Below the pieces are notes generated by a model. That model was not told the origin of the DNA. It did no database searches and worked only from the letters and a program-made list of their open reading frames with translations. This document shows positions 1 to 64,000 of a DNA stretch of 64,000 nucleotides, piece by piece. Source of the DNA: an uncultured Planctomycetia bacterium (GTDB lineage Bacteria; Omnitrophota; Gorgyraeia; Duberdicusellales; 4484-171). Made by a program: the position numbers and the translations under genes. The stretch covers positions 443-64,442 of the forward strand of contig CAZVQU010000002.1 of NCBI GenBank assembly GCA_964629655.1, written 5' to 3'. Each line of letters starts with the position of its first letter. Position 1 is the stretch's first letter.

Positions 1-97
1 CACACCCGTTCCCATTCCGAATACGGCCGTTAAGCCTTCTTGGGCCGATGGTACTGCAGTCGCAAGGTTGTGGGAGAGTAGGTCAGTGCCCCCTTAT
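1..97 (+). rRNA. rrf: 5S rRNA, 3' portion (gene starts upstream of window)
   Basis: CACACCCGTTCCCATTCCGAA...GCCGATGGTACTG...GGGAGAGTAGGTC matches conserved bacterial 5S rRNA helices; hairpin plus T-run follows. Confidence 0.8.
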
Positions 98-146
98 TTT
101 TTTCTTTTTACATAATTATGTGAAATTTTGCTTGCCTTTTCTTAAG

Positions 147-182
147 CCCCCATTAAAATAATGCGATGGGGGTTTTATTTTT
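147..182 (+). terminator. rho-independent terminator downstream of 5S rRNA
   Basis: CCCCCAT ... ATGGGGG stem followed by TTTTATTTTT. Confidence 0.6.
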
Positions 183-201
183 GCCTTCAAACATAACTAA
201 T

Positions 202-275
202 GGGCCATTAGCTCAGTTTGGCAGAGCAGGGGCCTCTTAAGCCCAAGGTCGAAGGTTCGAGCCCTTCATGGCCCA
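202..275 (+). tRNA. tRNA-Lys(CTT)
   Basis: cloverleaf by hand; acceptor GGGCCAT/ATGGCCC; anticodon loop CTCTTAA; GGTTCGAGCCC T-arm; no encoded CCA. Confidence 0.85.
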
Positions 276-284
276 ATTTTTCAA

Positions 285-707
285 ATGGAAAAATTCGAAT
301 TTATCGAGCATACTGCTGATTTAGGTTTGCGGGTAAAGGGGAAAACATCCGAGGATCTATTTCAAAACTACGCTGCCGTACTTTTCCATACTCTCACTGA
401 CTACCAACCAAAAAAAATAATTAATAGAAAAATTACTTTGCAAGCTCAAAGCCTTGCTGAGCTACTTGTTGATTGGCTTAATGAGTTGCTTTCAATATTT
501 TTTGCCGATGGTTTTCTGCCAAAAGAGTATAGCCTAACGATAAGTGACGATAGGGGTGGAAAAGTCTTGCAGGCTGAGATTGAGGGCGAGGAGTTTGATT
601 TCGAAAATAATCAATTAAAGCGGGAGATCAAGGCTGCTACTTACCATGATTTAAAAGTAGAAGAGAACGACGAAGGATATGTGGCTGAAGTTATCTTTGA
701 TGTATGA
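285..707 (+). CDS. archease (RtcB activator)
   Basis: 140 aa with FIEHTADLGL N-terminal archease motif; 4-bp overlap with rtcB. Confidence 0.8.
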   Translation: MEKFEFIEHTADLGLRVKGKTSEDLFQNYAAVLFHTLTDYQPKKIINRKITLQAQSLAELLVDWLNELLSIFFADGFLPKEYSLTISDDRGGKVLQAEIEGEEFDFENNQLKREIKAATYHDLKVEENDEGYVAEVIFDV

Positions 708-2158
708 GTTGGTCAGGTAAATTAGAACGAATTAGTGATTACAAATACCGTATCCCTAAGAGCTATAAGCCGGGGATGCTGGTTGATGGAATTATCTATA
801 GTAACCAGAAACTCCTAGCCGGCATAAACAATGATAAAGCCCCTGAGCAGGTAGCTAACGTTGCTTTTTTGCCGGGAATAGTAGGTAACTCTTTGGCTAT
901 GCCTGATATTCACTGGGGTTATGGGTTTTGTATCGGCGGAGTCGCTGCTACTGACCCTGAGAAGGGAGGGGTAATTTCTCCGGGAGGAGTAGGCTATGAT
1001 ATTAATTGCGGGGTAAGGCTTCTGAAGACTAATCTAGATTTAAAAGATGTGAGAAATAAGATACCTAAGATTGTAAATATTCTTTATCAAGATACTCCTG
1101 CCGGTGTAGGTTCAACCGGAGATATACGGGTTTCATACCAGGAAGAGAAGAAAATACTACTTAATGGCGCAAAATGGGCAGTAAGCCGTGGGTTTGGAGT
1201 AAAGCAAGACCTGGAGCATTGTGAGGAGTCAGGAGCTATCGAAGGGGCAGATCCTGATCTTGTTTCAGAACGAGCCTTAAAGCGCGGTAAGCGACAAGCA
1301 GGAACATTAGGTAGCGGCAATCATTTCCTGGAGGTCCAAGTTGTTAGTGATGTTTTTGATAAAGCTGTATCAGAAAGATTGGATTTAAGTATTGGTCAGA
1401 TTGTGATCATGATTCATTCCGGCTCAAGAGGCTTGGGTTTTCAAGTATGCGATGATTCGATAAAAGTAATGCTTAAGTGTTTAGACAAGTACGGAATTAA
1501 CGTACCGGACCGGCAGCTCTCTTGTGCTCCGGTAAATAGTCCGGAAGCAAAGGAGTATATTGGTGCAATGCGCTCAGCGGCAAACTATGCCTGGGCAAAT
1601 CGTCAGGTATTAATGCATTTAACCCGTCTTAGTTTTGAGAAGATATTTTCTAAAAGCTGGCAATCTTTAGGTATGGATTTAATCTATGACGTTGCTCACA
1701 ATATTGCTAAATTTGAAAAGTATGTTGTTGACGGCGAAAGCAAAACTTTGTGTGTACACAGGAAAGGCGCTACTAGAGCCCTAGGTCCGGGCAACTTGCA
1801 GCTACCTCTTAAATATAGAGATATTGGCCAGCCGGTAATTATTCCTGGAGATATGGGCACAGCCTCATATTTATTAGTCGGAACGAAAAAAGCTGAAGCT
1901 GAGTCTTTTGGTAGTACTTGTCATGGTGCCGGAAGAGTAAAATCACGGCACGAAGCAATACGTACGGTAGATTTTGATCGGTTGATGAAGGAACTACAAG
2001 AAAAAGGTATTGAGGTCAGGGCAACCGGTAAAAAGACAATTGTTGAAGAGGCGCCATCAGCATATAAAGATATTGATCAGGTAGTAGAAGTTGTAGAAGG
2101 AGCTGGTCTCTCAAGGAAAGTAGCTCGAATGCGACCGCTATGCGTGGTTAAAGGGTAA
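704..2158 (+). CDS. rtcB: RNA-splicing ligase RtcB
   Basis: 484 aa; GYDINCGVR, HSGSRGLG, CHGAGR metal/GTP-binding motifs typical of RtcB. Confidence 0.9.
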   Translation: MSWSGKLERISDYKYRIPKSYKPGMLVDGIIYSNQKLLAGINNDKAPEQVANVAFLPGIVGNSLAMPDIHWGYGFCIGGVAATDPEKGGVISPGGVGYDINCGVRLLKTNLDLKDVRNKIPKIVNILYQDTPAGVGSTGDIRVSYQEEKKILLNGAKWAVSRGFGVKQDLEHCEESGAIEGADPDLVSERALKRGKRQAGTLGSGNHFLEVQVVSDVFDKAVSERLDLSIGQIVIMIHSGSRGLGFQVCDDSIKVMLKCLDKYGINVPDRQLSCAPVNSPEAKEYIGAMRSAANYAWANRQVLMHLTRLSFEKIFSKSWQSLGMDLIYDVAHNIAKFEKYVVDGESKTLCVHRKGATRALGPGNLQLPLKYRDIGQPVIIPGDMGTASYLLVGTKKAEAESFGSTCHGAGRVKSRHEAIRTVDFDRLMKELQEKGIEVRATGKKTIVEEAPSAYKDIDQVVEVVEGAGLSRKVARMRPLCVVKG

Positions 2159-2200
2159 GTTCTAAGTTGTAAGTTTTTAAAATATCTGTATAATAAAAAT

Positions 2201-3493
2201 ATGCTTGATATTAAACTCATAAGAAAAAATCCAGACTTGGTTAAGGAAGCTCTATCGAAGCGTAATTGTTCCTTCGATTTGGAAGGATTTCTGTCACTTG
2301 ACCAAGAGCGTCGAAAAATAATGGCAGTGATAGAGGAGCTCTCAGCTGCCCAAAACAGAATAGACCGTGAGGTTAAAGCACTTCTTAAAGAGAAGAAGGA
2401 TCCGAAACCTAAGATTGAAGAAGCAAAAGGTATTAAGAAAAACTTAGTCGAATTGTCTCGGGAGTTTGATAAGTTAAATGCTAATTTCCTAAAATTTCAA
2501 GACAGAATACCTAATATACCACATTCTTCCCTTCCGATAGGGGGCCCTTCTAAGAATAAAGTTGTCAAAGAATGGGGGAAGATTCGAAAGTTTAAGTTTA
2601 AACCTCGAGATCACATCGCTTTAGCTGAGGAATTAGATATTATTGATTTTAAGCGGGCGGCAAAGGTTACTGGCTCAAACTTCACTCTTTTTAAGGGCTT
2701 AGGTGCTAAGCTAGAGCGGGCCTTGATTAATTTTATGCTCGATGTCCAAAGTAAAAAGAATGGCTATAAAGAGGTTTTACCTCCTAAGATAGTTAATGCT
2801 ATTTCAATGCGGGCTACCGGGCAGCTTCCTAATTTGAAAGAAGATATGTATAGCTTAGATCGAAATACCCCTGAAGGTTCTCCGGGAGATTTTTACCTAA
2901 TACCAACTGCTGAGGTGCCAATTACCAATATCCATCGTGACGAGATAACTGACGAGAAAGATCTACCGATTAAATATACTTCTTACACACCTTGCTTTAG
3001 GAAGGAGGCTGGTTCTTATGGTAAAGATACCCGTGGTTTAGTCAGAGTCCATGAGTTTGATAAGGTAGAGCTGGTCAAGTTCGTTAAGGCTGAGGATTCC
3101 CACAAAGAGCTCGAATCACTTCTCAAAGATGCCTGTCGGATTATTGAATTGTTAAAAATTCCTTATAGAGTCTCATTATTAGCAACTGAGGATATAAGCT
3201 TTGCTGCTGCAAAGTGCTATGACATTGAAATTTATGCACCGGGGATAGATAAATGGCTTGAAGTTTCCAGCTGTTCGAATTTTGAAGACTTTCAAGCCCG
3301 GCGGGGAAATATCCGCTATCGGGATAAGAATGGGGGGAAATTGAAATTCGTTCATACCCTTAATGGCTCAGGGGTAGCTCTACCTCGGTTAGTAGTTGCG
3401 ATTTTAGAAAATTATCAGGAAAAAGACGGGAAAATAACTATTCCCAAAGTGTTAAGGAAATATTTAGATGGACGAAGGCGGATTACGAAATAA
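2201..3493 (+). CDS. serS: seryl-tRNA synthetase
   Basis: 430 aa, N-terminal coiled-coil arm plus class II core (motif 2/3 region FRKEAGSYGKDTRGL, GSGVALPR). Confidence 0.9.
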   Translation: MLDIKLIRKNPDLVKEALSKRNCSFDLEGFLSLDQERRKIMAVIEELSAAQNRIDREVKALLKEKKDPKPKIEEAKGIKKNLVELSREFDKLNANFLKFQDRIPNIPHSSLPIGGPSKNKVVKEWGKIRKFKFKPRDHIALAEELDIIDFKRAAKVTGSNFTLFKGLGAKLERALINFMLDVQSKKNGYKEVLPPKIVNAISMRATGQLPNLKEDMYSLDRNTPEGSPGDFYLIPTAEVPITNIHRDEITDEKDLPIKYTSYTPCFRKEAGSYGKDTRGLVRVHEFDKVELVKFVKAEDSHKELESLLKDACRIIELLKIPYRVSLLATEDISFAAAKCYDIEIYAPGIDKWLEVSSCSNFEDFQARRGNIRYRDKNGGKLKFVHTLNGSGVALPRLVVAILENYQEKDGKITIPKVLRKYLDGRRRITK

Positions 3494-4055
3494 TTATATT
3501 TTTACCCTAGTAAAGCTTGCACTTTTCTTAATTATTCTTTGTTTTTTAGTTTCCCTATCTCAGGAATTCTGGCGTGAGATAAAGACCGCTAACTCTGCCA
3601 GTATTAAAATACTGGTTATTTCAATTCTTTCGGCATTTAGCTTCTATGTTTTTCTAGCCGATCTGAATAGTTTCTACAAAGGTATTCAAAAATTCTTTTT
3701 TCATTCAACATTTTTTGCCTATCTCATACCTTCAGCGTTAGTCTTGGTTGGTCTAGGATACTTTTTTTTACCGAAGATATTTAATGTCAATTTTAGCAGG
3801 ACTATGTTTATTTTCCTCGGCGGCTTTATTATAACCGGACATATGATTTTTGTCGCTCGAGGTAATCAAGGGCATAATTTTCCTACGGCTGTGAATTACC
3901 TATTTATTTTTAGTATTTTATATATTCTAAACCTTCTTCTGTTTTTGGTATACCTGAAAATAGGCCTTCATATCAACATCGGAAAAGTTATTTTCGAGGG
4001 GATGAAAAGCGGAGCAGGCTTAATACAGAGCATCGCCACTCAAGCCTTCAGATAG
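3468..4055 (+). CDS. polytopic membrane protein of unknown function
   Basis: ORF with 5-6 hydrophobic helices; start uncertain (overlaps serS end). Confidence 0.4.
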   Translation: MDEGGLRNNYIFTLVKLALFLIILCFLVSLSQEFWREIKTANSASIKILVISILSAFSFYVFLADLNSFYKGIQKFFFHSTFFAYLIPSALVLVGLGYFFLPKIFNVNFSRTMFIFLGGFIITGHMIFVARGNQGHNFPTAVNYLFIFSILYILNLLLFLVYLKIGLHINIGKVIFEGMKSGAGLIQSIATQAFR

Positions 4056-4069
4056 TTTGCGAAGATAGT

Positions 4070-5080
4070 ATGAAAAAGGCAATTTTAACAATTACATCTT
4101 TTGTATTCATATTAAGCAGTTGTCTTATAGAAACCTCTGCTTTGGCTTGGGGCCGAGACCCCGAACTGTTACCTTCCCAAAAGGAAGAAATAAGAGAAGT
4201 TCTTGCTCAGATCAGAAGCCATGAGGAAGAAATAGAAAAGGCTAAAAAGGAAATGGATGATCTGTACAATGGTGAAGATGAGGCATTCAACAATAATTCT
4301 TTTGTAATAGAATTACAAAAGGAAGGCGAAGATATTCTAGCTTCTTCCGTAGGTCAACGCTTAGGGAGAAAAATGAAAAGCTGGGATAAGACTGATAAAA
4401 CTAAACCATTACGTGACTTTCTTAATAAAGAGGAGTTTGAAGCCTTTAAAAGAATAACGGAAATAGGCAATAAACTCGAGGATATGCGTGATGATAAGTT
4501 AGAAGGAAGGCGTCTTATTATAGGAAACGCAAGGACTACAATAGGCATTAAAGAAGAAGAGTTAAAAAAACTTGAAGAAAAATACGGCAAAGCTGCTGTT
4601 GATGCACTTAGGGGAGAGGTTGAGGAGAGAGAAAACGAGGTGTATCAAATAGATGCTTACCCTGTTAACGAAAAAGCAGTAGGTGCAAAAGGGCAGGTAA
4701 GTATTTCTCTATATATTGTGCATAATAATGCTCAGGTTTTAATTAATCTCAAAAATCGCAAAGTAACTTCTGATAATGTAATGAATATAGAGCATTTAAC
4801 TGTAAAGAATAATTACCCTCTTTCTGAGTTTAAGAAAACAGAAGATAAAGTTTTTTTCACCATCAATTCAGTAGAGTATGAGCATATTCTATACGTTAAA
4901 CACTCTCTTATTGGCTTGGGCATGGGCAGTAAAAATACTCTTAGGAAAGATTGGGAGAAGAAGCCTTACCATAAGAGCAAAGAGACTCATGATTTAAAAG
5001 GCGTTATCAATTTAAGGGACAGTAGTTTTAATGGTAAATGTGGTAAGTTGATCTTTAAGGGCAGCGTAACCGTTAAATAA
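4070..5080 (+). CDS. predicted lipoprotein with coiled-coil region
   Basis: signal peptide ending in lipobox-like LSSC; K/E-rich helical segment. Confidence 0.5.
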   Translation: MKKAILTITSFVFILSSCLIETSALAWGRDPELLPSQKEEIREVLAQIRSHEEEIEKAKKEMDDLYNGEDEAFNNNSFVIELQKEGEDILASSVGQRLGRKMKSWDKTDKTKPLRDFLNKEEFEAFKRITEIGNKLEDMRDDKLEGRRLIIGNARTTIGIKEEELKKLEEKYGKAAVDALRGEVEERENEVYQIDAYPVNEKAVGAKGQVSISLYIVHNNAQVLINLKNRKVTSDNVMNIEHLTVKNNYPLSEFKKTEDKVFFTINSVEYEHILYVKHSLIGLGMGSKNTLRKDWEKKPYHKSKETHDLKGVINLRDSSFNGKCGKLIFKGSVTVK

Positions 5081-5093
5081 TAAAATAAATATC

Positions 5094-5185
5094 GGAGGGG
5101 TGGCAGAGTCTGGTTTATCGCGGCGGTCTTGAAAACCGTTGTGGGGTTATACCCACCGGGGGTTCGAATCCTCTCCCCTCCGCCA
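5094..5185 (+). tRNA. tRNA-Ser(TGA), long variable arm, CCA encoded
   Basis: acceptor GGAGGGG/CCCCTCC, discriminator G, anticodon loop CTTGAAA, long extra arm, GGTTCGAATCC T-arm; ends ...CCGCCA. Confidence 0.85.
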
Positions 5186-6619
5186 TTTCTTTTCGGGGAC
5201 AATTTTGGCAATAGTCGAGTGTGGCTCAGTATAGGAAAATAAAAGCTTTTTGTCCTTCATTTGGAAGTTCGAGCCGCACATTTTCAAAAAATCCCTTTTT
5301 TGAGACAGGTTTCCTTGCCAAGCGACAGAACCGGCCGAATTACAAGAAATAATAAAGTTTTTGGAGAGTTCGAGCCAACCACCGCTTCTTTTTTCAATCT
5401 CGCCAAGATGTTCCTGTAATTCTTTCTTTTCATTAATAAGTTTTGCTTTTTTATGCTGATATTCTTCTTGGGTAATGTCACGCTCAACATATAAGTCAAT
5501 AAGTCTTTCGACTCTCAAACCAATAGCATTTATTTTGTTTTCTGTTTGACGAGATATAGTAGAGGAGGCTTTGCTGTCATTCCTTGCTAATTCTTCTAAA
5601 CGGTTAATCATTTTTTGCTTAACTTCATCATCTATAAAAATTTTGAGAATAGACTTATTTATTTGCTTAAGCAAAGCCTCTTCTCTAAGAAACTTTTGGC
5701 TGCAACGTTTGATTTTCTTGGTACACCGATAATAAATATGACCTTTTTGCTCCTCAGCGGTAATGCTTGCTCCGCACTCACCACACTTCATAAGGCCGAT
5801 AAAAGCAAATTTAGAAGGTTTTCTCTGTTGAGGCCGAGATTTACGTGATAATACCTCTTGAACCTTATCAAAAAGTTTCTTAGAGATAAGCGGTGGGTGG
5901 CATCCTTCATGTAATTCCTTATTAAAGCGCATTACGCCGTAATAAAAAGGGTTCTGTAATATAAGCGCAATTCTGCTTTTATGGACAGGCTTGTTGCGTT
6001 TACCTTTTATATTCCAGCGGACAACCTCAAAGGTGAGCTCTTTGAGTGAAAAGTCACCAGTTGCGTATAGTTCAAACATTTTCTTAACAAATGGGGTAAT
6101 TTCAGGATTAGGCACAACATTGCGCTTATCCTGATCATTCATATAGCCAAATGGCGCCCATCCTGGCCATATACCTCTGCGTAACTTTTCACGAAAACCA
6201 CGCTTGATGTTCTCGGAAAGATTATCAATATAGTATTTGCTTTGTCCAAAAGCAATTGAAAGCATAAACTTACCCTGTGCAGTATTGTCGAAGCGATAAG
6301 TTGGAAAGCGTAAGTCATTGATTACGCCTGTATCGACAAGGTAGATAATCTTTCCGCCATCTAAGGAATTCCTAGCAAGCCTGTCCGGATGCCATGCCAA
6401 AATGCCGTCAGCGTTATTACTTTCTAATTGCTTAAGCATGAAGTCAAAAATAGGCCTTCCAGGAGACTTGGCAGATTTTGCTTCTACAAACTCATCCACA
6501 ATAACTAAACTTTCTTTTTTAGCATACTCACGTAGCTCATTAATTTGCGACTCAATAGATAAAATCTGCCTATCTTCGTCGTCAGTTGACTTTCTGGCAT
6601 AAAGATAATATTTTGGCAT
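5147..6619 (-). CDS. large serine recombinase (resolvase/invertase catalytic domain plus recombinase domain and zinc ribbon)
   Basis: N-terminal YARKST...SIESQ catalytic serine motif and DRLARN; central recombinase domain; CGECG...YYRC zinc ribbon; C-terminal coiled coil; last ~22 codons read through the 34-bp repeat and the tRNA-Ser 3' end. Confidence 0.85.
   Translation of the reverse strand: MPKYYLYARKSTDDEDRQILSIESQINELREYAKKESLVIVDEFVEAKSAKSPGRPIFDFMLKQLESNNADGILAWHPDRLARNSLDGGKIIYLVDTGVINDLRFPTYRFDNTAQGKFMLSIAFGQSKYYIDNLSENIKRGFREKLRRGIWPGWAPFGYMNDQDKRNVVPNPEITPFVKKMFELYATGDFSLKELTFEVVRWNIKGKRNKPVHKSRIALILQNPFYYGVMRFNKELHEGCHPPLISKKLFDKVQEVLSRKSRPQQRKPSKFAFIGLMKCGECGASITAEEQKGHIYYRCTKKIKRCSQKFLREEALLKQINKSILKIFIDDEVKQKMINRLEELARNDSKASSTISRQTENKINAIGLRVERLIDLYVERDITQEEYQHKKAKLINEKKELQEHLGEIEKRSGGWLELSKNFIISCNSAGSVAWQGNLSQKRDFLKMCGSNFQMKDKKLLFSYTEPHSTIAKIVPEKKWRRGEDSNPRWV
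5180..5213. repeat. 34-bp inverted repeat, copy 1 (CCGCCA of tRNA-Ser plus 28 bp)
   Basis: ccgccatttcttttcggggacaattttggcaata; exact reverse complement at 6757-6790. Confidence 0.85.
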
Positions 6620-6732
6620 GGTATACGTCCAAAAACTTTATTTATTGTTCTGTCGCTTGGCAAAGATTATTTTTGAGATCCATAAAAATCTCAGAAAACG
6701 TATTAGCTACACCGAAGGTGGAGCAAAGGAAA

Positions 6733-6757
6733 ACTGTCTAAAAACAGTCGATTTTTT
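6733..6757. terminator. weak bidirectional hairpin plus T-run between recombinase start and the repeat junction
   Basis: ACTGT-ctaaaa-ACAGT followed by CGATTTTTT; only a 5-bp stem. Confidence 0.25.
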
Positions 6758-6790
6758 ATTGCCAAAATTGTCCCCGAAAAGAAATGGCGG
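6757..6790. repeat. 34-bp inverted repeat, copy 2
   Basis: exact reverse complement of 5180-5213. Confidence 0.85.
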
Positions 6791-6964
6791 TGGTTAGTGG
6801 ACGAAGTCCGAACATTCTTCCAGCCGAGGCCTGAGGTAATCTGATAGAGTATTCGGCTGAGGCTCTCTCTTATCGGCTCACGTGAGCCGATAAGGTATCC
6901 CTGCGTCCTCACCCTCGCAAAAACTATATATTTTTTCCGGCGGCGAATTTTTTTATTTTTTTGT
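6788..6964 (-). repeat. 177-bp perfect inverted repeat, copy A
   Basis: reverse complement identical base-for-base to 13181-13357 (checked segment by segment); contains 26-bp palindrome at 6869-6894. Confidence 0.9.
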
Positions 6965-7079
6965 ATCGAATTTAGTAATTTAATTCTATGTCAATTTGTA
7001 GTATAATATTAAAAAGGTTACATATAATACTCTACATGTAAGATTTTATAGGTTAGTTTGTTTATTGTCAAGGCGAAAT

Positions 7080-7274
7080 ATGTTAGCAAAGAAAATAAGA
7101 GAATTAAGAAATAAAAAAGGATTGTCTCAAGAAAAATTAGCTCGTTTGGCAGAAGTATCCTACAATACTGTTGTTAAAATAGAATCGGGGGAATCAAAGA
7201 ATCCCACAATTCAAACTATGCATGGAATAGCAAAAGCATTAAATATTAGGGTTGATGATTTACTTGAAGAATAA
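7080..7274 (+). CDS. XRE-family helix-turn-helix transcriptional regulator
   Basis: 64 aa; LSQEKLARLAEVSYNTVVKIESGESKNPTIQTMHGIAKALNIRVDDL is a classic Cro/C1 HTH; ATG at 7080 preferred over the TTG at 7065. Confidence 0.75.
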   Translation: MLAKKIRELRNKKGLSQEKLARLAEVSYNTVVKIESGESKNPTIQTMHGIAKALNIRVDDLLEE

Positions 7275-7286
7275 TAAAGGTATTTT

Positions 7287-7895
7287 ATGAGACAGTTTAT
7301 TGCTACTCTATTATTAATTGCGACAATAACAAGTAATGGTTTTGCGCAAGATCAAAAAAGAGACCTGAAAAAAACGGCAGAAATTTTTGCAAAGTCATAT
7401 TTAAATAAGGACTACAAAACATGCATTAAGATGATGGATCCAATTATAGTTGAAGATTTAGGAGGAGAGAGTGTTGTGGTTGCTCAATTTGAGAAATATA
7501 GAAATACGTTAGACGATAATATGAAAATAGAAGACATTAAGATAGGATCTGTTGATAAGCAGGTAGCTCGTATTAAAGGTGAAGAATATGCAATAGTACC
7601 ATATTTAATGATAATGAGTAATGCGGATGGAGAGGAATTGTATTGTGAGGGGTACTATTTGGCAACGAGTCGCGTTAATTTTCCCTTTTGGTTTCTCCAA
7701 AATGGAGGACCTACTGTTGAGCATGCCTTGAAACAATATTCTGAAGATTTATGTAAGGAGTTAAATCCTCCGCAAAGAAAATTATACAATGACGATAAGA
7801 GTTTTTTAATGGTTGAACAAGGTGATGAATGGGTTCCTTCCGAGCAGACATTAGAGGTGATGAGGGGCTTAGTGGAAGATACTGAAGCAGAGTGA
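7287..7895 (+). CDS. secreted hypothetical protein
   Basis: 202 aa ORF with N-terminal signal peptide (MRQFIATLLLIATITSNGFAQ); tightly packed behind the XRE gene. Confidence 0.55.
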   Translation: MRQFIATLLLIATITSNGFAQDQKRDLKKTAEIFAKSYLNKDYKTCIKMMDPIIVEDLGGESVVVAQFEKYRNTLDDNMKIEDIKIGSVDKQVARIKGEEYAIVPYLMIMSNADGEELYCEGYYLATSRVNFPFWFLQNGGPTVEHALKQYSEDLCKELNPPQRKLYNDDKSFLMVEQGDEWVPSEQTLEVMRGLVEDTEAE

Positions 7896-7898
7896 TGT

Positions 7899-8687
7899 AT
7901 GACAGAGATATTACGAGATGAAGACGTAGCTAAAGTTGAAAATGGTTTAATATTGCTAAAAAGTCGTTATGCAAAGCTTGTAGGCAACATATTTAAGATA
8001 GGGGCTCTTTTAAAAAATGTAAAAGCTAAAGAATATTTACTTCATGGCGTTGCGCGAAGACTTGGCATTATAGAGCGCTGTGTCGAGAATATTTATTCCA
8101 TCTTTCCATTACAGCGAGAAAGATTGTTGGATTGGGATGAGCTGAAAGATGTTGATATTAATCTGCATGCTTTTTTTGTGAATATATTTGGCTTATTGGA
8201 TAATATGGCATGGGTGGCTGTATATGAAAGGAATAGACGGAAGGGTATATATAAAAAAGATGTTGGTTTATATAAAATTAAAACCCAAGAAATCTTAAAT
8301 GATGATTTTAAGCAATACTTGAACTCGGATAGGATGAAAAACTGGCATGATGAATATTTAAAAAATTATCGGGATGCGTTGTCGCATAGAATCCCGCTGT
8401 ATGTACCGCCCAAAAGCTTAACCTCTGATCAACAAAAACAAGTAGCCGATATTGAAGAGAAAAGAAACAAAACCATTAAAGACAGAGATTTTTCTTTAAT
8501 GGATGATTTACGAAAAGAAGAGGATAATATAGGAGCCCCCTCACCATTTTTTGTTCATTCACTGGCAGAGACTGGCAATCAAATGGTAATGTTGCACGCT
8601 CAAGTAATTACTGATTTTGGTACAGTAGAAGAAATTGTCGAAAATTTTTGTGCTATGTTTATACCAAATGACGGTAATGGGCCGTAA
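7899..8687 (+). CDS. hypothetical protein with HEPN-like Rx4H motif (possible Abi-type RNase)
   Basis: 262 aa; alpha-helical composition; NYRDALSHR (R158-x4-H163) resembles the HEPN Rx4-6H motif; no other recognisable domain. Confidence 0.5.
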   Translation: MTEILRDEDVAKVENGLILLKSRYAKLVGNIFKIGALLKNVKAKEYLLHGVARRLGIIERCVENIYSIFPLQRERLLDWDELKDVDINLHAFFVNIFGLLDNMAWVAVYERNRRKGIYKKDVGLYKIKTQEILNDDFKQYLNSDRMKNWHDEYLKNYRDALSHRIPLYVPPKSLTSDQQKQVADIEEKRNKTIKDRDFSLMDDLRKEEDNIGAPSPFFVHSLAETGNQMVMLHAQVITDFGTVEEIVENFCAMFIPNDGNGP

Positions 8688-8743
8688 TTAAGAAATACAA
8701 AAGGCAAAAGTAAATATAAAAAGTAAGCAAAAACAAAATAAAA

Positions 8744-9166
8744 ATGGCGACTTATATAACGATATTTTTGTTTGAACTTATCTTAGTGTACATTTCATGG
8801 TTTGTTTTAAAAAGGATATTAAGAAAAACCAAACTCGACATACTTTTGGTTATATGCCTTGTAATATCATTTGTTGGAGGATATATCGCAGCATATAGAA
8901 TTATTGGATACGAAGTCGCCATGGATCATTTAACAAGAATAAATAATCAGAAGATAGAATTAACTGGGGAAGGCATTACTTTAGAGGAAGAAAACGAATA
9001 CAAAAAAGTTTTGGTTAAAAGCAAAGAACTCGAACCTTATCTCGTTAAAAATGCATTCTGGATCTCACTACCCCCTTTTATCATAGTTGTACTCATTGTG
9101 TTATCTCCTGTTGGAAATGCTATAAAGAAAATAAAACCAAATGAAAAAGAAACAAAAGACAACTAA
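8744..9166 (+). CDS. small membrane protein (3 predicted TM helices)
   Basis: 140 aa, hydrophobic helices flanking a charged linker. Confidence 0.5.
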   Translation: MATYITIFLFELILVYISWFVLKRILRKTKLDILLVICLVISFVGGYIAAYRIIGYEVAMDHLTRINNQKIELTGEGITLEEENEYKKVLVKSKELEPYLVKNAFWISLPPFIIVVLIVLSPVGNAIKKIKPNEKETKDN

Positions 9167-9779
9167 AGAATACCCAAGATTCAATGGCTGGAAATTTATT
9201 CTTTGTTTTGTTTTATTAACTTTTTGTATAACTGCTTGGGCAGTTGAGCCATACTATGGCTTTTTTCCATCTAAACTAGGAAAACAATACAAACAGCTGA
9301 AACATAATATTTTTAATTTTATTATTGATATACCTGTCCACTGGACATTTGGCGTTAGCGGTCAGTCCCCGTTAGCCGTCATCTCCGTATATCCCAACAC
9401 CTTAAATACTTCAAAATTTTCTGATAACTACGAAACTCTAGAAATAAGCATTATGCCAGTAGAGAATATTACACTTCAAGAAGCGTATGAATATGTTATT
9501 CTTGGCATGCGTCAAAGCCATCCAAGCATGAAAATAGTGAAGCAGCCAAAAGAAAAATTGATACAAAATAATAACTCGCTTGAATTTACATTTGAATGGC
9601 AATCGGAAACAGGATTTTTTATTATTGAATGGGTTAGCTTAGTTAAGTATAAAGACCAAATTTATTCAATTTCTTCAAGGTCAGTTAAAGCGATGTTCAC
9701 AAAAAACAAAGATTTATATAATCGAGTCATCAATACGTTTACCCCTATTGAAACTGTACAATTTGACAAACAAAATTGA
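9141..9779 (+). CDS. membrane-anchored hypothetical protein
   Basis: 212 aa; N-terminal TM anchor (FILCFVLLTFCITAWAV) then a soluble domain; overlaps the previous ORF. Confidence 0.5.
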   Translation: MKKKQKTTKEYPRFNGWKFILCFVLLTFCITAWAVEPYYGFFPSKLGKQYKQLKHNIFNFIIDIPVHWTFGVSGQSPLAVISVYPNTLNTSKFSDNYETLEISIMPVENITLQEAYEYVILGMRQSHPSMKIVKQPKEKLIQNNNSLEFTFEWQSETGFFIIEWVSLVKYKDQIYSISSRSVKAMFTKNKDLYNRVINTFTPIETVQFDKQN

Positions 9780-9827
9780 TTTACAACAAGTCAATCCACT
9801 CACTCTAATTTTAAATAGTTAAGTATT

Positions 9828-10688
9828 ATGTCCTTAGGATTTTCAAAAATGTCTATTAGTGAATTCCACGATGAAGTTTTAGAGAATGCGGGTGATTTTT
9901 TATCAAATAATAGAACACCAAGCAATTTAGATAATTTAATCATTTTCGCACTACTTCATTATTTAGTTAAAAGTTACAGATTGTTTAAAGGGATAAATCT
10001 ATTATGCAAAAATAACTTAGAACAAGAAGCAAAAATCCTATTGCGATCTTTATTCGAAGCATATTTACTTGAGGAATATATTGCCGATGAGCCGAATGAT
10101 ATCTCAAGGGCTGAGGATTGTGCAATTCGTGCTCATGTAGCGGATAAAAAACAAATAGAGGAGATGGATTCTTTAGGCATGCATGAGGAATCAGATATTA
10201 TAACAAGAGAAATCAAAGATAAACAAGATAGCGTGATTAAAATCAAAAGTTTGAACTATGAAGAAGCAATAACAAGAGTTAGGAAAAGGCATCCAGGTTG
10301 GAATCGTCTTACCGATAAACAAGTTGCCAATCAAAGTCAGCTTGAGGTTAAAAAATTAGTAGAGATTTTAAATAAAAAATACGAGAATCGGGAAAATGGC
10401 TCAAAAAATTTGATAAAAAGACATTATTCAGCGATAACACGCGATTGTTCGAAATCTACACACTGTAATGATCTTGATTATAATGTCTATAAAAATAGCA
10501 ACGGTGAATGGGAAATTTTTCCGAAATCAAAAGCAACAATGAATGATGCTATACTTTTAGAAAGCTTAAGTATGTTTATAAGCATTATGCAAATTGTAAA
10601 TGAATTATTGAAGTTTGATAAAAACAAATTAATAAAAGAGTTGGATGATAAGTATCAGAGGTACATACAAGCTAAAAAAGACGAATAA
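9828..10688 (+). CDS. hypothetical protein
   Basis: 286 aa ORF, last gene of the co-directional cargo operon; no recognisable motif. Confidence 0.5.
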   Translation: MSLGFSKMSISEFHDEVLENAGDFLSNNRTPSNLDNLIIFALLHYLVKSYRLFKGINLLCKNNLEQEAKILLRSLFEAYLLEEYIADEPNDISRAEDCAIRAHVADKKQIEEMDSLGMHEESDIITREIKDKQDSVIKIKSLNYEEAITRVRKRHPGWNRLTDKQVANQSQLEVKKLVEILNKKYENRENGSKNLIKRHYSAITRDCSKSTHCNDLDYNVYKNSNGEWEIFPKSKATMNDAILLESLSMFISIMQIVNELLKFDKNKLIKELDDKYQRYIQAKKDE

Positions 10689-10867
10689 AAAGGGGACGGT
10701 TCTATTTTTAAGTAATTAAGCATTATATCTATCGATTTCGAATAAATATAAGGTATATTTACCTAAAATCTACGATAATCATTTTCCTTGACAAGGTGTC
10801 GACAAAGTGTTACATTTTAAATGCGTGGCAGAAATGCCTGCATAAATCCAATGCTTAAGGGCTCAAT

Positions 10868-11644
10868 TTATTGAGTCCTTTTTGCTTTTATAGGCAGTTT
10901 ATCCAGTCGAATTTCTTTCTTGTAGCAGATAAAATTCCTTATTTTTTGAAGTTCAAATATAGCCAGGCCATTGTGTTTCAACTCATTTAACTCAGAAGCC
11001 ACTTTGCGGGCAGTGATAAAAAGAAAAACTTTCTTGCCATCTAACAATAATTGCTTAATTGGGTCGGCAAAATCACTATCTCCACTCCACAAAATAAAAT
11101 TATCGACTTTGTTATTGTGATAATCAATAAGCATATCTCTTCCGATCTCAACGTCAAAGTTGCATTTACAGTCTTCTAAATACATTATACCTTGACGGTT
11201 GAGTTCTTTTAGACGGCTGTTTAAAAATTCAATTGTTTCAATATTCAGTTTTTTCAATAAAGGTGGACGAATGAATTGGTCAATTATTTCGGTAGAGTTT
11301 ATCGGAATGCTTGATATATCTATCGACAATTTCATGATTTTTACTGGTTTTGTATTTACAACATACCGTCTATCTTGAGCTTTGTTAATGATGCTTTCCG
11401 AATTTCTGTTCCCTACTAATGTACCGTAGTAAAACTTGACTTTTTGAATCATGCTAAAAGAATCCAAAAATTGTTTTAGACGTTTTAAATCAATATGCCA
11501 GCCCAGTTTATCTTGCCAATGTATTACATTGGCAAAGTCAATATAGACATTTGTTGGCTTATCAAAAATATTTTCGAGCTCTTCAATTAAAGCAGGTACT
11601 TTTTTCGCAAGACTTTGAATAGTATTCGTTTTGGGGTCAAACAT
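10868..11644 (-). CDS. NYN (LabA-like) domain protein, putative ribonuclease
   Basis: NVYIDFANV start of the NYN fold and SGDSDFADPIKQL acidic motif; 258 aa; extended -10 (TGTTATAAT) upstream. Confidence 0.6.
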   Translation of the reverse strand: MFDPKTNTIQSLAKKVPALIEELENIFDKPTNVYIDFANVIHWQDKLGWHIDLKRLKQFLDSFSMIQKVKFYYGTLVGNRNSESIINKAQDRRYVVNTKPVKIMKLSIDISSIPINSTEIIDQFIRPPLLKKLNIETIEFLNSRLKELNRQGIMYLEDCKCNFDVEIGRDMLIDYHNNKVDNFILWSGDSDFADPIKQLLLDGKKVFLFITARKVASELNELKHNGLAIFELQKIRNFICYKKEIRLDKLPIKAKRTQ

Positions 11645-11858
11645 AATTTACAATAATATTCATTAGCACTTAAGACTTATTACATTATAACAAAAATTCC
11701 GAAAAATAATACTATCATTTTGGATGCGATTTCATCATGGGAAAAGCACACCAAGGGTGCTGTGGAAACCGAGAGGTTGCAAAACAGCCCGACTGTGATT
11801 TTGGGTGGGTGGGGTTTTCAAAAACTACTACACTCGTTACATGCGAAAAAGAACTCAA

Positions 11859-12755
11859 TTAGTCAACTATTTCTAAAATTATACCATTGAGGCTAACTTT
11901 CGCCTTGAAGGTATTTAGGATTTTTGCTCCAAACATATTTTTACCACGGAAAGTTGTTTGTACTGTTATATAATTTTTCATATCCCAGTACTTTGTGCTT
12001 ACGTGTTCATAGCTTGATGGGTCGTGCATATTTTTCTTTAAGGTTTTTGTTAAATTATAATGAGACCCATCCCAGGCACTAAACTGTTTTTCTATCTTAT
12101 CTTTTCGTTGTTTTACTAGTAGCTCTTCTTGACTTTTTTTAATTTCTTGCTCTTTTTGTTTCTTTAAGGCTTTTCTTTGGGGGGAGAGTTCTTTCAATGA
12201 GGCTATAAATTTTTTATTTAAAGTTTCTTGCTTTATATATTCTTTATTTAAATTGCCGTCAAGCAATTGTCGAAATTCTTCGTCACTCATTGAGATCAAG
12301 GTTTTTTCAGCATATTTAATCGATTTGAAACGGGAAATGGTGATTAAAAGAGTGTTGGCGGGATTTTTAAGTCTATTGGAATATTTTGCTCTCGCTTGAT
12401 GGAGAACGCTAGTTGCTTCATCGAGGCTACCTTTGTCTATTAATTCTTCAGCATTTCGTACCATAATGTCAATTTTCTTATCGGCTGTATGTTCTTTCTT
12501 TGTAACGATATCTTCCATGGTGCCCCAAAGCGTATTTGCTGTTGCGAAAAGGATAATAACAATCACCCATTTAATGGCTAAATGAATTTTTCGATTAACT
12601 AGTTTTTCGATTTTTCTTGTGATGTTAGGAATGAGGAAAAGCCCGATCGAAATATAAATAAGACCTGGTAGGAAAAAGTCAGTCATCAATCCAAGCCCAG
12701 CTAGAATAATAATTAGACCGATACCCCAACACAATACTTTATAAGCTAGTTTCAT
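11859..12755 (-). CDS. membrane protein with long coiled-coil segment, unknown function
   Basis: 298 aa; two N-terminal TM helices, a third TM, then a K/E/Q-rich helix. Confidence 0.5.
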   Translation of the reverse strand: MKLAYKVLCWGIGLIIILAGLGLMTDFFLPGLIYISIGLFLIPNITRKIEKLVNRKIHLAIKWVIVIILFATANTLWGTMEDIVTKKEHTADKKIDIMVRNAEELIDKGSLDEATSVLHQARAKYSNRLKNPANTLLITISRFKSIKYAEKTLISMSDEEFRQLLDGNLNKEYIKQETLNKKFIASLKELSPQRKALKKQKEQEIKKSQEELLVKQRKDKIEKQFSAWDGSHYNLTKTLKKNMHDPSSYEHVSTKYWDMKNYITVQTTFRGKNMFGAKILNTFKAKVSLNGIILEIVD

Positions 12756-13180
12756 TTTCCAAAAAACTCCTTATTTCTCGGTACATAAATATACAATAAT
12801 GTTATCATAAAATAGAAAAGTTACATAGATTTATATGGAAGAGAAACTATTGGGGGAAAGCGCAGTTCATGCGCTTTTGGGAATATCTTAGAAGGACGGG
12901 ATATTTGGGAATTCCACTCACCAAGCAGGCTTGGCTGCGAAGCTATGGAGCCTCTTCGAAGATGAGGCGGAATCAGAGCAGATAAGACTGCGGATAAGAT
13001 TACCAATCACCTTATGCTGTCACCACGATGAGGCTGAGCCCCTTGCCACTGGCTATCAGAATAAGAAAAACCTATCAAGATGGATATTACTTGCCTTAAT
13101 CAACCTTTCTAGATAAAATAACCTATATTATTGCAAAGGTGGCAAGGGGGCGGACGAATCCCGAGCAAGATACCTTATTT

Positions 13181-13357
13181 ACAAAAAAATAAAAAAATTC
13201 GCCGCCGGAAAAAATATATAGTTTTTGCGAGGGTGAGGACGCAGGGATACCTTATCGGCTCACGTGAGCCGATAAGAGAGAGCCTCAGCCGAATACTCTA
13301 TCAGATTACCTCAGGCCTCGGCTGGAAGAATGTTCGGACTTCGTCCACTAACCACCG
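13181..13357 (+). repeat. 177-bp perfect inverted repeat, copy B
   Basis: identical to the reverse complement of 6788-6964; palindrome at 13251-13276. Confidence 0.9.
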
Positions 13358-13487
13358 TTTTTGTTTTTATCCTTTCCAACCTTTTTCTGTCCAACAACCT
13401 ACAACTCACTTTTTAAACCGAGGCTTTTTAGTGTCCATTTTGTGCCTACCGGATCACCATATTAAGTGATATAATATTGTTTAGTGT

Positions 13488-13506
13488 CGGAAACAATATA
13501 GGAAGG
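13488..13506 (+). repeat. duplicated leader motif GGAAACAATATAGGAAGGG, copy 1
   Basis: same 19-mer recurs at 13753-13771, each about 25 nt upstream of a strong SD and a small ORF. Confidence 0.7.
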
Positions 13507-13530
13507 GGGAAGAAGCAATAAGGAGGTTAT

Positions 13531-13713
13531 ATGCTAACACAACTAATGGGGATAGTGATAGGTCTTTACATTATTACCAAGATGCTCTCCGTGTTATGTA
13601 ATAATAACGAACATGCGCTGGTTCACATAGCGGCTGGTGTCGCAGTTAGCGCAGCGGCGTTCGTAACAATTATTCTATGTTTTGGTAGTTCCTTTCTCCA
13701 TTCTTCGGGGTAA
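13531..13713 (+). CDS. small hydrophobic protein (60 aa, two TM-like segments, AAGVAVSAAA small-residue motif)
   Basis: ORF with AAGGAGG SD; duplicated upstream leader. Confidence 0.45.
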   Translation: MLTQLMGIVIGLYIITKMLSVLCNNNEHALVHIAAGVAVSAAAFVTIILCFGSSFLHSSG

Positions 13714-13752
13714 GCATTTCCCAAGGAAAAGGAGCAGTTTGAATAATGGGTT

Positions 13753-13771
13753 GGAAACAATATAGGAAGGG
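13753..13771 (+). repeat. duplicated leader motif, copy 2
   Basis: identical 19-mer to 13488-13506. Confidence 0.7.
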
Positions 13772-13792
13772 AAGAGAAAGTAAGGGGGTATT

Positions 13793-13963
13793 ATGGGTGA
13801 TGGCGTGAAGGCTAATGCAGTTAAAGAATATATGCAGATGATTGGGGGGATATTCGTCGCAGGGGTAGTCTTAACTTTCCTTTTAACTGTTTGGGTTAAG
13901 TTGTATAAGGTATTTTATCAGATAAACTTAATACCGGGGATACAGGTACACGAGAAAAAATAA
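13793..13963 (+). CDS. small hydrophobic peptide (56 aa) with double-glycine-leader-like N-terminus
   Basis: not in the ORF track (below 60 aa); MGDGVKANAVKEYMQMIGG then a hydrophobic cationic core; strong SD. Confidence 0.4.
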   Translation: MGDGVKANAVKEYMQMIGGIFVAGVVLTFLLTVWVKLYKVFYQINLIPGIQVHEKK

Positions 13964-14077
13964 GTGATAGATAAGGAAGGGTCAAATTTTAGTTAACAAC
14001 GTGCGCGTATATTAAAGAAATGGTTGAGAACAAGGTGCTCTAAATAGAAATTGAGGAGGGACGGCGAGAAGGAAAAA

Positions 14078-14671
14078 ATGAAGTATATAGATATAACTCA
14101 GTCAATTAGTACGGGAATGAAAAAGTATCCTTCTGATCCGGAGGTGAAAGTAAGCACGTTTAAATCTCTTAAAAAAGGTAATTCTTGTAATTTGTCTGAG
14201 TTAGTTTTAGGTAGCCATTCCGGTACGCACATTGACGCACCATACCATATCTTTAATAAAGCAAAGACTATTGATAAGGTTAAGGTCGATAGTTTAATTT
14301 GCAATGTGAGTGTTAGGGACATGATTAGATCTCCGAAAAAAATATTTTTTAATATGATTAAAAGCAAAAAGGTTAAAGGTATTCTTTTTAGAAGTGGTAA
14401 GATTAAGGCTAAATTGACGCTTGAAAAAGCACAAATGTTAGTTAAGCAAAATATAAAACTTGTAGGCACTGACCAGATGAATATAGAAGAGTCAGTTGAT
14501 AAATCCCACCCCGTTCATCGTTTGTTATTAGGTAAGGGTGTTATTATCGTTGAAGGGCTAAATCTAAAAAAGGTAAAATTAGGATACTACCGGTTAATAT
14601 GTCTACCTTTAAAAATAAAAGATGGAGATGGCTCTCCCGCAAGGGCAATATTGGCTGAAGGAGTAGTTTAA
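14078..14671 (+). CDS. cyclase-family protein (kynurenine formamidase-like)
   Basis: HSGTHIDAPYH matches the HxGTHxDxPxH motif of the putative cyclase family; start at MKYIDIT preferred over the TTG at 14051. Confidence 0.65.
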   Translation: MKYIDITQSISTGMKKYPSDPEVKVSTFKSLKKGNSCNLSELVLGSHSGTHIDAPYHIFNKAKTIDKVKVDSLICNVSVRDMIRSPKKIFFNMIKSKKVKGILFRSGKIKAKLTLEKAQMLVKQNIKLVGTDQMNIEESVDKSHPVHRLLLGKGVIIVEGLNLKKVKLGYYRLICLPLKIKDGDGSPARAILAEGVV

Positions 14672-14935
14672 ATAGCCTTGTGCCCAAACTATGCCTACCC
14701 AACTCCAAAACAATAAACACTGGTAAGTAACGGTAAACAACCGGACAGTATAAAAGTTGTATTCATAAAGGATTTATTGTATAATCACTGATAAATATGG
14801 AGGAATTGATTTGTACCCAAAGGAATCTTCTCCCCTCCGTTCTAAATTTTCGATAATTTAACAAATTCAATACAAACCCATTTGGTGTTGGGAGTGGTCC
14901 AAGAAGCATAAGAGGAAGAAGTAAGGAGGAAGTGG

Positions 14936-15769
14936 ATGAGTAAGTCCGAGTGTAGCCGTTTATTGAATGCCCAAAGGCTAAAAGGTCAGACCGCACTTGT
15001 AACAGGTGCCAGTTCTGGCATAGGCAAGGCAATTGCCCGGGCATTTGCCGCCGAAGGAGCCAAAGTTCTTGTCAACTACTGCCATACCAAAAAAGGTGCA
15101 GATGAAGTCACAAAACAAATATGTGCTAAAGGAGGCAGCGCTATAGCGGTTAAAGCTGATGTCAGCAAAGAACATGAAGTAAAGGAGATGTTTGATAGGA
15201 TGTGTAAGGAGTTCGGGACCATAGATATCCTCGTAAGTAACTCAGGCTTACAGCAAGATAGTGCCTTTGTTGACATGACCCTCGCTCAGTGGCAAAAGGT
15301 TATAGATGTTAATCTTACAGGTGGGTTTTTATGTGCACGCGAAGCAGTAAAAGAATTCTTGAGAAGGGGTGTTGTGAAGAGACGTTCTTTAAGTGCTGGG
15401 AAGATAATTTTTATAAGCTCAGTTCATGAAGTTATCCCTTGGGCAGGACATTGCAATTATGCTGCCTCGAAAGGCGGCATTATGCTTTTTATGAAAACGA
15501 TAGCGCAGGAACTCGCAGAATATAAGATACGCATAAACAGCATTGCTCCAGGCGCAATCAAAACACGCATTAATAGGTCTGCATGGTCAACCAAAAAAGC
15601 TGCGAAAGAATTGCTCAAGCTTATCCCATACTACAGGATTGGCGAACCAGAAGACATTGCATCCGTTGCTGTTTGGCTTGCCTCAGATGAGTCAGATTAC
15701 GTTAATGGTGCAAGTATCTTTGCAGATGGCGGCATGACCCTTTATCCTGAATTCAGGGAAGGCGGATAA
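14936..15769 (+). CDS. SDR-family oxidoreductase
   Basis: TGASSGIGKA Rossmann motif, NSG, YxxxK (YAASK) catalytic tetrad. Confidence 0.85.
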   Translation: MSKSECSRLLNAQRLKGQTALVTGASSGIGKAIARAFAAEGAKVLVNYCHTKKGADEVTKQICAKGGSAIAVKADVSKEHEVKEMFDRMCKEFGTIDILVSNSGLQQDSAFVDMTLAQWQKVIDVNLTGGFLCAREAVKEFLRRGVVKRRSLSAGKIIFISSVHEVIPWAGHCNYAASKGGIMLFMKTIAQELAEYKIRINSIAPGAIKTRINRSAWSTKKAAKELLKLIPYYRIGEPEDIASVAVWLASDESDYVNGASIFADGGMTLYPEFREGG

Positions 15770-15940
15770 AATATTATCAGGATTATTGGAAGAAACAGAA
15801 GGATGACATTTTTAAGCAAAAGGCCCCAAAGTTAAAGAGTAGTTTAAATAATCCTGTGTCCAGCACCCATCTAAAGCGAAAACAATTGTGTTTCTTAATT
15901 TAAAAGATATATTTAATTTGTACGGGAGGGGAGTATCGCA

Positions 15941-16306
15941 ATGGCAAAAAAGAGAATACTGGTAGTTGATGATGAGGTAGATATGGTTGACGGGATAAAA
16001 ATAATGCTGGAGGCAGACAGTTACGAGGTTATCACAGCTTTTGATGGCCAGGAAGGGTTACGGAAGGCACAAAAAGAAAGCCCGGATTTAATTCTTTTGG
16101 ATGTTATGATGCCAAAGATGGATGGATTTGAGGTGTTACGCAGATTAAGAGCTGATTCGGAAACTCAAGACATACCAGTAATAATGCTTACGGCAAAAGG
16201 AGATACAGAATCTTTGTTTGAAGCAAGTAGTTTAGGCTCAACCGATTTTTTTATCAAACCATTTGATGCACAAGAACTGTCAAATTTTATTAGAAGATAT
16301 ATTTAA
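15941..16306 (+). CDS. single-domain response regulator (CheY-like receiver)
   Basis: 121 aa REC domain (DD, phospho-acceptor D in LILLDVMMP, TAKGD); about 65% identical to the 25382 paralog. Confidence 0.8.
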   Translation: MAKKRILVVDDEVDMVDGIKIMLEADSYEVITAFDGQEGLRKAQKESPDLILLDVMMPKMDGFEVLRRLRADSETQDIPVIMLTAKGDTESLFEASSLGSTDFFIKPFDAQELSNFIRRYI

Positions 16307-16350
16307 TCAACTAGCGATTTTTAACGGAAGGCAAAATAGCTGCAAGAAAT

Positions 16351-16776
16351 CTAGTCTTGGGAAGTTTTAAGTTTAGACAAAAGGTTATTAACCTTGGTCG
16401 CTAAGCCCTGCAGTTGATCTTTTTGGCGTATTTTAATCTGACGAGAGAAATCTCCGGTTTTAGCCATCTGATTTAAGTCTTGTTCAATTCGGTATAATGG
16501 CCCGGCCACCTTGTGAGAAGTAATAAGTGCACGGTAGGTCACGATCGCTACAACAATTGGTAAAACAATAACTAAAAGGATGTTAACCGTTGAAAAGGGC
16601 TCTAGGATATTGTTAATTATTATCTCAGGAATTGCGATATGATGTATTATCGTAATATAGATCAGATAGTAGATTGTACCGGAAAGCAGCAGCATCGGAA
16701 TTAAGCTTAAACCTAAATAAACAAATTGTATTTTTCGGTTGATTAAAATTCTTCTTCGTTTATACATTGAAACCAC
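16351..16776 (-). CDS. membrane protein with C-terminal HAMP domain only (no output domain)
   Basis: three TM helices then AGPLYRIEQDLNQMAKTGDFSRQIKIRQKDQLQGLATKVNNL, typical HAMP; protein ends after it. Confidence 0.5.
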   Translation of the reverse strand: MVSMYKRRRILINRKIQFVYLGLSLIPMLLLSGTIYYLIYITIIHHIAIPEIIINNILEPFSTVNILLVIVLPIVVAIVTYRALITSHKVAGPLYRIEQDLNQMAKTGDFSRQIKIRQKDQLQGLATKVNNLLSKLKTSQD

Positions 16777-16779
16777 CCC

Positions 16780-17439
16780 TCAATTTTTGCTTCCAATACT
16801 GATTTCGGAAAATAGTAGTTCGGAAGTAGATTGTGTTTCATCCGAATCACTCATCAAAGCAATGATTTTTATGCTCCGACTGGGAAACTTACCAAAAGCG
16901 TTTTTATAGTCCTGGTAAATATTTCTCTCCTCTCGAACCCATTTTCCATCAAATTCCGTACCGCTTCTTATCACAATTTGCTTTATATTTTTAGCAAGTG
17001 GGCTAGTCATGATTGTACCTTCCGGCAAATCTTCATCCCAGACATACTCAATAAACCGGGAGGCAGAAAAAGACCAGCCTAAAAATATCACATAAAATCT
17101 AGCGGCATAGTCATCAATCCGAGCTGTTTTTGACGATTTATTTTTTTCGGGGAATCGGAGAACTTTCCATTTCCAGCAAATGTAGGGGTGATCTTTAGCC
17201 TTAAAGGGATAGCTTTTATAAAGCGCCGAACAGCTGGACTTACTTCTTCCGTGCAAAAAAGATTCCCCATCTTCCTCATCTATCCAGTATTCAACCCGGC
17301 CGGCAAAGATTCTTTCCCTCCAGCCCTTAAGTGTCTGTTTATCAAAACGGAAAGTTTTTAGCGTGCCTTCATCAGCAGAACCATTGGCTAACTGGCAGGC
17401 AAAAAATACAACAAACAAAATTAGCAGTAATTTCTTCAT
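16780..17439 (-). CDS. secreted protein, DUF3047-like
   Basis: signal peptide MKKLLLILFVVFFACQLANG; YVWDEDLP...IVIRSG resembles DUF3047 from memory. Confidence 0.4.
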   Translation of the reverse strand: MKKLLLILFVVFFACQLANGSADEGTLKTFRFDKQTLKGWRERIFAGRVEYWIDEEDGESFLHGRSKSSCSALYKSYPFKAKDHPYICWKWKVLRFPEKNKSSKTARIDDYAARFYVIFLGWSFSASRFIEYVWDEDLPEGTIMTSPLAKNIKQIVIRSGTEFDGKWVREERNIYQDYKNAFGKFPSRSIKIIALMSDSDETQSTSELLFSEISIGSKN

Positions 17440-17646
17440 TATAGAGGGTCCCCAGGGGCTTAAGCCACCTTTATCACAATAATTATATCACAAATCCTGC
17501 AAATTATCAATTCCGATAGTAAGTGGTTACGAAACTGGAATTTGGTGTCTATAGTAAATTGACAAAACTATGCATAAGGAGTAGATTGTTTAATGGAAAG
17601 GGGATATTTTCTCACATACAACCCGCGACCCATCAGTTAGTTACGA

Positions 17647-17772
17647 CTAGACAACCATAGAGTGCTTAAAGGCGTTTTCAATAGTTCCTTTACCAACATC
17701 TAGCCTTTTAGCGATTTCCTTGGTGGAGAGATCTAAAGGGCACAATTGTATTGCTTTTCGGGTTAATTTTTG
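17647..17772 (-). pseudogene. remnant of a LuxR/FixJ-type HTH output domain (no start, about 40 codons)
   Basis: minus-strand translation ...LTRKAIQLCPLDLSTKEIAKRLDVGKGTIENAFKHSMVV* is a LuxR-type HTH; upstream frame closes at a TAA with no Met. Confidence 0.5.
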
Positions 17773-17811
17773 TTATAAAGAGTTGTTTCGCGGAGTTGGA
17801 GATTAATCAAA

Positions 17812-18206
17812 TGAAAACTTTACTTTTAGCGATTGTAATAATTTCGCTGTTAGGCATATCTGTTTATGCGGAAGAATCAGTTAAAAATACCCAATTGGAC
17901 GAATTTATCGATATGCTTAATGTTAATTGGTATTTCAAGGGGTACGATACATCATATAAGGATTGGACTCCGTTATTAGCAAAGACAGATGGAGAACCTG
18001 TGGTATATTACGATAGTAACCTTTTTCTTATGGCATATACAAGGGAATTAGAGAAAAAATACAATGTAAAAATTGACTGTAATAATATGGCGCTTAAAGA
18101 GATTAACGAATACCTCGCTAAGCGGGCAGAAAAAGACGGCCATGATATTCTTGTAACTACTGTGATTGAAGATTTTTATTTCGAGAGAGGCCTTTTGCGT
18201 AAATAA
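17812..18206 (+). CDS. secreted hypothetical protein
   Basis: start at MKTLLLAIVIISLLGISVYA (signal peptide) preferred over the track start at 17751. Confidence 0.5.
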
Positions 18207-18298
18207 GAAGCAAAATTGACCATATGAATATACCTCTTTATCCTTTAAAAAATAAAATTATCCTCATGACTTCTTTCAGAATTCGATAAAATAATCTT

Positions 18299-19423
18299 AT
18301 GAAATTTAGTGAACTTAATTTACCACGAACTATCCTGAGTTCTTTGCAAAAAATAGGGTTTAAGGAGCTTACTCCAATACAGGAAGCAACCTACCCTGTC
18401 ATTTTGACCGGACGTGACCTCTGCGCATTGGCTGAGACCGGTTCGGGTAAGACTGGTGCTTGCGCAATTCCTCTTATCCAGAGAGTCGATTCTAAGAGTA
18501 AAACTATTCAGGGATTGGTGATTGTGCCTACCCGTGAGCTTTGTGTCCAGTACGTCGATGAAATTCACAGAATTGCACTCAAAACCCCAGTTGAAGTTTT
18601 CGCCGCTTACGGTGGTTTTGATAAGTCGATACAAGTAGCCAAAATTAAATACGGGGTGCATATTTTGGTAGCTACTCCCGGCCGGCTCATGGACTTGATG
18701 TATGACGGAGTAGTTGATTTAGTTGACGTAAAATGCGTGATTCTCGATGAGGCTGATCGGCTACTTGAAGATGGTTTCTTAGAGGGTATCGAGTTTATTC
18801 TTTCCTGCATCAGGCATGAGCATCAGACACTTTTGTTTTCAGCCACGATGAACGAGGAGACCAAAAAACTTGCTAACGATTGTCTTAAAAACCCTGAGAA
18901 TATATCGTTGATCAGCAATCGGGCTGTGCCAAAAAGTATCGAGCATAATTTTTCCTATGTTAATCAGGGAATAAAAGAAAAGGTATTTTTTGATTACTTA
19001 CGGCGCGAAAAAGTTAGTCAGGCGATTATTTTCTGCAATACGCGGCATATGGTAGATAAGCTGCATAGGGTTATGCGTAAACATTTTCGTAATGCCGAGT
19101 ATATTCATGCTGGCCTTAACCAGAGCAAGCGTTCTTCGATAGTGCGCCGTTTCCGGGCTAAAAAGATTTATTATTTAATTGCAAGCGATGTTGCTGGTCG
19201 CGGTCTTGATTTTTCCCATGTTTCCCATATAATTAATTGGGATTTTCCTCGTGTTGAGCAATATGCACATCGTACCGGCCGAACTGGCCGTATGGGCAGA
19301 AGGGGCCATGCATTATCTTTGGTAACCAGGCGTGATATTCCTGCTGTGCGGGAAGTGCTGCGTATTACTAAAATTATACCTCATTGGCTTGGCTTGAATC
19401 CATTGAGCCAGCCGTCCCGATAA
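18299..19423 (+). CDS. DEAD-box ATP-dependent RNA helicase (short form)
   Basis: Q-motif region, AETGSGKT (Walker A), DEAD, SAT, HRTGRTGR motifs. Confidence 0.85.
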   Translation: MKFSELNLPRTILSSLQKIGFKELTPIQEATYPVILTGRDLCALAETGSGKTGACAIPLIQRVDSKSKTIQGLVIVPTRELCVQYVDEIHRIALKTPVEVFAAYGGFDKSIQVAKIKYGVHILVATPGRLMDLMYDGVVDLVDVKCVILDEADRLLEDGFLEGIEFILSCIRHEHQTLLFSATMNEETKKLANDCLKNPENISLISNRAVPKSIEHNFSYVNQGIKEKVFFDYLRREKVSQAIIFCNTRHMVDKLHRVMRKHFRNAEYIHAGLNQSKRSSIVRRFRAKKIYYLIASDVAGRGLDFSHVSHIINWDFPRVEQYAHRTGRTGRMGRRGHALSLVTRRDIPAVREVLRITKIIPHWLGLNPLSQPSR

Positions 19424-19506
19424 ATTCTTCCAAAAAGCTTAAAGGTCTAAAATTCTTGCCAATAAAGAGCTTTTAGTGTAATATAGTGACCAATAAGGAG
19501 GCAGGG

Positions 19507-20028
19507 ATGAAAATTTTAGATTTGGGATGTGGGAATGCGAAAGAGGAGGGAGCTGTAGGCATAGATTACCATTCTTCTCCTGGCGTAGATGTTGTTCATG
19601 ATTTAGATGTCTATCCCTGGCCGCTGGAGAGTGATTCTTTTGATATGGTTGTCTGTAAGCATATTATTGAGCACTTGAGTAATGTGATTAAAGCCATGGA
19701 AGAAATCCATCGCATACTTAAGAGAGGTGGGGTAGTCAAAATATACACCCCTCATATTTCGAACATTATGTCTTTCAAGGACCCTACCCATAAGTGGCAT
19801 TTTACTTTGGGGTCTTTTGACTACTTCATAAAGGGTTTGCAAGAAAATGAGGTCCCTTATACAGATGTTAGTTTTGAGCTGGTAAAAAAGCAGCTGGTTT
19901 TTACTAACAATTTTTTAACACCTTTAGCAAAAGTTATCTCTAAATTATCCACGAAAACTTATGAGAAGCATTTCTGCCATATATTATCTGCCAAGGAAGT
20001 GCATATAGAAATGCAAGCAATAAAGTAG
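19507..20028 (+). CDS. class I SAM-dependent methyltransferase
   Basis: ILDLGCGN motif I; SD AAGGAGG 8 nt upstream of the ATG at 19507. Confidence 0.7.
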   Translation: MKILDLGCGNAKEEGAVGIDYHSSPGVDVVHDLDVYPWPLESDSFDMVVCKHIIEHLSNVIKAMEEIHRILKRGGVVKIYTPHISNIMSFKDPTHKWHFTLGSFDYFIKGLQENEVPYTDVSFELVKKQLVFTNNFLTPLAKVISKLSTKTYEKHFCHILSAKEVHIEMQAIK

Positions 20029-20165
20029 ATTGAGGGGGTAAGTTTAAATTCTTGCGGCAGCCAGTTTTTCTGCTAGTTACAAGCTGGGGAGGAAATTCGT
20101 TTCCAAAAAACTCTTGATTTTACTTTATAATAGCAGTATATATAGCTTAAGAAAAAAGTAATAAT

Positions 20166-21485
20166 ATGGGTAGGCCGCATAGAATTGAATACTTTTCTGT
20201 TTCAAACAAAAAGCTAATAATCTTAGCTTTATGCACATTTGGCCTTTATGGATTGTATTGGAACTATAGAAACTGGAAAGAAATTGAAGATAAAGGTGGC
20301 GAGTCAATATTTCCATTATTAAGAGGCCTTCTAAGTGTCTTATTCTGCTATGGTCTATTTAATAGAATACTTTCATCTGCGCGACTTCATGGCTTTAAAC
20401 CTCGACATTCCGCGGGTATTTTAGCTACTGCATATATTCTAATCGTATTAGCCTTAAGGGCTCCTGGGCCGCTTTGGTTTGTATATCTTCTAAACTTTAT
20501 CCCTTTAATTTATCTCCAAAGAGCCATTGTTGTAAATAACTCGTCCTTAAACCAGAACTATGTAACTAATTCAAAATTTTCAAAAATAGAAATGTTCATA
20601 AGTATTGCCGGGGGTGCGATTGTGGCATTGACAATACTTGCTTCATTCAGGCCAGTCAAGGATGATTTAGTGAAGGAATATTTTAGGAATGGAAATCTTA
20701 AAACCGAAACAGCCTACAGTAATGACATACTTGAGGGTGTGTCCAGGGGGTACTACGAAACTGGTAGCCTGGAGTGGGAGCAAGGCTATGAGAAAGGCAA
20801 AGTAGAGGGTGTAGCTAAAGCTTATTACAGAAATGGACAGATACAGGTCGCTACCAATTTTAGAGAAGGTAAAAAGCACGGGAGGTCTACAGTTTATTAC
20901 GAAGACGGAACTATTGCCCAAGAGATCTTATATAGAAATGATAAAAGAGTCAAAATAAAGGAATACGATGAATTTGGAAATTTGATAACAAAGGATTTAA
21001 AGAAGATTAGGAATGCTCTCGCGCAAGCTGATTCTGGGGATGGATTTAACCTGAAGGAGTCCTTCGAGTTGGTTAATAAAATTAGTGAAGCGGGAAAAAT
21101 TAAAGGTTTATCAAAATACAAACAGCTAGTTTACAATGGTTATGTAGTTCAGCTTTACAAGGAGGCTGTGTCATACTTAGAGAAAGAGACCTATGAGTTA
21201 TGCAAAATAAAATTAGAGGAAATACGCAGAATAACAACTGATAACTTGGAGTTGTTTGGCATTAAGCCTAATGAGTTTAAATCTTTTCTATTAATGATGT
21301 ATCAGGATATGGAAAAATATGAAAATTCTAGCTATCAGATGACTATGGATGAATTTATCAATTTCCGCAGGATATATGCAAGCATAGCAGATGAATATTA
21401 TGAGGATAGCTTTTCGGCTGAAAATATAAAAACGATATTAGATTCATACTTATTTAAGGCATTTCTAGACTTTGCTGTCGAATGA
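20166..21485 (+). CDS. membrane protein with MORN/YwqK-type repeats
   Basis: N-terminal hydrophobic region (GLYGLYW) then repeated G-x-x-x-Y-Y-x-x-G units. Confidence 0.55.
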   Translation: MGRPHRIEYFSVSNKKLIILALCTFGLYGLYWNYRNWKEIEDKGGESIFPLLRGLLSVLFCYGLFNRILSSARLHGFKPRHSAGILATAYILIVLALRAPGPLWFVYLLNFIPLIYLQRAIVVNNSSLNQNYVTNSKFSKIEMFISIAGGAIVALTILASFRPVKDDLVKEYFRNGNLKTETAYSNDILEGVSRGYYETGSLEWEQGYEKGKVEGVAKAYYRNGQIQVATNFREGKKHGRSTVYYEDGTIAQEILYRNDKRVKIKEYDEFGNLITKDLKKIRNALAQADSGDGFNLKESFELVNKISEAGKIKGLSKYKQLVYNGYVVQLYKEAVSYLEKETYELCKIKLEEIRRITTDNLELFGIKPNEFKSFLLMMYQDMEKYENSSYQMTMDEFINFRRIYASIADEYYEDSFSAENIKTILDSYLFKAFLDFAVE

Positions 21486-21512
21486 AAAAACTGAAAAGGA
21501 AGATAGATTAAG

Positions 21513-24188
21513 ATGAAAGTCGGTGACATTGGTATAAAGTGGCAGCTGATTTCAATAGCCATTCTTTTAGTTACCCTACCGGTCATTATATTGGGTGTGA
21601 TGAGCTATAACAGTGCGAAAAGAGGTATATTATATAATATCGAGAATGCGTTAAAGATCCAATGTTCAGATTGGTTAATTACTACTGAGACATACTATGA
21701 TTTGATTCAAAAGAATAAACGTTCTGCTGATGATAGAACCAGAGATATTGTAACTTCTCAAGCCATGGGAGTTTCAGAGCTGATACTTACCCATTTCGAA
21801 AAAGACACGACAACTATTGCCTTAAAAGAGCCTTTGCTCCGAGCAAAAAAGTATGAAAAAAATATGCTTCTTTATGGTTTCACTACAGATGAATTTGATT
21901 CCTATGTTGAAAAATTCGACTTAGCTGTTGGGGATATGGAAAAAACTATCGTGGAAGCAGATTCTATCGGTTTCGATACTGAGTCCATAAGGGGAGCATT
22001 AGAAGAATACATGGATCAAATGAATTTAGTAAAGTCTCGGCAAAGGGTAGAGACCGCAGGAGATCGGATAGATGGGGCGGTAAGGCTAGCCGGTGATAAA
22101 TTAGAGGCAGAATTTAGTAAAATAGCAAATAAATTGTCGGATGAAAGATTAAAAGAGCTGTTAGCGTCGACGGTTATAGGCAAGAATGGCTATATTTACA
22201 TAGTTGACTATAAGGGTAATTATATCCTTTCCAAGCAACGAGATATGGACGGAAAGAATATTTGGTATGTGCAGGACAGTCAGGGGAGATTTTTTATTCA
22301 GGATATTATTGCCAAAGGCAAGGCCTTAGGGGCTGGCGAGATTGATTACGATAGCTATACCTATAGCGATACCGGTGAAGATCAGGCTAAGGAGAAATTT
22401 GTTGCGGTAATGCGTATTCCTAATAAAGAATGGGTTGTTGGGGTAGCTATTTATCCTGAAGATTTACTAGAAGTCCATTTCGAAGAGACAAAAAAGGAAG
22501 AATTAAAGAATTTGATGGCAGAACAAAAATTAGGCCAAACAGGATATCTATATATTATCGGTGCCCGGGGAGAAAATAAAGGCCGTTACATTTTATCGAA
22601 AGACAGGAAAAGGGATCAAGAGGACATTTCTCAAATAGAAGATTCGGATGGGAACCTGTTCATCGAGGAAATAATTGCCGAAGCACCTTTATTGGAAAAG
22701 GGTGAACGTGGGGTAAGGTATTATCGATGGAAGGATAAACAGAAATCGTCATCGAGGTTGAGGATGATGACTTATGTTTATTTCAAGCCCTGGGATTGGG
22801 TTATGGGTACCTCTGTTTACTTAGACGAGTTTTTAAAGGAAATAAATCGCATAAAGAATCTGATAATTTTTGTTTGCCTCATAGCAATAGTTTTAGGCTC
22901 AGCTATGGCCTATTTATTTACATCAGCAATGACAACTACCTTTAGCAAGCTAGTTAATAAGATGAATGTCGTTGCTAAGGGAAATCTAGATGTAAACATG
23001 GAAGATGTCGAAGCTGTAGATAACAAGAATGAGATTGGACAACTGGCGAATGCTTTTAAGCAGATGACCAATAATTTGAAACAAACTACCGTTTCCAAAG
23101 ATTACGTTGATAACATTTTTGCGAATATGAACGATGCTTTGTTGGTGATTGATAAAACTGAAAAAATCAAAACAATTAATGACGCTGTTTGTGATCTGTT
23201 AGGTTACGATAAAAGTGAGATGTTGAAATATCCGATTGATGATTTCTTCCCATCGGGAACCGAGGCAGAAAGCCTAAAAAGCATTATCTCTAGGATTTTT
23301 CAAGGTGAAATTGTCGCAAATCATGAGATAGAGCTTAAAAATAAGGAAGGTGCTTCTATCGCGGTAAGTTTCAATGGTGCACCATTTAAAAATTCTGAAG
23401 GTGAGATCACCAGTGTTATTTTAGCCGTAAGAGACATCAGGGAGCTAAAAAAAGCAAGGCAAAAGCTTGAAGAAAAGATTGTTGAAGTTCAGCGGTCTAA
23501 TAAAGAGTTAGACGATTTTACTTATGTAGTTTCGCATGATTTAAAAGAGCCATTGCGTGGTATTGAGGCATTTAGCGCGTTCTTAAGTGATAAGTACAAT
23601 GATAAATTAAATAAAGAGGGAAATCGCTATGTTGAAGTTATACAAAAATCTGCACAGAAGATGCAAACTTTAATAAAAGATCTCCTAGAACTCTCTCGGA
23701 TAAGCCGCCGGAAAAAGCCCTACGAAGACGTAGATTTGAATATGCTCTTAGCAGATATAAGAGAAGACCTCACCCTGCGCTTAAAGGAAAGGAATGTTAA
23801 CCTTAAAATTCTGGATCTTCCGACTATTAAGTATGAAAGAATCAGGATAACCCAGCTTTTTACAAACTTAATTACCAACGCTATCAAATACAATGATAAA
23901 GAAGAGCCGGTAGTAGAGGTGGGTTGTGAGTATTCTACTGATAAAGAGTCAAAGTGTTATGTAAGAGATAACGGTAAAGGGATTGCTAAAGAATCTCAAA
24001 AAAAAGTATTTGATTTATTTCAACGACTAGAGGGAGAAACACAAAAAGGTAGTGGTGCGGGCTTGACTATCTGCAAAAAAATTGTAGAGGCGCACGGCGG
24101 AACTGTCTGGGTTGAGTCAGAGTTGGGTAAAGGCAGCACTTTTTATTTTACAATCCCTAAACAGATAAAAACTGATGAAAAGGCCTAA
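21513..24188 (+). CDS. sensor histidine kinase with large periplasmic double-Cache-like domain, HAMP, PAS, HisKA and HATPase
   Basis: TM1, about 420-aa extracytoplasmic region, TM2, HAMP, PAS, H-box VSHDLKEPLRGI, N/G boxes (DNGKGI, GSGAGLTI). Confidence 0.85.
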   Translation: MKVGDIGIKWQLISIAILLVTLPVIILGVMSYNSAKRGILYNIENALKIQCSDWLITTETYYDLIQKNKRSADDRTRDIVTSQAMGVSELILTHFEKDTTTIALKEPLLRAKKYEKNMLLYGFTTDEFDSYVEKFDLAVGDMEKTIVEADSIGFDTESIRGALEEYMDQMNLVKSRQRVETAGDRIDGAVRLAGDKLEAEFSKIANKLSDERLKELLASTVIGKNGYIYIVDYKGNYILSKQRDMDGKNIWYVQDSQGRFFIQDIIAKGKALGAGEIDYDSYTYSDTGEDQAKEKFVAVMRIPNKEWVVGVAIYPEDLLEVHFEETKKEELKNLMAEQKLGQTGYLYIIGARGENKGRYILSKDRKRDQEDISQIEDSDGNLFIEEIIAEAPLLEKGERGVRYYRWKDKQKSSSRLRMMTYVYFKPWDWVMGTSVYLDEFLKEINRIKNLIIFVCLIAIVLGSAMAYLFTSAMTTTFSKLVNKMNVVAKGNLDVNMEDVEAVDNKNEIGQLANAFKQMTNNLKQTTVSKDYVDNIFANMNDALLVIDKTEKIKTINDAVCDLLGYDKSEMLKYPIDDFFPSGTEAESLKSIISRIFQGEIVANHEIELKNKEGASIAVSFNGAPFKNSEGEITSVILAVRDIRELKKARQKLEEKIVEVQRSNKELDDFTYVVSHDLKEPLRGIEAFSAFLSDKYNDKLNKEGNRYVEVIQKSAQKMQTLIKDLLELSRISRRKKPYEDVDLNMLLADIREDLTLRLKERNVNLKILDLPTIKYERIRITQLFTNLITNAIKYNDKEEPVVEVGCEYSTDKESKCYVRDNGKGIAKESQKKVFDLFQRLEGETQKGSGAGLTICKKIVEAHGGTVWVESELGKGSTFYFTIPKQIKTDEKA

Positions 24189-24191
24189 ATA

Positions 24192-25385
24192 ATGAAAAAG
24201 AAATTAAAAATAATTATTGTAGATGACAGCTCTACCGATAGAGAGATAACTATGGAGTCGCTTAAGTCGGTTGAAGAGTTTGACATGGAGATGGATACTG
24301 CTCCATCGGGAATGGAGGGTTTAGAAAAGATAGGTAAAAACAGGTTTGATCTAATTATTTTAGACTACAGGATGCCGGGTATGAGCGGATTGGATTTTAT
24401 GAATAAGCTTGGTGAAAAGAAGATAGATATACCAGTAATAATGGCTACAGGAGAGAGCGATACGAGGATAGCCGTAGAAGTGATGAAGACAGGTGCCTAC
24501 GATTATGTATCTAAAGATGAGATTTTTAAAGGAGGCATGTCCTTAGTCCTTAAAAGAACTATTGAAAGATACGAAGAGAAGAAAGAAAGGCAGCGTTTAG
24601 AGGTTGAAACTAAAAAGTACGCCCAGAAACTTGAAAAGGCGAATGCGCAGCTTAAAAAACTTGATCAGATGAAAGACGACTTTGTTTCAATGGTTTCTCA
24701 TGAATTACGTACGCCGTTAACCATAATGAAAGAATTTACTTCTATTATCTCGGATGAAATACCGGGTGAGCTTACCAAAGATCAAAGAGAATACGTGGAC
24801 ATTATTACAGCAAATATAGATCGTTTAGCTCGATTGATCAATGATCTTTTGGATATTTCTAAAATTGAGGCCGGAAGAGAGGAGATAAAAAGGACATCCA
24901 CTGATATAGTTAAATTAGTCAAAGATGTGGTTGGTACGTTGAAGACGGGAGTTGATGAAAAACATATTGAGCTTAAGACTTTATTCCGCGTTCCAACTCC
25001 ATCTGTCTATGTTGATCCTGACAGGATAATTCAAATTTTTACTAATTTACTGGGAAATGCTATTAAGTTTACACCGGAAGGGGGCCAAATTACAGTCACA
25101 ATAATCGATTCAGGCAAGGAGTTAGAGTGCAGCGTTGCTGATACAGGCATAGGTATTGCGCCGGAAAACATTGATAAAGTATTTGATAAGTTCCAACAAT
25201 TTGGTCGGGTAAACGGCGCCGGAACAAAGGGAACTGGCTTGGGGCTGGCCATAAGCAAAGAGTTAGTCCAGAAGCATGAGGGTAAAATTTGGGTAGAGTC
25301 AAAAGGAGGTGAAGGAAGTAAGTTTATCTTTACTTTGCCTAAACATAGTGCCGAGCCACCTTTTAGCAATAAGGAGCGTAGATGA
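24192..25385 (+). CDS. hybrid response-regulator/histidine-kinase (REC-HisKA-HATPase)
   Basis: N-terminal receiver (IILDYRMPGMSG), coiled coil, H-box VSHELRTPL, ATPase G-boxes. Confidence 0.8.
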   Translation: MKKKLKIIIVDDSSTDREITMESLKSVEEFDMEMDTAPSGMEGLEKIGKNRFDLIILDYRMPGMSGLDFMNKLGEKKIDIPVIMATGESDTRIAVEVMKTGAYDYVSKDEIFKGGMSLVLKRTIERYEEKKERQRLEVETKKYAQKLEKANAQLKKLDQMKDDFVSMVSHELRTPLTIMKEFTSIISDEIPGELTKDQREYVDIITANIDRLARLINDLLDISKIEAGREEIKRTSTDIVKLVKDVVGTLKTGVDEKHIELKTLFRVPTPSVYVDPDRIIQIFTNLLGNAIKFTPEGGQITVTIIDSGKELECSVADTGIGIAPENIDKVFDKFQQFGRVNGAGTKGTGLGLAISKELVQKHEGKIWVESKGGEGSKFIFTLPKHSAEPPFSNKERR

Positions 25386-25744
25386 AAAAAAGAATTTTAG
25401 TAGTGGACGACGAAGTAGAACTTGTTAAAGCAATACGGGTTAGGCTTGAACACGTTGGCTATGAAGTTTCAGTTGCCTATGATGGTCCCGAGGGCTTAGA
25501 AAAGTCTAAACTAGAAAAACCGGATTTAATTCTTTTGGATGTGATGATGCCCGGCCTGGATGGATTTGAGGTATTAAGTAGGCTAAGAGCCAATCCGGAG
25601 ACTCAACATGTGCCAGTAATAATGCTTACTGCAAAAGGCGATACAGAGTCTATGTTTAAAGCACACGATCTAGGCTCAACAGATTATTTTATTAAACCAT
25701 TTGATACAAAAGAACTGTTAGATTTTATTGAAAGATATGTTTAA
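25382..25744 (+). CDS. single-domain response regulator (CheY-like)
   Basis: 120-aa REC domain; paralog of the 15941 gene. Confidence 0.8.
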   Translation: MKKRILVVDDEVELVKAIRVRLEHVGYEVSVAYDGPEGLEKSKLEKPDLILLDVMMPGLDGFEVLSRLRANPETQHVPVIMLTAKGDTESMFKAHDLGSTDYFIKPFDTKELLDFIERYV

Positions 25745-25768
25745 TTTGTACCGAAGGAGAATGTTGCA

Positions 25769-26143
25769 ATGGTAAGGAAAAGGATATTGGTGGTTGAAGA
25801 TGAGCGCGAACTGGTTAAGGCTTTACAGATTAGGTTAGAGGCGGCTGGATATGACGTCCTGGCTGCTTACGATGGTCAAGAAGGATTGGCCAAGGCACAA
25901 AACGAGGAGCCGGATTTGATCATTCTGGACTTAATGCTACCCAAATTAGACGGATATAAGGTTTGCCGGATGCTTAAGTTCGACGATAAGTACAAGAAAA
26001 TTCCGATTATAATGTTAAGTGCAAGAGCCCAGGAGTCAGATAAAAAGACCGGTTATGAAACCGGCGCCGACGCCTACATCACTAAGCCATTTCAGCACAC
26101 GATTGTACTGGCTAAAATAAAAGAATTACTCCTTGAAGAATAA
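25769..26143 (+). CDS. single-domain response regulator (CheY-like)
   Basis: 124-aa REC domain. Confidence 0.8.
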   Translation: MVRKRILVVEDERELVKALQIRLEAAGYDVLAAYDGQEGLAKAQNEEPDLIILDLMLPKLDGYKVCRMLKFDDKYKKIPIIMLSARAQESDKKTGYETGADAYITKPFQHTIVLAKIKELLLEE

Positions 26144-26160
26144 CTAATGAAAAGAATCCA

Positions 26161-26580
26161 ATGGCTAAGGTAAATAAGCCTAAGCAGGAAGCATTGTTGG
26201 AGAAAATGCATGAGTTGAAGGTTTATGAAAAAGACATTATTGAAAAGTTTATCCGTTCTCAAGGCAAAGGTGGGCAAAAGGTTAACAAGACATCTTCCTG
26301 TGTGTATTTAAAGCATAAACCAAGCGGAATTGAAGTAAAGTGTCAGAGGGAGCGTTCCCAAGCCCTAAATAGATTCCTGGCCAGAAGAATCTTAGTTAAT
26401 AAAATTGAAACCCTTGTTAAAGGAGAGGTTTCTGCTGAACAAAAAAGAATCGAGAAAATAAGACGCCAAAAGCGCAAGCGTTCAAAGCGAGCAAAGGAAA
26501 AAATGCTAAGAGATAAGGCAAAAAGAAGCCAAAAGAAAGAGCAACGTTCCTATCGGCCTTCAACCGATCATTTAATTTGA
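26161..26580 (+). CDS. arfB: ArfB-type peptidyl-tRNA hydrolase (GGQ-domain ribosome rescue factor)
   Basis: SQGKGGQKVNKTSS GGQ motif and basic C-terminal tail, as in ArfB/YaeJ. Confidence 0.65.
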   Translation: MAKVNKPKQEALLEKMHELKVYEKDIIEKFIRSQGKGGQKVNKTSSCVYLKHKPSGIEVKCQRERSQALNRFLARRILVNKIETLVKGEVSAEQKRIEKIRRQKRKRSKRAKEKMLRDKAKRSQKKEQRSYRPSTDHLI

Positions 26581-26638
26581 ACTCTCTCTAAAATCTGATA
26601 CAATATTTCTACCTGGAGACTGAAAAAGGAGCAAATAT

Positions 26639-27019
26639 ATGGGCAAGGACAAGATCGATCGGCGAAGATTCTTAAGAATAAAATTTCCTTTCACTATACA
26701 TCTTTATCCCATTGGAGAACAACCAATTTCTGCTTATGCCGAAGACATTAGCACTGGCGGAGTTAAAGTTACGATTCATCAAGATCTCAAGGTTTCTTCC
26801 TTGGTTGGTTTAGAGATTTACGTTAAGTTAAGACCAGTAGTCTGTGAAGGGAAAATTACCTGGATAAATAGACGCGAGAGTGATTTTCTCGAGGGCGAAA
26901 TTTTCTTTGATACCGGAATAGAGTTTCAAGGATTAAAGCCCGAGGGGGAAGAGGCTATTAAAGAGCGTTTGGATAGGATAATACAAGAGAGAAGGGCAAA
27001 GGAAGAGACTAGGGTTTAA
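26639..27019 (+). CDS. PilZ-domain c-di-GMP binding protein
   Basis: RRRFLR and DISTGG match the RxxxR / DxSxxG PilZ motifs. Confidence 0.7.
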   Translation: MGKDKIDRRRFLRIKFPFTIHLYPIGEQPISAYAEDISTGGVKVTIHQDLKVSSLVGLEIYVKLRPVVCEGKITWINRRESDFLEGEIFFDTGIEFQGLKPEGEEAIKERLDRIIQERRAKEETRV

Positions 27020-27095
27020 CCTTTGCCTCGAAGATCGCTAAAAAACACTACTACCTTATAATAGACCCTTCCAAATTTACCAAAATGTGTAAATT

Positions 27096-28019
27096 ATGAA
27101 AAAATTAAAGAGCGAGTTAACCTGGTCGTTTTCTCGGGACCGTTTATTTAATGAGTGCCGGAGGGCATATTTTTACCACTACTATGCCTCTTGGGGTGGA
27201 TGGGAAGCCCAGGCAAATACGTTTTGCCGCAAGGCTTATATTCTAAAAAATGTACGCAGCATTGATGCTTGGATAGGTGATATCGTCCATCAGGTTATTA
27301 AGTGGATTTTGGAAAGTAGAGTCGGGGACAGTACAACTCTTTTTAAAGAGGGCCGAGATATCTCCCATGACCAAGCAGTAAAGACGGCAAAAAATCTCTT
27401 AACCAAGACATGGGAACAATCTCGTGGCAAGAAGTGGGAGGAAAATGTTAAACAAAATCTTAATTTATTTGAGCATTATTATGGTCATGAGCCCAATCGG
27501 GAGCAGTTAAAGATAAAGTTAGAAAAGGTAGCTAATAGTATCAGGAATTTCTATAAATCAGGATTAGCTGAGAAGTTTTCGAAATTATCAGTCGAGAATT
27601 TTCTAAGCATTGATAATTTAGATAGTTTTGATTTTGAAGGGACAAGAGCATTTGCAATTCCTGATTTTGCGATACGCGAGGATAATAATTATTTGCTTTA
27701 CGACTGGAAGACCGGTAAAAGAAATGAAAAAGACACCTTACAACTCTCCTGCTACTCACTTTACGCTATCAAGAAATGGCAAGTATCTGAAAAACAAATC
27801 AAAATAATTCCGGCATATCTGGCCCAGGATGAATTTTTGCCTTCATCAGTCGAAGCGATAGCCCCGGAGCAAATAAAAGACTACATTCGTAAGAGTATAG
27901 AGAGAATGAGGAATATTTTGGTGGATGTTAAGAGTAACAAGGCTGATGTTAACAATTGTCCCAAGACCGAGGATGCAAGGCATTGCCAGAGGTGTAAATT
28001 CCAAGAAATCTGCTCTTGA
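27096..28019 (+). CDS. PD-(D/E)xK nuclease, Cas4/RecB-like with Fe-S cysteine cluster
   Basis: N-terminal Cys (NECRRAY), IPDF...YDWKTGK (D..ExK), QLSCY (QxxxY), C-terminal CPKTEDARHCQRCKFQEIC. Confidence 0.55.
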   Translation: MKKLKSELTWSFSRDRLFNECRRAYFYHYYASWGGWEAQANTFCRKAYILKNVRSIDAWIGDIVHQVIKWILESRVGDSTTLFKEGRDISHDQAVKTAKNLLTKTWEQSRGKKWEENVKQNLNLFEHYYGHEPNREQLKIKLEKVANSIRNFYKSGLAEKFSKLSVENFLSIDNLDSFDFEGTRAFAIPDFAIREDNNYLLYDWKTGKRNEKDTLQLSCYSLYAIKKWQVSEKQIKIIPAYLAQDEFLPSSVEAIAPEQIKDYIRKSIERMRNILVDVKSNKADVNNCPKTEDARHCQRCKFQEICS

Positions 28020-28034
28020 AAAGTCGACAATAAT

Positions 28035-28108
28035 GCGCCTGTAGCTCAATTGGATAGAGCATCTGGCTTCGGACCAGAGGGTTGCGGGTTCGAGTCCTGC
28101 CAGGCGCA
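28035..28108 (+). tRNA. tRNA-Arg(TCG)
   Basis: acceptor GCGCCTG/CAGGCGC, anticodon loop CTTCGGA, no encoded CCA. Confidence 0.85.
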
Positions 28109-28310
28109 AATTATCCCTGTAGATAATTTCTCCTGATTTTTTCATGGACGTCAACCCCCACCCAGCCAGTCTGCATTAATTTTCTTGCCAAAATGCTTAT
28201 GTAGGGTATCATTATATTCATAATCACAAAGGTCTAGACATGAAAGAAACAGGTTAAAATTATAGGGCAACTCTCATAACGGGGGTTGCTTTTTTGTCAA
28301 AGGAGGGTGC

Positions 28311-28691
28311 ATGAAGAAAGAAGTAGTAATATCTTGCATAATCATTCTATTTTTAGTAGCTTTTATGTTTTCACCAAATAGTAGTAGTGTATTGGTAAGA
28401 AAAACTAAGGGAAACATTGCAAGAATAGTATTTTTTACGTCTTTATTTTGTCATCGGTGTGGTATACCTTGGCATATGACAGAAAAACACTCTACTATTT
28501 ATTCTGAAGATAGAAGTTGTTTTGCTCTCTGTGAGCAATGCTGGGGTGAATTAACTCCCAAACAAAGATTATCTCATTATCGTGAACTTTGGCAAAGTGG
28601 GGATTATGGCAATAAAGGTGATAAACCAACCTTGAAAGAACACCTTGCTAATTGGGAAGACATAAAAAGTGCTGTATTAAAAGGACTCTAA
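28311..28691 (+). CDS. hypothetical Cys-rich protein (island remnant)
   Basis: ORF with CHRCG...CEQCW pairs, N-terminal hydrophobic segment; start uncertain. Confidence 0.35.
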   Translation: MKKEVVISCIIILFLVAFMFSPNSSSVLVRKTKGNIARIVFFTSLFCHRCGIPWHMTEKHSTIYSEDRSCFALCEQCWGELTPKQRLSHYRELWQSGDYGNKGDKPTLKEHLANWEDIKSAVLKGL

Positions 28692-28791
28692 CCCCAATGG
28701 CGTGGGTAGACACTGAGGTGTGTAGAGATGAGAATATTTTTAGCTCCTCGTTCCAACGAAACTTCTTACAAAAACTTCCTAAGCACTATAA

Positions 28792-28915
28792 AAATGGCGT
28801 AGATTTAAATACCGTTAAGGAGCTGCTGGGGCATAAGAATATAGAAATGACTATGTGATATAGCCACCTCAGTCAAGACCACAAAGCCCGTGCAGTAGAG
28901 GTTTTAGGACAACGA
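28792..28915 (+). pseudogene. C-terminal remnant of a tyrosine integrase with in-frame TGA
   Basis: GVDLNTVKELLGHKNIEMTM-TGA-YSHLSQDHKARAVEVLGQ: conserved LLGH...MTMRYSHL box with the Arg codon replaced by a stop; nothing integrase-like upstream. Confidence 0.55.
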
Positions 28916-29008
28916 ATGGGCACTATATGGACATCAGTTGCCAAAGAAGAAAATGATGATATACTGTATTTTCCTAAACACATTGAAAACAAAAGATACT
29001 TAACTAAT

Positions 29009-29082
29009 GCGCCCGTGGCTCAATTGGATAGAGCATTTGGCTACGGACCAGAAGGCTGCAGGTTCGAATCCTGCCGGGCGCA
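29009..29082 (+). tRNA. tRNA-Arg(ACG)
   Basis: acceptor GCGCCCG/CGGGCGC, anticodon loop CTACGGA, no encoded CCA. Confidence 0.85.
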
Positions 29083-29126
29083 CGGTTTTCATATAGCATA
29101 TAGTATCTTGTGTAAGGAGGGAGCAA

Positions 29127-29600
29127 ATGAAAGTAGTTGTTATTTATTATTCGCGGAGCGGCACAACTAAGAAGATGGCCGAGATAATTGCTGATGAAGT
29201 AAAGAATAACGGATGTAGCGTTGAGCTTAAGTCGGTATCAAAGATAAAGGCTGAAGAGCTTTTAAGGTATGACGGTATAATAGTCGGTTCCCCTACTTAT
29301 TACGGAACTTTAGCTGCTCAAATAAAAGAGCTTTTTGATGAAAGTGTAACCTTTCATGGTCAGCTTGACGGAAAAGTCGGTGCCGCATTTTCTTCAGCGG
29401 CAAACATTGCCGGCGGAAATGAAACTACAATTTTAAGCATTCTAGAGGCAATGTTAATCCATGGAATGATTATCCAGGGTGACTTTAAGGGCGATCATTA
29501 TGGTCCGGTGGCAATCGGTAAAGTTGATAAGCGATCCGAAGATAATTGTCGGCGCTTCACCCAGCGATTCTGCAAACTCCTTAAGAGAATAGGTAGCTAA
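29127..29600 (+). CDS. flavodoxin-like (WrbA-type) FMN protein
   Basis: VVIYYSRSGTTKKMAE and GSPTYYG flavodoxin-fold motifs. Confidence 0.7.
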   Translation: MKVVVIYYSRSGTTKKMAEIIADEVKNNGCSVELKSVSKIKAEELLRYDGIIVGSPTYYGTLAAQIKELFDESVTFHGQLDGKVGAAFSSAANIAGGNETTILSILEAMLIHGMIIQGDFKGDHYGPVAIGKVDKRSEDNCRRFTQRFCKLLKRIGS

Positions 29601-29601
29601 T

Positions 29602-29913
29602 ATGACAATGGTTATTTTTGTTACTATTCCCCGGGCAAAAGCAAAATCTTTTGCTAGAATGCTCTTAAAAGAACGAAGCTGCGCCTGTGTCAATATCTTA
29701 CAGGGTGTAGAGTCGCTTTTTTGGTGGCAAGGTAAGATTGATAGCGAAAAGGAAGCTCTTTTAATCATTAAAACAAAACAATCCGCGTACTATAAATTGA
29801 AAAAAGTTATTAAGAATAATCATCCTTACAGTGTTCCGGAAATAATCGCCTTTAAGGTGGATAAAATCGACAGCGAATACCAGAAGTGGCTAAAAAAAGA
29901 AGTAAATGATTAA
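29602..29913 (+). CDS. cutA: divalent-cation tolerance protein CutA
   Basis: 103 aa, CutA1 fold signature (CVNILQGVESLFWWQGKI). Confidence 0.8.
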   Translation: MTMVIFVTIPRAKAKSFARMLLKERSCACVNILQGVESLFWWQGKIDSEKEALLIIKTKQSAYYKLKKVIKNNHPYSVPEIIAFKVDKIDSEYQKWLKKEVND

Positions 29914-30610
29914 AGAGTGGCTTATTGATTTAGGGAACTTTTTTACTCCCTCTACCTTTTTAGGGCTTGGGGCAAGTTTCTTTGCTGGGATATTGGCAAG
30001 CTTTTCTCCCTGCATATTACCCTTGATTCCAATTACCTTAGGTATTGTTGGTGCTGTGTCTGCTTCAACCCGGCTTCGAGGATTCCTTATAAGTCTTAGT
30101 TTTGTCTTGGGCCTGTCAGTAGTTTATACAATTTTGGGAATAGTTTCTTCTTTCTTTGGTATATTGTTGGGTGCGCTCTTAGTTAATCCGATAACTTATA
30201 TTGTTTTAGCAATTATCTTTTTTCTTCTCAGCGCTGTTTCTTTAGGGTTGATTAGAATAAATCTTCCGCTCTCATTAGGCAGCACCCATAAAGCAAAGGG
30301 AAGCCTCATATCAGTCTTTATATTAGGAATGGTTAGCGCGTTTGCTCTTATCCCTTGCAATTTTCCAGTTTTAGGTGCAATTTTGAGTTTAATCTCGGTA
30401 AAGCAGAGTGTTGCTTATGGTGCCTTAGCGCTTTTTCTTTTTTCACTTGGCCAAGGTGCGCCGTTGATTGTATTAGGTACCTTTACCGGATTAATTCAGA
30501 AGTTGCCAAAGCAGGGTTTATGGTTTATAATTATAAAAAAGAGTTTGAGTGTAGTATTAGCTTTAGTAGGAGTGTACTTTATCGTAAGATTTATACAGGT
30601 GTTAGGATGA
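29906..30610 (+). CDS. ccdA: cytochrome c-type biogenesis / thiol-disulfide transporter CcdA (DsbD core)
   Basis: six TM helices, SPCILPLIP and second Cys helix. Confidence 0.8.
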   Translation: MIKEWLIDLGNFFTPSTFLGLGASFFAGILASFSPCILPLIPITLGIVGAVSASTRLRGFLISLSFVLGLSVVYTILGIVSSFFGILLGALLVNPITYIVLAIIFFLLSAVSLGLIRINLPLSLGSTHKAKGSLISVFILGMVSAFALIPCNFPVLGAILSLISVKQSVAYGALALFLFSLGQGAPLIVLGTFTGLIQKLPKQGLWFIIIKKSLSVVLALVGVYFIVRFIQVLG

Positions 30611-31059
30611 AAAGAATTATTTTATCGTTACTGCTTTTCTGTTTTTTTACCCCTAGTTTTGCCGCTGAACGAAGATTTCCGACATTGGATGGGAAAAGCA
30701 TATCTTATGATAAATTAATCTCTGAGGAAAATACTATCCTGTTTACTTGGGCTACCTGGTGTCCGAGTTGCCGACGCGAGCTTGAACGGCTTTCAAGAGA
30801 ACGCGTATTTTTTGAAGGCATTAACGTTTGGTATGTAGACATCGGAGAAGAGACGTCAGTTGTAGAGAGATACGTTACGGCAAAAAGTTTAAACGATAAC
30901 ATAAGGAGCAGAATTGTTTTGGACAGGGAAGGTTACGTCGCCCAAAAATTCTCAGTTACTGGCATACCGACTTATCTTTTTTTCAAAGACGGCAAGAGAG
31001 TCTTTAAATCCTACTATTTCGATGACGAAGTCCTAGAAAAGGTTTTTGGTAAAGAGTAA
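30607..31059 (+). CDS. TlpA/ResA-like thioredoxin-fold thiol-disulfide oxidoreductase
   Basis: signal peptide then WATWCPSCRRE (CxxC); start at MKRIIL (30607) preferred over the track start at 30355, which would overlap ccdA. Confidence 0.75.
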   Translation: MKRIILSLLLFCFFTPSFAAERRFPTLDGKSISYDKLISEENTILFTWATWCPSCRRELERLSRERVFFEGINVWYVDIGEETSVVERYVTAKSLNDNIRSRIVLDREGYVAQKFSVTGIPTYLFFKDGKRVFKSYYFDDEVLEKVFGKE

Positions 31060-31077
31060 GAATTCTGGCAGTCTAGA

Positions 31078-32235
31078 TTATTGCGGAATAAGAGCTCTTT
31101 TGGCTATGTTATTGGAGGTATCGGATTCCCAAGCTTTAGAGTTAGAGTTAACCGTAACCGTAAACTCACTTTTTTCAACGCGAGCTACCCTATACCTTAA
31201 GGTTTTGAGGTAAGTTTGACCCCCACTTAGCTTAGGCACTCTAAACATTTTTGTCTTGCCATTAGGAAAAATTACTTTTGTTTTTGAAGAACTGGCAGAT
31301 AGCTGTCCTGTATTCTTTACTACCACAACTAGAGTTATTTTATCGCCAGCTTTTATTGTGTCGGTGGAGGGTACTCCGATTGACACAACTTGAAAATCAG
31401 GCAGCTTAGGATTTATGGGTGTAGGTATCGAAGCTAATTTATTAAATACACTAGCAGCGAAATCTTTATCAAAAATAATTTGCTCTTGAACTAACTTTAT
31501 AATTTGCAAAATTATATTACGTCCCCAACTACTTTGACTATACCTTAGTCGGTAAACTATATCATCTTCAAGTGCATTGTACGATTCCTTCAGAAAATAA
31601 ATTTTCTCAGGAAGAAGACGTTTTAATTCCCCGAGCTCATGTTTTTTGGCAGTTTCAGCAAGACCTTCGTATATCGTGATTATCTGCTCAAGGATTTCTG
31701 TAGGAGAATTTTCAAGAGCGTTTGAGCAAAGGGTGTAATAACGATAAATCCCATCTGTCGGTAAGTTTTCAGTAAAGTCATCCTTAAAGGAAGTCTTTAG
31801 TCTTTCGATGTCGGCATACCTCATGAGCAGTCGCCTGAAACTAGACTTGAGATCGCTATCCTTGCCGAGATCCTTTTCCATGAAACGCTTAAAATTTCGA
31901 CAGGATTTTTTAGGGCCCGTTAAATCCGGTATTATCTTTTTTGTTTTTACTTGGAGAGTATTTACAAATTTAGAATAATCAAATTCGTTCATAGAGGAGA
32001 GAGACTTAAGCATTTTTAAAGTGTGACCAGTAATCTCACTTAAGTATTGAAAATTCAACCCAAGTTGGTCAAGAAATAGTTTGTTGTCAGAATTTATCTG
32101 ATTCTCAAGAAATTTTTTCCTTTCCCTGTTTACTTTTTTAGGTAGGGGATTCTGAGCGAAAAGAAGGTAATTAAAAGAAAAGACCGCAATTAGTGTGAGT
32201 AAAGTGGTAAGAGCACTATAAGACCTCATTCTCAT
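31078..32235 (-). CDS. secreted protein with C-terminal CARDB-like domain
   Basis: signal peptide; C-terminus GDKITLVVVVKNTG...ESDTSNN resembles a CARDB beta-sandwich. Confidence 0.5.
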   Translation of the reverse strand: MRMRSYSALTTLLTLIAVFSFNYLLFAQNPLPKKVNRERKKFLENQINSDNKLFLDQLGLNFQYLSEITGHTLKMLKSLSSMNEFDYSKFVNTLQVKTKKIIPDLTGPKKSCRNFKRFMEKDLGKDSDLKSSFRRLLMRYADIERLKTSFKDDFTENLPTDGIYRYYTLCSNALENSPTEILEQIITIYEGLAETAKKHELGELKRLLPEKIYFLKESYNALEDDIVYRLRYSQSSWGRNIILQIIKLVQEQIIFDKDFAASVFNKLASIPTPINPKLPDFQVVSIGVPSTDTIKAGDKITLVVVVKNTGQLSASSSKTKVIFPNGKTKMFRVPKLSGGQTYLKTLRYRVARVEKSEFTVTVNSNSKAWESDTSNNIAKRALIPQ

Positions 32236-32366
32236 TTTTATCCTCCTTACTTTGTTTGCATTATACCAGAATTCGGTTACGTTGCCTACCGATAATTTTA
32301 AGGAGCGGTTCTCACTTACGTTTTCGTTGACACTAGGTCTCTTTTATGATAGTTTAATCAACGCTT

Positions 32367-33185
32367 ATGAGTAAAAAAATTAGGGTTGGTATTGTTGGGT
32401 TTGGCAATATGGGTAGCTCTTGCGTAGCAGCTCTTAGTAAGGGAAGCCAATACGAAGTCTTCATTTACGACATTGACCAGAAGAAGAGACGAACATCCAA
32501 AAATTTTTCGGTCAAAAAGGACATTACTCAATTAATTGCATCAGCTGAGATAGTTATTCTAGCCATTAAACCTCAAGATGTAGGTAATTTCATAATCCAA
32601 AGCAAGAAAAGTTTGCTGAAGAAGAAACCGCTCTTAATAAGTGTCGCTGCGGGTATCTCTACATCTTGGTTCAAAGATCATCTAAAAGGCATGCGGGTGG
32701 TAAGAGTCATGCCGAATCTAGCTGCAAAAGTGGGAGAATCCCTGTCTTTTGTTTCAAAAGGGAAAAATGCTAAGAAATCTGACCTTGCAAAAGCAAAGAT
32801 GATTTTTTCATGCATTGGGGAGGTTATTGTGGTAGACGAAAAATATTTAAACAGAGCTACTGGAGTTAGCGGTAGCGGTCCGGGGTATGTCTTTTACTTT
32901 ATGGAATCAATGTATCAAGGGGCCCTAAAATTAGGTTTTACCAGGAAAGAAGCCAGGAGAACGATAATCCAAACCTTTTTGGGTGCAGCTAAGCTGGCAA
33001 AGGTTTCCGGAGAAGAATTCAAGAATCTAATTAAGAAAGTTGCGTCCAAGAAAGGAACGACCGAAGCAGCCCTAGAGGTTTTTAAAGCTGGGAAGATGGA
33101 TAAGACAGTCATTAAGGGCATGAGTAGCGCTTGTAGAAGAGCCGAGGAAATTTCATCTAAACTCATTAAAAGGGAGAAAAAATAA
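32367..33185 (+). CDS. proC: pyrroline-5-carboxylate reductase
   Basis: GIVGFGNMGSS NADP-binding start and ProC C-terminal dimerisation region. Confidence 0.85.
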   Translation: MSKKIRVGIVGFGNMGSSCVAALSKGSQYEVFIYDIDQKKRRTSKNFSVKKDITQLIASAEIVILAIKPQDVGNFIIQSKKSLLKKKPLLISVAAGISTSWFKDHLKGMRVVRVMPNLAAKVGESLSFVSKGKNAKKSDLAKAKMIFSCIGEVIVVDEKYLNRATGVSGSGPGYVFYFMESMYQGALKLGFTRKEARRTIIQTFLGAAKLAKVSGEEFKNLIKKVASKKGTTEAALEVFKAGKMDKTVIKGMSSACRRAEEISSKLIKREKK

Positions 33186-33187
33186 TT

Positions 33188-34048
33188 ATGGGAAAGATAG
33201 GCGTAATTGGTGGAAGTGGTCTTTATGAGTTAGAAGGTCTGGAGAGGATAGAGGAGGTCTCTTTGGATACTCCTTATGGTGCACCTTCAGATAAATTTCT
33301 TGTTAGTGAGCTAGATGGTAAGGAAGTAGTTTTTCTTCCGCGTCACGGAAGACACCACCAAATCAACCCTTCCCGTATAAATTATCGGGCCAATATTTAT
33401 GGGATGAAAAAACTAGGCGTTGAACGAATAATCTCTATTACGGCTTGTGGTTCTTTAAAAGAAGAATATAAACCTTTAGACTTTCTAATCCCGACACAAT
33501 TCGTAGATCGAACCAATCAAGCCCGCAGATATACTTTTTTTGATGAAGGCATTACTGCTCATATTGGCTTTGCTCATCCAGTTTGTGAGAATTTAGCAGG
33601 AATCCTAAAACAAGCTACCGAAAATAGTAAAATAGCTACTCATTATGGCGGAACCTATATAAATATGGAAGGTCCGCAATTTTCCACCTTGGCTGAATCA
33701 AACCTTTACCGAAGCTGGGGGATGGATATCATCGGAATGACTAACATGGCTGAAGCACGTCTAGCTCGTGAAGCCGAGATCTGTTACGTGAGCTTAGCAG
33801 CAGTTACTGATTATGATTGTTGGCACCAAAGCCACGAGAGCGTAACTTTAGATGAGATATTATCTAACCTCAAGAAGAATGTCGCTAATTCAAAGACGCT
33901 GCTGAAGGAATTTGTATCTCTTGTTAATAATAACGAAAGCTGTGGTTGCCATGAAGCTCTAAAGAATGCGATACTTACCAGAGAAGAATTTATTCCCCAA
34001 GAAACCAAAAAGAAGTTAGATATTATAATCAATAAGTATATAAAATGA
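33188..34048 (+). CDS. mtnP: S-methyl-5'-thioadenosine phosphorylase
   Basis: GVIGGSGLYEL, FLPRHGRHH, ITACGSL motifs of the MTAP / PNP-2 family. Confidence 0.8.
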   Translation: MGKIGVIGGSGLYELEGLERIEEVSLDTPYGAPSDKFLVSELDGKEVVFLPRHGRHHQINPSRINYRANIYGMKKLGVERIISITACGSLKEEYKPLDFLIPTQFVDRTNQARRYTFFDEGITAHIGFAHPVCENLAGILKQATENSKIATHYGGTYINMEGPQFSTLAESNLYRSWGMDIIGMTNMAEARLAREAEICYVSLAAVTDYDCWHQSHESVTLDEILSNLKKNVANSKTLLKEFVSLVNNNESCGCHEALKNAILTREEFIPQETKKKLDIIINKYIK

Positions 34049-34944
34049 GTGTTTTAGTAGTCGGTTCAGTTGCTTTGGATACGATAACAACCCCTTTTGG
34101 TAAGGCTAAGGATATCCTTGGAGGTTCAGCAACCTTTTCGGCAGTAAGTGCTAGTGTATTTACTCCGGTAAACTTGGTTGCTGTGGTTGGTCAGGACTTT
34201 CCCGAAGAGTACATAGATCTTCTTAGAGATAAGAGGGTTGACTTAACCGGTTTAAAAAAGGAAAGGGGTAAAACCTTTCGTTGGGAAGGGGAGTATAGCT
34301 GGGATTTTTCAAATCCAAAGACAATTGCTACCGATTTAAATGTTTTTGGAAAGTTTGACCCCACGATTCCTAAAGTTTACCGAAAGAATAAATTTTTGTT
34401 TTTAGCAAATATTGATCCCGAAATACAGGAAAAAGTCTTAAACCAGGTTGATAAACCCAAGATAATTGCTTGTGATACCATGAATTATTGGATTGAGCAT
34501 AAACGAAAGCAACTACTAAAACTCTTGAAGAAGGTAGACATTTGTCTTCTTAATGAGGCCGAAGCTAGGGAATTGGTCGGTGAAGTTAATCTCATGAAGG
34601 CTGGCAAGGAGATTCTAAAATTAGGGCCGCTGGTAGTAATTATAAAAAAAGGTGAACATGGAGTACTTTTATTCTCACAAAAACATATTTTTGCGACCCC
34701 AGCCTACTTGTTAGAATCTGTATATGATCCTACCGGGGCCGGAGATACTTTTGCCGGGGGTTTTATGGGTTATTTAGCAAGAGCTAAAGAGTATAACAAG
34801 AAGAGCTTAAGGAGAGCGGTTGTCTACGGTAGCATAATGGCAACCTTCGCAGTAGAAGACTTTAGTTTAAGAAAATTGCAGAAAGTAACCCTTCAGGATG
34901 TCCGCAGGCGTCTAGATAAATTTAAAAAATTTACTAACTTTTAA
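34045..34944 (+). CDS. PfkB-family carbohydrate/nucleoside kinase
   Basis: GGSATF N-terminal and DPTGAGDTFAGGF anion-hole motif. Confidence 0.75.
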   Translation: MSVLVVGSVALDTITTPFGKAKDILGGSATFSAVSASVFTPVNLVAVVGQDFPEEYIDLLRDKRVDLTGLKKERGKTFRWEGEYSWDFSNPKTIATDLNVFGKFDPTIPKVYRKNKFLFLANIDPEIQEKVLNQVDKPKIIACDTMNYWIEHKRKQLLKLLKKVDICLLNEAEARELVGEVNLMKAGKEILKLGPLVVIIKKGEHGVLLFSQKHIFATPAYLLESVYDPTGAGDTFAGGFMGYLARAKEYNKKSLRRAVVYGSIMATFAVEDFSLRKLQKVTLQDVRRRLDKFKKFTNF

Positions 34945-34945
34945 A

Positions 34946-37693
34946 ATGAAAACAAATTATAAAGATACTTTAAATTTGCCGCGTACTGATTTTTCAATGA
35001 AGGCAAACCTTTCAATTTTAGAGCCTAAGCTTATTTCTGCGTGGCAGGATTCGAACATTTATCAAAAATTAAGAAAGGCGCGCAGGGGGCAGAAGAAGTT
35101 CATGCTCCATGATGGGCCGCCATATGCTAATGGTGCAATCCATATCGGGCATGCCCTAAATAAACTCTTAAAAGACATAATTATCAAGTATAAAGTTCTT
35201 AGTGGCTATGACTGTCCTTTTATTATTGGCTGGGATTGTCATGGTTTACCAGTAGAGCATCAACTGTTCAAAGAGTTAGGCTCTAATAAGCATGACGTAG
35301 AAGTCAGTGATTTCAGGAAGAAAGCTAAGGATTACGCTTTAAAGTTTGTTAAATTGCAAGGTCAGGATTTTATCCGTCTCGGCGTGTTTAGCGACCAAAC
35401 CAATCCCTACCTTACTCTAGACCCAAAGTATGAGCAAGCCGTAATTAAGCTTCTTGGAGAATTAGTCGTGGGAGGATATGTCTATCGCGGCCGTAAACCA
35501 GTTAATTGGTGTCAAGTCTGCGAAACTGCTTTAGCTGAAGCTGAGGTAGAGTATCTTGATAAGCAGTCAGATTCAATTTATTTTCTATTTAAACTTAGCG
35601 ATGGCAAGAAGGTTCTAGCAGAACAAGAGGATAGAGATACTTATTTTCTGGTCTGGACAACTACCCCTTGGACTTTAATTTCTAATGTTGCTGTAGCCCT
35701 GCATCCTAAATTAGACTACTGTTTGGTTCAACTTAAGGATAAAAGAGTTGTCCTGGCCAAAGAGCTAATACCGCAGCTTGAGGAGAAGTTCCAGACTCAA
35801 CTTAAAACAATAAAGTCATTCATTGGGAAGGACCTTGAAGGATTGATTCTTAAGCATCCGTTTATTAATCGAGACTCTCCGCTTGTTTTAGCTGATTTTG
35901 TATCTTGTGAAGAGGGTAGTGGTTGTGTGCATGTTGCCCCGGGTCATGGAGCAGAGGATTTTTCTCTAACTAAAAAATATGATTTAGATATCCTTATGCC
36001 AGTGGATGATAAAGGGATATTCCAAGAACCAGAAGAATTTAAAGGCAAAAACATAAAAGATGCTAATAGTTCAGTAATAAAAGTCTTAAATGATAAAGGA
36101 GCATTAGTTGCTCATGAGAAGATAAATCATTCTTATCCGCATTGTTGGCGTTGCAAGCAGCCGATAATTTTTCGAGCCACATTTCAGTGGTTCTTAAATG
36201 TGGACCATAAGAATTTGCGCCAGGAGGCACTAAAAGTAGTAGATAATGTCCGCTGGGTTCCTTCATCTGGTAAAGAACGCATGAAGAGCATGTTGATGAC
36301 TCGTCCTGACTGGTGCCTTTCTCGTCAAAGGCTTTGGGGCGTGCCTATACCGGCGGTAAAATGCCAGAAGTGCCAAGAGGTAAGTTTAACTAAAGAAATT
36401 ATTGATAAGACTGCTGAGATTTTTGGCAAAAGAGGTTCTGACTCATGGTTTAGCCTGGAATTGGACAAGTTTCTTCCCAAAAACTTTAAATGTTCCTGCG
36501 GTTGCAGTGATTTTGTAAAGGAATTTGATATTCTTGATGTATGGTTTGAATCCGGGGCAAGTTTTTTAGCAGTAGTAAAGAACAATCCTGACCTTGAGTT
36601 TCCGGCAGACCTGTATTTAGAGGGTAGCGATCAACATCGAGGGTGGTTTCAGGTTTCGTTAATTCCTTCTGTAGCTAAAGAGAAGCGCGCCCCATTTAAA
36701 ACAATCCTAACTCATGGTTTCGTGGTTGATGGCGAGGGGAGAAAAATGTCAAAGTCTTTAGGTAATGTGATTGCTCCTCAAGAAATTTCAAAACAATATG
36801 GTGCTGAAATTTTACGGTTATGGGCAGCTTACACAGACTACAGCGAAGATATTAAGATTTCAGAAGGGATTATTAAACAGCTAGTCGATATGTATAGAAA
36901 AATGCGTAACACCATAAGGTTTATCTTAGGGAATATATCTGATTTTAACCCCGGAGAGTTTAATTTACCTTACAGGAGCTTGCAAGAGGTCGATAAGTTC
37001 ATGTTAGCTAAACTAATGCGTTTTTACCAGGAAGTAACTACCTGCTATGAAGACTTTAGCTTTTATAGAGTTTGTCAAAAAGTGTTTAATTTTTGTAACC
37101 TAGACTTAAGCTCTTTTTACCTTGACATTTTAAAGGACAGATTATATACTTCTTCTCGATGTTCTGATGCGCGTAAGAGCGCACAATTCGTTCTTTATCA
37201 GGCTTTGGATGTTTTGCTTAAGTTAATTGCGCCAATTCTTTCCTTTACAGCCGAAGAAGCTTATCTCACTTGGGGTAGGTCCGCCGAAAGCGGAGGTTCA
37301 ATCTTTCTCTCTTCTTTCACTAAAAAATACCCCAAAGAATGGTCTAGTGAAGATGTGCTTGAGCGTTGGGAAAGAATATTTTCTCTACGCGAGCAAGTTT
37401 TAAAAGAGATAGAGAAAAGGCGGGAGGAAGGAGTCATCGGGAGTTCTCTAGAGAGCGATGTCTTCGTAAATTGTAAAGGTAAAGATTACTCCTTTTACAA
37501 AGGCTACCAGGACGTCTTAAATGAAGTCTTTATCGTTTCTTTGGTAACGATAGGAGAAGGTGATTTTTCTATTGCCGTCGAAAAATCTAAAGGTAAAAAA
37601 TGTTTACGCTGTTGGAATTGGAGCGATAGCGTTGGAGAAAATATAGAATACCCTGATATCTGCAATAAGTGTTTAATATCTTTAAAGGAGTGA
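34946..37693 (+). CDS. ileS: isoleucyl-tRNA synthetase
   Basis: 915 aa; PYANGAIHIGHALN (HIGH), KMSKS, CP1 editing region, C-terminal Zn-binding Cys pairs. Confidence 0.95.
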   Translation: MKTNYKDTLNLPRTDFSMKANLSILEPKLISAWQDSNIYQKLRKARRGQKKFMLHDGPPYANGAIHIGHALNKLLKDIIIKYKVLSGYDCPFIIGWDCHGLPVEHQLFKELGSNKHDVEVSDFRKKAKDYALKFVKLQGQDFIRLGVFSDQTNPYLTLDPKYEQAVIKLLGELVVGGYVYRGRKPVNWCQVCETALAEAEVEYLDKQSDSIYFLFKLSDGKKVLAEQEDRDTYFLVWTTTPWTLISNVAVALHPKLDYCLVQLKDKRVVLAKELIPQLEEKFQTQLKTIKSFIGKDLEGLILKHPFINRDSPLVLADFVSCEEGSGCVHVAPGHGAEDFSLTKKYDLDILMPVDDKGIFQEPEEFKGKNIKDANSSVIKVLNDKGALVAHEKINHSYPHCWRCKQPIIFRATFQWFLNVDHKNLRQEALKVVDNVRWVPSSGKERMKSMLMTRPDWCLSRQRLWGVPIPAVKCQKCQEVSLTKEIIDKTAEIFGKRGSDSWFSLELDKFLPKNFKCSCGCSDFVKEFDILDVWFESGASFLAVVKNNPDLEFPADLYLEGSDQHRGWFQVSLIPSVAKEKRAPFKTILTHGFVVDGEGRKMSKSLGNVIAPQEISKQYGAEILRLWAAYTDYSEDIKISEGIIKQLVDMYRKMRNTIRFILGNISDFNPGEFNLPYRSLQEVDKFMLAKLMRFYQEVTTCYEDFSFYRVCQKVFNFCNLDLSSFYLDILKDRLYTSSRCSDARKSAQFVLYQALDVLLKLIAPILSFTAEEAYLTWGRSAESGGSIFLSSFTKKYPKEWSSEDVLERWERIFSLREQVLKEIEKRREEGVIGSSLESDVFVNCKGKDYSFYKGYQDVLNEVFIVSLVTIGEGDFSIAVEKSKGKKCLRCWNWSDSVGENIEYPDICNKCLISLKE

Positions 37694-38089
37694 ATGATGA
37701 AAAAACGATTTACAAAAAAAGACTTGGATGGTTATAAAGAAAAATTATTTAATCTCAAGGATGATGTCCTAAGCCAAATTAGAGACATCTCAAAAGATAC
37801 CCTGATGAAATCTCAAAAGGATATGTCCGGTGACATTTCCGGGTATGGTCTTCATTTGGCAGATGTTGCTACCGACAATTACGAGCGTGATTTTAATTTA
37901 AACCTTGTGTCTAACGAACGAAAGATCGTTATGGATATCGATGCGGCTCTAAAACGTATCGAAGATAAAACTTATGGAGTTTGTGAGATGTGCAAGAAGC
38001 ACATTGTTAAGACCCGGCTTAAAGCTTTGCCCCACGCAAAATACTGTTACAAGTGTAAAGAGAAGCTTGAAAAAGAAAATAAACTATAG
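37694..38089 (+). CDS. DksA/TraR-family C4 zinc-finger protein
   Basis: coiled coil then CEMCKKHI...YCYKCK four-Cys finger. Confidence 0.75.
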   Translation: MMKKRFTKKDLDGYKEKLFNLKDDVLSQIRDISKDTLMKSQKDMSGDISGYGLHLADVATDNYERDFNLNLVSNERKIVMDIDAALKRIEDKTYGVCEMCKKHIVKTRLKALPHAKYCYKCKEKLEKENKL

Positions 38090-38092
38090 TTT

Positions 38093-38545
38093 ATGGTAAA
38101 AACGTGGATAGTCGCCACGGTAGTATTTTTTGCCGATTTTTTCATCAAAGGTTACCTTCGTTCCCAGTTTCCCTTCCAGTCAACCCCAGTCATTAAGAAC
38201 ATCCTGCATATTACCCTTGTATTTAATTCCGGAGCAGCTTTCGGTATCTTACAAAAAAACACTGTTTTTCTGATCTATGCCGGTATAGTTTTTATCATTC
38301 TTTTTTTCATTTTGATAAAGAAAGAAAATAAAAAAAGTACGCTTTTTTTAATCGCTTGCGGGTTAATCCTCGGAGGAGCTCTTTCAAATCTTTGGGATCG
38401 GCTATGTTTAGGTTATGTTGTTGACTACATTGATTTTCGTATCTGGCCAGTTTTTAATATCTCGGATGCTTGCATTACTATTGGTGCCGGTCTCCTGCTT
38501 TGGGAATCATACCAAGGTCATAGAAGAGTAAAATTACATAAATGA
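38093..38545 (+). CDS. lspA: lipoprotein signal peptidase II
   Basis: NSGAAFG, DRL..GYVVDYIDF, NISDACI conserved LspA boxes; ileS-lspA synteny. Confidence 0.85.
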   Translation: MVKTWIVATVVFFADFFIKGYLRSQFPFQSTPVIKNILHITLVFNSGAAFGILQKNTVFLIYAGIVFIILFFILIKKENKKSTLFLIACGLILGGALSNLWDRLCLGYVVDYIDFRIWPVFNISDACITIGAGLLLWESYQGHRRVKLHK

Positions 38546-39444
38546 AAAAACAGTTAATTGTTGGTAAGGAGCATGCTGGGCAACGTCTAGACAAGTTCCT
38601 GAGCAGCCAGCTAGATTTTCTTTCCAGGACAAAAATCCATGACTTGATAAAAAATGGTTTTGTGCTTGTTGACGGCCAAGGAAGAAAGGTTAGCTTTCTT
38701 ATCCATCACCAACAGCAAATCTCAATAACCTTAAAAGAAGAAAAAAAGGAGTTGAAGCCGTTTAATTTTGCGGTTAAGATTATCTATGAAGATAGTGATA
38801 TAATAGTTGTTGATAAACCTCCGGGGTTGGTTGTGCATCCACCTCAAGAGGGTCACCATAAAACCTTAGTTAATGCTTTATTGTATCTGAAAAAAGAGCT
38901 TAGCTCTTCAGCGAACACTTTGCGTCCGGGAGTAGTCCACCGCTTAGATAAAGAAACCAGCGGAGTTATGGTGTTAACAAAAAATGAACATAGCTACAAT
39001 AGTCTTGTTGCCCAATTTAAAGAAAGAAAGGTCTTTAAAGAGTATCGAGCAATCGTTTGGGGCAAGATAAAGAAAGAAAAAATGCTCATTGATTTGCCTC
39101 TAACTCGAGATACTAAAAACCGGCTCAAGATGAAGGTTAGTTTTCTTAAGGCAAAACAGGCTTACACCGACCTCGAGGTATTAGAGCGGCTAGAGGATTC
39201 AACATGTTTAAGTCTTAAGCCACGGACTGGAAGGATGCATCAGATACGGGTACACCTTAAATTTTTGGGATTTCCGATAGTTGGTGATAAGAAATACGGG
39301 GTAAAAGACGATTACAAAGAGCTATTTCTGCACGCTAAAGAGTTGAGTTTTACTCACCCTCGGGAGGAAAAACTTCTGAGGTTTCAATCGGCATTACCTG
39401 ATAAGTTTTCAAAATTTATAGCCGAACATAAGACACAGCACTAA
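38542..39444 (+). CDS. RluA-family 23S rRNA pseudouridine synthase (RluD-like)
   Basis: S4-like N-terminus, HRLDKETSGVMVL catalytic Asp motif. Confidence 0.8.
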   Translation: MKKQLIVGKEHAGQRLDKFLSSQLDFLSRTKIHDLIKNGFVLVDGQGRKVSFLIHHQQQISITLKEEKKELKPFNFAVKIIYEDSDIIVVDKPPGLVVHPPQEGHHKTLVNALLYLKKELSSSANTLRPGVVHRLDKETSGVMVLTKNEHSYNSLVAQFKERKVFKEYRAIVWGKIKKEKMLIDLPLTRDTKNRLKMKVSFLKAKQAYTDLEVLERLEDSTCLSLKPRTGRMHQIRVHLKFLGFPIVGDKKYGVKDDYKELFLHAKELSFTHPREEKLLRFQSALPDKFSKFIAEHKTQH

Positions 39445-39460
39445 TACAGGAGTATGCAAT

Positions 39461-40771
39461 ATGTACAGGGTAAAGTATTTAAGCAATTTAACTAAGGAAA
39501 TTAATGTTCCGCCAGATAAATCTATATCTCACCGGGCAGCTATTATCTCATCTCTTTGCCTTGGCAAAACTCTAATAAAGCCTTTCTTGCATAGTGAGGA
39601 CACCATGGTAACCGTAGATTGTTTAGAAAAGCTGGGAGTAAAAACAGAAAAAAATGATGATTCTTTTATTGTCGATGGTGTGGGAATGCACTTTCCCAGG
39701 AGCGAGAATGTCGATCTTTATGCCCGAGATTCCGGAACAACGTTACGAATACTTAGCGGAGTGCTTGTTGCTCAGAAATTCAGCGTTGAGTTTAGGGCTG
39801 CTGAATCTTTAAACAGAAGACCCATGGATAGAATTGTTAATCCTCTAAGTCAAATGGGGGCGAAAATAGAAGGTAAGAAACAAGACAATAGCCTTCTTGA
39901 CACCGAAGCAATTACTTCTGCGCCCCTATCAATATCACCGAGTCAAGAGGGCATCAAAGGAGGAGAATTCGATTTAGAAATTGCTAGCGCTCAAGTAAAA
40001 TCAGCGATTATGCTAGCTTCGCTTTATGCTGATTCCCAAACTATTATTCGTGAACCTTATAAATCTCGGGACCATACCGAAAGGATGCTAAAGCTTTTTG
40101 GTGCAGATATCCAAGTGCAGGGCAAAGAAATTATTTGTAAACCGGCAAAGAGGCTAGTTTCGCCAAAAGAGATTTATATTCCTTCTGACTTTTCTTCAGC
40201 GGCTTTCTTTATTGTACTTGGTTTAATTTTGGAAGATGCAAATCTAACCATAAAGAATGTCAATATTAACCCTAGCCGTTGTGGGTTACTAAAAGTTCTA
40301 AAAGAGATGGGAGCCAATATAGAAATTACCAACGAAAAAGAGGGTTATGAACCTTATGCTGACATTACGGTTAAAAGTTCCAATTTGCGAGGTGCAGTAG
40401 TTGAACCAGATGAAGTACCTTCAATGATTGATGAAATACCAATACTTTGCGTAGCTGCTTCTTTTGCTACCGGGAGAACTCTTATCCAGGGAATCGGTGA
40501 ATTAAAGGTAAAGGAAACCGATCGAATTAATTCAATTTCCAAAAACTTAACTACTGCCGGAGTAAAAGTAGAGGTAGATAACGATAACGAGCTGATGATC
40601 GAGGGCGTAAAGGAACATAAGGCCTCTCATTTTATGAGTTTTGGTGACCATCGCACTGCTATGAGCGCTGTAATTTTAGGGGCAGCAATTGGGAACAACT
40701 GTACCATTGATGATACCCAATGCATAAATAAATCTTTCCCTCAATTTATACCCTTATTCGAATCACTATAG
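39461..40771 (+). CDS. aroA: 3-phosphoshikimate 1-carboxyvinyltransferase (EPSP synthase)
   Basis: PPDKSISHRAAI, DSGTTLRIL, ETDRI motifs. Confidence 0.9.
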   Translation: MYRVKYLSNLTKEINVPPDKSISHRAAIISSLCLGKTLIKPFLHSEDTMVTVDCLEKLGVKTEKNDDSFIVDGVGMHFPRSENVDLYARDSGTTLRILSGVLVAQKFSVEFRAAESLNRRPMDRIVNPLSQMGAKIEGKKQDNSLLDTEAITSAPLSISPSQEGIKGGEFDLEIASAQVKSAIMLASLYADSQTIIREPYKSRDHTERMLKLFGADIQVQGKEIICKPAKRLVSPKEIYIPSDFSSAAFFIVLGLILEDANLTIKNVNINPSRCGLLKVLKEMGANIEITNEKEGYEPYADITVKSSNLRGAVVEPDEVPSMIDEIPILCVAASFATGRTLIQGIGELKVKETDRINSISKNLTTAGVKVEVDNDNELMIEGVKEHKASHFMSFGDHRTAMSAVILGAAIGNNCTIDDTQCINKSFPQFIPLFESL

Positions 40772-40783
40772 TAACTATTAGCT

Positions 40784-41545
40784 ATGAAGATTGCTAAATT
40801 TCTCTTTAGAAAAACCATTAACTGGGGGGTGGTAGAAAGGGAAAAGATTTTAATCTTAGAATCCCCGCCTTTTACGGGAATAAAACCGACTTCAAGAAAA
40901 ATTCTTCTTAAGGAGTGTAAACTTCTTGCTCCTGCCAGGGCCAGCAAAGTAATTCTCATCGGTCTTAATTATCGAGATCATGCTCAGGAATTAAAGATGA
41001 AAATTCCTAAAGAACCGATAGTGTTTTTAAAGCCACCAACTGCTCTTATCGGGAATAAAGACTTGATTCAATGCCCTAGGGGCGTTAAGCGTCTGGATTA
41101 TGAAGCTGAGCTGGCTTTGGTGATAAAAAGAAAAGCAAAAAACATCACCACTAAAGATGCCAAAAAATATATACTCGGCTACACCTGCCTCAATGATGTA
41201 ACTGCAAGGGATCTTCAAGCTAAAGACGGGCAGTGGACTCGGGCAAAGTCATTTGATACCTTTTGTCCTCTTGGACCTTGGCTTGAGACAAAGATTTCTG
41301 CAGATAGATTAGCCATCCAGTTGCATTTAAACAAGAAAATAAAACAAGATTCATCTACAAAGCACTTTATTTTTTCAATCTCACACCTAGTAGCTTTTAT
41401 TTCTAGAATAATGACTTTATTTCCCGGTGATGTGATTTCAACCGGGACACCTCCGGGAGTAGGCAAGATGAATGTTGGTGATAAGGTTACGGTTAGAATC
41501 GAGGGAATTGGGGAATTAGAAAACAGAGTAGTACGAGGCAAGTGA
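40784..41545 (+). CDS. fumarylacetoacetate hydrolase (FAH)-family protein
   Basis: [36 protein letters not shown]-fold signatures. Confidence 0.75.
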
Positions 41546-41961
41546 TGAAGAGTCATACCGAACATTTAACATTAAATACTAAAAGAAGAGTTGAATTCGT
41601 TAATCTTACTCCGGATGTTAAGAAAGTTTTGGCTAAAAGCGGCATCAAAGAAGGCTTATGCTTAGTAAATGCTATGCACATAACAGCTTCGGTCTTTATT
41701 AATGATGAAGAAAGAGGCCTAAAGGAGGACTTCAAAGAGTGGCTGGAAGGTTTGGCCCCTGAAGACATTGATAAATACAAGCATAATCTTACTGGTGAGG
41801 ATAATGGCTATGCTCATCTCAGGCGTACAATTATGGGTAGAGAAGTAGTAGTAGCAATAACTGCTGGTAAGTTAGATTTCGGGCCTTGGGAGCAGATTTT
41901 CTATGCTGAATTTGATGGCCAACGGCCTAAACGTATTTTAGTAAAGGTAATCGGAGAATAA
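41542..41961 (+). CDS. yjbQ: YjbQ/UPF0047-family protein
   Basis: 139 aa; [19 protein letters not shown] and HLRRTIMG motifs. Confidence 0.75.
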
Positions 41962-42036
41962 TCCTCGAGTCTTAAGTTTTGGGTTGTAATTTACCTGCCT
42001 CTATTATATAATCCCTTAGCACAGAAAGGTTAAAAT

Positions 42037-44685
42037 ATGGAAATTCCTTCAAAATATAATCCTAAAGAGGTAGAGCCAAGAATCTTAAAACAATGGGTTG
42101 AGAATAAGGTTTTCTCTGCTAAGACTGGCTCTAAGAGTAACTACTCAATTGTTATTCCGCCCCCCAATATTACCGGTATCCTTCATATGGGCCATGGTTT
42201 AAATAACACGATCCAAGATGTATTGATCCGATACCAGCGGATGAGAGGATGTCAGTCCCTTTGGATGCCGGGAACTGATCATGCTGGTATTGCTACCCAG
42301 AATGTTGTCGAAAAAGATCTGGCAAAAGAAGGTTTACGCAAGGAAGAAATCGGCCGAGAGGAATTTACCAAAAAACTCTGGGCCTGGAGAGATAAATACG
42401 GTTCAACAATTATTGATCAGCTCAAAAAGTTGGGCGCAAGCTGTGATTGGCAAAGATTGCGTTTCACTATGGACGATCGGTATAGCAACGCCGTGGGGGA
42501 AGTTTTTACAAAGCTGCATGCGAAAGGTTTAATCTATAGAGGAAATTATATTATTAACTGGTGCCCGAGGTGTAAAACTGCTTTAAGCGATGAAGAAGCA
42601 GCTCATAAGGATATTGATGGCTGGCTATACTATATAAAGTACCCGGTTAAATCCAGTGGCGATTTAGCAGCGAATAAGAAATATATCATTGTGGCTACAA
42701 CAAGACCAGAGACAATGCTAGGAGATACAGCGGTAGCTATCAATCCTAAAGATAAGCGTTATAAATGGCTAAAAGGCGCTAAGATTGTATTGCCGGTAGT
42801 CGGGAGGGAAATACCAGTCATTGAAGATGAAGCTATTGATCCTGGGTTTGGTACCGGAGTGGTCAAAGTAACCCCGGCCCATGACCCTGCTGATTTTGTG
42901 ATTGGTAAAAAATACAACTTAGAATTTATAAATATAATGAATGAAGATGCCACTTTAAATAAGAATGTCCCCAGTGACTTTGTCGGCATGGATAGATTCA
43001 AGGCTAGAGAAGCCTTGCTCACTCTCTTAGAGGATAAGAAATTAATTGATAAAAAAGTACCTCACATTATAGGCGCCGGACATTGTTACCGTTGCCATAC
43101 AATAGTCGAACCGCGGATATCTCTACAGTGGTTTGTAAAAATGAAGCCTCTGGCTGCTGGAGCAATAAAGGTTGTTGAAAAGGGTAAGGTTAGATTTCAT
43201 CCTCAAAGGTGGAAAAAAGTTTATCTTAATTGGATGTATAATATTCAAGATTGGTGCATATCACGACAAATCTGGTGGGGGCACCGTATACCAGCATATT
43301 ACTGTCTTGATTGCCGAAAGGGAAGTGATCAGGATAGTGAAGTAGGAATAATCGTATCTAAGATAAGGCCGGATAAATGTCCAAAATGCGGTTCGAAGAA
43401 CTTAGAGCAGGATAAGGATGTCTTAGATACTTGGTTTTCAAGCTGGCTTTGGCCATTTGCTACTTTTGGCTGGCCAGATAAGACAAAAGATCTTAAATAC
43501 TTCTACCCTACAAATTGTCTCGTTACCGCCTCGGAAATCCTATTTTTCTGGGTCGCTCGAATGGTTATGGCTAGTTTAGAATTTACCAAGGAAATTCCTT
43601 TCCAAGATGTATTAATACACGGAACCGTAAGGGATGAACGGGGAATAAAAATGTCAAAGTCATTGGGCAATACAATTGATCCTTTAGAAATTATTGATAA
43701 GTTTGGCGCTGATGCCTTAAGATTTTCTTTAATGCTTCTTGCTGCTGGCGGTTCAGATGTTTATTTAAACGAAGAAAAGTTCTTGGTTGGAAGGAATTTT
43801 TCCAATAAAATCTGGAATGCCACCCGATTCATTCTTTTAAAGATTAAAGAGGGTGGTTTTAAGGTAAAAGATCTTAAGCTCTCGGATCTTGATTCAACTG
43901 ATGATTGGGTGCTAGCTGAGCTAAACAGCACTATCGATAAGGTTTCAAAGAAATTAGACAATTACTCGCTGAATGAGGCAACTAAAGAAATATATGACTT
44001 TTTCTGGCATGTATTTTGTGATTGGTATATAGAGATTGTTAAAGATAACTTTAGCCTTAGCAAGGCAAAAGTATTAATCTACGTTCTTCTTAACTCGATA
44101 AAACTACTACACCCTTTAATGCCTTTTATTACTGAGGAGATTTTTTCTATAATTACAAAACATACCAGCCTTTCTTTGGATAAAACTATAGTAAATGCAA
44201 CCTGGCCCAAAAAATACAAACTTAAAACCACTGGCAAAGAAGTAGCTTCTCTTATTGCTACAATACGTAACTTGCGTAATATAAAAGCTGACTTGGGCCT
44301 GGGTCAGAAAAAGGTAAAATTAGAAGTGTGTTTGAGCCGCCAGGGAAACAAAAAGTTTTGGGAGGAAAATATTACCTGGATAAAGCATCTCACCCTTAGC
44401 GAATCAATAAGTTTTGTAGGAGAGTTAGAGCGGGTGCTCTATGAAAGTGAGGGCTTAGCTTTAAATCTCGACATAGGGTCAGTTGACTTAAGTATTTTTC
44501 TTGCTTCTTTAGATAAAAAGGTTGCCAATCTTGACAATGTTTTCAAAAAAGCAACTGAGAAATTGAAGAACAAGAAGTTCCTGACGAAAGCCTCTCCTGA
44601 TATTATTGATAGAGAAAAGAAAAAATTCAAGGATATCTCAGCAGATCTTATGCGCCTGAGGGGGTTAAAAGATGTCTTTAAGTAA
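42037..44685 (+). CDS. valS: valyl-tRNA synthetase
   Basis: 882 aa; PPPNITGILHMGH (HIGH), KMSKSLGN, C-terminal coiled coil. Confidence 0.95.
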   Translation: MEIPSKYNPKEVEPRILKQWVENKVFSAKTGSKSNYSIVIPPPNITGILHMGHGLNNTIQDVLIRYQRMRGCQSLWMPGTDHAGIATQNVVEKDLAKEGLRKEEIGREEFTKKLWAWRDKYGSTIIDQLKKLGASCDWQRLRFTMDDRYSNAVGEVFTKLHAKGLIYRGNYIINWCPRCKTALSDEEAAHKDIDGWLYYIKYPVKSSGDLAANKKYIIVATTRPETMLGDTAVAINPKDKRYKWLKGAKIVLPVVGREIPVIEDEAIDPGFGTGVVKVTPAHDPADFVIGKKYNLEFINIMNEDATLNKNVPSDFVGMDRFKAREALLTLLEDKKLIDKKVPHIIGAGHCYRCHTIVEPRISLQWFVKMKPLAAGAIKVVEKGKVRFHPQRWKKVYLNWMYNIQDWCISRQIWWGHRIPAYYCLDCRKGSDQDSEVGIIVSKIRPDKCPKCGSKNLEQDKDVLDTWFSSWLWPFATFGWPDKTKDLKYFYPTNCLVTASEILFFWVARMVMASLEFTKEIPFQDVLIHGTVRDERGIKMSKSLGNTIDPLEIIDKFGADALRFSLMLLAAGGSDVYLNEEKFLVGRNFSNKIWNATRFILLKIKEGGFKVKDLKLSDLDSTDDWVLAELNSTIDKVSKKLDNYSLNEATKEIYDFFWHVFCDWYIEIVKDNFSLSKAKVLIYVLLNSIKLLHPLMPFITEEIFSIITKHTSLSLDKTIVNATWPKKYKLKTTGKEVASLIATIRNLRNIKADLGLGQKKVKLEVCLSRQGNKKFWEENITWIKHLTLSESISFVGELERVLYESEGLALNLDIGSVDLSIFLASLDKKVANLDNVFKKATEKLKNKKFLTKASPDIIDREKKKFKDISADLMRLRGLKDVFK

Positions 44686-45541
44686 ACACATCCAAGTTGT
44701 CGTAAAGAGTGCTTTAGGAGAAGATGGTTGTCAAAAAGACATAACTACTACCTTAGCCATTTCTTCTAAGCTCAAAGGAAAAGGAGTAATCGTTGCCCAG
44801 GAAAAAGGCATACTCTCGGGCCTAGAAGTGGCTAAGGCTGTGTTTAAACAACTAAACAGGAAAATAGTATTTAAAGCCCTGAAGAAAGACGGCAGTGCTT
44901 TTAAGAAAGGTGATAAGATTGCCACCATCCAAGGAAGTCTGCAAACAATCCTTACTGGCGAGCGAGTAGCTTTAAACTTCTTGTCGTTACTATCGGGAGT
45001 TACTACTTTAACTAAAAAATTCGTTGAAAAAGTTAAGGGCGCAGGGGTTGAAATTAAAGATACTCGCAAAACCATACCTAATTTACGGATTTTAGAAAAA
45101 TATGCTGTAGGAATAGGCGGGGGGCGTAACCATCGCATTTCACTATCCGATGGGATTATTATTAAGGATAATCATCTAAAGGCTGCTGGATATATACGTC
45201 GAGGGCGTTTGAATAAAGAGCGTTTCGCGGGGTTAGTGACTACCTTAAAGAAAAAGAGTTCCTTGAAAGTGGAGATTGAAGTAGAGAATTTGGGAGAATT
45301 AAAAGAAGTGCTTAAGTATAAGCCGGATATAATCATGCTCGATAATTTTTCTGTAAAGAATTTAAACAGCGCTGTAAGTTTGCGTAATAAATACTATCCG
45401 AAGATCAAACTTGAAGCATCGGGTGGAGTAAACTTAAAAAACATAAAAGCTGTAGCTAGTAGTGGCGTAGACCATATTTCGATAGGTATGATTACTGACT
45501 CTCCCGAGGTAATTGATTTTTCTTTAGATATTTCTGATTAG
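44672..45541 (+). CDS. nadC: nicotinate-nucleotide pyrophosphorylase (quinolinate phosphoribosyltransferase)
   Basis: ERVALNFLSLLSG, DTRKT, IMLDNF motifs. Confidence 0.85.
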   Translation: MSLSKHIQVVVKSALGEDGCQKDITTTLAISSKLKGKGVIVAQEKGILSGLEVAKAVFKQLNRKIVFKALKKDGSAFKKGDKIATIQGSLQTILTGERVALNFLSLLSGVTTLTKKFVEKVKGAGVEIKDTRKTIPNLRILEKYAVGIGGGRNHRISLSDGIIIKDNHLKAAGYIRRGRLNKERFAGLVTTLKKKSSLKVEIEVENLGELKEVLKYKPDIIMLDNFSVKNLNSAVSLRNKYYPKIKLEASGGVNLKNIKAVASSGVDHISIGMITDSPEVIDFSLDISD

Positions 45542-45567
45542 CACTTCTTACTGCCCCAGAGTAATCA

Positions 45568-47547
45568 ATGGATAAATTCAAACTAGCCAGTAAATTTAAA
45601 CCTACCGGTGATCAGCCTCAAGCTATTGAAAAACTAATCGCCGGGATGAAAGAAAGGGAGCGTTTTCAAACTCTTCTTGGCGTCACCGGATCAGGAAAAA
45701 CTTTCACCTTAGCCTGTGCGATCGAGAAGATTAACCGGCCAGTTTTGGTTATCTCACACAATAAAACTCTGGCCAGCCAGCTTTATGCCGAACTTAAAGA
45801 GTTCTTTCCGCAAAATTCTGTCGAATACTTTGTAAGCTACTATGATTACTACCAACCGGAAAGCTATATTCCTCAAACTGATACCTATATTGAAAAGGAC
45901 GCTTCGATAAATGATAAATTAGACAGGCTTCGTTTATCAACAACTAGCTCTCTGGCTAGCCGCCGAGATGTTATAGTGGTAGCATCGGTATCTTGTATTT
46001 ACAACTTAGGTGCACCCCAGGATTATCAAAACCTGGCTCTTTCTCTAGGAGTTGGTGGCAACACCCTTCAGAAAACTCTTCTTACGCGTTTAGTCGACCT
46101 ACACTATGAGAGGAATGACCTTGATTTCAGAAGGGGAACTTTTCGGGTTAAAGGTGACACTTTAGATATTCTTCCGGCCTATAAAGAACGTGGGGTAAGA
46201 ATAGAGTTTTTTGGTGATACAATAGAGAAAATTTACGAGTTTGAACCACTCAGCGGAAAAAAGGTCTCGGAGTTAGAAAGAATAGTCATTTATCCGGCTA
46301 AGCACTTTATTATTGGCAAGGACAAGATCGATAAAGCCTTAAAGACTATTAAGTCGGAGCTAAGGGACAGGCTAGCAGTTCTAAACAAAGAAGGTAAGCT
46401 TTTAGAAGCCCAGCGCCTTAGTCAACGTACCAACTTTGACCTCGAGATGCTAGCTGAATGTGGTTATTGTCATGGTATTGAAAATTACTCTCGGAATCTA
46501 AGTCAAAGGGCTCCCGGTTCACGTCCATATTGTCTTCTGGATTACTTTCCAGATTCTTTTCTTACGGTAATTGACGAAAGCCATGCTACTATCCCTCAAG
46601 TACGCGGTATGTACAATGGAGATAAGGCTCGTAAAGAAACTCTAGTTGCCCATGGATTTAGGTTGCCTTCTTGTTTGGATAATCGACCTTTAAGGTTTGA
46701 CGAGTTCTTACCTCTCACTAAAGAAATAGTATTTGTTTCGGCAACACCTGGAGAATTTGAAATCGATTCTTCTAAGGGAAGGGTAGTTGAGCAGATTATA
46801 CGCCCGACCGGATTGCCTGATCCGGAGATTACAGTTAAATCTACTAAAAATCAAATTGACGATTTAATCCAAGAAATTAAAACCAGAGCCAAGAAAAAAG
46901 AACGTACCTTAGTCATTACTCTTACCAAACGCATGTCAGAAGAATTAAGCAGTTACTTAAAGCAGGAGGGGCTAAAGGCCAATTACCTTCACTCTGAAAT
47001 TGATACTTTAGAAAGAACAAAGATTCTAAAAGATCTGCGGTTGAAGAAATTCGACGCTCTTATCGGCATTAATCTTCTTCGTGAAGGCTTAGACTTACCT
47101 GAAGTATCCCTGGTAGCAATCCTTGATGCTGATAAGGAAGGATTTTTGCGTTCCTCAACCTCTTTAATCCAAATTGCCGGCAGATGTGCCCGTAATGTAA
47201 ACGGAGAAGTTTACATGTATGCTGACACCCTTACTAAATCAATGAAAAAAGCGATTTCTGAGAGTCGGCGCCGACGAGAAATCCAATTAAAACATAATGC
47301 TAAGCATAAAATAACCCCACAAAGCATTCAAAAAGCAGTTAAGGATGGTATCGAAGTTTATTTAAGAGAGGAGGATAACCTTAATAAACGCTTAGAGCTA
47401 GATGGTGAGGAAATTCAACTCCATGAGGTCGTTGCCCAGCTAGAAAAAGAAATGTTTGCTGCTGCAAAAAACCTGCACTTTGAAAAAGCTGCACAGTTAC
47501 GGGATAAGGTAAAAGAATTAAAAAAAGTCATCAAGGGCAGGGTTTAG
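45568..47547 (+). CDS. uvrB: excinuclease ABC subunit B
   Basis: GVTGSGKT, DESH helicase motifs, C-terminal UvrB/UvrC interaction helix. Confidence 0.95.
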   Translation: MDKFKLASKFKPTGDQPQAIEKLIAGMKERERFQTLLGVTGSGKTFTLACAIEKINRPVLVISHNKTLASQLYAELKEFFPQNSVEYFVSYYDYYQPESYIPQTDTYIEKDASINDKLDRLRLSTTSSLASRRDVIVVASVSCIYNLGAPQDYQNLALSLGVGGNTLQKTLLTRLVDLHYERNDLDFRRGTFRVKGDTLDILPAYKERGVRIEFFGDTIEKIYEFEPLSGKKVSELERIVIYPAKHFIIGKDKIDKALKTIKSELRDRLAVLNKEGKLLEAQRLSQRTNFDLEMLAECGYCHGIENYSRNLSQRAPGSRPYCLLDYFPDSFLTVIDESHATIPQVRGMYNGDKARKETLVAHGFRLPSCLDNRPLRFDEFLPLTKEIVFVSATPGEFEIDSSKGRVVEQIIRPTGLPDPEITVKSTKNQIDDLIQEIKTRAKKKERTLVITLTKRMSEELSSYLKQEGLKANYLHSEIDTLERTKILKDLRLKKFDALIGINLLREGLDLPEVSLVAILDADKEGFLRSSTSLIQIAGRCARNVNGEVYMYADTLTKSMKKAISESRRRREIQLKHNAKHKITPQSIQKAVKDGIEVYLREEDNLNKRLELDGEEIQLHEVVAQLEKEMFAAAKNLHFEKAAQLRDKVKELKKVIKGRV

Positions 47548-47607
47548 GCTTTACAAACTCTTTAACAAAGCGTAATATAGGAAAAAAGAAGAGCAAGGAG
47601 CTTTGTA

Positions 47608-48336
47608 ATGATTGCTGTAGACGTAGGAAATACAAGCATACACATTTCCCATTTTGAAAGGGGAAGACTTAGGAAAGCTAAAAAAATACCGACCGTCGGA
47701 GTTACTAAAGCTTCTTTGGCGAAAGCTCTAAGCCCCAAGCTAAACGAGAAAGTCATAGTCTGCTCAGTAGTGCCTAAAGTCACTAAAATTTTTAAAAGCT
47801 TAAAAATGCCTGTGTATGTAGTGGGGCAGGATATAAAAGTTCCCATAGTCTCACTATACGATAAGAAACGAATAGGCATGGATCGATTAGTGGGAGCATA
47901 TGCGGCCAAGAAACTCTTTCCGGAGATTCGTCTGGCCTTAGATTTTGGAACTGCAATAACATTGGATTTTTTATCTAAAGATCATGTTTATCAAGGCGGG
48001 ATAATTCTTCCTGGCCTTGGATCTACATTAGGTGTTTTTTCCAAGTGCGCAATGCTTCCTAAGCGGATAAAGTTTAGAAAAACAAAAAAATTAATTCCGA
48101 CTACAACAGAAAGCAGCATAGCTAAAGGGCTCCTAGAAGGATTCTCTTTGATGATAAATTCTCTAGTCATTAAGTACAAAAAGAGACTGAAAATCGGCAA
48201 AAATGAGAAAGTTATTATCACCGGAGGAGAAGCTAGGGTGATTATGCCCGGCTTGGATTTCCCCTTTGAATACGAACCATTACTGGTCTTAAAGGGCCTT
48301 GAGATTTTGAGCCGTGACCTTCCGTTAAAAAATTAA
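47608..48336 (+). CDS. coaX: type III pantothenate kinase
   Basis: MIAVDVGNTSIH N-terminal acetate/sugar-kinase fold, DFGTA. Confidence 0.85.
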   Translation: MIAVDVGNTSIHISHFERGRLRKAKKIPTVGVTKASLAKALSPKLNEKVIVCSVVPKVTKIFKSLKMPVYVVGQDIKVPIVSLYDKKRIGMDRLVGAYAAKKLFPEIRLALDFGTAITLDFLSKDHVYQGGIILPGLGSTLGVFSKCAMLPKRIKFRKTKKLIPTTTESSIAKGLLEGFSLMINSLVIKYKKRLKIGKNEKVIITGGEARVIMPGLDFPFEYEPLLVLKGLEILSRDLPLKN

Positions 48337-48345
48337 AAAAAATTC

Positions 48346-48373
48346 TTGACATTAATTTCAATATCGATATAGT
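48346..48373 (+). promoter_or_regulatory. sigma-70-type promoter of groESL (TTGACA-16-TATAGT)
   Basis: consensus -35 hexamer and near-consensus -10 just upstream of CIRCE. Confidence 0.5.
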
Positions 48374-48379
48374 AATAAC

Positions 48380-48406
48380 TTAGCACTCTAGGGTAGAGAT
48401 TGCTAA
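48380..48406 (+). promoter_or_regulatory. CIRCE operator (HrcA binding site)
   Basis: TTAGCACTC-N9-GATTGCTAA, one mismatch to TTAGCACTC-N9-GAGTGCTAA, directly upstream of groES. Confidence 0.8.
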
Positions 48407-48452
48407 GTTATTATAAAAACAGAATTATTGGCGTATCTAAAGGAGGTAACTT

Positions 48453-48740
48453 ATGAAGTTTAAGCCATTAGGAGACAGAATTCTGCTTAAGCAACTTGAA
48501 GCTAAGGAGCAGACTAAAGGTGGCATCGTGCTTCCCGACACAGTAAAAGAAAAGCCTCAAGAAGGCGAAATTATTGCTGTAGGCGAAGGGAAGAAGAATT
48601 CCGAGGGTAAAGCAATGCCTTTATCTTTAAAGGTTGGCGACAAGATACTTTACGGAAAGTATTCTGGAACAGAAGTTGTAATAGATAGCGAAGACTATCT
48701 TATTATTCGCGAAGAGGATGTATTAGGAATTACTGCGTAA
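48453..48740 (+). CDS. groES: co-chaperonin GroES
   Basis: 95 aa, mobile-loop and roof hairpin pattern, SD GGAGG. Confidence 0.95.
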   Translation: MKFKPLGDRILLKQLEAKEQTKGGIVLPDTVKEKPQEGEIIAVGEGKKNSEGKAMPLSLKVGDKILYGKYSGTEVVIDSEDYLIIREEDVLGITA

Positions 48741-48750
48741 GAGGAGGTAA

Positions 48751-50409
<1,659 letters not shown>

Positions 50410-50440
50410 ACAAGTAACTTTAAAGGAAAAATATAAAATA

Positions 50441-50475
50441 TCCCCGTTCGTTAAAAGGAGCGGGGATATTTTTTT
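50441..50475 (+). terminator. rho-independent terminator after groEL
   Basis: TCCCCG-loop-CGGGGA then TATTTTTTT. Confidence 0.7.
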
Positions 50476-50531
50476 GCCTTGGTTAATTTAGCTGTAGATT
50501 TTTTTGTGCCAAGTGGTATAATAAGACCACT

Positions 50532-51911
50532 TTGGGAGATTTTATGGGATTTATGAGAAAAAAGAGGAAATTTTGCTTAGATATCAACGATAGCAATATT
50601 TTAAACATCGGGCTCTTCCAATATTGCTTAGCCCCTGAGGGTGAGGTGATTTTATCTAATCCAACCCTAGCTGAAATACTAGGCTATTCTTTTGAAAAAG
50701 GACTTATCAGGGAGAAATTTTGTAATTTATTCAGTAAATCCTTAGATAGAGAGCTTTTTCTAACAATTCTCAACAGGGGCAAGCAGGTTAAATCCTTTGA
50801 GGTAGTTTTAAAGAAAAAGGATGGTCAAGCATTATGGGTGGCAATTACTGCCCATTTAGTGCCTTCAGCTAGAAAAAAAGAACGTTGGATAGAAGGGGTG
50901 ATCCAGGATATTTCAGCTCAAAAAAAGATTGCTGATAAGTTAAACATGGAGAGGAATTTCTTTGAAAATCTCTTGAACAACATCCCTGATGCAATTTACT
51001 TTAAAGACCGTAACAATAAAATCATAAAGATTAATAATTTTTATATTCAAGGAACTGGCTTGAAAGCCGAGGAGATAATCGGAAAGACTGACTTTGATTT
51101 TTTCCCCCCGGAGCAAGCTAAGGATATGCTTGAAGATGATAACAAAGTTCTAAATACCGGTAAGCCAATTGTTGGCAAGATTGAAAAAACTTTACTCAGT
51201 AATGGCCATTGGAACCAGGTAATTACTACTAAAATCCCTATGCATGATAGCGGCGGTAATATAATCGGAACCATGGGGATAACTCGAGACATGACTGCTT
51301 ACGCTAACCTTGAACAGCAACGCCTAAATATGATGGTTAGTGCCATGGAAGTCTTGGGTAAGGCTCTTGAGATGCGTGATCCTTACACTTTTAGTCATAC
51401 TCGGAATGTAGCTGGTATTGCTGAAAGAATTGCTAATGCCTTTAAATGGGATGAAAATCAACTTTTAGCCATTAAGTTAGCCGGAGAACTTCACGATTTA
51501 GGAAAGATAAGTATTCCCCTAGATATCCTAAACAAACCTGGTAAATTAAATAACTTGGAGTACCGCCTAATCCAGGAACATGTAGAAAATTGCTATAATT
51601 TAATCAAGGATATTGACTTTCCCTTTCCCCTGGCTGATATTATCTATCAACATCACGAGCGCCTTGATGGCTCAGGCTACCCACGCGGCCTAAAAGGAGA
51701 TGAGATACTCTTAGAAGCTAAGATACTGGCAGTCAGTGATGTTTTAGAGGCTATGACCCACCATCGTCCTTATCGTGAAGCTAAAGGATTAAAAAAAGCC
51801 TGCCAAGAACTTCAAAAAGGAAAGGGTATCAAATACGATACTGAAATAGTAAATGTCCTTCTTGACCTTATTAAAAAGGGAGGCGAGAAGGAGTTTTGGC
51901 TTGCCGATTAA
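50532..51911 (+). CDS. PAS-sensor HD-GYP domain phosphodiesterase
   Basis: two PAS-like segments then HDLGK ... HHERLDGSGYP (HD-GYP). Confidence 0.75.
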   Translation: MGDFMGFMRKKRKFCLDINDSNILNIGLFQYCLAPEGEVILSNPTLAEILGYSFEKGLIREKFCNLFSKSLDRELFLTILNRGKQVKSFEVVLKKKDGQALWVAITAHLVPSARKKERWIEGVIQDISAQKKIADKLNMERNFFENLLNNIPDAIYFKDRNNKIIKINNFYIQGTGLKAEEIIGKTDFDFFPPEQAKDMLEDDNKVLNTGKPIVGKIEKTLLSNGHWNQVITTKIPMHDSGGNIIGTMGITRDMTAYANLEQQRLNMMVSAMEVLGKALEMRDPYTFSHTRNVAGIAERIANAFKWDENQLLAIKLAGELHDLGKISIPLDILNKPGKLNNLEYRLIQEHVENCYNLIKDIDFPFPLADIIYQHHERLDGSGYPRGLKGDEILLEAKILAVSDVLEAMTHHRPYREAKGLKKACQELQKGKGIKYDTEIVNVLLDLIKKGGEKEFWLAD

Positions 51912-51956
51912 CTTTTTTCTTGATTTTTTATTGGTTTATGATATAAAAAGTATCTC

Positions 51957-52493
51957 ATGAAAGAGGTAAAAATATTTGCTAGAGCCGGCCAAGGCGCAAT
52001 TACTACAGCAGCCATATTAGGTGAATCTCTATTCTACGAAGATAAATACGCTTATGCGTTTCCTCATTTCGGTGCTGCCCGAATGGGAGCACCAATGAAT
52101 GCTTTTGTAAGATTTGATGATAAGCCGGTTCGTCTACGTTCTCAAATCTATAAACCCGATTATGTCGTAGTAATCGACCCGACCTTAATTGAAAGTGAGA
52201 AGTGCTTTCAGGGTTTAAAAGAGGGTGCGAAAGCTATCGTAGCCGTAAGAGAAAAAACGGTTATCCCGCAGATTGGTAACGTCGAGATTAAAACTTTACC
52301 GGCTGAGGAAATCGCTATGGAGATAATCGGGAAACCTTTTGCCAACACTGTCTTAGTAGGTGCTTTTGCTAAGGCGACCGGCCAGATAAAACTGGAATCT
52401 GTTTTAAAGGCAGTTGAAGGCAGATTCAAAAGTAAGCCCAAGCTATTAGAAAAAAATCTCCAAGCAGCAAAAAAGGGGTACGAAAGTGTTTAG
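51957..52493 (+). CDS. 2-oxoacid:ferredoxin oxidoreductase gamma subunit (POR/VOR type)
   Basis: 178-aa gamma-subunit fold; first of a four-gene gamma-delta-alpha-beta operon. Confidence 0.8.
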   Translation: MKEVKIFARAGQGAITTAAILGESLFYEDKYAYAFPHFGAARMGAPMNAFVRFDDKPVRLRSQIYKPDYVVVIDPTLIESEKCFQGLKEGAKAIVAVREKTVIPQIGNVEIKTLPAEEIAMEIIGKPFANTVLVGAFAKATGQIKLESVLKAVEGRFKSKPKLLEKNLQAAKKGYESV

Positions 52494-52743
52494 CGTTTTA
52501 GCCAGTCGAGGGAAAACTTCTTGCGCGAATTTAACCGGTTCTTGGCGTTCAACCCAAAAACCGCTGTTTTTAAAAAAAGAATGTATTAATTGTGGTCTTT
52601 GTAAGCTTATTTGTCCTGAAGGATGTATCGAAGGTATAGAAAAGAATACTTACTCAACTGACTTAGATTATTGTAAGGGGTGCGGACTTTGCGCTTATAT
52701 TTGTCCCAAAGATGATATTGAAATGGTTCCCAATCATGATTAG
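52486..52743 (+). CDS. 2-oxoacid:ferredoxin oxidoreductase delta subunit (2x[4Fe-4S] ferredoxin)
   Basis: CINCGLCKLICPEGC and CKGCGLCAYICP clusters. Confidence 0.8.
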   Translation: MFSVLASRGKTSCANLTGSWRSTQKPLFLKKECINCGLCKLICPEGCIEGIEKNTYSTDLDYCKGCGLCAYICPKDDIEMVPNHD

Positions 52744-52746
52744 ACT

Positions 52747-53922
52747 ATGAAGAAATACTTAGAAGGTTCCTGGGCAATGGCAGAAGCGGCGAAATTATGC
52801 CGTCCCGGTGTTGTTGCTGCTTACCCAATCACTCCACAAACTCATATAGTTGAACATCTTGCTAAATTTGTTGCTGACGGAAATCTTGAGGCTGAGACTT
52901 TGAATGTTGAAAGTGAACACTCAGCAGCTTCAGTGGTCTTAGGTTCGCAAGCGGCCGGAGTAAGAAGTTTTACCTGTACTAGCTCTCAAGGTTTGCTATT
53001 AATGGGAGAAGTTGTCTTTTGTATAGCTGGGATGAGGCTACCGGTTATGATGGTTTGTGCCAACCGTGCTGTATCTGCACCGATTAACATTTGGAACGAT
53101 CAGCAGGATTCGATTGCTTTAAGAGATGCTGGCTGGATACAGTTTTATGCTGAGAACAACCAAGAGGCGGTTGATTTGATTATTGCTGGTCATAAGCTTG
53201 GAGAAAACTCTAAGGTAATGTTACCGATAATGGTTTGCGTAGATGGTTTTATTTTAACTCACGGTATGGAAACAATTGATATGCCAAGCCAAGAAGAAGT
53301 CGATAAATTTCTTCCGAAATATAACCCGCCATATAAGCTCGACGTTAATGATCCGATGAGTTTTGGTCTCTTGGGTGATCCAACAGTATACGCTGAAACC
53401 CGTTATGCTATACATAAAACAATGGAAGAGGTCATTGATTTAATACCGAAGGTTGGTAAAGAATATAAGGATTTAACTTCAAGGGACAGCGTAAAGCTAG
53501 TTGAGGGTTATAAGCTAGAGGATGCTGAGTTGGCAATAATCGCCATGGGCTCTGTTTGCGGAACAATTAAAGACGTTATTGATCTTGAAAGAGAAAAAGG
53601 TAAAAAAATCGGCCTTCTAAAAATTGTTACTTATAGACCTTTTCCAAAAGAAGCGATTGCGGCTGCTTTAGGAAAAATTCCTAATTTAGCTGTTATTGAT
53701 AAGGACATTTCTTTAGGCTCAGACGGTGCCGTGTATTCAGAAATCAAAGCAATATTAAGTTCAGATAAACGAGTGAGCGGGTTTATCGCTGGTTTGGGCG
53801 GAAGAGATATAACAATTGACACTATAGAGGGTATTATCCAATCAGCCAATAAGGAAGTTGCTAGCTGTAAATTTGTTGATTTAAACAAGGATTTGCTCTG
53901 GGACGAATTTAAAGCGTCTTAG
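52747..53922 (+). CDS. 2-oxoacid:ferredoxin oxidoreductase alpha subunit
   Basis: GSWAMAEAAKLCRPGVVAAYPITPQT N-terminal alpha-subunit signature. Confidence 0.85.
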   Translation: MKKYLEGSWAMAEAAKLCRPGVVAAYPITPQTHIVEHLAKFVADGNLEAETLNVESEHSAASVVLGSQAAGVRSFTCTSSQGLLLMGEVVFCIAGMRLPVMMVCANRAVSAPINIWNDQQDSIALRDAGWIQFYAENNQEAVDLIIAGHKLGENSKVMLPIMVCVDGFILTHGMETIDMPSQEEVDKFLPKYNPPYKLDVNDPMSFGLLGDPTVYAETRYAIHKTMEEVIDLIPKVGKEYKDLTSRDSVKLVEGYKLEDAELAIIAMGSVCGTIKDVIDLEREKGKKIGLLKIVTYRPFPKEAIAAALGKIPNLAVIDKDISLGSDGAVYSEIKAILSSDKRVSGFIAGLGGRDITIDTIEGIIQSANKEVASCKFVDLNKDLLWDEFKAS

Positions 53923-53935
53923 AGAAAAAAGTCAA

Positions 53936-54820
53936 ATGGCGAAAAAACATTTTGAGGAAAATTTTTACGTATCTGGGCACACTGCTTGTGCTGGCTGCGG
54001 ACAGTCAATGGCCGTTCGAATTGTCATGAATGTTGCCGGTAAGAATACTATGGTTACAAACTCTACCGGCTGCCTTGAAGTTTTCTCTACTAAAGCGCCT
54101 GAAACTGCCTTCGGAGTTCCCTGGATACACTCCTTATTTGAAAATTCAGCAGCAGTCGCTAGCGGCATTGAAGCTGGCCTAAAGTATTTAAATAAATTGG
54201 GCGAAATCCGGGTGATATCTCAAGCCGGAGATGGCGGAACCGGAGATATTGGCTTACAGGCTATCTCAGGGATGCTTGAGAGGGGCCAAGATGTCTTATT
54301 TATTTGTTATGATAATGAAGCTTATATGAATACCGGTATTCAGCGCAGCGGTTCTACTCCGTTCTACGCTAATACCACTACTTCGCCAGTAGGTAAAAAA
54401 TCTTTGGGTAATTCTAGACCTAAAAAGCCTATGGTTGAAATTTGCGCTGCCCACCATATACCTTACTCAGCCACAGCTTCCATAGGTAACCCTAAGGATG
54501 TCGAAAGAAAGGTCAAAAAAGCCCTGTCAATAAGGGGTCCGAAATACTTGCAAATTCATGTACCTTGTCCTTTAGGCTGGAAATCGGAACCTGCTCAAAC
54601 GATAGAAATTGCAAAACTTGCAGTTGCAACAGGCTTGTACCCACTAGTGGAGTATGAGTATGGTAAGCTTGTTAAAACTATGAAAATTACTTCACTAAAA
54701 CCAGTCGAAGAATATCTTAAAACCCAGGGTAGATTTAGACACTTACCTAAAAACAAAGAAGCACTACAAGAAGTTCAAGAAGTAGCTAATAAAAACATAG
54801 AGTACTACGGACTTAAATAA
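53936..54820 (+). CDS. 2-oxoacid:ferredoxin oxidoreductase beta subunit (TPP-binding)
   Basis: GHTACAGCGQS and GDGG TPP/Fe-S motifs. Confidence 0.85.
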   Translation: MAKKHFEENFYVSGHTACAGCGQSMAVRIVMNVAGKNTMVTNSTGCLEVFSTKAPETAFGVPWIHSLFENSAAVASGIEAGLKYLNKLGEIRVISQAGDGGTGDIGLQAISGMLERGQDVLFICYDNEAYMNTGIQRSGSTPFYANTTTSPVGKKSLGNSRPKKPMVEICAAHHIPYSATASIGNPKDVERKVKKALSIRGPKYLQIHVPCPLGWKSEPAQTIEIAKLAVATGLYPLVEYEYGKLVKTMKITSLKPVEEYLKTQGRFRHLPKNKEALQEVQEVANKNIEYYGLK

Positions 54821-54850
54821 AAACTGAAACGATACTATAAAGGAGGAGAC

Positions 54851-55036
54851 ATGGCAAAGGTTATTGTTGATGAAAATGCTTGCGTCGGTTGTGGCTTATG
54901 TGTAAATGCATGCGCTAACGTTTTTGACTTAGGTGAAGACGGTATTGCTAAAGTAAAGACTCATGAATGTGCTGATTGCGATCTTCACGACGTTGCCTCT
55001 CAATGCCCGGTAAACTGCATCGTCATAGAAGGCTAA
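54851..55036 (+). CDS. small 4Fe-4S ferredoxin
   Basis: 61 aa; CVGCGLC...C and C..C...CP cysteine pattern. Confidence 0.7.
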   Translation: MAKVIVDENACVGCGLCVNACANVFDLGEDGIAKVKTHECADCDLHDVASQCPVNCIVIEG

Positions 55037-55061
55037 CTGATTCTTAAAGGATAATAAAATA

Positions 55062-55104
55062 CCCCGCCCTAAGGTTGATAAGGCCTTGAGGTGGGGATTT
55101 TTAT
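55062..55104. terminator. bidirectional terminator between the ferredoxin operon and the convergent gene
   Basis: CCCCGCC...GGTGGGG stem (one G.U) with T-runs on both strands. Confidence 0.55.
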
Positions 55105-56522
55105 TTTACCGGGGGAAGTTCTATGATTATTTCTTGATTTAGCTTATTAATAAACTTTAATTTTTCAAGGAATAGTTTTCTCTCTTCAATTTTATCGTGG
55201 TAAGCCTCTCTTTTAGTTTGGAAATCTGCATCATCAATAGAAGTCTTATCTTTTAATTGCAAAATGTAAGCCCCTTTGTCTAAAGCCACAATTTCGGAAT
55301 GAATTTCATCCTTCTCAAGAGAAAAGACTATTGCACTCACACTACTGTCTAAACCCAGGCCTTCTATGTAATCGTAGTATTTGAAAAAACCGGTCTCTTT
55401 AAACTCAACATTCTTCTTTTTTCTAAACTTTTTGAGATTTTTTGCTCCCTTTTCGTTAATTCTTTTCAAAAGATCAAAGGAAAATCTTTGTGCGTCCTTC
55501 TTTGCACGAGAAACAATTAGTTTTTCCTCAACCTCAGCTTCGATTTCCCCTAAAGGAGGAGTAAAAGCCGGTTTCTCATCTTCTTTGCCGACAATTATAA
55601 AATCTCGGCCTAAACCTATCGGTGGGCTTATTTGATTGATTTCTAAGTCAAAGGCTGCCTGAGTTATCTCTTGTTTCCAGCCAATTTCTTTAATTGGGTC
55701 ATCTTTTTTAATAAAACCGGTTTCCTTAATCTTGAAGGAAGTTTTCTTCTCGAGCTGATCAAGCGTCCCAAGCTCAGCTAAACGATTTATTTCTTCCGAG
55801 CTCAGGTTATCTTCCTCGGTTATCAAAGCATACTTTATGTTTGCTGTTGGTTCTCTTTCAAAAAGGGTCTTGTTGGCTTGGTAGAATTCTTCAACCTCGT
55901 TAGGCTTTATCCCCACATCTACACGAAATTTTTCATAGGGAATGAAAAGGTAGGCAATTTTAGCTTCTTGGTTTTCTATTAAATAGAGCGATTGTATCTC
56001 GGTGTCACTGACAGCGACCTGAATAAATTCTGCCCATAATTCATTTATAGTGATAAGTTCTCTCATGTATTCTTCAAAACTTCGAGGGGTAAGGTTAATG
56101 CTGAAGGTTCGAGAAATGTGTTTTATGTATCTTTGGTAGGAAGCTTTGTCAAATTTTCCGCCTCGCGAAAAATTACGGTTAACCCACTTCACGATTTCCT
56201 GGTCAGTAACTTCTATATTTGCTTCTTTGGCTTTGAAGAGCAGGCGATAATAAATACTTGCCTTTTCTATAATCGCTTCAGGGGTAATTGTTTTTCTTCC
56301 ATTGTTCAGATTCGAATAAAGGATAAAGTCAAGGCGGGCTAAGTCAATGTAGTGCTTAAAGTTAGGAATAATTACTTTTTGACTTCCAATCTTAGCAGTT
56401 GCTTTTGCTTCTTTTTTTTCTAGAAAAGAACTGGCATTAGAGAGAACGAAAGCTGTGATAACCGTTCCGGCAACTATCCAAAGGATTTTTTTAGCATGTT
56501 GTCCGCGAATCGCAGTAAGCAT
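55101..56522 (-). CDS. PpiD/SurA-like periplasmic chaperone (membrane-anchored)
   Basis: 473 aa; N-terminal TM anchor; SurA-N-like helical domain and parvulin-like middle segment; weak. Confidence 0.5.
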   Translation of the reverse strand: MLTAIRGQHAKKILWIVAGTVITAFVLSNASSFLEKKEAKATAKIGSQKVIIPNFKHYIDLARLDFILYSNLNNGRKTITPEAIIEKASIYYRLLFKAKEANIEVTDQEIVKWVNRNFSRGGKFDKASYQRYIKHISRTFSINLTPRSFEEYMRELITINELWAEFIQVAVSDTEIQSLYLIENQEAKIAYLFIPYEKFRVDVGIKPNEVEEFYQANKTLFEREPTANIKYALITEEDNLSSEEINRLAELGTLDQLEKKTSFKIKETGFIKKDDPIKEIGWKQEITQAAFDLEINQISPPIGLGRDFIIVGKEDEKPAFTPPLGEIEAEVEEKLIVSRAKKDAQRFSFDLLKRINEKGAKNLKKFRKKKNVEFKETGFFKYYDYIEGLGLDSSVSAIVFSLEKDEIHSEIVALDKGAYILQLKDKTSIDDADFQTKREAYHDKIEERKLFLEKLKFINKLNQEIIIELPPVK

Positions 56523-56695
56523 AAGCCTATCATAACTTCTGTGCGAGAATTTTCAAGAGAAATCTACGAAATTAGGTTTTCTTAATCCCGGAGTCAACGC
56601 TTTAAAATGCACAAACAAACTAAGGGATTTTATGGCTTGAAAATGTTTTTGTTTTATGCTATTCTTTTCATAAGCGAAAACAATCTTTAAAAAAT

Positions 56696-57052
56696 GGGGG
56701 TGCATGGGCTCGACTTGGAGATTAGGGGAAGTGGTTGCATGCCGTAGGGGTAAGGCCGAACGTATCCGGGCTTACAAAACACAAAGGCAACACCTTTCGT
56801 TGCAACACCTGCTCACGCAGTTAGCTAAGCAGGACCCTTAAACTTTGTGTCTCAGGAAATTTAAGGGTTCATTTTTGAGACTCGGAATAAATCTCTTGCT
56901 TTGAGGATTTATTCTTAAAAAATTTCAAAGCTGCTCTCTAGAGAATCCTGCCTTTTGGAGTCTTTAGAGAAAAGCTAAACATAAGGCTAAGCATGTAGGA
57001 GCTATTCTCCAACCCTTTAAGGACGCGGGTTCGATTCCCGCCACCTCCACCA
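56696..57052 (+). ncRNA. ssrA: tmRNA (SsrA)
   Basis: 5' GGGGGTGCATGGGCTCGAC; 3' tRNA-like GGACGCGGGTTCGATTCCCGCCACCTCCACCA with encoded CCA; internal tag ORF ending GCAGTTAGCTAA. Confidence 0.85.
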
Positions 57053-57091
57053 TTATATGGTTGTATATGTTACGTTTTAAGAATTAAAGTT

Positions 57092-58249
57092 GTGAAAAAT
57101 ACAAAAACACTCCTCAAAAGTTTAGATGCCCTATCAAAAATAAAGGCTCCTAATGAGCTCTTTTCCTTCATAGAGGATAAGGTCGCTCCTTTTTTTGAAT
57201 TAACTTATTTTGACATATTTGGCTTGGACAATTCAGAAACAAAGTATACCTGCATTAAGAACATTACGACAGTAAGTGATCGGCCTGAAGGCTTTGAGCC
57301 AACAAGCTTCAACCTTGATGGCCCTGTCGTAACTGACTTGCTGGATAGTCAAAAGGCTATTTCGATAGAAGAAGTAGATAAAAATCTTACAGTCGCACTA
57401 ACTGAGGAAAGGAAAACAGTCTTAATTTCTTTAAGCAAGAGATTGCAAGAGTTAAAGGCCCTGGTTTGCATTCCGGGTTTTGTTGATAATCGCTTGCTAG
57501 TTGTATTTATCTTGGGTGAAAAAATATCAGGGGGGGGATTTCTTGCTGACGAATTAGACGCACTCTCTTTACTAGCAAAAAAATCTGCAGAAATAATTCA
57601 TAATTTTAATCTACTGAAGGAGGAGACAAAACTTTTTATTCAATCTATACGCGATACGAACAAACGGTTAGAATTTAAGGACTTCTACACCCGGGGACAT
57701 TCGCATAGGGTTGGAGGGTTTTCGGTGATTATGGGCGGAAAGCTCCAATCTGAACTGGATAAGATTCCTTATGGAGAAATAATTTTGTATTATGCTGCTG
57801 AATTTCATGATGTAGGTAAAATTAACATATCCGACAACATACTTAAAAAAGGAGATGCTTTAAGCGACGAGGAATATACTGAGATTCAAAGGCACCCGAT
57901 TGAATCGGTAAAGATACTTAAACCAATGGAAAAGTGGTTTGGAAAAATAATGCTTGATGCTGTACTCTACCATCACGAGAATTATGACGGAACCGGATAC
58001 CCTCATGGGAAAAAAGGAGAAGAGATAAGTATTCTGGCTAAAATAATAAGAGTGGCTGATTCGTTTGATGCTATGGTTACGGACCGGCCGTACAGAAAGG
58101 CTTTAATCCAACATCAAGCGCTATTGGAACTTAAAAATGGCCGTGGGAAGCAGTATGACCCCAGAGTAGTTGATGCATTCTTAGAGGCATATAAAGAAGG
58201 CTTATACGCAGATATCTTTTCTCAAATAGCGAATATATCGAAAGATTAA
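57092..58249 (+). CDS. GAF-sensor HD-GYP domain phosphodiesterase
   Basis: N-terminal GAF-like region then HDVGK ... HHENYDGTGYPHG; GTG start. Confidence 0.75.
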   Translation: MKNTKTLLKSLDALSKIKAPNELFSFIEDKVAPFFELTYFDIFGLDNSETKYTCIKNITTVSDRPEGFEPTSFNLDGPVVTDLLDSQKAISIEEVDKNLTVALTEERKTVLISLSKRLQELKALVCIPGFVDNRLLVVFILGEKISGGGFLADELDALSLLAKKSAEIIHNFNLLKEETKLFIQSIRDTNKRLEFKDFYTRGHSHRVGGFSVIMGGKLQSELDKIPYGEIILYYAAEFHDVGKINISDNILKKGDALSDEEYTEIQRHPIESVKILKPMEKWFGKIMLDAVLYHHENYDGTGYPHGKKGEEISILAKIIRVADSFDAMVTDRPYRKALIQHQALLELKNGRGKQYDPRVVDAFLEAYKEGLYADIFSQIANISKD

Positions 58250-58282
58250 TAGTAAAAATAGAGTTTTAAAAAAGGAGGAGGC

Positions 58283-58597
58283 ATGGCTAAAAGAAAGGAT
58301 TCTTTAAAAGAGGTTTTCGATAAGGTATGGCCACAGGCAAAGAAAGAACTTGATAAAGGTCTGAAAAATGCAAAAAAGGTGCTGAATGAGAGCGAGAAAT
58401 ATCTTAAGGAACTTTCCGAAAAGGGTGCTGCCCAAACCAAAAAGCTGTCATTAGCACTAAAAAGAGAGAAGGCCTACTATGATTTAGGCAAAGCTGTATC
58501 AGCTGCACCTTCAACTAAGTGGAAGACTAACCGTAAAATATCTTCATTGATTAAGGAAATTAAGTGTCTCGACAAGAATGTAAGCAAAATAAAATAA
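58283..58597 (+). CDS. hypothetical K/E-rich helical protein
   Basis: 104 aa ORF with SD GGAGG; no motif. Confidence 0.45.
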   Translation: MAKRKDSLKEVFDKVWPQAKKELDKGLKNAKKVLNESEKYLKELSEKGAAQTKKLSLALKREKAYYDLGKAVSAAPSTKWKTNRKISSLIKEIKCLDKNVSKIK

Positions 58598-58667
58598 ACT
58601 ACCCCGCTGGAAAATAAAACCATCTATCGGGACAAGTCAACTACTAGTTGAAAAGGAGAAACATCTT

Positions 58668-58985
58668 ATGGAAATCAATGTCAATACCGCTAATTTCAAG
58701 AAAGAGGTTATTGATTCCGAAATACCTGCCATAGTAGACTTCTGGGCTCCTTGGTGTGGTCCTTGTCAGATGATTGCGCCTCACCTAGAGGAATTGGCTA
58801 AGGCTTATAGCGGAAAATTAAAGGTTTGTAAGCTAAATGTTGATGAAGCTCCTGAAGTCGCTACTCAGTATACAATCATGAGCATTCCGGCTATTATGCT
58901 ATTTAAGGCCGGTGATGTTATGGCTAAGCGTGTCGGGGCTATGAACAAGCAGGAATTAGAGAAGTTCATCCAGCCTTATCTTTAA
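58668..58985 (+). CDS. trxA: thioredoxin
   Basis: WAPWCGPCQMIAP active site, 105 aa. Confidence 0.9.
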   Translation: MEINVNTANFKKEVIDSEIPAIVDFWAPWCGPCQMIAPHLEELAKAYSGKLKVCKLNVDEAPEVATQYTIMSIPAIMLFKAGDVMAKRVGAMNKQELEKFIQPYL

Positions 58986-59014
58986 TATTCCCTTTACAGT
59001 CAATTAAAAAAGCC

Positions 59015-59043
59015 TTGCTATCCTGCATATAACTTGCTATAAT
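59015..59043 (+). promoter_or_regulatory. promoter for the tRNA-Met/tRNA-Val pair (TTGCTA-17-TATAAT with TGc extension)
   Basis: hexamers at 59015-59020 and 59038-59043. Confidence 0.45.
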
Positions 59044-59057
59044 TTTTATTCTTTTAA

Positions 59058-59131
59058 GGGCCTGTAGCTCAGTTGGTCAGAGCAGGACACTCATAATGTC
59101 TTGGTCCGGGGTTCGAGTCCCTGCAGGCCCA
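59058..59131 (+). tRNA. tRNA with CAT anticodon (elongator Met or Ile2/lysidine; fully paired acceptor end argues against initiator)
   Basis: acceptor GGGCCTG/CAGGCCC, anticodon loop CTCATAA. Confidence 0.8.
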
Positions 59132-59170
59132 CGGTTTGTTTTATTTACAGAATCTTGTATCAAGCGAAAC

Positions 59171-59244
59171 GCGCACATAGCTCAGTTGGTAAGAGTACTG
59201 CCCTCACATGGCAGGGGTCGCTGGTTCAAGTCCAGCTGTGCGCA
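59171..59244 (+). tRNA. tRNA-Val(CAC)
   Basis: acceptor GCGCACA/TGTGCGC, anticodon stem CTGCC/GGCAG with loop CTCACAT. Confidence 0.75.
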
Positions 59245-59288
59245 TTTGAGGAAAAAAATATTTAACTAAATAGAAAAATAAGGTTTAT

Positions 59289-60014
59289 ATGGGGTTAAAA
59301 GAAGAAGTAAGAAAGTTAGTCCAGCTACAAGAAATTGATGGCCGAATTTATAAATTGAAAGAGAAAAAAAATGAAACTTTACCGGGCCGGTTGGAAGAAA
59401 TAAAAGAGGAATTTGAGGAGACAAGCAAGAATTCTACCAGCGCTGATGAAAAGCTAAAGAGCTTGCAACTAGAAAAAAAAGATAAAGAGTTGGAATTAGC
59501 TGCCAAAGAGGAGGGGCTGAAAAAACTTCAGACTCAGCTCTATCAACTAAAAAGTAATAAAGAATACCAGGCTATGCTTAGTGAAATTGAATCACACAAG
59601 GCCGACATATCGGTAGCAGAGGAAGGCGTCTTGAAGGTAATGGATGCACTTGAGGCGGCAAAGAAAGAGTGTGCAGTTCAAAAAGAAACCTTAAGTCAAG
59701 AAGAAAAAGCTTTTAAAGAAGAAGAGGCTAAGCTTAACTCAACCATGAGAGATGCTGAGGCGGAAATCAGCAATTTCGGAACCAAAAGGGAGGCTCTTGC
59801 TGGAGGAATAGAAAAAGAAATTCTGGATAAATATGAGCGCTTGTTGAATTCGCGTCAGGGTTTGGCTTTAGTCCCGGTAGAAGGGAGTGACTGTGGAGCT
59901 TGCCATATGAGGCTTAACCATCAAAAAATAAATGAAATAAAGATGTTTGAACACCTGGTATCGTGTGATAGCTGCGTACGCATACTCTATATACCTGAGG
60001 ATATCCAAGGATGA
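59289..60014 (+). CDS. coiled-coil protein with C-terminal C4 zinc ribbon (COG1579-like)
   Basis: long heptad-repeat region then CGACHMRL...CDSC; 4-bp overlap with the RNase H gene. Confidence 0.6.
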   Translation: MGLKEEVRKLVQLQEIDGRIYKLKEKKNETLPGRLEEIKEEFEETSKNSTSADEKLKSLQLEKKDKELELAAKEEGLKKLQTQLYQLKSNKEYQAMLSEIESHKADISVAEEGVLKVMDALEAAKKECAVQKETLSQEEKAFKEEEAKLNSTMRDAEAEISNFGTKREALAGGIEKEILDKYERLLNSRQGLALVPVEGSDCGACHMRLNHQKINEIKMFEHLVSCDSCVRILYIPEDIQG

Positions 60015-60406
60015 TCAAGATTTATATTGACGGAGCTTCAATTGGTAATCCCGGAAAAAGCGGTATTGGTTATTTGATTTACCAGGGTAGTGAGATTTTA
60101 AAAAAGAAAAGTGTTTATCTTGGCATTCAGTCGAATAACTTTGCTGAATATATGGCGTTAATTTTTCCTTTAATTGATGCTATTGAACAAAATCAAAAAA
60201 CGGTCAAGGTATTTTCTGATAGTAAGCTGGTTTGTGAACAAGTTAAAGGTAATTTTAAGGTAAAAAACAAAAATATCTACCCGCTCTTTGTCTTAGCTAA
60301 GAATTTAATTTCGAAACTAGATAGCTTTGAAATTACCCACATTAATAGAGAAAATAACCAGGAAGCTGACGAATTAGCTAAAGAGGCTACCGGGTTTTTA
60401 GTTTAA
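60011..60406 (+). CDS. rnhA: ribonuclease H (RNase HI family)
   Basis: IYIDGASIGNPGKSGIGY and C-terminal NQEADELAK with DEDD residues. Confidence 0.75.
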   Translation: MIKIYIDGASIGNPGKSGIGYLIYQGSEILKKKSVYLGIQSNNFAEYMALIFPLIDAIEQNQKTVKVFSDSKLVCEQVKGNFKVKNKNIYPLFVLAKNLISKLDSFEITHINRENNQEADELAKEATGFLV

Positions 60407-60427
60407 AGCCGAATAAGGAGGTAAAAG

Positions 60428-61183
60428 ATGAGTGGACATTCCAAATGGGCAAGCATTAAGCACAAAAAAGGTGCTGCTGATGCCAAGCGAGGGCGTCTTT
60501 TTACAAAACTAATTAGGGAAATTACCGTATCTGCAAAAAATGGTGGTGGCAATCCTGACACAAACCCTAGCCTGCGAACAGCCATTACTAGGGCCAACGA
60601 TGCAAACATGCCTAAGGATAACATCACTAAGGCTATTAAAAAAGGAACCGGCGAACTTCCGGGAGTAACTTACGAGAGCTGCACTTTCGAAGGGTATGGT
60701 CCGGGTGGAGTAGCTATCCTTGTCGAAACCCTGACTGATAACAAAAATAGGTCTTCAGCAGAAATTCGTAACATTTTCTCCAAAAAAGGAGGAAATATGG
60801 CTGGAGCCGGAAGTGTTGCTTGGATTTTTACATCCAAGGGCTATATTTTAATTGATAAAGCCTCAATAAGCGAGGACGAGCTCTTTTCGGTAGCTGTAGA
60901 TGCTGGCGCTGAAGATATTAAAACTAGTGATAAAAACTATGAGATTTTTACTGGACCAAAAGATTTCGAAGCTGTCAAAGCAGCAATCGCAGCTAAAGGG
61001 ATTAAGTGGGTATCTGAAGAATTAACCAAGATACCTAACTCAACTCTTAAGGTAACCGGAAGTGACGCTAAGAGTCTCCTGTCATTGATAGAAATCTTAG
61101 AAGATCATGATGATGTTCAAACGGTTTATGCTAACTTTGATATCCCTGACGAAGTATTAGAGGAGATGGCTCAGGAAATGTAA
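60428..61183 (+). CDS. yebC: YebC/PmpR-family transcriptional regulator
   Basis: MSGHSKWASIKHKKG start and conserved three-domain layout. Confidence 0.85.
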   Translation: MSGHSKWASIKHKKGAADAKRGRLFTKLIREITVSAKNGGGNPDTNPSLRTAITRANDANMPKDNITKAIKKGTGELPGVTYESCTFEGYGPGGVAILVETLTDNKNRSSAEIRNIFSKKGGNMAGAGSVAWIFTSKGYILIDKASISEDELFSVAVDAGAEDIKTSDKNYEIFTGPKDFEAVKAAIAAKGIKWVSEELTKIPNSTLKVTGSDAKSLLSLIEILEDHDDVQTVYANFDIPDEVLEEMAQEM

Positions 61184-61184
61184 G

Positions 61185-61685
61185 ATGGTAGTTTTAGGGG
61201 TAGACGTCGGTCTGCGAACTTGCGGTTATGTTATCGCCGCAGTGAAAAATTTGGAAGTAAGCTTGATTAAGGAGGGTCAGATAAAGCCTGACCCTCGAGG
61301 AGAGCTTCCTGAAAAATTAAGTTACATCTTTGAAAATCTAAAAAAAGAGGCCCGAGAATATAAGCCTGAGGCAATTATAGTTGAAAAGCTCTACTCACAC
61401 TATCGACATCCAACGACCTTAGGCGTGTTGGCCCAAGTAAGAGGCATTGTGGTTCTTCTCTCAAAACAGGAAAAAATCGCGTTCTTTGAATATTCACCTA
61501 CTCGGGCCCGAAAGTCTTTTTTGGGTCGCGGCAATGTTAATTCGCAACAAGTAAAGAGAATGGCTGAGAATGTAACCGGAAGAAAATTTGACTCCCTGCA
61601 TACAGCTGATGCTTTTTCCTTAGTGGTTGCTTTTTCGCATGCTCAAAAATTAAATCGGCTTCTGAACAAGACTAGTTTCAATTAA
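61185..61685 (+). CDS. ruvC: Holliday junction resolvase RuvC
   Basis: VLGVDVGLRTCGY, EKLY (catalytic E), DAADA-like HTADA. Confidence 0.85.
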   Translation: MVVLGVDVGLRTCGYVIAAVKNLEVSLIKEGQIKPDPRGELPEKLSYIFENLKKEAREYKPEAIIVEKLYSHYRHPTTLGVLAQVRGIVVLLSKQEKIAFFEYSPTRARKSFLGRGNVNSQQVKRMAENVTGRKFDSLHTADAFSLVVAFSHAQKLNRLLNKTSFN

Positions 61686-61690
61686 AAGGC

Positions 61691-62299
61691 ATGATCTACC
61701 AAATTAAAGGAAGGCTGGCAAAAAAGGAAGAAAATCGAGTAGTAGTAGATGTTGCTGGTATTTTTTACGAGATAAGTGTTCCCAAGACCGTAGCTCAACG
61801 TTTAGGTAAGGATAGCGAAGAAGTTACACTAGTTATCTATCACTATTTTAAGCTTGATAAAAACCGAGGCACTCCTGTGATGGTCGGTTTTATTGAAGAG
61901 CTGGAAAGAGATTTCTTTGAAAAGTTCATAAGTGTCTCCGGAGTGGGCCCAAAAGCTGCTCTAAAGGCTTTTGATAAGCCGGTAGCAAGAATTGCCCAAG
62001 CCATAGAAGAAAATGATGATAGTTTCCTGCAGGGTCTAGCTGGGATAGGAAAACAACGGGCAAAACAAATTATTGCTCATCTCCAAGGTAAAGTCGGCAG
62101 GTTTGCTTTAATAAAAGAGGGGCAACCGCCAAGAGAACCTTTGGGCAAAGAAGTTGTTGCTGAAACCAAGGAAATTCTAAAACGTCTTCAATACAAAAGC
62201 AGTGAAGCTGATAGTATGATTAGGAAAGCCTTAGAGGGAAAACCGCAAGTCGATAGCAGTGGAGAACTGCTTAATGAAATCTATCGCCAGCGTAAGTAA
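61691..62299 (+). CDS. ruvA: Holliday junction branch migration protein RuvA
   Basis: OB-fold start MIYQIKG, two HhH motifs (VSGVGPKAALK, AGIGKQRAKQI), C-terminal RuvB-binding domain. Confidence 0.85.
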   Translation: MIYQIKGRLAKKEENRVVVDVAGIFYEISVPKTVAQRLGKDSEEVTLVIYHYFKLDKNRGTPVMVGFIEELERDFFEKFISVSGVGPKAALKAFDKPVARIAQAIEENDDSFLQGLAGIGKQRAKQIIAHLQGKVGRFALIKEGQPPREPLGKEVVAETKEILKRLQYKSSEADSMIRKALEGKPQVDSSGELLNEIYRQRK

Positions 62300-62308
62300 A
62301 GAGGTTTC

Positions 62309-62917
62309 TTGAAAATGGATACAACAAACATAAAATCAATTCTTGAAGCTTTATTGTTTATTAATGAACGTCCAATCGAAGTGGGAGAACTTACCGAGGT
62401 TTTAGAGGTTAGTCGTAAAGAGATCGAAAAATCCTTGGAGGAGCTTGCTCTTGAATACAGAGAACGTTGTTCAGGAATATGCATTGTAAAGGTTGCTGGC
62501 GGATACCAGATGTGTTCGGCACCGGATAATGACACTTGGGTTAAAAAGATGTATCAAGAGAGGGGTAAGCAAAAACTCTCCACAGCATCTTTAGAGACCT
62601 TAGCGGTAATTGCTTACAGGCAGCCAGTTACCAGAGTTGAAATTGAAGCTATCCGAGGGGTTAACGTCGACGGGGTAGCACGAAAACTCTCGGAACTTGG
62701 TTTGATAAAAATTGCCGGAAGAAAAGATGTTATTGGAAAACCCTTTCTTTACATCACCACACGAAAATTTCTGGAGTATTTCGGCATTAACACCTTGAAG
62801 GATTTGCCAAAATTAGAAGAGTTTGTAGCATTGGCCGAAAAGGATAAAATAAATACTGGAGTTGAAACCGAAGAAATTAAAACCACTATTGAAGAGGAGA
62901 AGGAGGTAACGAGATGA
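62309..62917 (+). CDS. scpB: segregation and condensation protein B
   Basis: two winged-helix domains (ILEALLF.., [22 protein letters not shown]). Confidence 0.8.
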
Positions 62918-64000
62918 AAACTTATTTTGCTTCAGAGTCAGTAACCGAGGGGCACCCTGATAAAGTTTGTGATCAAATATCCGATGCTGTATTAGATGCA
63001 GTATTGGTCAATGATAAGAGAAGCCGGGTTGCTTGCGAAGCTTTAGTTACTCGGGGTTTTGTAATGGTAGCCGGCGAAATAACTACCGATTGTTATGTAG
63101 CAATTCCCAAAATAGTTAGAGGTTTGTTAAAGGATATCGGATATGATGATCCGGCAGTAGGCTTTGATTATGAGAGTTGTGGAGTAACCACAGCTATCCA
63201 GGAGCAATCTCCGGATATAGCTTTAGGCGTGGACACCGGTGGTGCCGGCGATCAAGGCTTAATGTTTGGATTTGCAAACAATGAAACTCCTGAACTTATG
63301 CCGCTTCCCATTATGTTATCCCATAAATTAGTGAAGCGTCTTGCTCAGGTACGTAAAGAAGGGCTCATGGATTACTTACGGCCAGATGGAAAGGCTCAAG
63401 TATCAGTAGAGTATGAAAACGGCAAACCAAGGAGAGTTGATGCTATAATTATCGGTGCTCACCATACTAAAAATGCAAAGATGGATATTTTGCAAGAAGA
63501 GGTTAAGAAAATGGTGATTAAACAAATAGTACCCGAAGATATGCTCGATGCCAATACTAAATACTTTATTAACGGTACTGGACGTTTTGAAGTCGGTGGC
63601 CCAGTCTCTGATACCGGAGTAACCGGACGAAAGATCATCGTTGACACTTATGGCGGCTATGCCCGCCATGGTGGAGGAGCTTTTAGCGGTAAAGATCCTT
63701 CAAAGGTGGATCGCTCAGCCTCCTATATGTCTCGCTATATTGCAAAGAATATTGTTAAGGCTGGGATTGCTTCAGCCTGCGAGATCCAACTCTCTTATTG
63801 TATCGGCGTAGCTGAGCCGGTTTCTGTGAGCGTAAATACATTTGGAACATCTAAGGTTGATGAAGAAAAAATTTCCAAAGCCATCCGTCAAGTTTTTAAA
63901 CTTACCCCGGCTGGTATTATCGAAGAGTTAAACCTGTTGCAACCAATATACACAAAAACCGCTGCTTATGGACATTTTGGCCGTGAGGGTGAAGGATTCA
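62914..64000 (+). CDS. metK: S-adenosylmethionine synthetase (3' end beyond window)
   Basis: [41 protein letters not shown] motifs; absent from the track only because it runs off the window. Confidence 0.9.

Follow-up and report, generated by a model that had tools for sequence, protein, structure and literature searches.

The six genes at positions 7080-10688 of the window (the whole stretch of 64,000 nucleotides analysed here) are mosaic cargo of a small island and not one conserved system. The island spans approximately 8.2 kb, from a tRNA-Ser/attL junction at ~5183 to an attR at ~13358. The product of its third cluster gene, ORF3, most likely acts on its own as a metal-independent endoribonuclease of the HEPN type, of the AbiD/F-ApeA kind. 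The two parts combined, a mosaic tRNA-Ser island with ORF3 as a stand-alone HEPN-type RNase effector, make up the reading that we favour with moderate confidence. What appears to be a six-gene system is a recombinase-borne island whose single-gene cargo can be exchanged; genes spaced like an operon are, on mobile elements, poor evidence for a system.

The cluster had earlier been described as cargo of a recombinase-associated, repeat-bracketed element; this is borne out by a tRNA-Ser gene, the recombinase domains, the junctions and a pair of 189-nt repeats. The integration target is a tRNA-Ser(UGA) gene at 5094-5185 on the + strand (ARAGORN; Rfam tRNA, 45.7 bits), the 3' end of which is the left junction (attL). 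A large serine recombinase of 490 aa is encoded at 5147-6619 on the - strand (Pfam Resolvase, Recombinase and Zn_ribbon_recom; PHROG 95 integrase, 9e-84); it has weak similarity to CcrB and XisF, and the last 39 nt of its gene overlap the tRNA-Ser gene. Related recombinases adjoin tRNA-Ser(GGA) in one sister element (L085) and tRNA-Ser(CGA) in another (L092). The features of a large-serine-recombinase element, namely the domain set and a specific site with recognisable junctions, are both present, and the recombinase would have placed the island at the 3' end of the tRNA-Ser gene. GC content is 0.29-0.36 in the cargo versus ~0.40 in the flanks.

The junctions form the series tRNA/e, X/e (inverted) and X/flank, where e is an element arm and X is a motif within the 189-nt repeats. 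At the attL-type junction (5169-5213, + strand; repeat search and sequence reading), the tRNA-Ser 3' end is followed by arm e (CCATTTCTTTTCGGGGACAATTTTGGCAATA); a junction of this type is likewise found in L085. These 45 nt form an inverted repeat (91%) with 6757-6801 on the - strand, where repeat search and sequence reading place an inverted internal arm e adjoining the 3' end of motif X. The internal site is composed as an intact attP would be (X 3' end/e), and the arrangement is conserved in L085. At the attR-type junction (~13358), the 3' end of the right repeat stands against T-rich flank. The recombinase domain set is identical to that of tRNA-targeting large serine recombinase (LSR) islands (SCCmec Ccr-like, phage LSR integrases), and the island shares with them insertion at a tRNA 3' end and an arm which partly copies the tRNA end. 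Unlike them, it retains an intact attP-like site inside the element, inverted, and this site lies within a 189-nt repeat that also terminates the element.

The description of the cluster as six co-directional, tightly spaced ORFs holds: a check of the ORF list found all six in place on the + strand, with successive gaps from ORF1 to ORF6 of 12, 3, 56, -26 and 48 nt. ORF1 (7080-7274, 64 aa) is an XRE/Cro-C1 HTH regulator, as the earlier note had it (Pfam HTH_3, 1.6e-15); an alternative TTG start at 7065 gives 69 aa. ORF2 (7287-7895, 202 aa) is a secreted protein; the N-terminal signal-peptide-like segment already attributed to it is retained in 5 of 5 homologs. ORF3 (7899-8687, 262 aa) is cytoplasmic and all-alpha and is a candidate HEPN-like RNase with an invariant R158-x4-H163. 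Two small membrane proteins had been proposed; these are ORF4 (8744-9166, 140 aa), with three hydrophobic segments, and ORF5 (9141-9779, 212 aa), with a single N-terminal one. ORF6 (9828-10688, 286 aa) had been considered unannotatable; this is incorrect, as it belongs to DUF5677 (Pfam PF18928, 1.6e-10) with 41.7 bits against a gathering threshold of 27.1. ORF2, ORF3, ORF4 and ORF6 are not chance ORFs, since they have homologs at 40-85% identity. ORF5 has no homolog in profile searches, in any fetched locus or in viral contigs; it is not a chance ORF because its 212-codon frame is open in ~30% GC DNA.

An AT-rich divergent control region (6966-7079) separates motif X and the recombinase gene from the XRE gene; its consensus matches are not above chance. 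TATAAT hexamers are present on the + strand at 7002-7007, as reported, and at 7023-7028, slightly displaced from the reported ~7026. On the - strand there is a TTGACA-17-TAAAAT (7071-7043), a consensus match which is not above chance. Promoter-like matches in the region number 40 compared with 28.7 +/- 5.5 in shuffled sequence, which does not clearly exceed expectation. A hairpin search found a terminator-like hairpin at 10857-10880 (+ strand), where ORF6 and the NYN gene converge. XRE probably serves as regulator of the island itself; its gene and that of the recombinase, with the leader upstream of the latter, are arranged back-to-back.

ORF3 homologs were surveyed in 80 genomes, with neighbour families counted over 78 loci. 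In these 80 genomes, ORF4-6, the NYN gene and a 298-aa gene of the island were never found beside an ORF3 homolog; XRE and ORF2 accompany one in a single near relative, L007. Any one neighbour family is found in at most 4 of the 78 loci, and 150 neighbouring proteins are spread over 107 Pfam families with at most two members each. ORF6 homologs have neighbours that differ from those here. Co-occurrence across unrelated genomes, which marks a conserved multi-gene defence system, is therefore not seen. The earlier note treated the six genes as one module and named neighbourhood conservation as a check; the check goes against the module for ORF3 with respect to ORF4-6, the NYN gene and the 298-aa gene.

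Sister elements headed by XRE homologs (58-67% identity) point in the same direction. Element L085/L086 shares the recombinase (81%), XRE (58%), ORF2 (80%), ORF3 (85%) and ORF4 (60%, the only ORF4 homolog), followed by other genes including a weak HEPN_AbiU2 match. Element L092 carries XRE (67%), a DUF2569 gene, ORF2 (43%) and ORF3 (71%); beyond ORF3 there are genes of 560, 83 and 107 aa and then a recombinase (52%). XRE, ORF2 and ORF3 are kept in both elements and ORF4 in one, being absent from L092; both replace ORF5, ORF6, the NYN gene and the 298-aa gene with other genes. These swaps and the lack of co-occurrence in 80 genomes identify the cluster as mosaic island cargo. The genes behind XRE would be independent cargo pieces and not subunits of one machine. 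XRE, secreted ORF2 and ORF3 would form a conserved core common to the sister elements, with ORF4 in one, and a variable slot would here hold ORF5, ORF6 (DUF5677), the NYN gene and the 298-aa gene.

It is very improbable that all six genes make up one XRE-controlled, multi-component defence or toxin system. Co-direction, tight spacing, one overlap, a single AT-rich leader upstream and a terminator-like hairpin only past ORF6 are in its favour; however, ORF3 homologs occur without ORF4-6 partners in the 80 genomes, ORF6 homologs are differently neighboured, the sister elements replace ORF5 and ORF6, and no PADLOC multi-gene model was matched. PADLOC profiles gave no meaningful match to ORF2-ORF6. 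The neighbourhood data already largely refute this reading. A smaller module, in which secreted ORF2 and ORF3 work together behind XRE, in some cases along with membrane protein ORF4, is unlikely. For example, envelope-located partners could sense phage and release or control a cytoplasmic ORF3 effector. ORF2 is lineage-specific and always lies immediately 5' of close ORF3 homologs: it ends 3 nt before ORF3 here and is directly upstream in L085, L092 and L007, an order that holds although ORF2 has diverged to ~40-43% identity in L092 and L007. Its only four database matches among 5.8 billion proteins are all on contigs of ORF3 relatives. Since the pair is retained in three diverged elements, it may be functional; yet the shared synteny may be plain inheritance because the elements are closely related. 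More than 75 other ORF3 homologs are found without ORF2, L092 is without ORF4, and a secreted protein would hardly act directly as antitoxin to an enzyme in the cytoplasm. Nor does the arrangement resemble an XRE-led type II toxin-antitoxin pair, in which the antitoxin gene adjoins the toxin gene and is co-inherited with it. XRE is separated from ORF3 by ORF2, plus one more gene in each sister element; an XRE-like match lies within 10 kb in 4 of 80 genome loci and adjacent to the ORF3 homolog in none.

The family to which ORF3 belongs, our candidate stand-alone effector, comprises at least 1,200 clusters at 50% identity, with 1,592 counted, and is covered by no Pfam, NCBIfam, PADLOC or PHROG model. 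Its Rx4H motif, remarked on from the single sequence, turns out to be an invariant family signature: R158 and H163 of YRDALSH are invariant in 23 sequences and in 103 diverse members with 28-49% identity to ORF3. D159, which follows the Arg, is at least 90% conserved in the 23. In the AlphaFold model (pLDDT 86.9), a helix spans residues 144-162; R158 occupies its last turn, and the loop that follows begins with H163. The HEPN motif is Rx4-6H in which the Arg is followed by a polar residue (N/D/H), positioned where a core helix ends and the next loop starts (PMC3710099). ORF3 has this motif (R158-D-A-L-S-H163) and, in the predicted structure, this placement.

Profile searches gave no significant HEPN, Abi or defence match to ORF3. 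The best family profile scores are HEPN_Apea 0.0056, Abi_2 0.01, PD-T4-5 0.018 and AbiD 0.03, each weak match being found in 1-3 of the 103 members. Most of the few weak matches that recur in the family are to Abi models of the HEPN type (HEPN_Apea three times, Abi_2, AbiD and PD-T4-5); PD-T4-5 is an AbiF/D relative (PMC9519451). An hhalign comparison of ORF3 with one Pfam-HEPN protein found nothing. From its motif and the predicted placement of that motif, ORF3 is a candidate member of the HEPN superfamily, not a proven one. It would cut RNA via the invariant R158/H163 pair and would serve as an abortive-infection or toxin effector.

Like AbiD/AbiF (Pfam Abi_2), PD-T4-5 and ApeA, the ORF3 family is single-gene and all-alpha and has a strict Rx4H at a helix end, in which the Arg is followed by a polar residue. 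It is also patchy on mobile elements and sometimes lies in or beside R-M operons. It differs in that no match to these families reaches significance, in a length of about 255 aa and in its extra conserved residues (G50, R53/R54, G98, W149, H233, Q235 and D239). The HepT HEPN toxin of the HepT/MntA type (PDB 5YEP, 6M6U) recurs among ORF3 structural matches, which are not above the generic helical-bundle background. Unlike HepT/MntA, ORF3 has no adjoining nucleotidyltransferase antitoxin, and it is twice as long.

There is a modest chance that ORF3 is neither a nuclease nor a defence gene; the all-alpha protein would then act in, for instance, regulation or the upkeep of the element, and its R..H pair would serve binding or structure. 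Consistent with this, neither sequence nor fold searches gave ORF3 a significant match to a nuclease, some homologs lie amid housekeeping genes (e.g. between two aminoacyl-tRNA synthetase genes) and the family is almost absent from phages. The invariance of R158/H163 in 103 diverged sequences, exactly where HEPN proteins have the pair and with the Arg followed by a polar residue, argues against it. So do the patchy spread over many phyla and 13 conjugative plasmids and the repeated placement beside R-M, GmrSD and SIR2 genes.

The defence-like context proposed for the cluster is supported. An ORF3 homolog of 85% identity is flanked by a type I R-M operon on one side and RadC/SIR2/DUF87 on the other, and AbiEii is close by; nucleotide identity to this R-M-island copy (86%) begins at the ORF3 start codon and stops inside the gene, in keeping with ORF3 being a stand-alone gene. 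Elsewhere, cargos beside the island's 189-nt repeat contain many R-M and Abi genes. Three of five further homologs are near Dcm/Vsr/HNH, GmrSD, or SIR2_2 with Dam, and a plasmid homolog is adjoined by a recombinase and an Abi-family gene. The R-M-island homolog and the NYN/HEC-09 matches of the neighbouring gene favour a defence context; within two genes on either side of ORF3 homologs, however, recognised defence neighbours occur in few of the 78 loci and housekeeping genes in many. The ORF3 family, with its invariant RNase-like Rx4H, may be a new family of single-gene abortive-infection or toxin systems.

Serine recombinases have been reported as markers of defence cargo, and DUF5677 genes are enriched beside recombinases; the genes that gave protection did not include the DUF5677 gene assayed in Enterococcus (PMC12632615). 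In ORF6, R205-D206-x5-H212 is invariant in eight close relatives, all of which match DUF5677. As in the defence cargo associated with serine recombinases (RADS; PMC12632615), a serine recombinase gene lies beside variable accessory genes including a DUF5677 gene. In contrast to RADS, the recombinase here is divergent from the cargo and not co-transcribed with it, and the host is an uncultivated low-GC bacterium and not a member of the Bacillota.

Two separate cargo genes lie outside the six-gene cluster on the - strand. One encodes a 258-aa NYN-domain protein (10868-11644; Pfam NYN, 2.8e-14); described as divergent, it is in fact convergent with the operon. It matches the PADLOC NYN (3.3e-8) and HEC-09 (3.2e-7) models across the NYN domain, and both matches are partial and weak (3e-7 to 3e-8). 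HEC-09 is a candidate RNase-based defence (bioRxiv 10.1101/2024.01.29.577857). The other gene (11859-12755) encodes a membrane-anchored 298-aa protein with hydrophobic segments and a match to PHROG 3403 (function unknown; 8.8e-19).

The inverted repeats at 6777-6965 (- strand) and 13180-13368 (+ strand) are 189 nt long and 97% complementary. Motif X occupies 6787-6922 in the left repeat (covariance-model match, 125.1 bits; covariation) and 13223-13358 in the right (covariance-model match; covariation). It is structured and covarying, and matched nothing in Rfam 15 at gathering score. The left repeat lies upstream of the recombinase gene in the same orientation.

Large serine recombinases normally join attP to attB and not two like sites. 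This weighs against a quite unlikely reading in which 6966-13179 is an invertible or exchangeable cassette and the recombinase acts on the two inverted X/att copies, so that orientation or cassette swapping sets expression. In its favour, the inverted, 97% complementary repeats adjoin a serine recombinase, the internal copy is composed like an intact attP, and motif X points outward from both cargo ends in L102, around R-M-like cargo (two methylases and an HSDR_N protein annotated), and in L135, around unannotated cargo. Short-read contigs of the same DNA end within or beside the repeats; such breaks are expected from assembly alone, and the opposite orientation appears in no assembled contig, these being broken within or beside the repeats.

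Beyond the mosaic island with its ORF3 effector, motif X is a separate lead that may be relevant to the organisation or regulation of defence cargo by serine-recombinase elements of uncultivated bacteria. A more speculative joint reading, to which we give a low probability, is that motif X is a new structured RNA class that forms part of the attachment sites in serine-recombinase elements targeting tRNA-Ser, where it would control the recombinase or mark exchangeable or invertible defence cassettes. ORF3 would then be the founding member of a new abortive-infection family, HEPN-like and passed as a single gene between such cassettes and R-M operons.

In this region a serine-recombinase island carries mosaic cargo of a defence-like kind; there is no new six-gene system. 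The tRNA-Ser/attL junction near 5183 and attR near 13358 bound the island; GC content is 0.29-0.36 in the cargo compared with about 0.40 outside. It encodes a large serine recombinase of 490 aa (5147-6619, minus strand) with Resolvase, Recombinase and Zn_ribbon_recom domains and a PHROG integrase match at 9e-84. The recombinase gene ends inside a tRNA-Ser(UGA) gene (5094-5185). Two 189-nt inverted repeats (6777-6965 and 13180-13368) are 97% complementary.

Read from the sequence, the left junction (5169-5213) consists of the tRNA 3' end followed by CCATTTCTTTTCGGGGACAATTTTGGCAATA, the element-side arm 'e'. At an internal inverted junction (6757-6801), the 3' end of the repeat, formed by a structured motif termed X, is followed by e; at the right junction (about 13358; 13344-13375), X is followed by sequence beginning TTTTTGTTTTT. 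The 3' end of X is similar to the tRNA-Ser 3' end. On the simplest reading, the left and right junctions would be attL and attR and the internal, inverted one an attP-like site, and the internal e copy joined to X looks like an intact attP retained within the integrated element. The recombinase gene lies between inverted copies of arm e, and the sister element on contig L085 is arranged alike. The recombinase of this sister element, of 81% identity, abuts tRNA-Ser(GGA), and the element has the same tRNA/e and X/e junctions; a recombinase relative of 52% identity abuts tRNA-Ser(CGA). Since both relatives are found at tRNA-Ser genes, this recombinase lineage targets tRNA-Ser genes. Just beyond the right end of the island is a 29-nt direct repeat of 86% identity (13486-13514 and 13750-13778), each copy of which precedes a small hydrophobic ORF (13531-13713 and 13793-13963).

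Motif X was located inside the inverted repeats, at 6787-6922 (minus strand) and 13223-13358 (plus strand), with a covariance model based on six copies. Searched against 60 sources, the model gives 42 matches; its only matches within the window are the two repeat copies. In X elements the 5' block (GCGAGGGNGAGGACGC) is invariant, one hairpin covaries throughout and a GCAGCCGAA/UUCGGCUGC helix is conserved. Because the X alignment was fitted to the model, the pairing and covariation figures lean towards structure: 90.2% of alignment cells pair, compared with 75.3% when shuffled and 35-45% when partner columns are slid, compensatory changes occur in 16 pairs, and 11 of 11 pairs covary in the central hairpin. 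Conserved G-U pairs speak for the modelled strand, which reads outward from the cargo; the left copy reads toward the recombinase gene. X is not a known RNA, as Rfam 15 holds no such family.

X begins with TTTTTGCGAGGGNGAGGACGC, a 21-mer present in 67 metagenome contigs, most of them without a homolog of the recombinase or operon genes. X also occurs in contigs L085, L086, L098, L105, L109, L121, L138, L142, L147 and others. It is found at both ends, pointing outward, of the cargo in the window and in L102 and L135; the L102 cargo comprises two DNA methylases, an S24-peptidase protein and an HSDR_N protein. In nine contigs, R-M and AbiE functions are frequent among the genes adjoining X. Among metagenome contigs, X is often beside R-M/Abi genes or serine recombinases. 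Both its 5' and 3' ends resemble tRNA-Ser ends. One X-carrying contig, L108, has a c-di-GMP-I riboswitch at 813-942.

The six plus-strand ORFs observed in the earlier note are confirmed at 7080-10688, with successive spacings of 12, 3, 56, -26 and 48 nt. ORF1 (7080-7274, alternative TTG start at 7065) encodes a Cro/C1-type HTH (XRE) regulator (Pfam HTH_3, 1.6e-15). ORF2 (7287-7895) has an N-terminal signal-peptide-like segment which is retained in five of five homologs; it has only four matches among 5.8 billion proteins, every one on a contig of ORF3 relatives. ORF3 (7899-8687) contains YRDALSH, an Rx4H motif. ORF4 (8744-9166) has three hydrophobic segments and ORF5 (9141-9779) has one. ORF2-ORF5 have no significant match in Pfam, NCBIfam, PADLOC or PHROGs. 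ORF6 (9828-10688), previously described as unannotatable, matches Pfam DUF5677 above threshold. A lookup of names for the window's proteins found none on record. Sequence profiles of ORF3 and ORF6 match no solved structure, and the predicted structure of ORF6 is poor (pLDDT 52.7) and unfit for structure search. A paralogous relationship between ORF3 and ORF6 is ruled out by hhalign. Promoter-like matches in a scan of this AT-rich DNA are not above chance. The neighbouring NYN gene (10868-11644, minus strand), described as divergent, is convergent with the cluster; a terminator-like hairpin separates the two.

Directly after the ORF6 stop (10687-10727) lies AAAAAGGGGACGGTTCTATTTTTAAGTAATTAAGC. 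This 37-nt repeat has a single copy within the window; L163, a contig with an ORF6 homolog, has five intergenic copies (164-227, 1113-1176, 2097-2160, 4517-4580 and 5114-5177). It could be a cassette boundary or an intergenic repeat.

The earlier note took the six genes as one accessory or defence module on a mobile element. The recombinase island and its defence-like cargo are supported; the six-gene system is not, as ORF4-ORF6 do not co-occur with ORF3 among 80 loci. These loci, each encoding an ORF3 homolog, were obtained by pattern scan, with one genome taken per species, and span Planctomycetota, Omnitrophota, Patescibacteria, Bacteroidota, Desulfobacterota, Nitrospirota, Spirochaetota, Cyanobacteria and Alpha-/Gammaproteobacteria. 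When the nine island proteins were compared with them by tblastn, no homolog of ORF4, ORF5, ORF6, the NYN gene or the 298-aa cargo gene was found, and XRE plus ORF2 accompany ORF3 in one near relative only. When the four genes on each side of ORF3 are clustered, no family exceeds 4 of 78 loci; 150 neighbour proteins represent 107 Pfam families, none with more than two members. Gene neighbours also differ among ORF6 relatives.

In the sister elements on L085 and L086, the order is recombinase, X, XRE, a 321-aa gene, ORF2 (80%), ORF3 (85%) and ORF4 (60%), followed by genes of 107 and 226 aa. In L092 it is XRE, DUF2569, ORF2 (43%), ORF3 (71%), genes of 560, 83 and 107 aa, and the recombinase. Overall, XRE, ORF2 and ORF3 form a core that is conserved, joined by ORF4 in one relative; beside it is a variable slot, occupied here by ORF5, ORF6, the NYN gene and the 298-aa gene. 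The 226-aa protein in the ORF5/ORF6 slot (L085 5533-6213) has a weak match to HEPN_AbiU2 (4e-4, below threshold).

ORF3 is the one widely conserved protein of the cluster and represents an undescribed HEPN-like family. A word-indexed search yields 195 clusters at 90% identity, and a full HMMER profile search yields 1,592 clusters at 50% identity (E <= 1e-3), 1,201 of them at E <= 1e-10. The best 150 of the 1,592 matches are nearly all single-domain proteins of 250-270 aa. Among longer members, eight have no Pfam match and one has a receiver domain; there is no informative fusion. No model in Pfam, NCBIfam, PADLOC or PHROG matches ORF3, and deposited records of its homologs read 'hypothetical'. 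Across 103 representatives that share 28-49% identity with ORF3, the only invariant residues are G50, R54, G98, W149, R158 and H163.

The HEPN signature is an Rx4-6H motif, located where a core helix ends and the following loop begins, whose Arg is followed by a polar residue (Anantharaman et al., PMC3710099). AlphaFold confidently models ORF3 as all-alpha (pLDDT 86.9); helix 144-162 has R158 in its final turn, and H163 comes immediately after it. As modelled, ORF3 has the motif, the helix-end position and the polar residue of this signature. A Foldseek search of the model against PDB and viral structures gave nothing below E 0.18. When the 103 members were scanned singly, HEPN_Apea was the commonest weak Pfam match (three members); MTR4-like_stalk also matched three, more weakly. 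Abi_2, AbiD and PD-T4-5, which has been described as a distant AbiF/D relative (PMC9519451), were single-member weak matches, and the others were nearly all unrelated singletons. None of the HEPN/Abi matches among these members is significant. Since the signature is present but the profile matches are not significant, it is moderately likely that ORF3 works like a HEPN RNase; membership of a named HEPN family is unproven.

Evidence for a defence role of ORF3 is moderate. One homolog of 85% identity is immediately preceded by HsdR-HsdM-HsdS and followed by RadC, SIR2 and DUF87, with AbiEii, PLD and a nucleotidyltransferase/HEPN pair nearby. Nucleotide identity between this R-M-linked copy and the window (86%) begins at the ORF3 start codon and stops within the gene; ORF3 therefore moves as a single-gene unit. 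Within 8 kb on either side, three of five further homologs have defence-type genes (Dam and SIR2_2; Dcm/Vsr/HNH; GmrSD and transposases) and two sit among housekeeping genes. The ORF3 gene is found on 17 plasmids (13 conjugative), one copy adjoining a recombinase and an Abi-family gene. A phage origin was rejected, ORF3 having one match in 50,697 phage records and one in IMG/VR; ORF5 and ORF6 have no match in IMG/VR viral contigs. For the NYN neighbour, the HEC-09 and NYN defence models give weak matches. It has been proposed that serine recombinases mark defence cargo, and DUF5677 was enriched beside them, but the DUF5677 gene that was assayed did not belong to the protecting ones (PMC12632615). 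In L087-L091, L005 and L011, ORF3 homologs (79-85%) are followed by a RadC-like JAB gene overlapping their 3' end; in P0090 the ORF3 homolog and the RadC-like gene are called as one 284-aa 'RadC' protein.

In the proposed mechanism, the serine recombinase would integrate the island at tRNA-Ser. XRE is divergent from the recombinase leader and probably acts as a repressor on one side or both. ORF3 alone would be the RNase effector, acting via R158/H163 and serving in abortive infection or as a toxin stabilising the element. ORF2 may act as a partner in the envelope, specific to the lineage, or be mere linked cargo, as may ORF4 where present. ORF5, ORF6, the NYN gene and the 298-aa gene would be independent cargo.

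Elsewhere in the window, positions 1-2158 hold the 3' part of 5S rRNA, tRNA-Lys(CUU) and, directly downstream, an archease-RtcB gene pair (285-707 and 704-2158), followed by seryl-tRNA synthetase. A tmRNA gene is located at 56696-57052 (144 bits).
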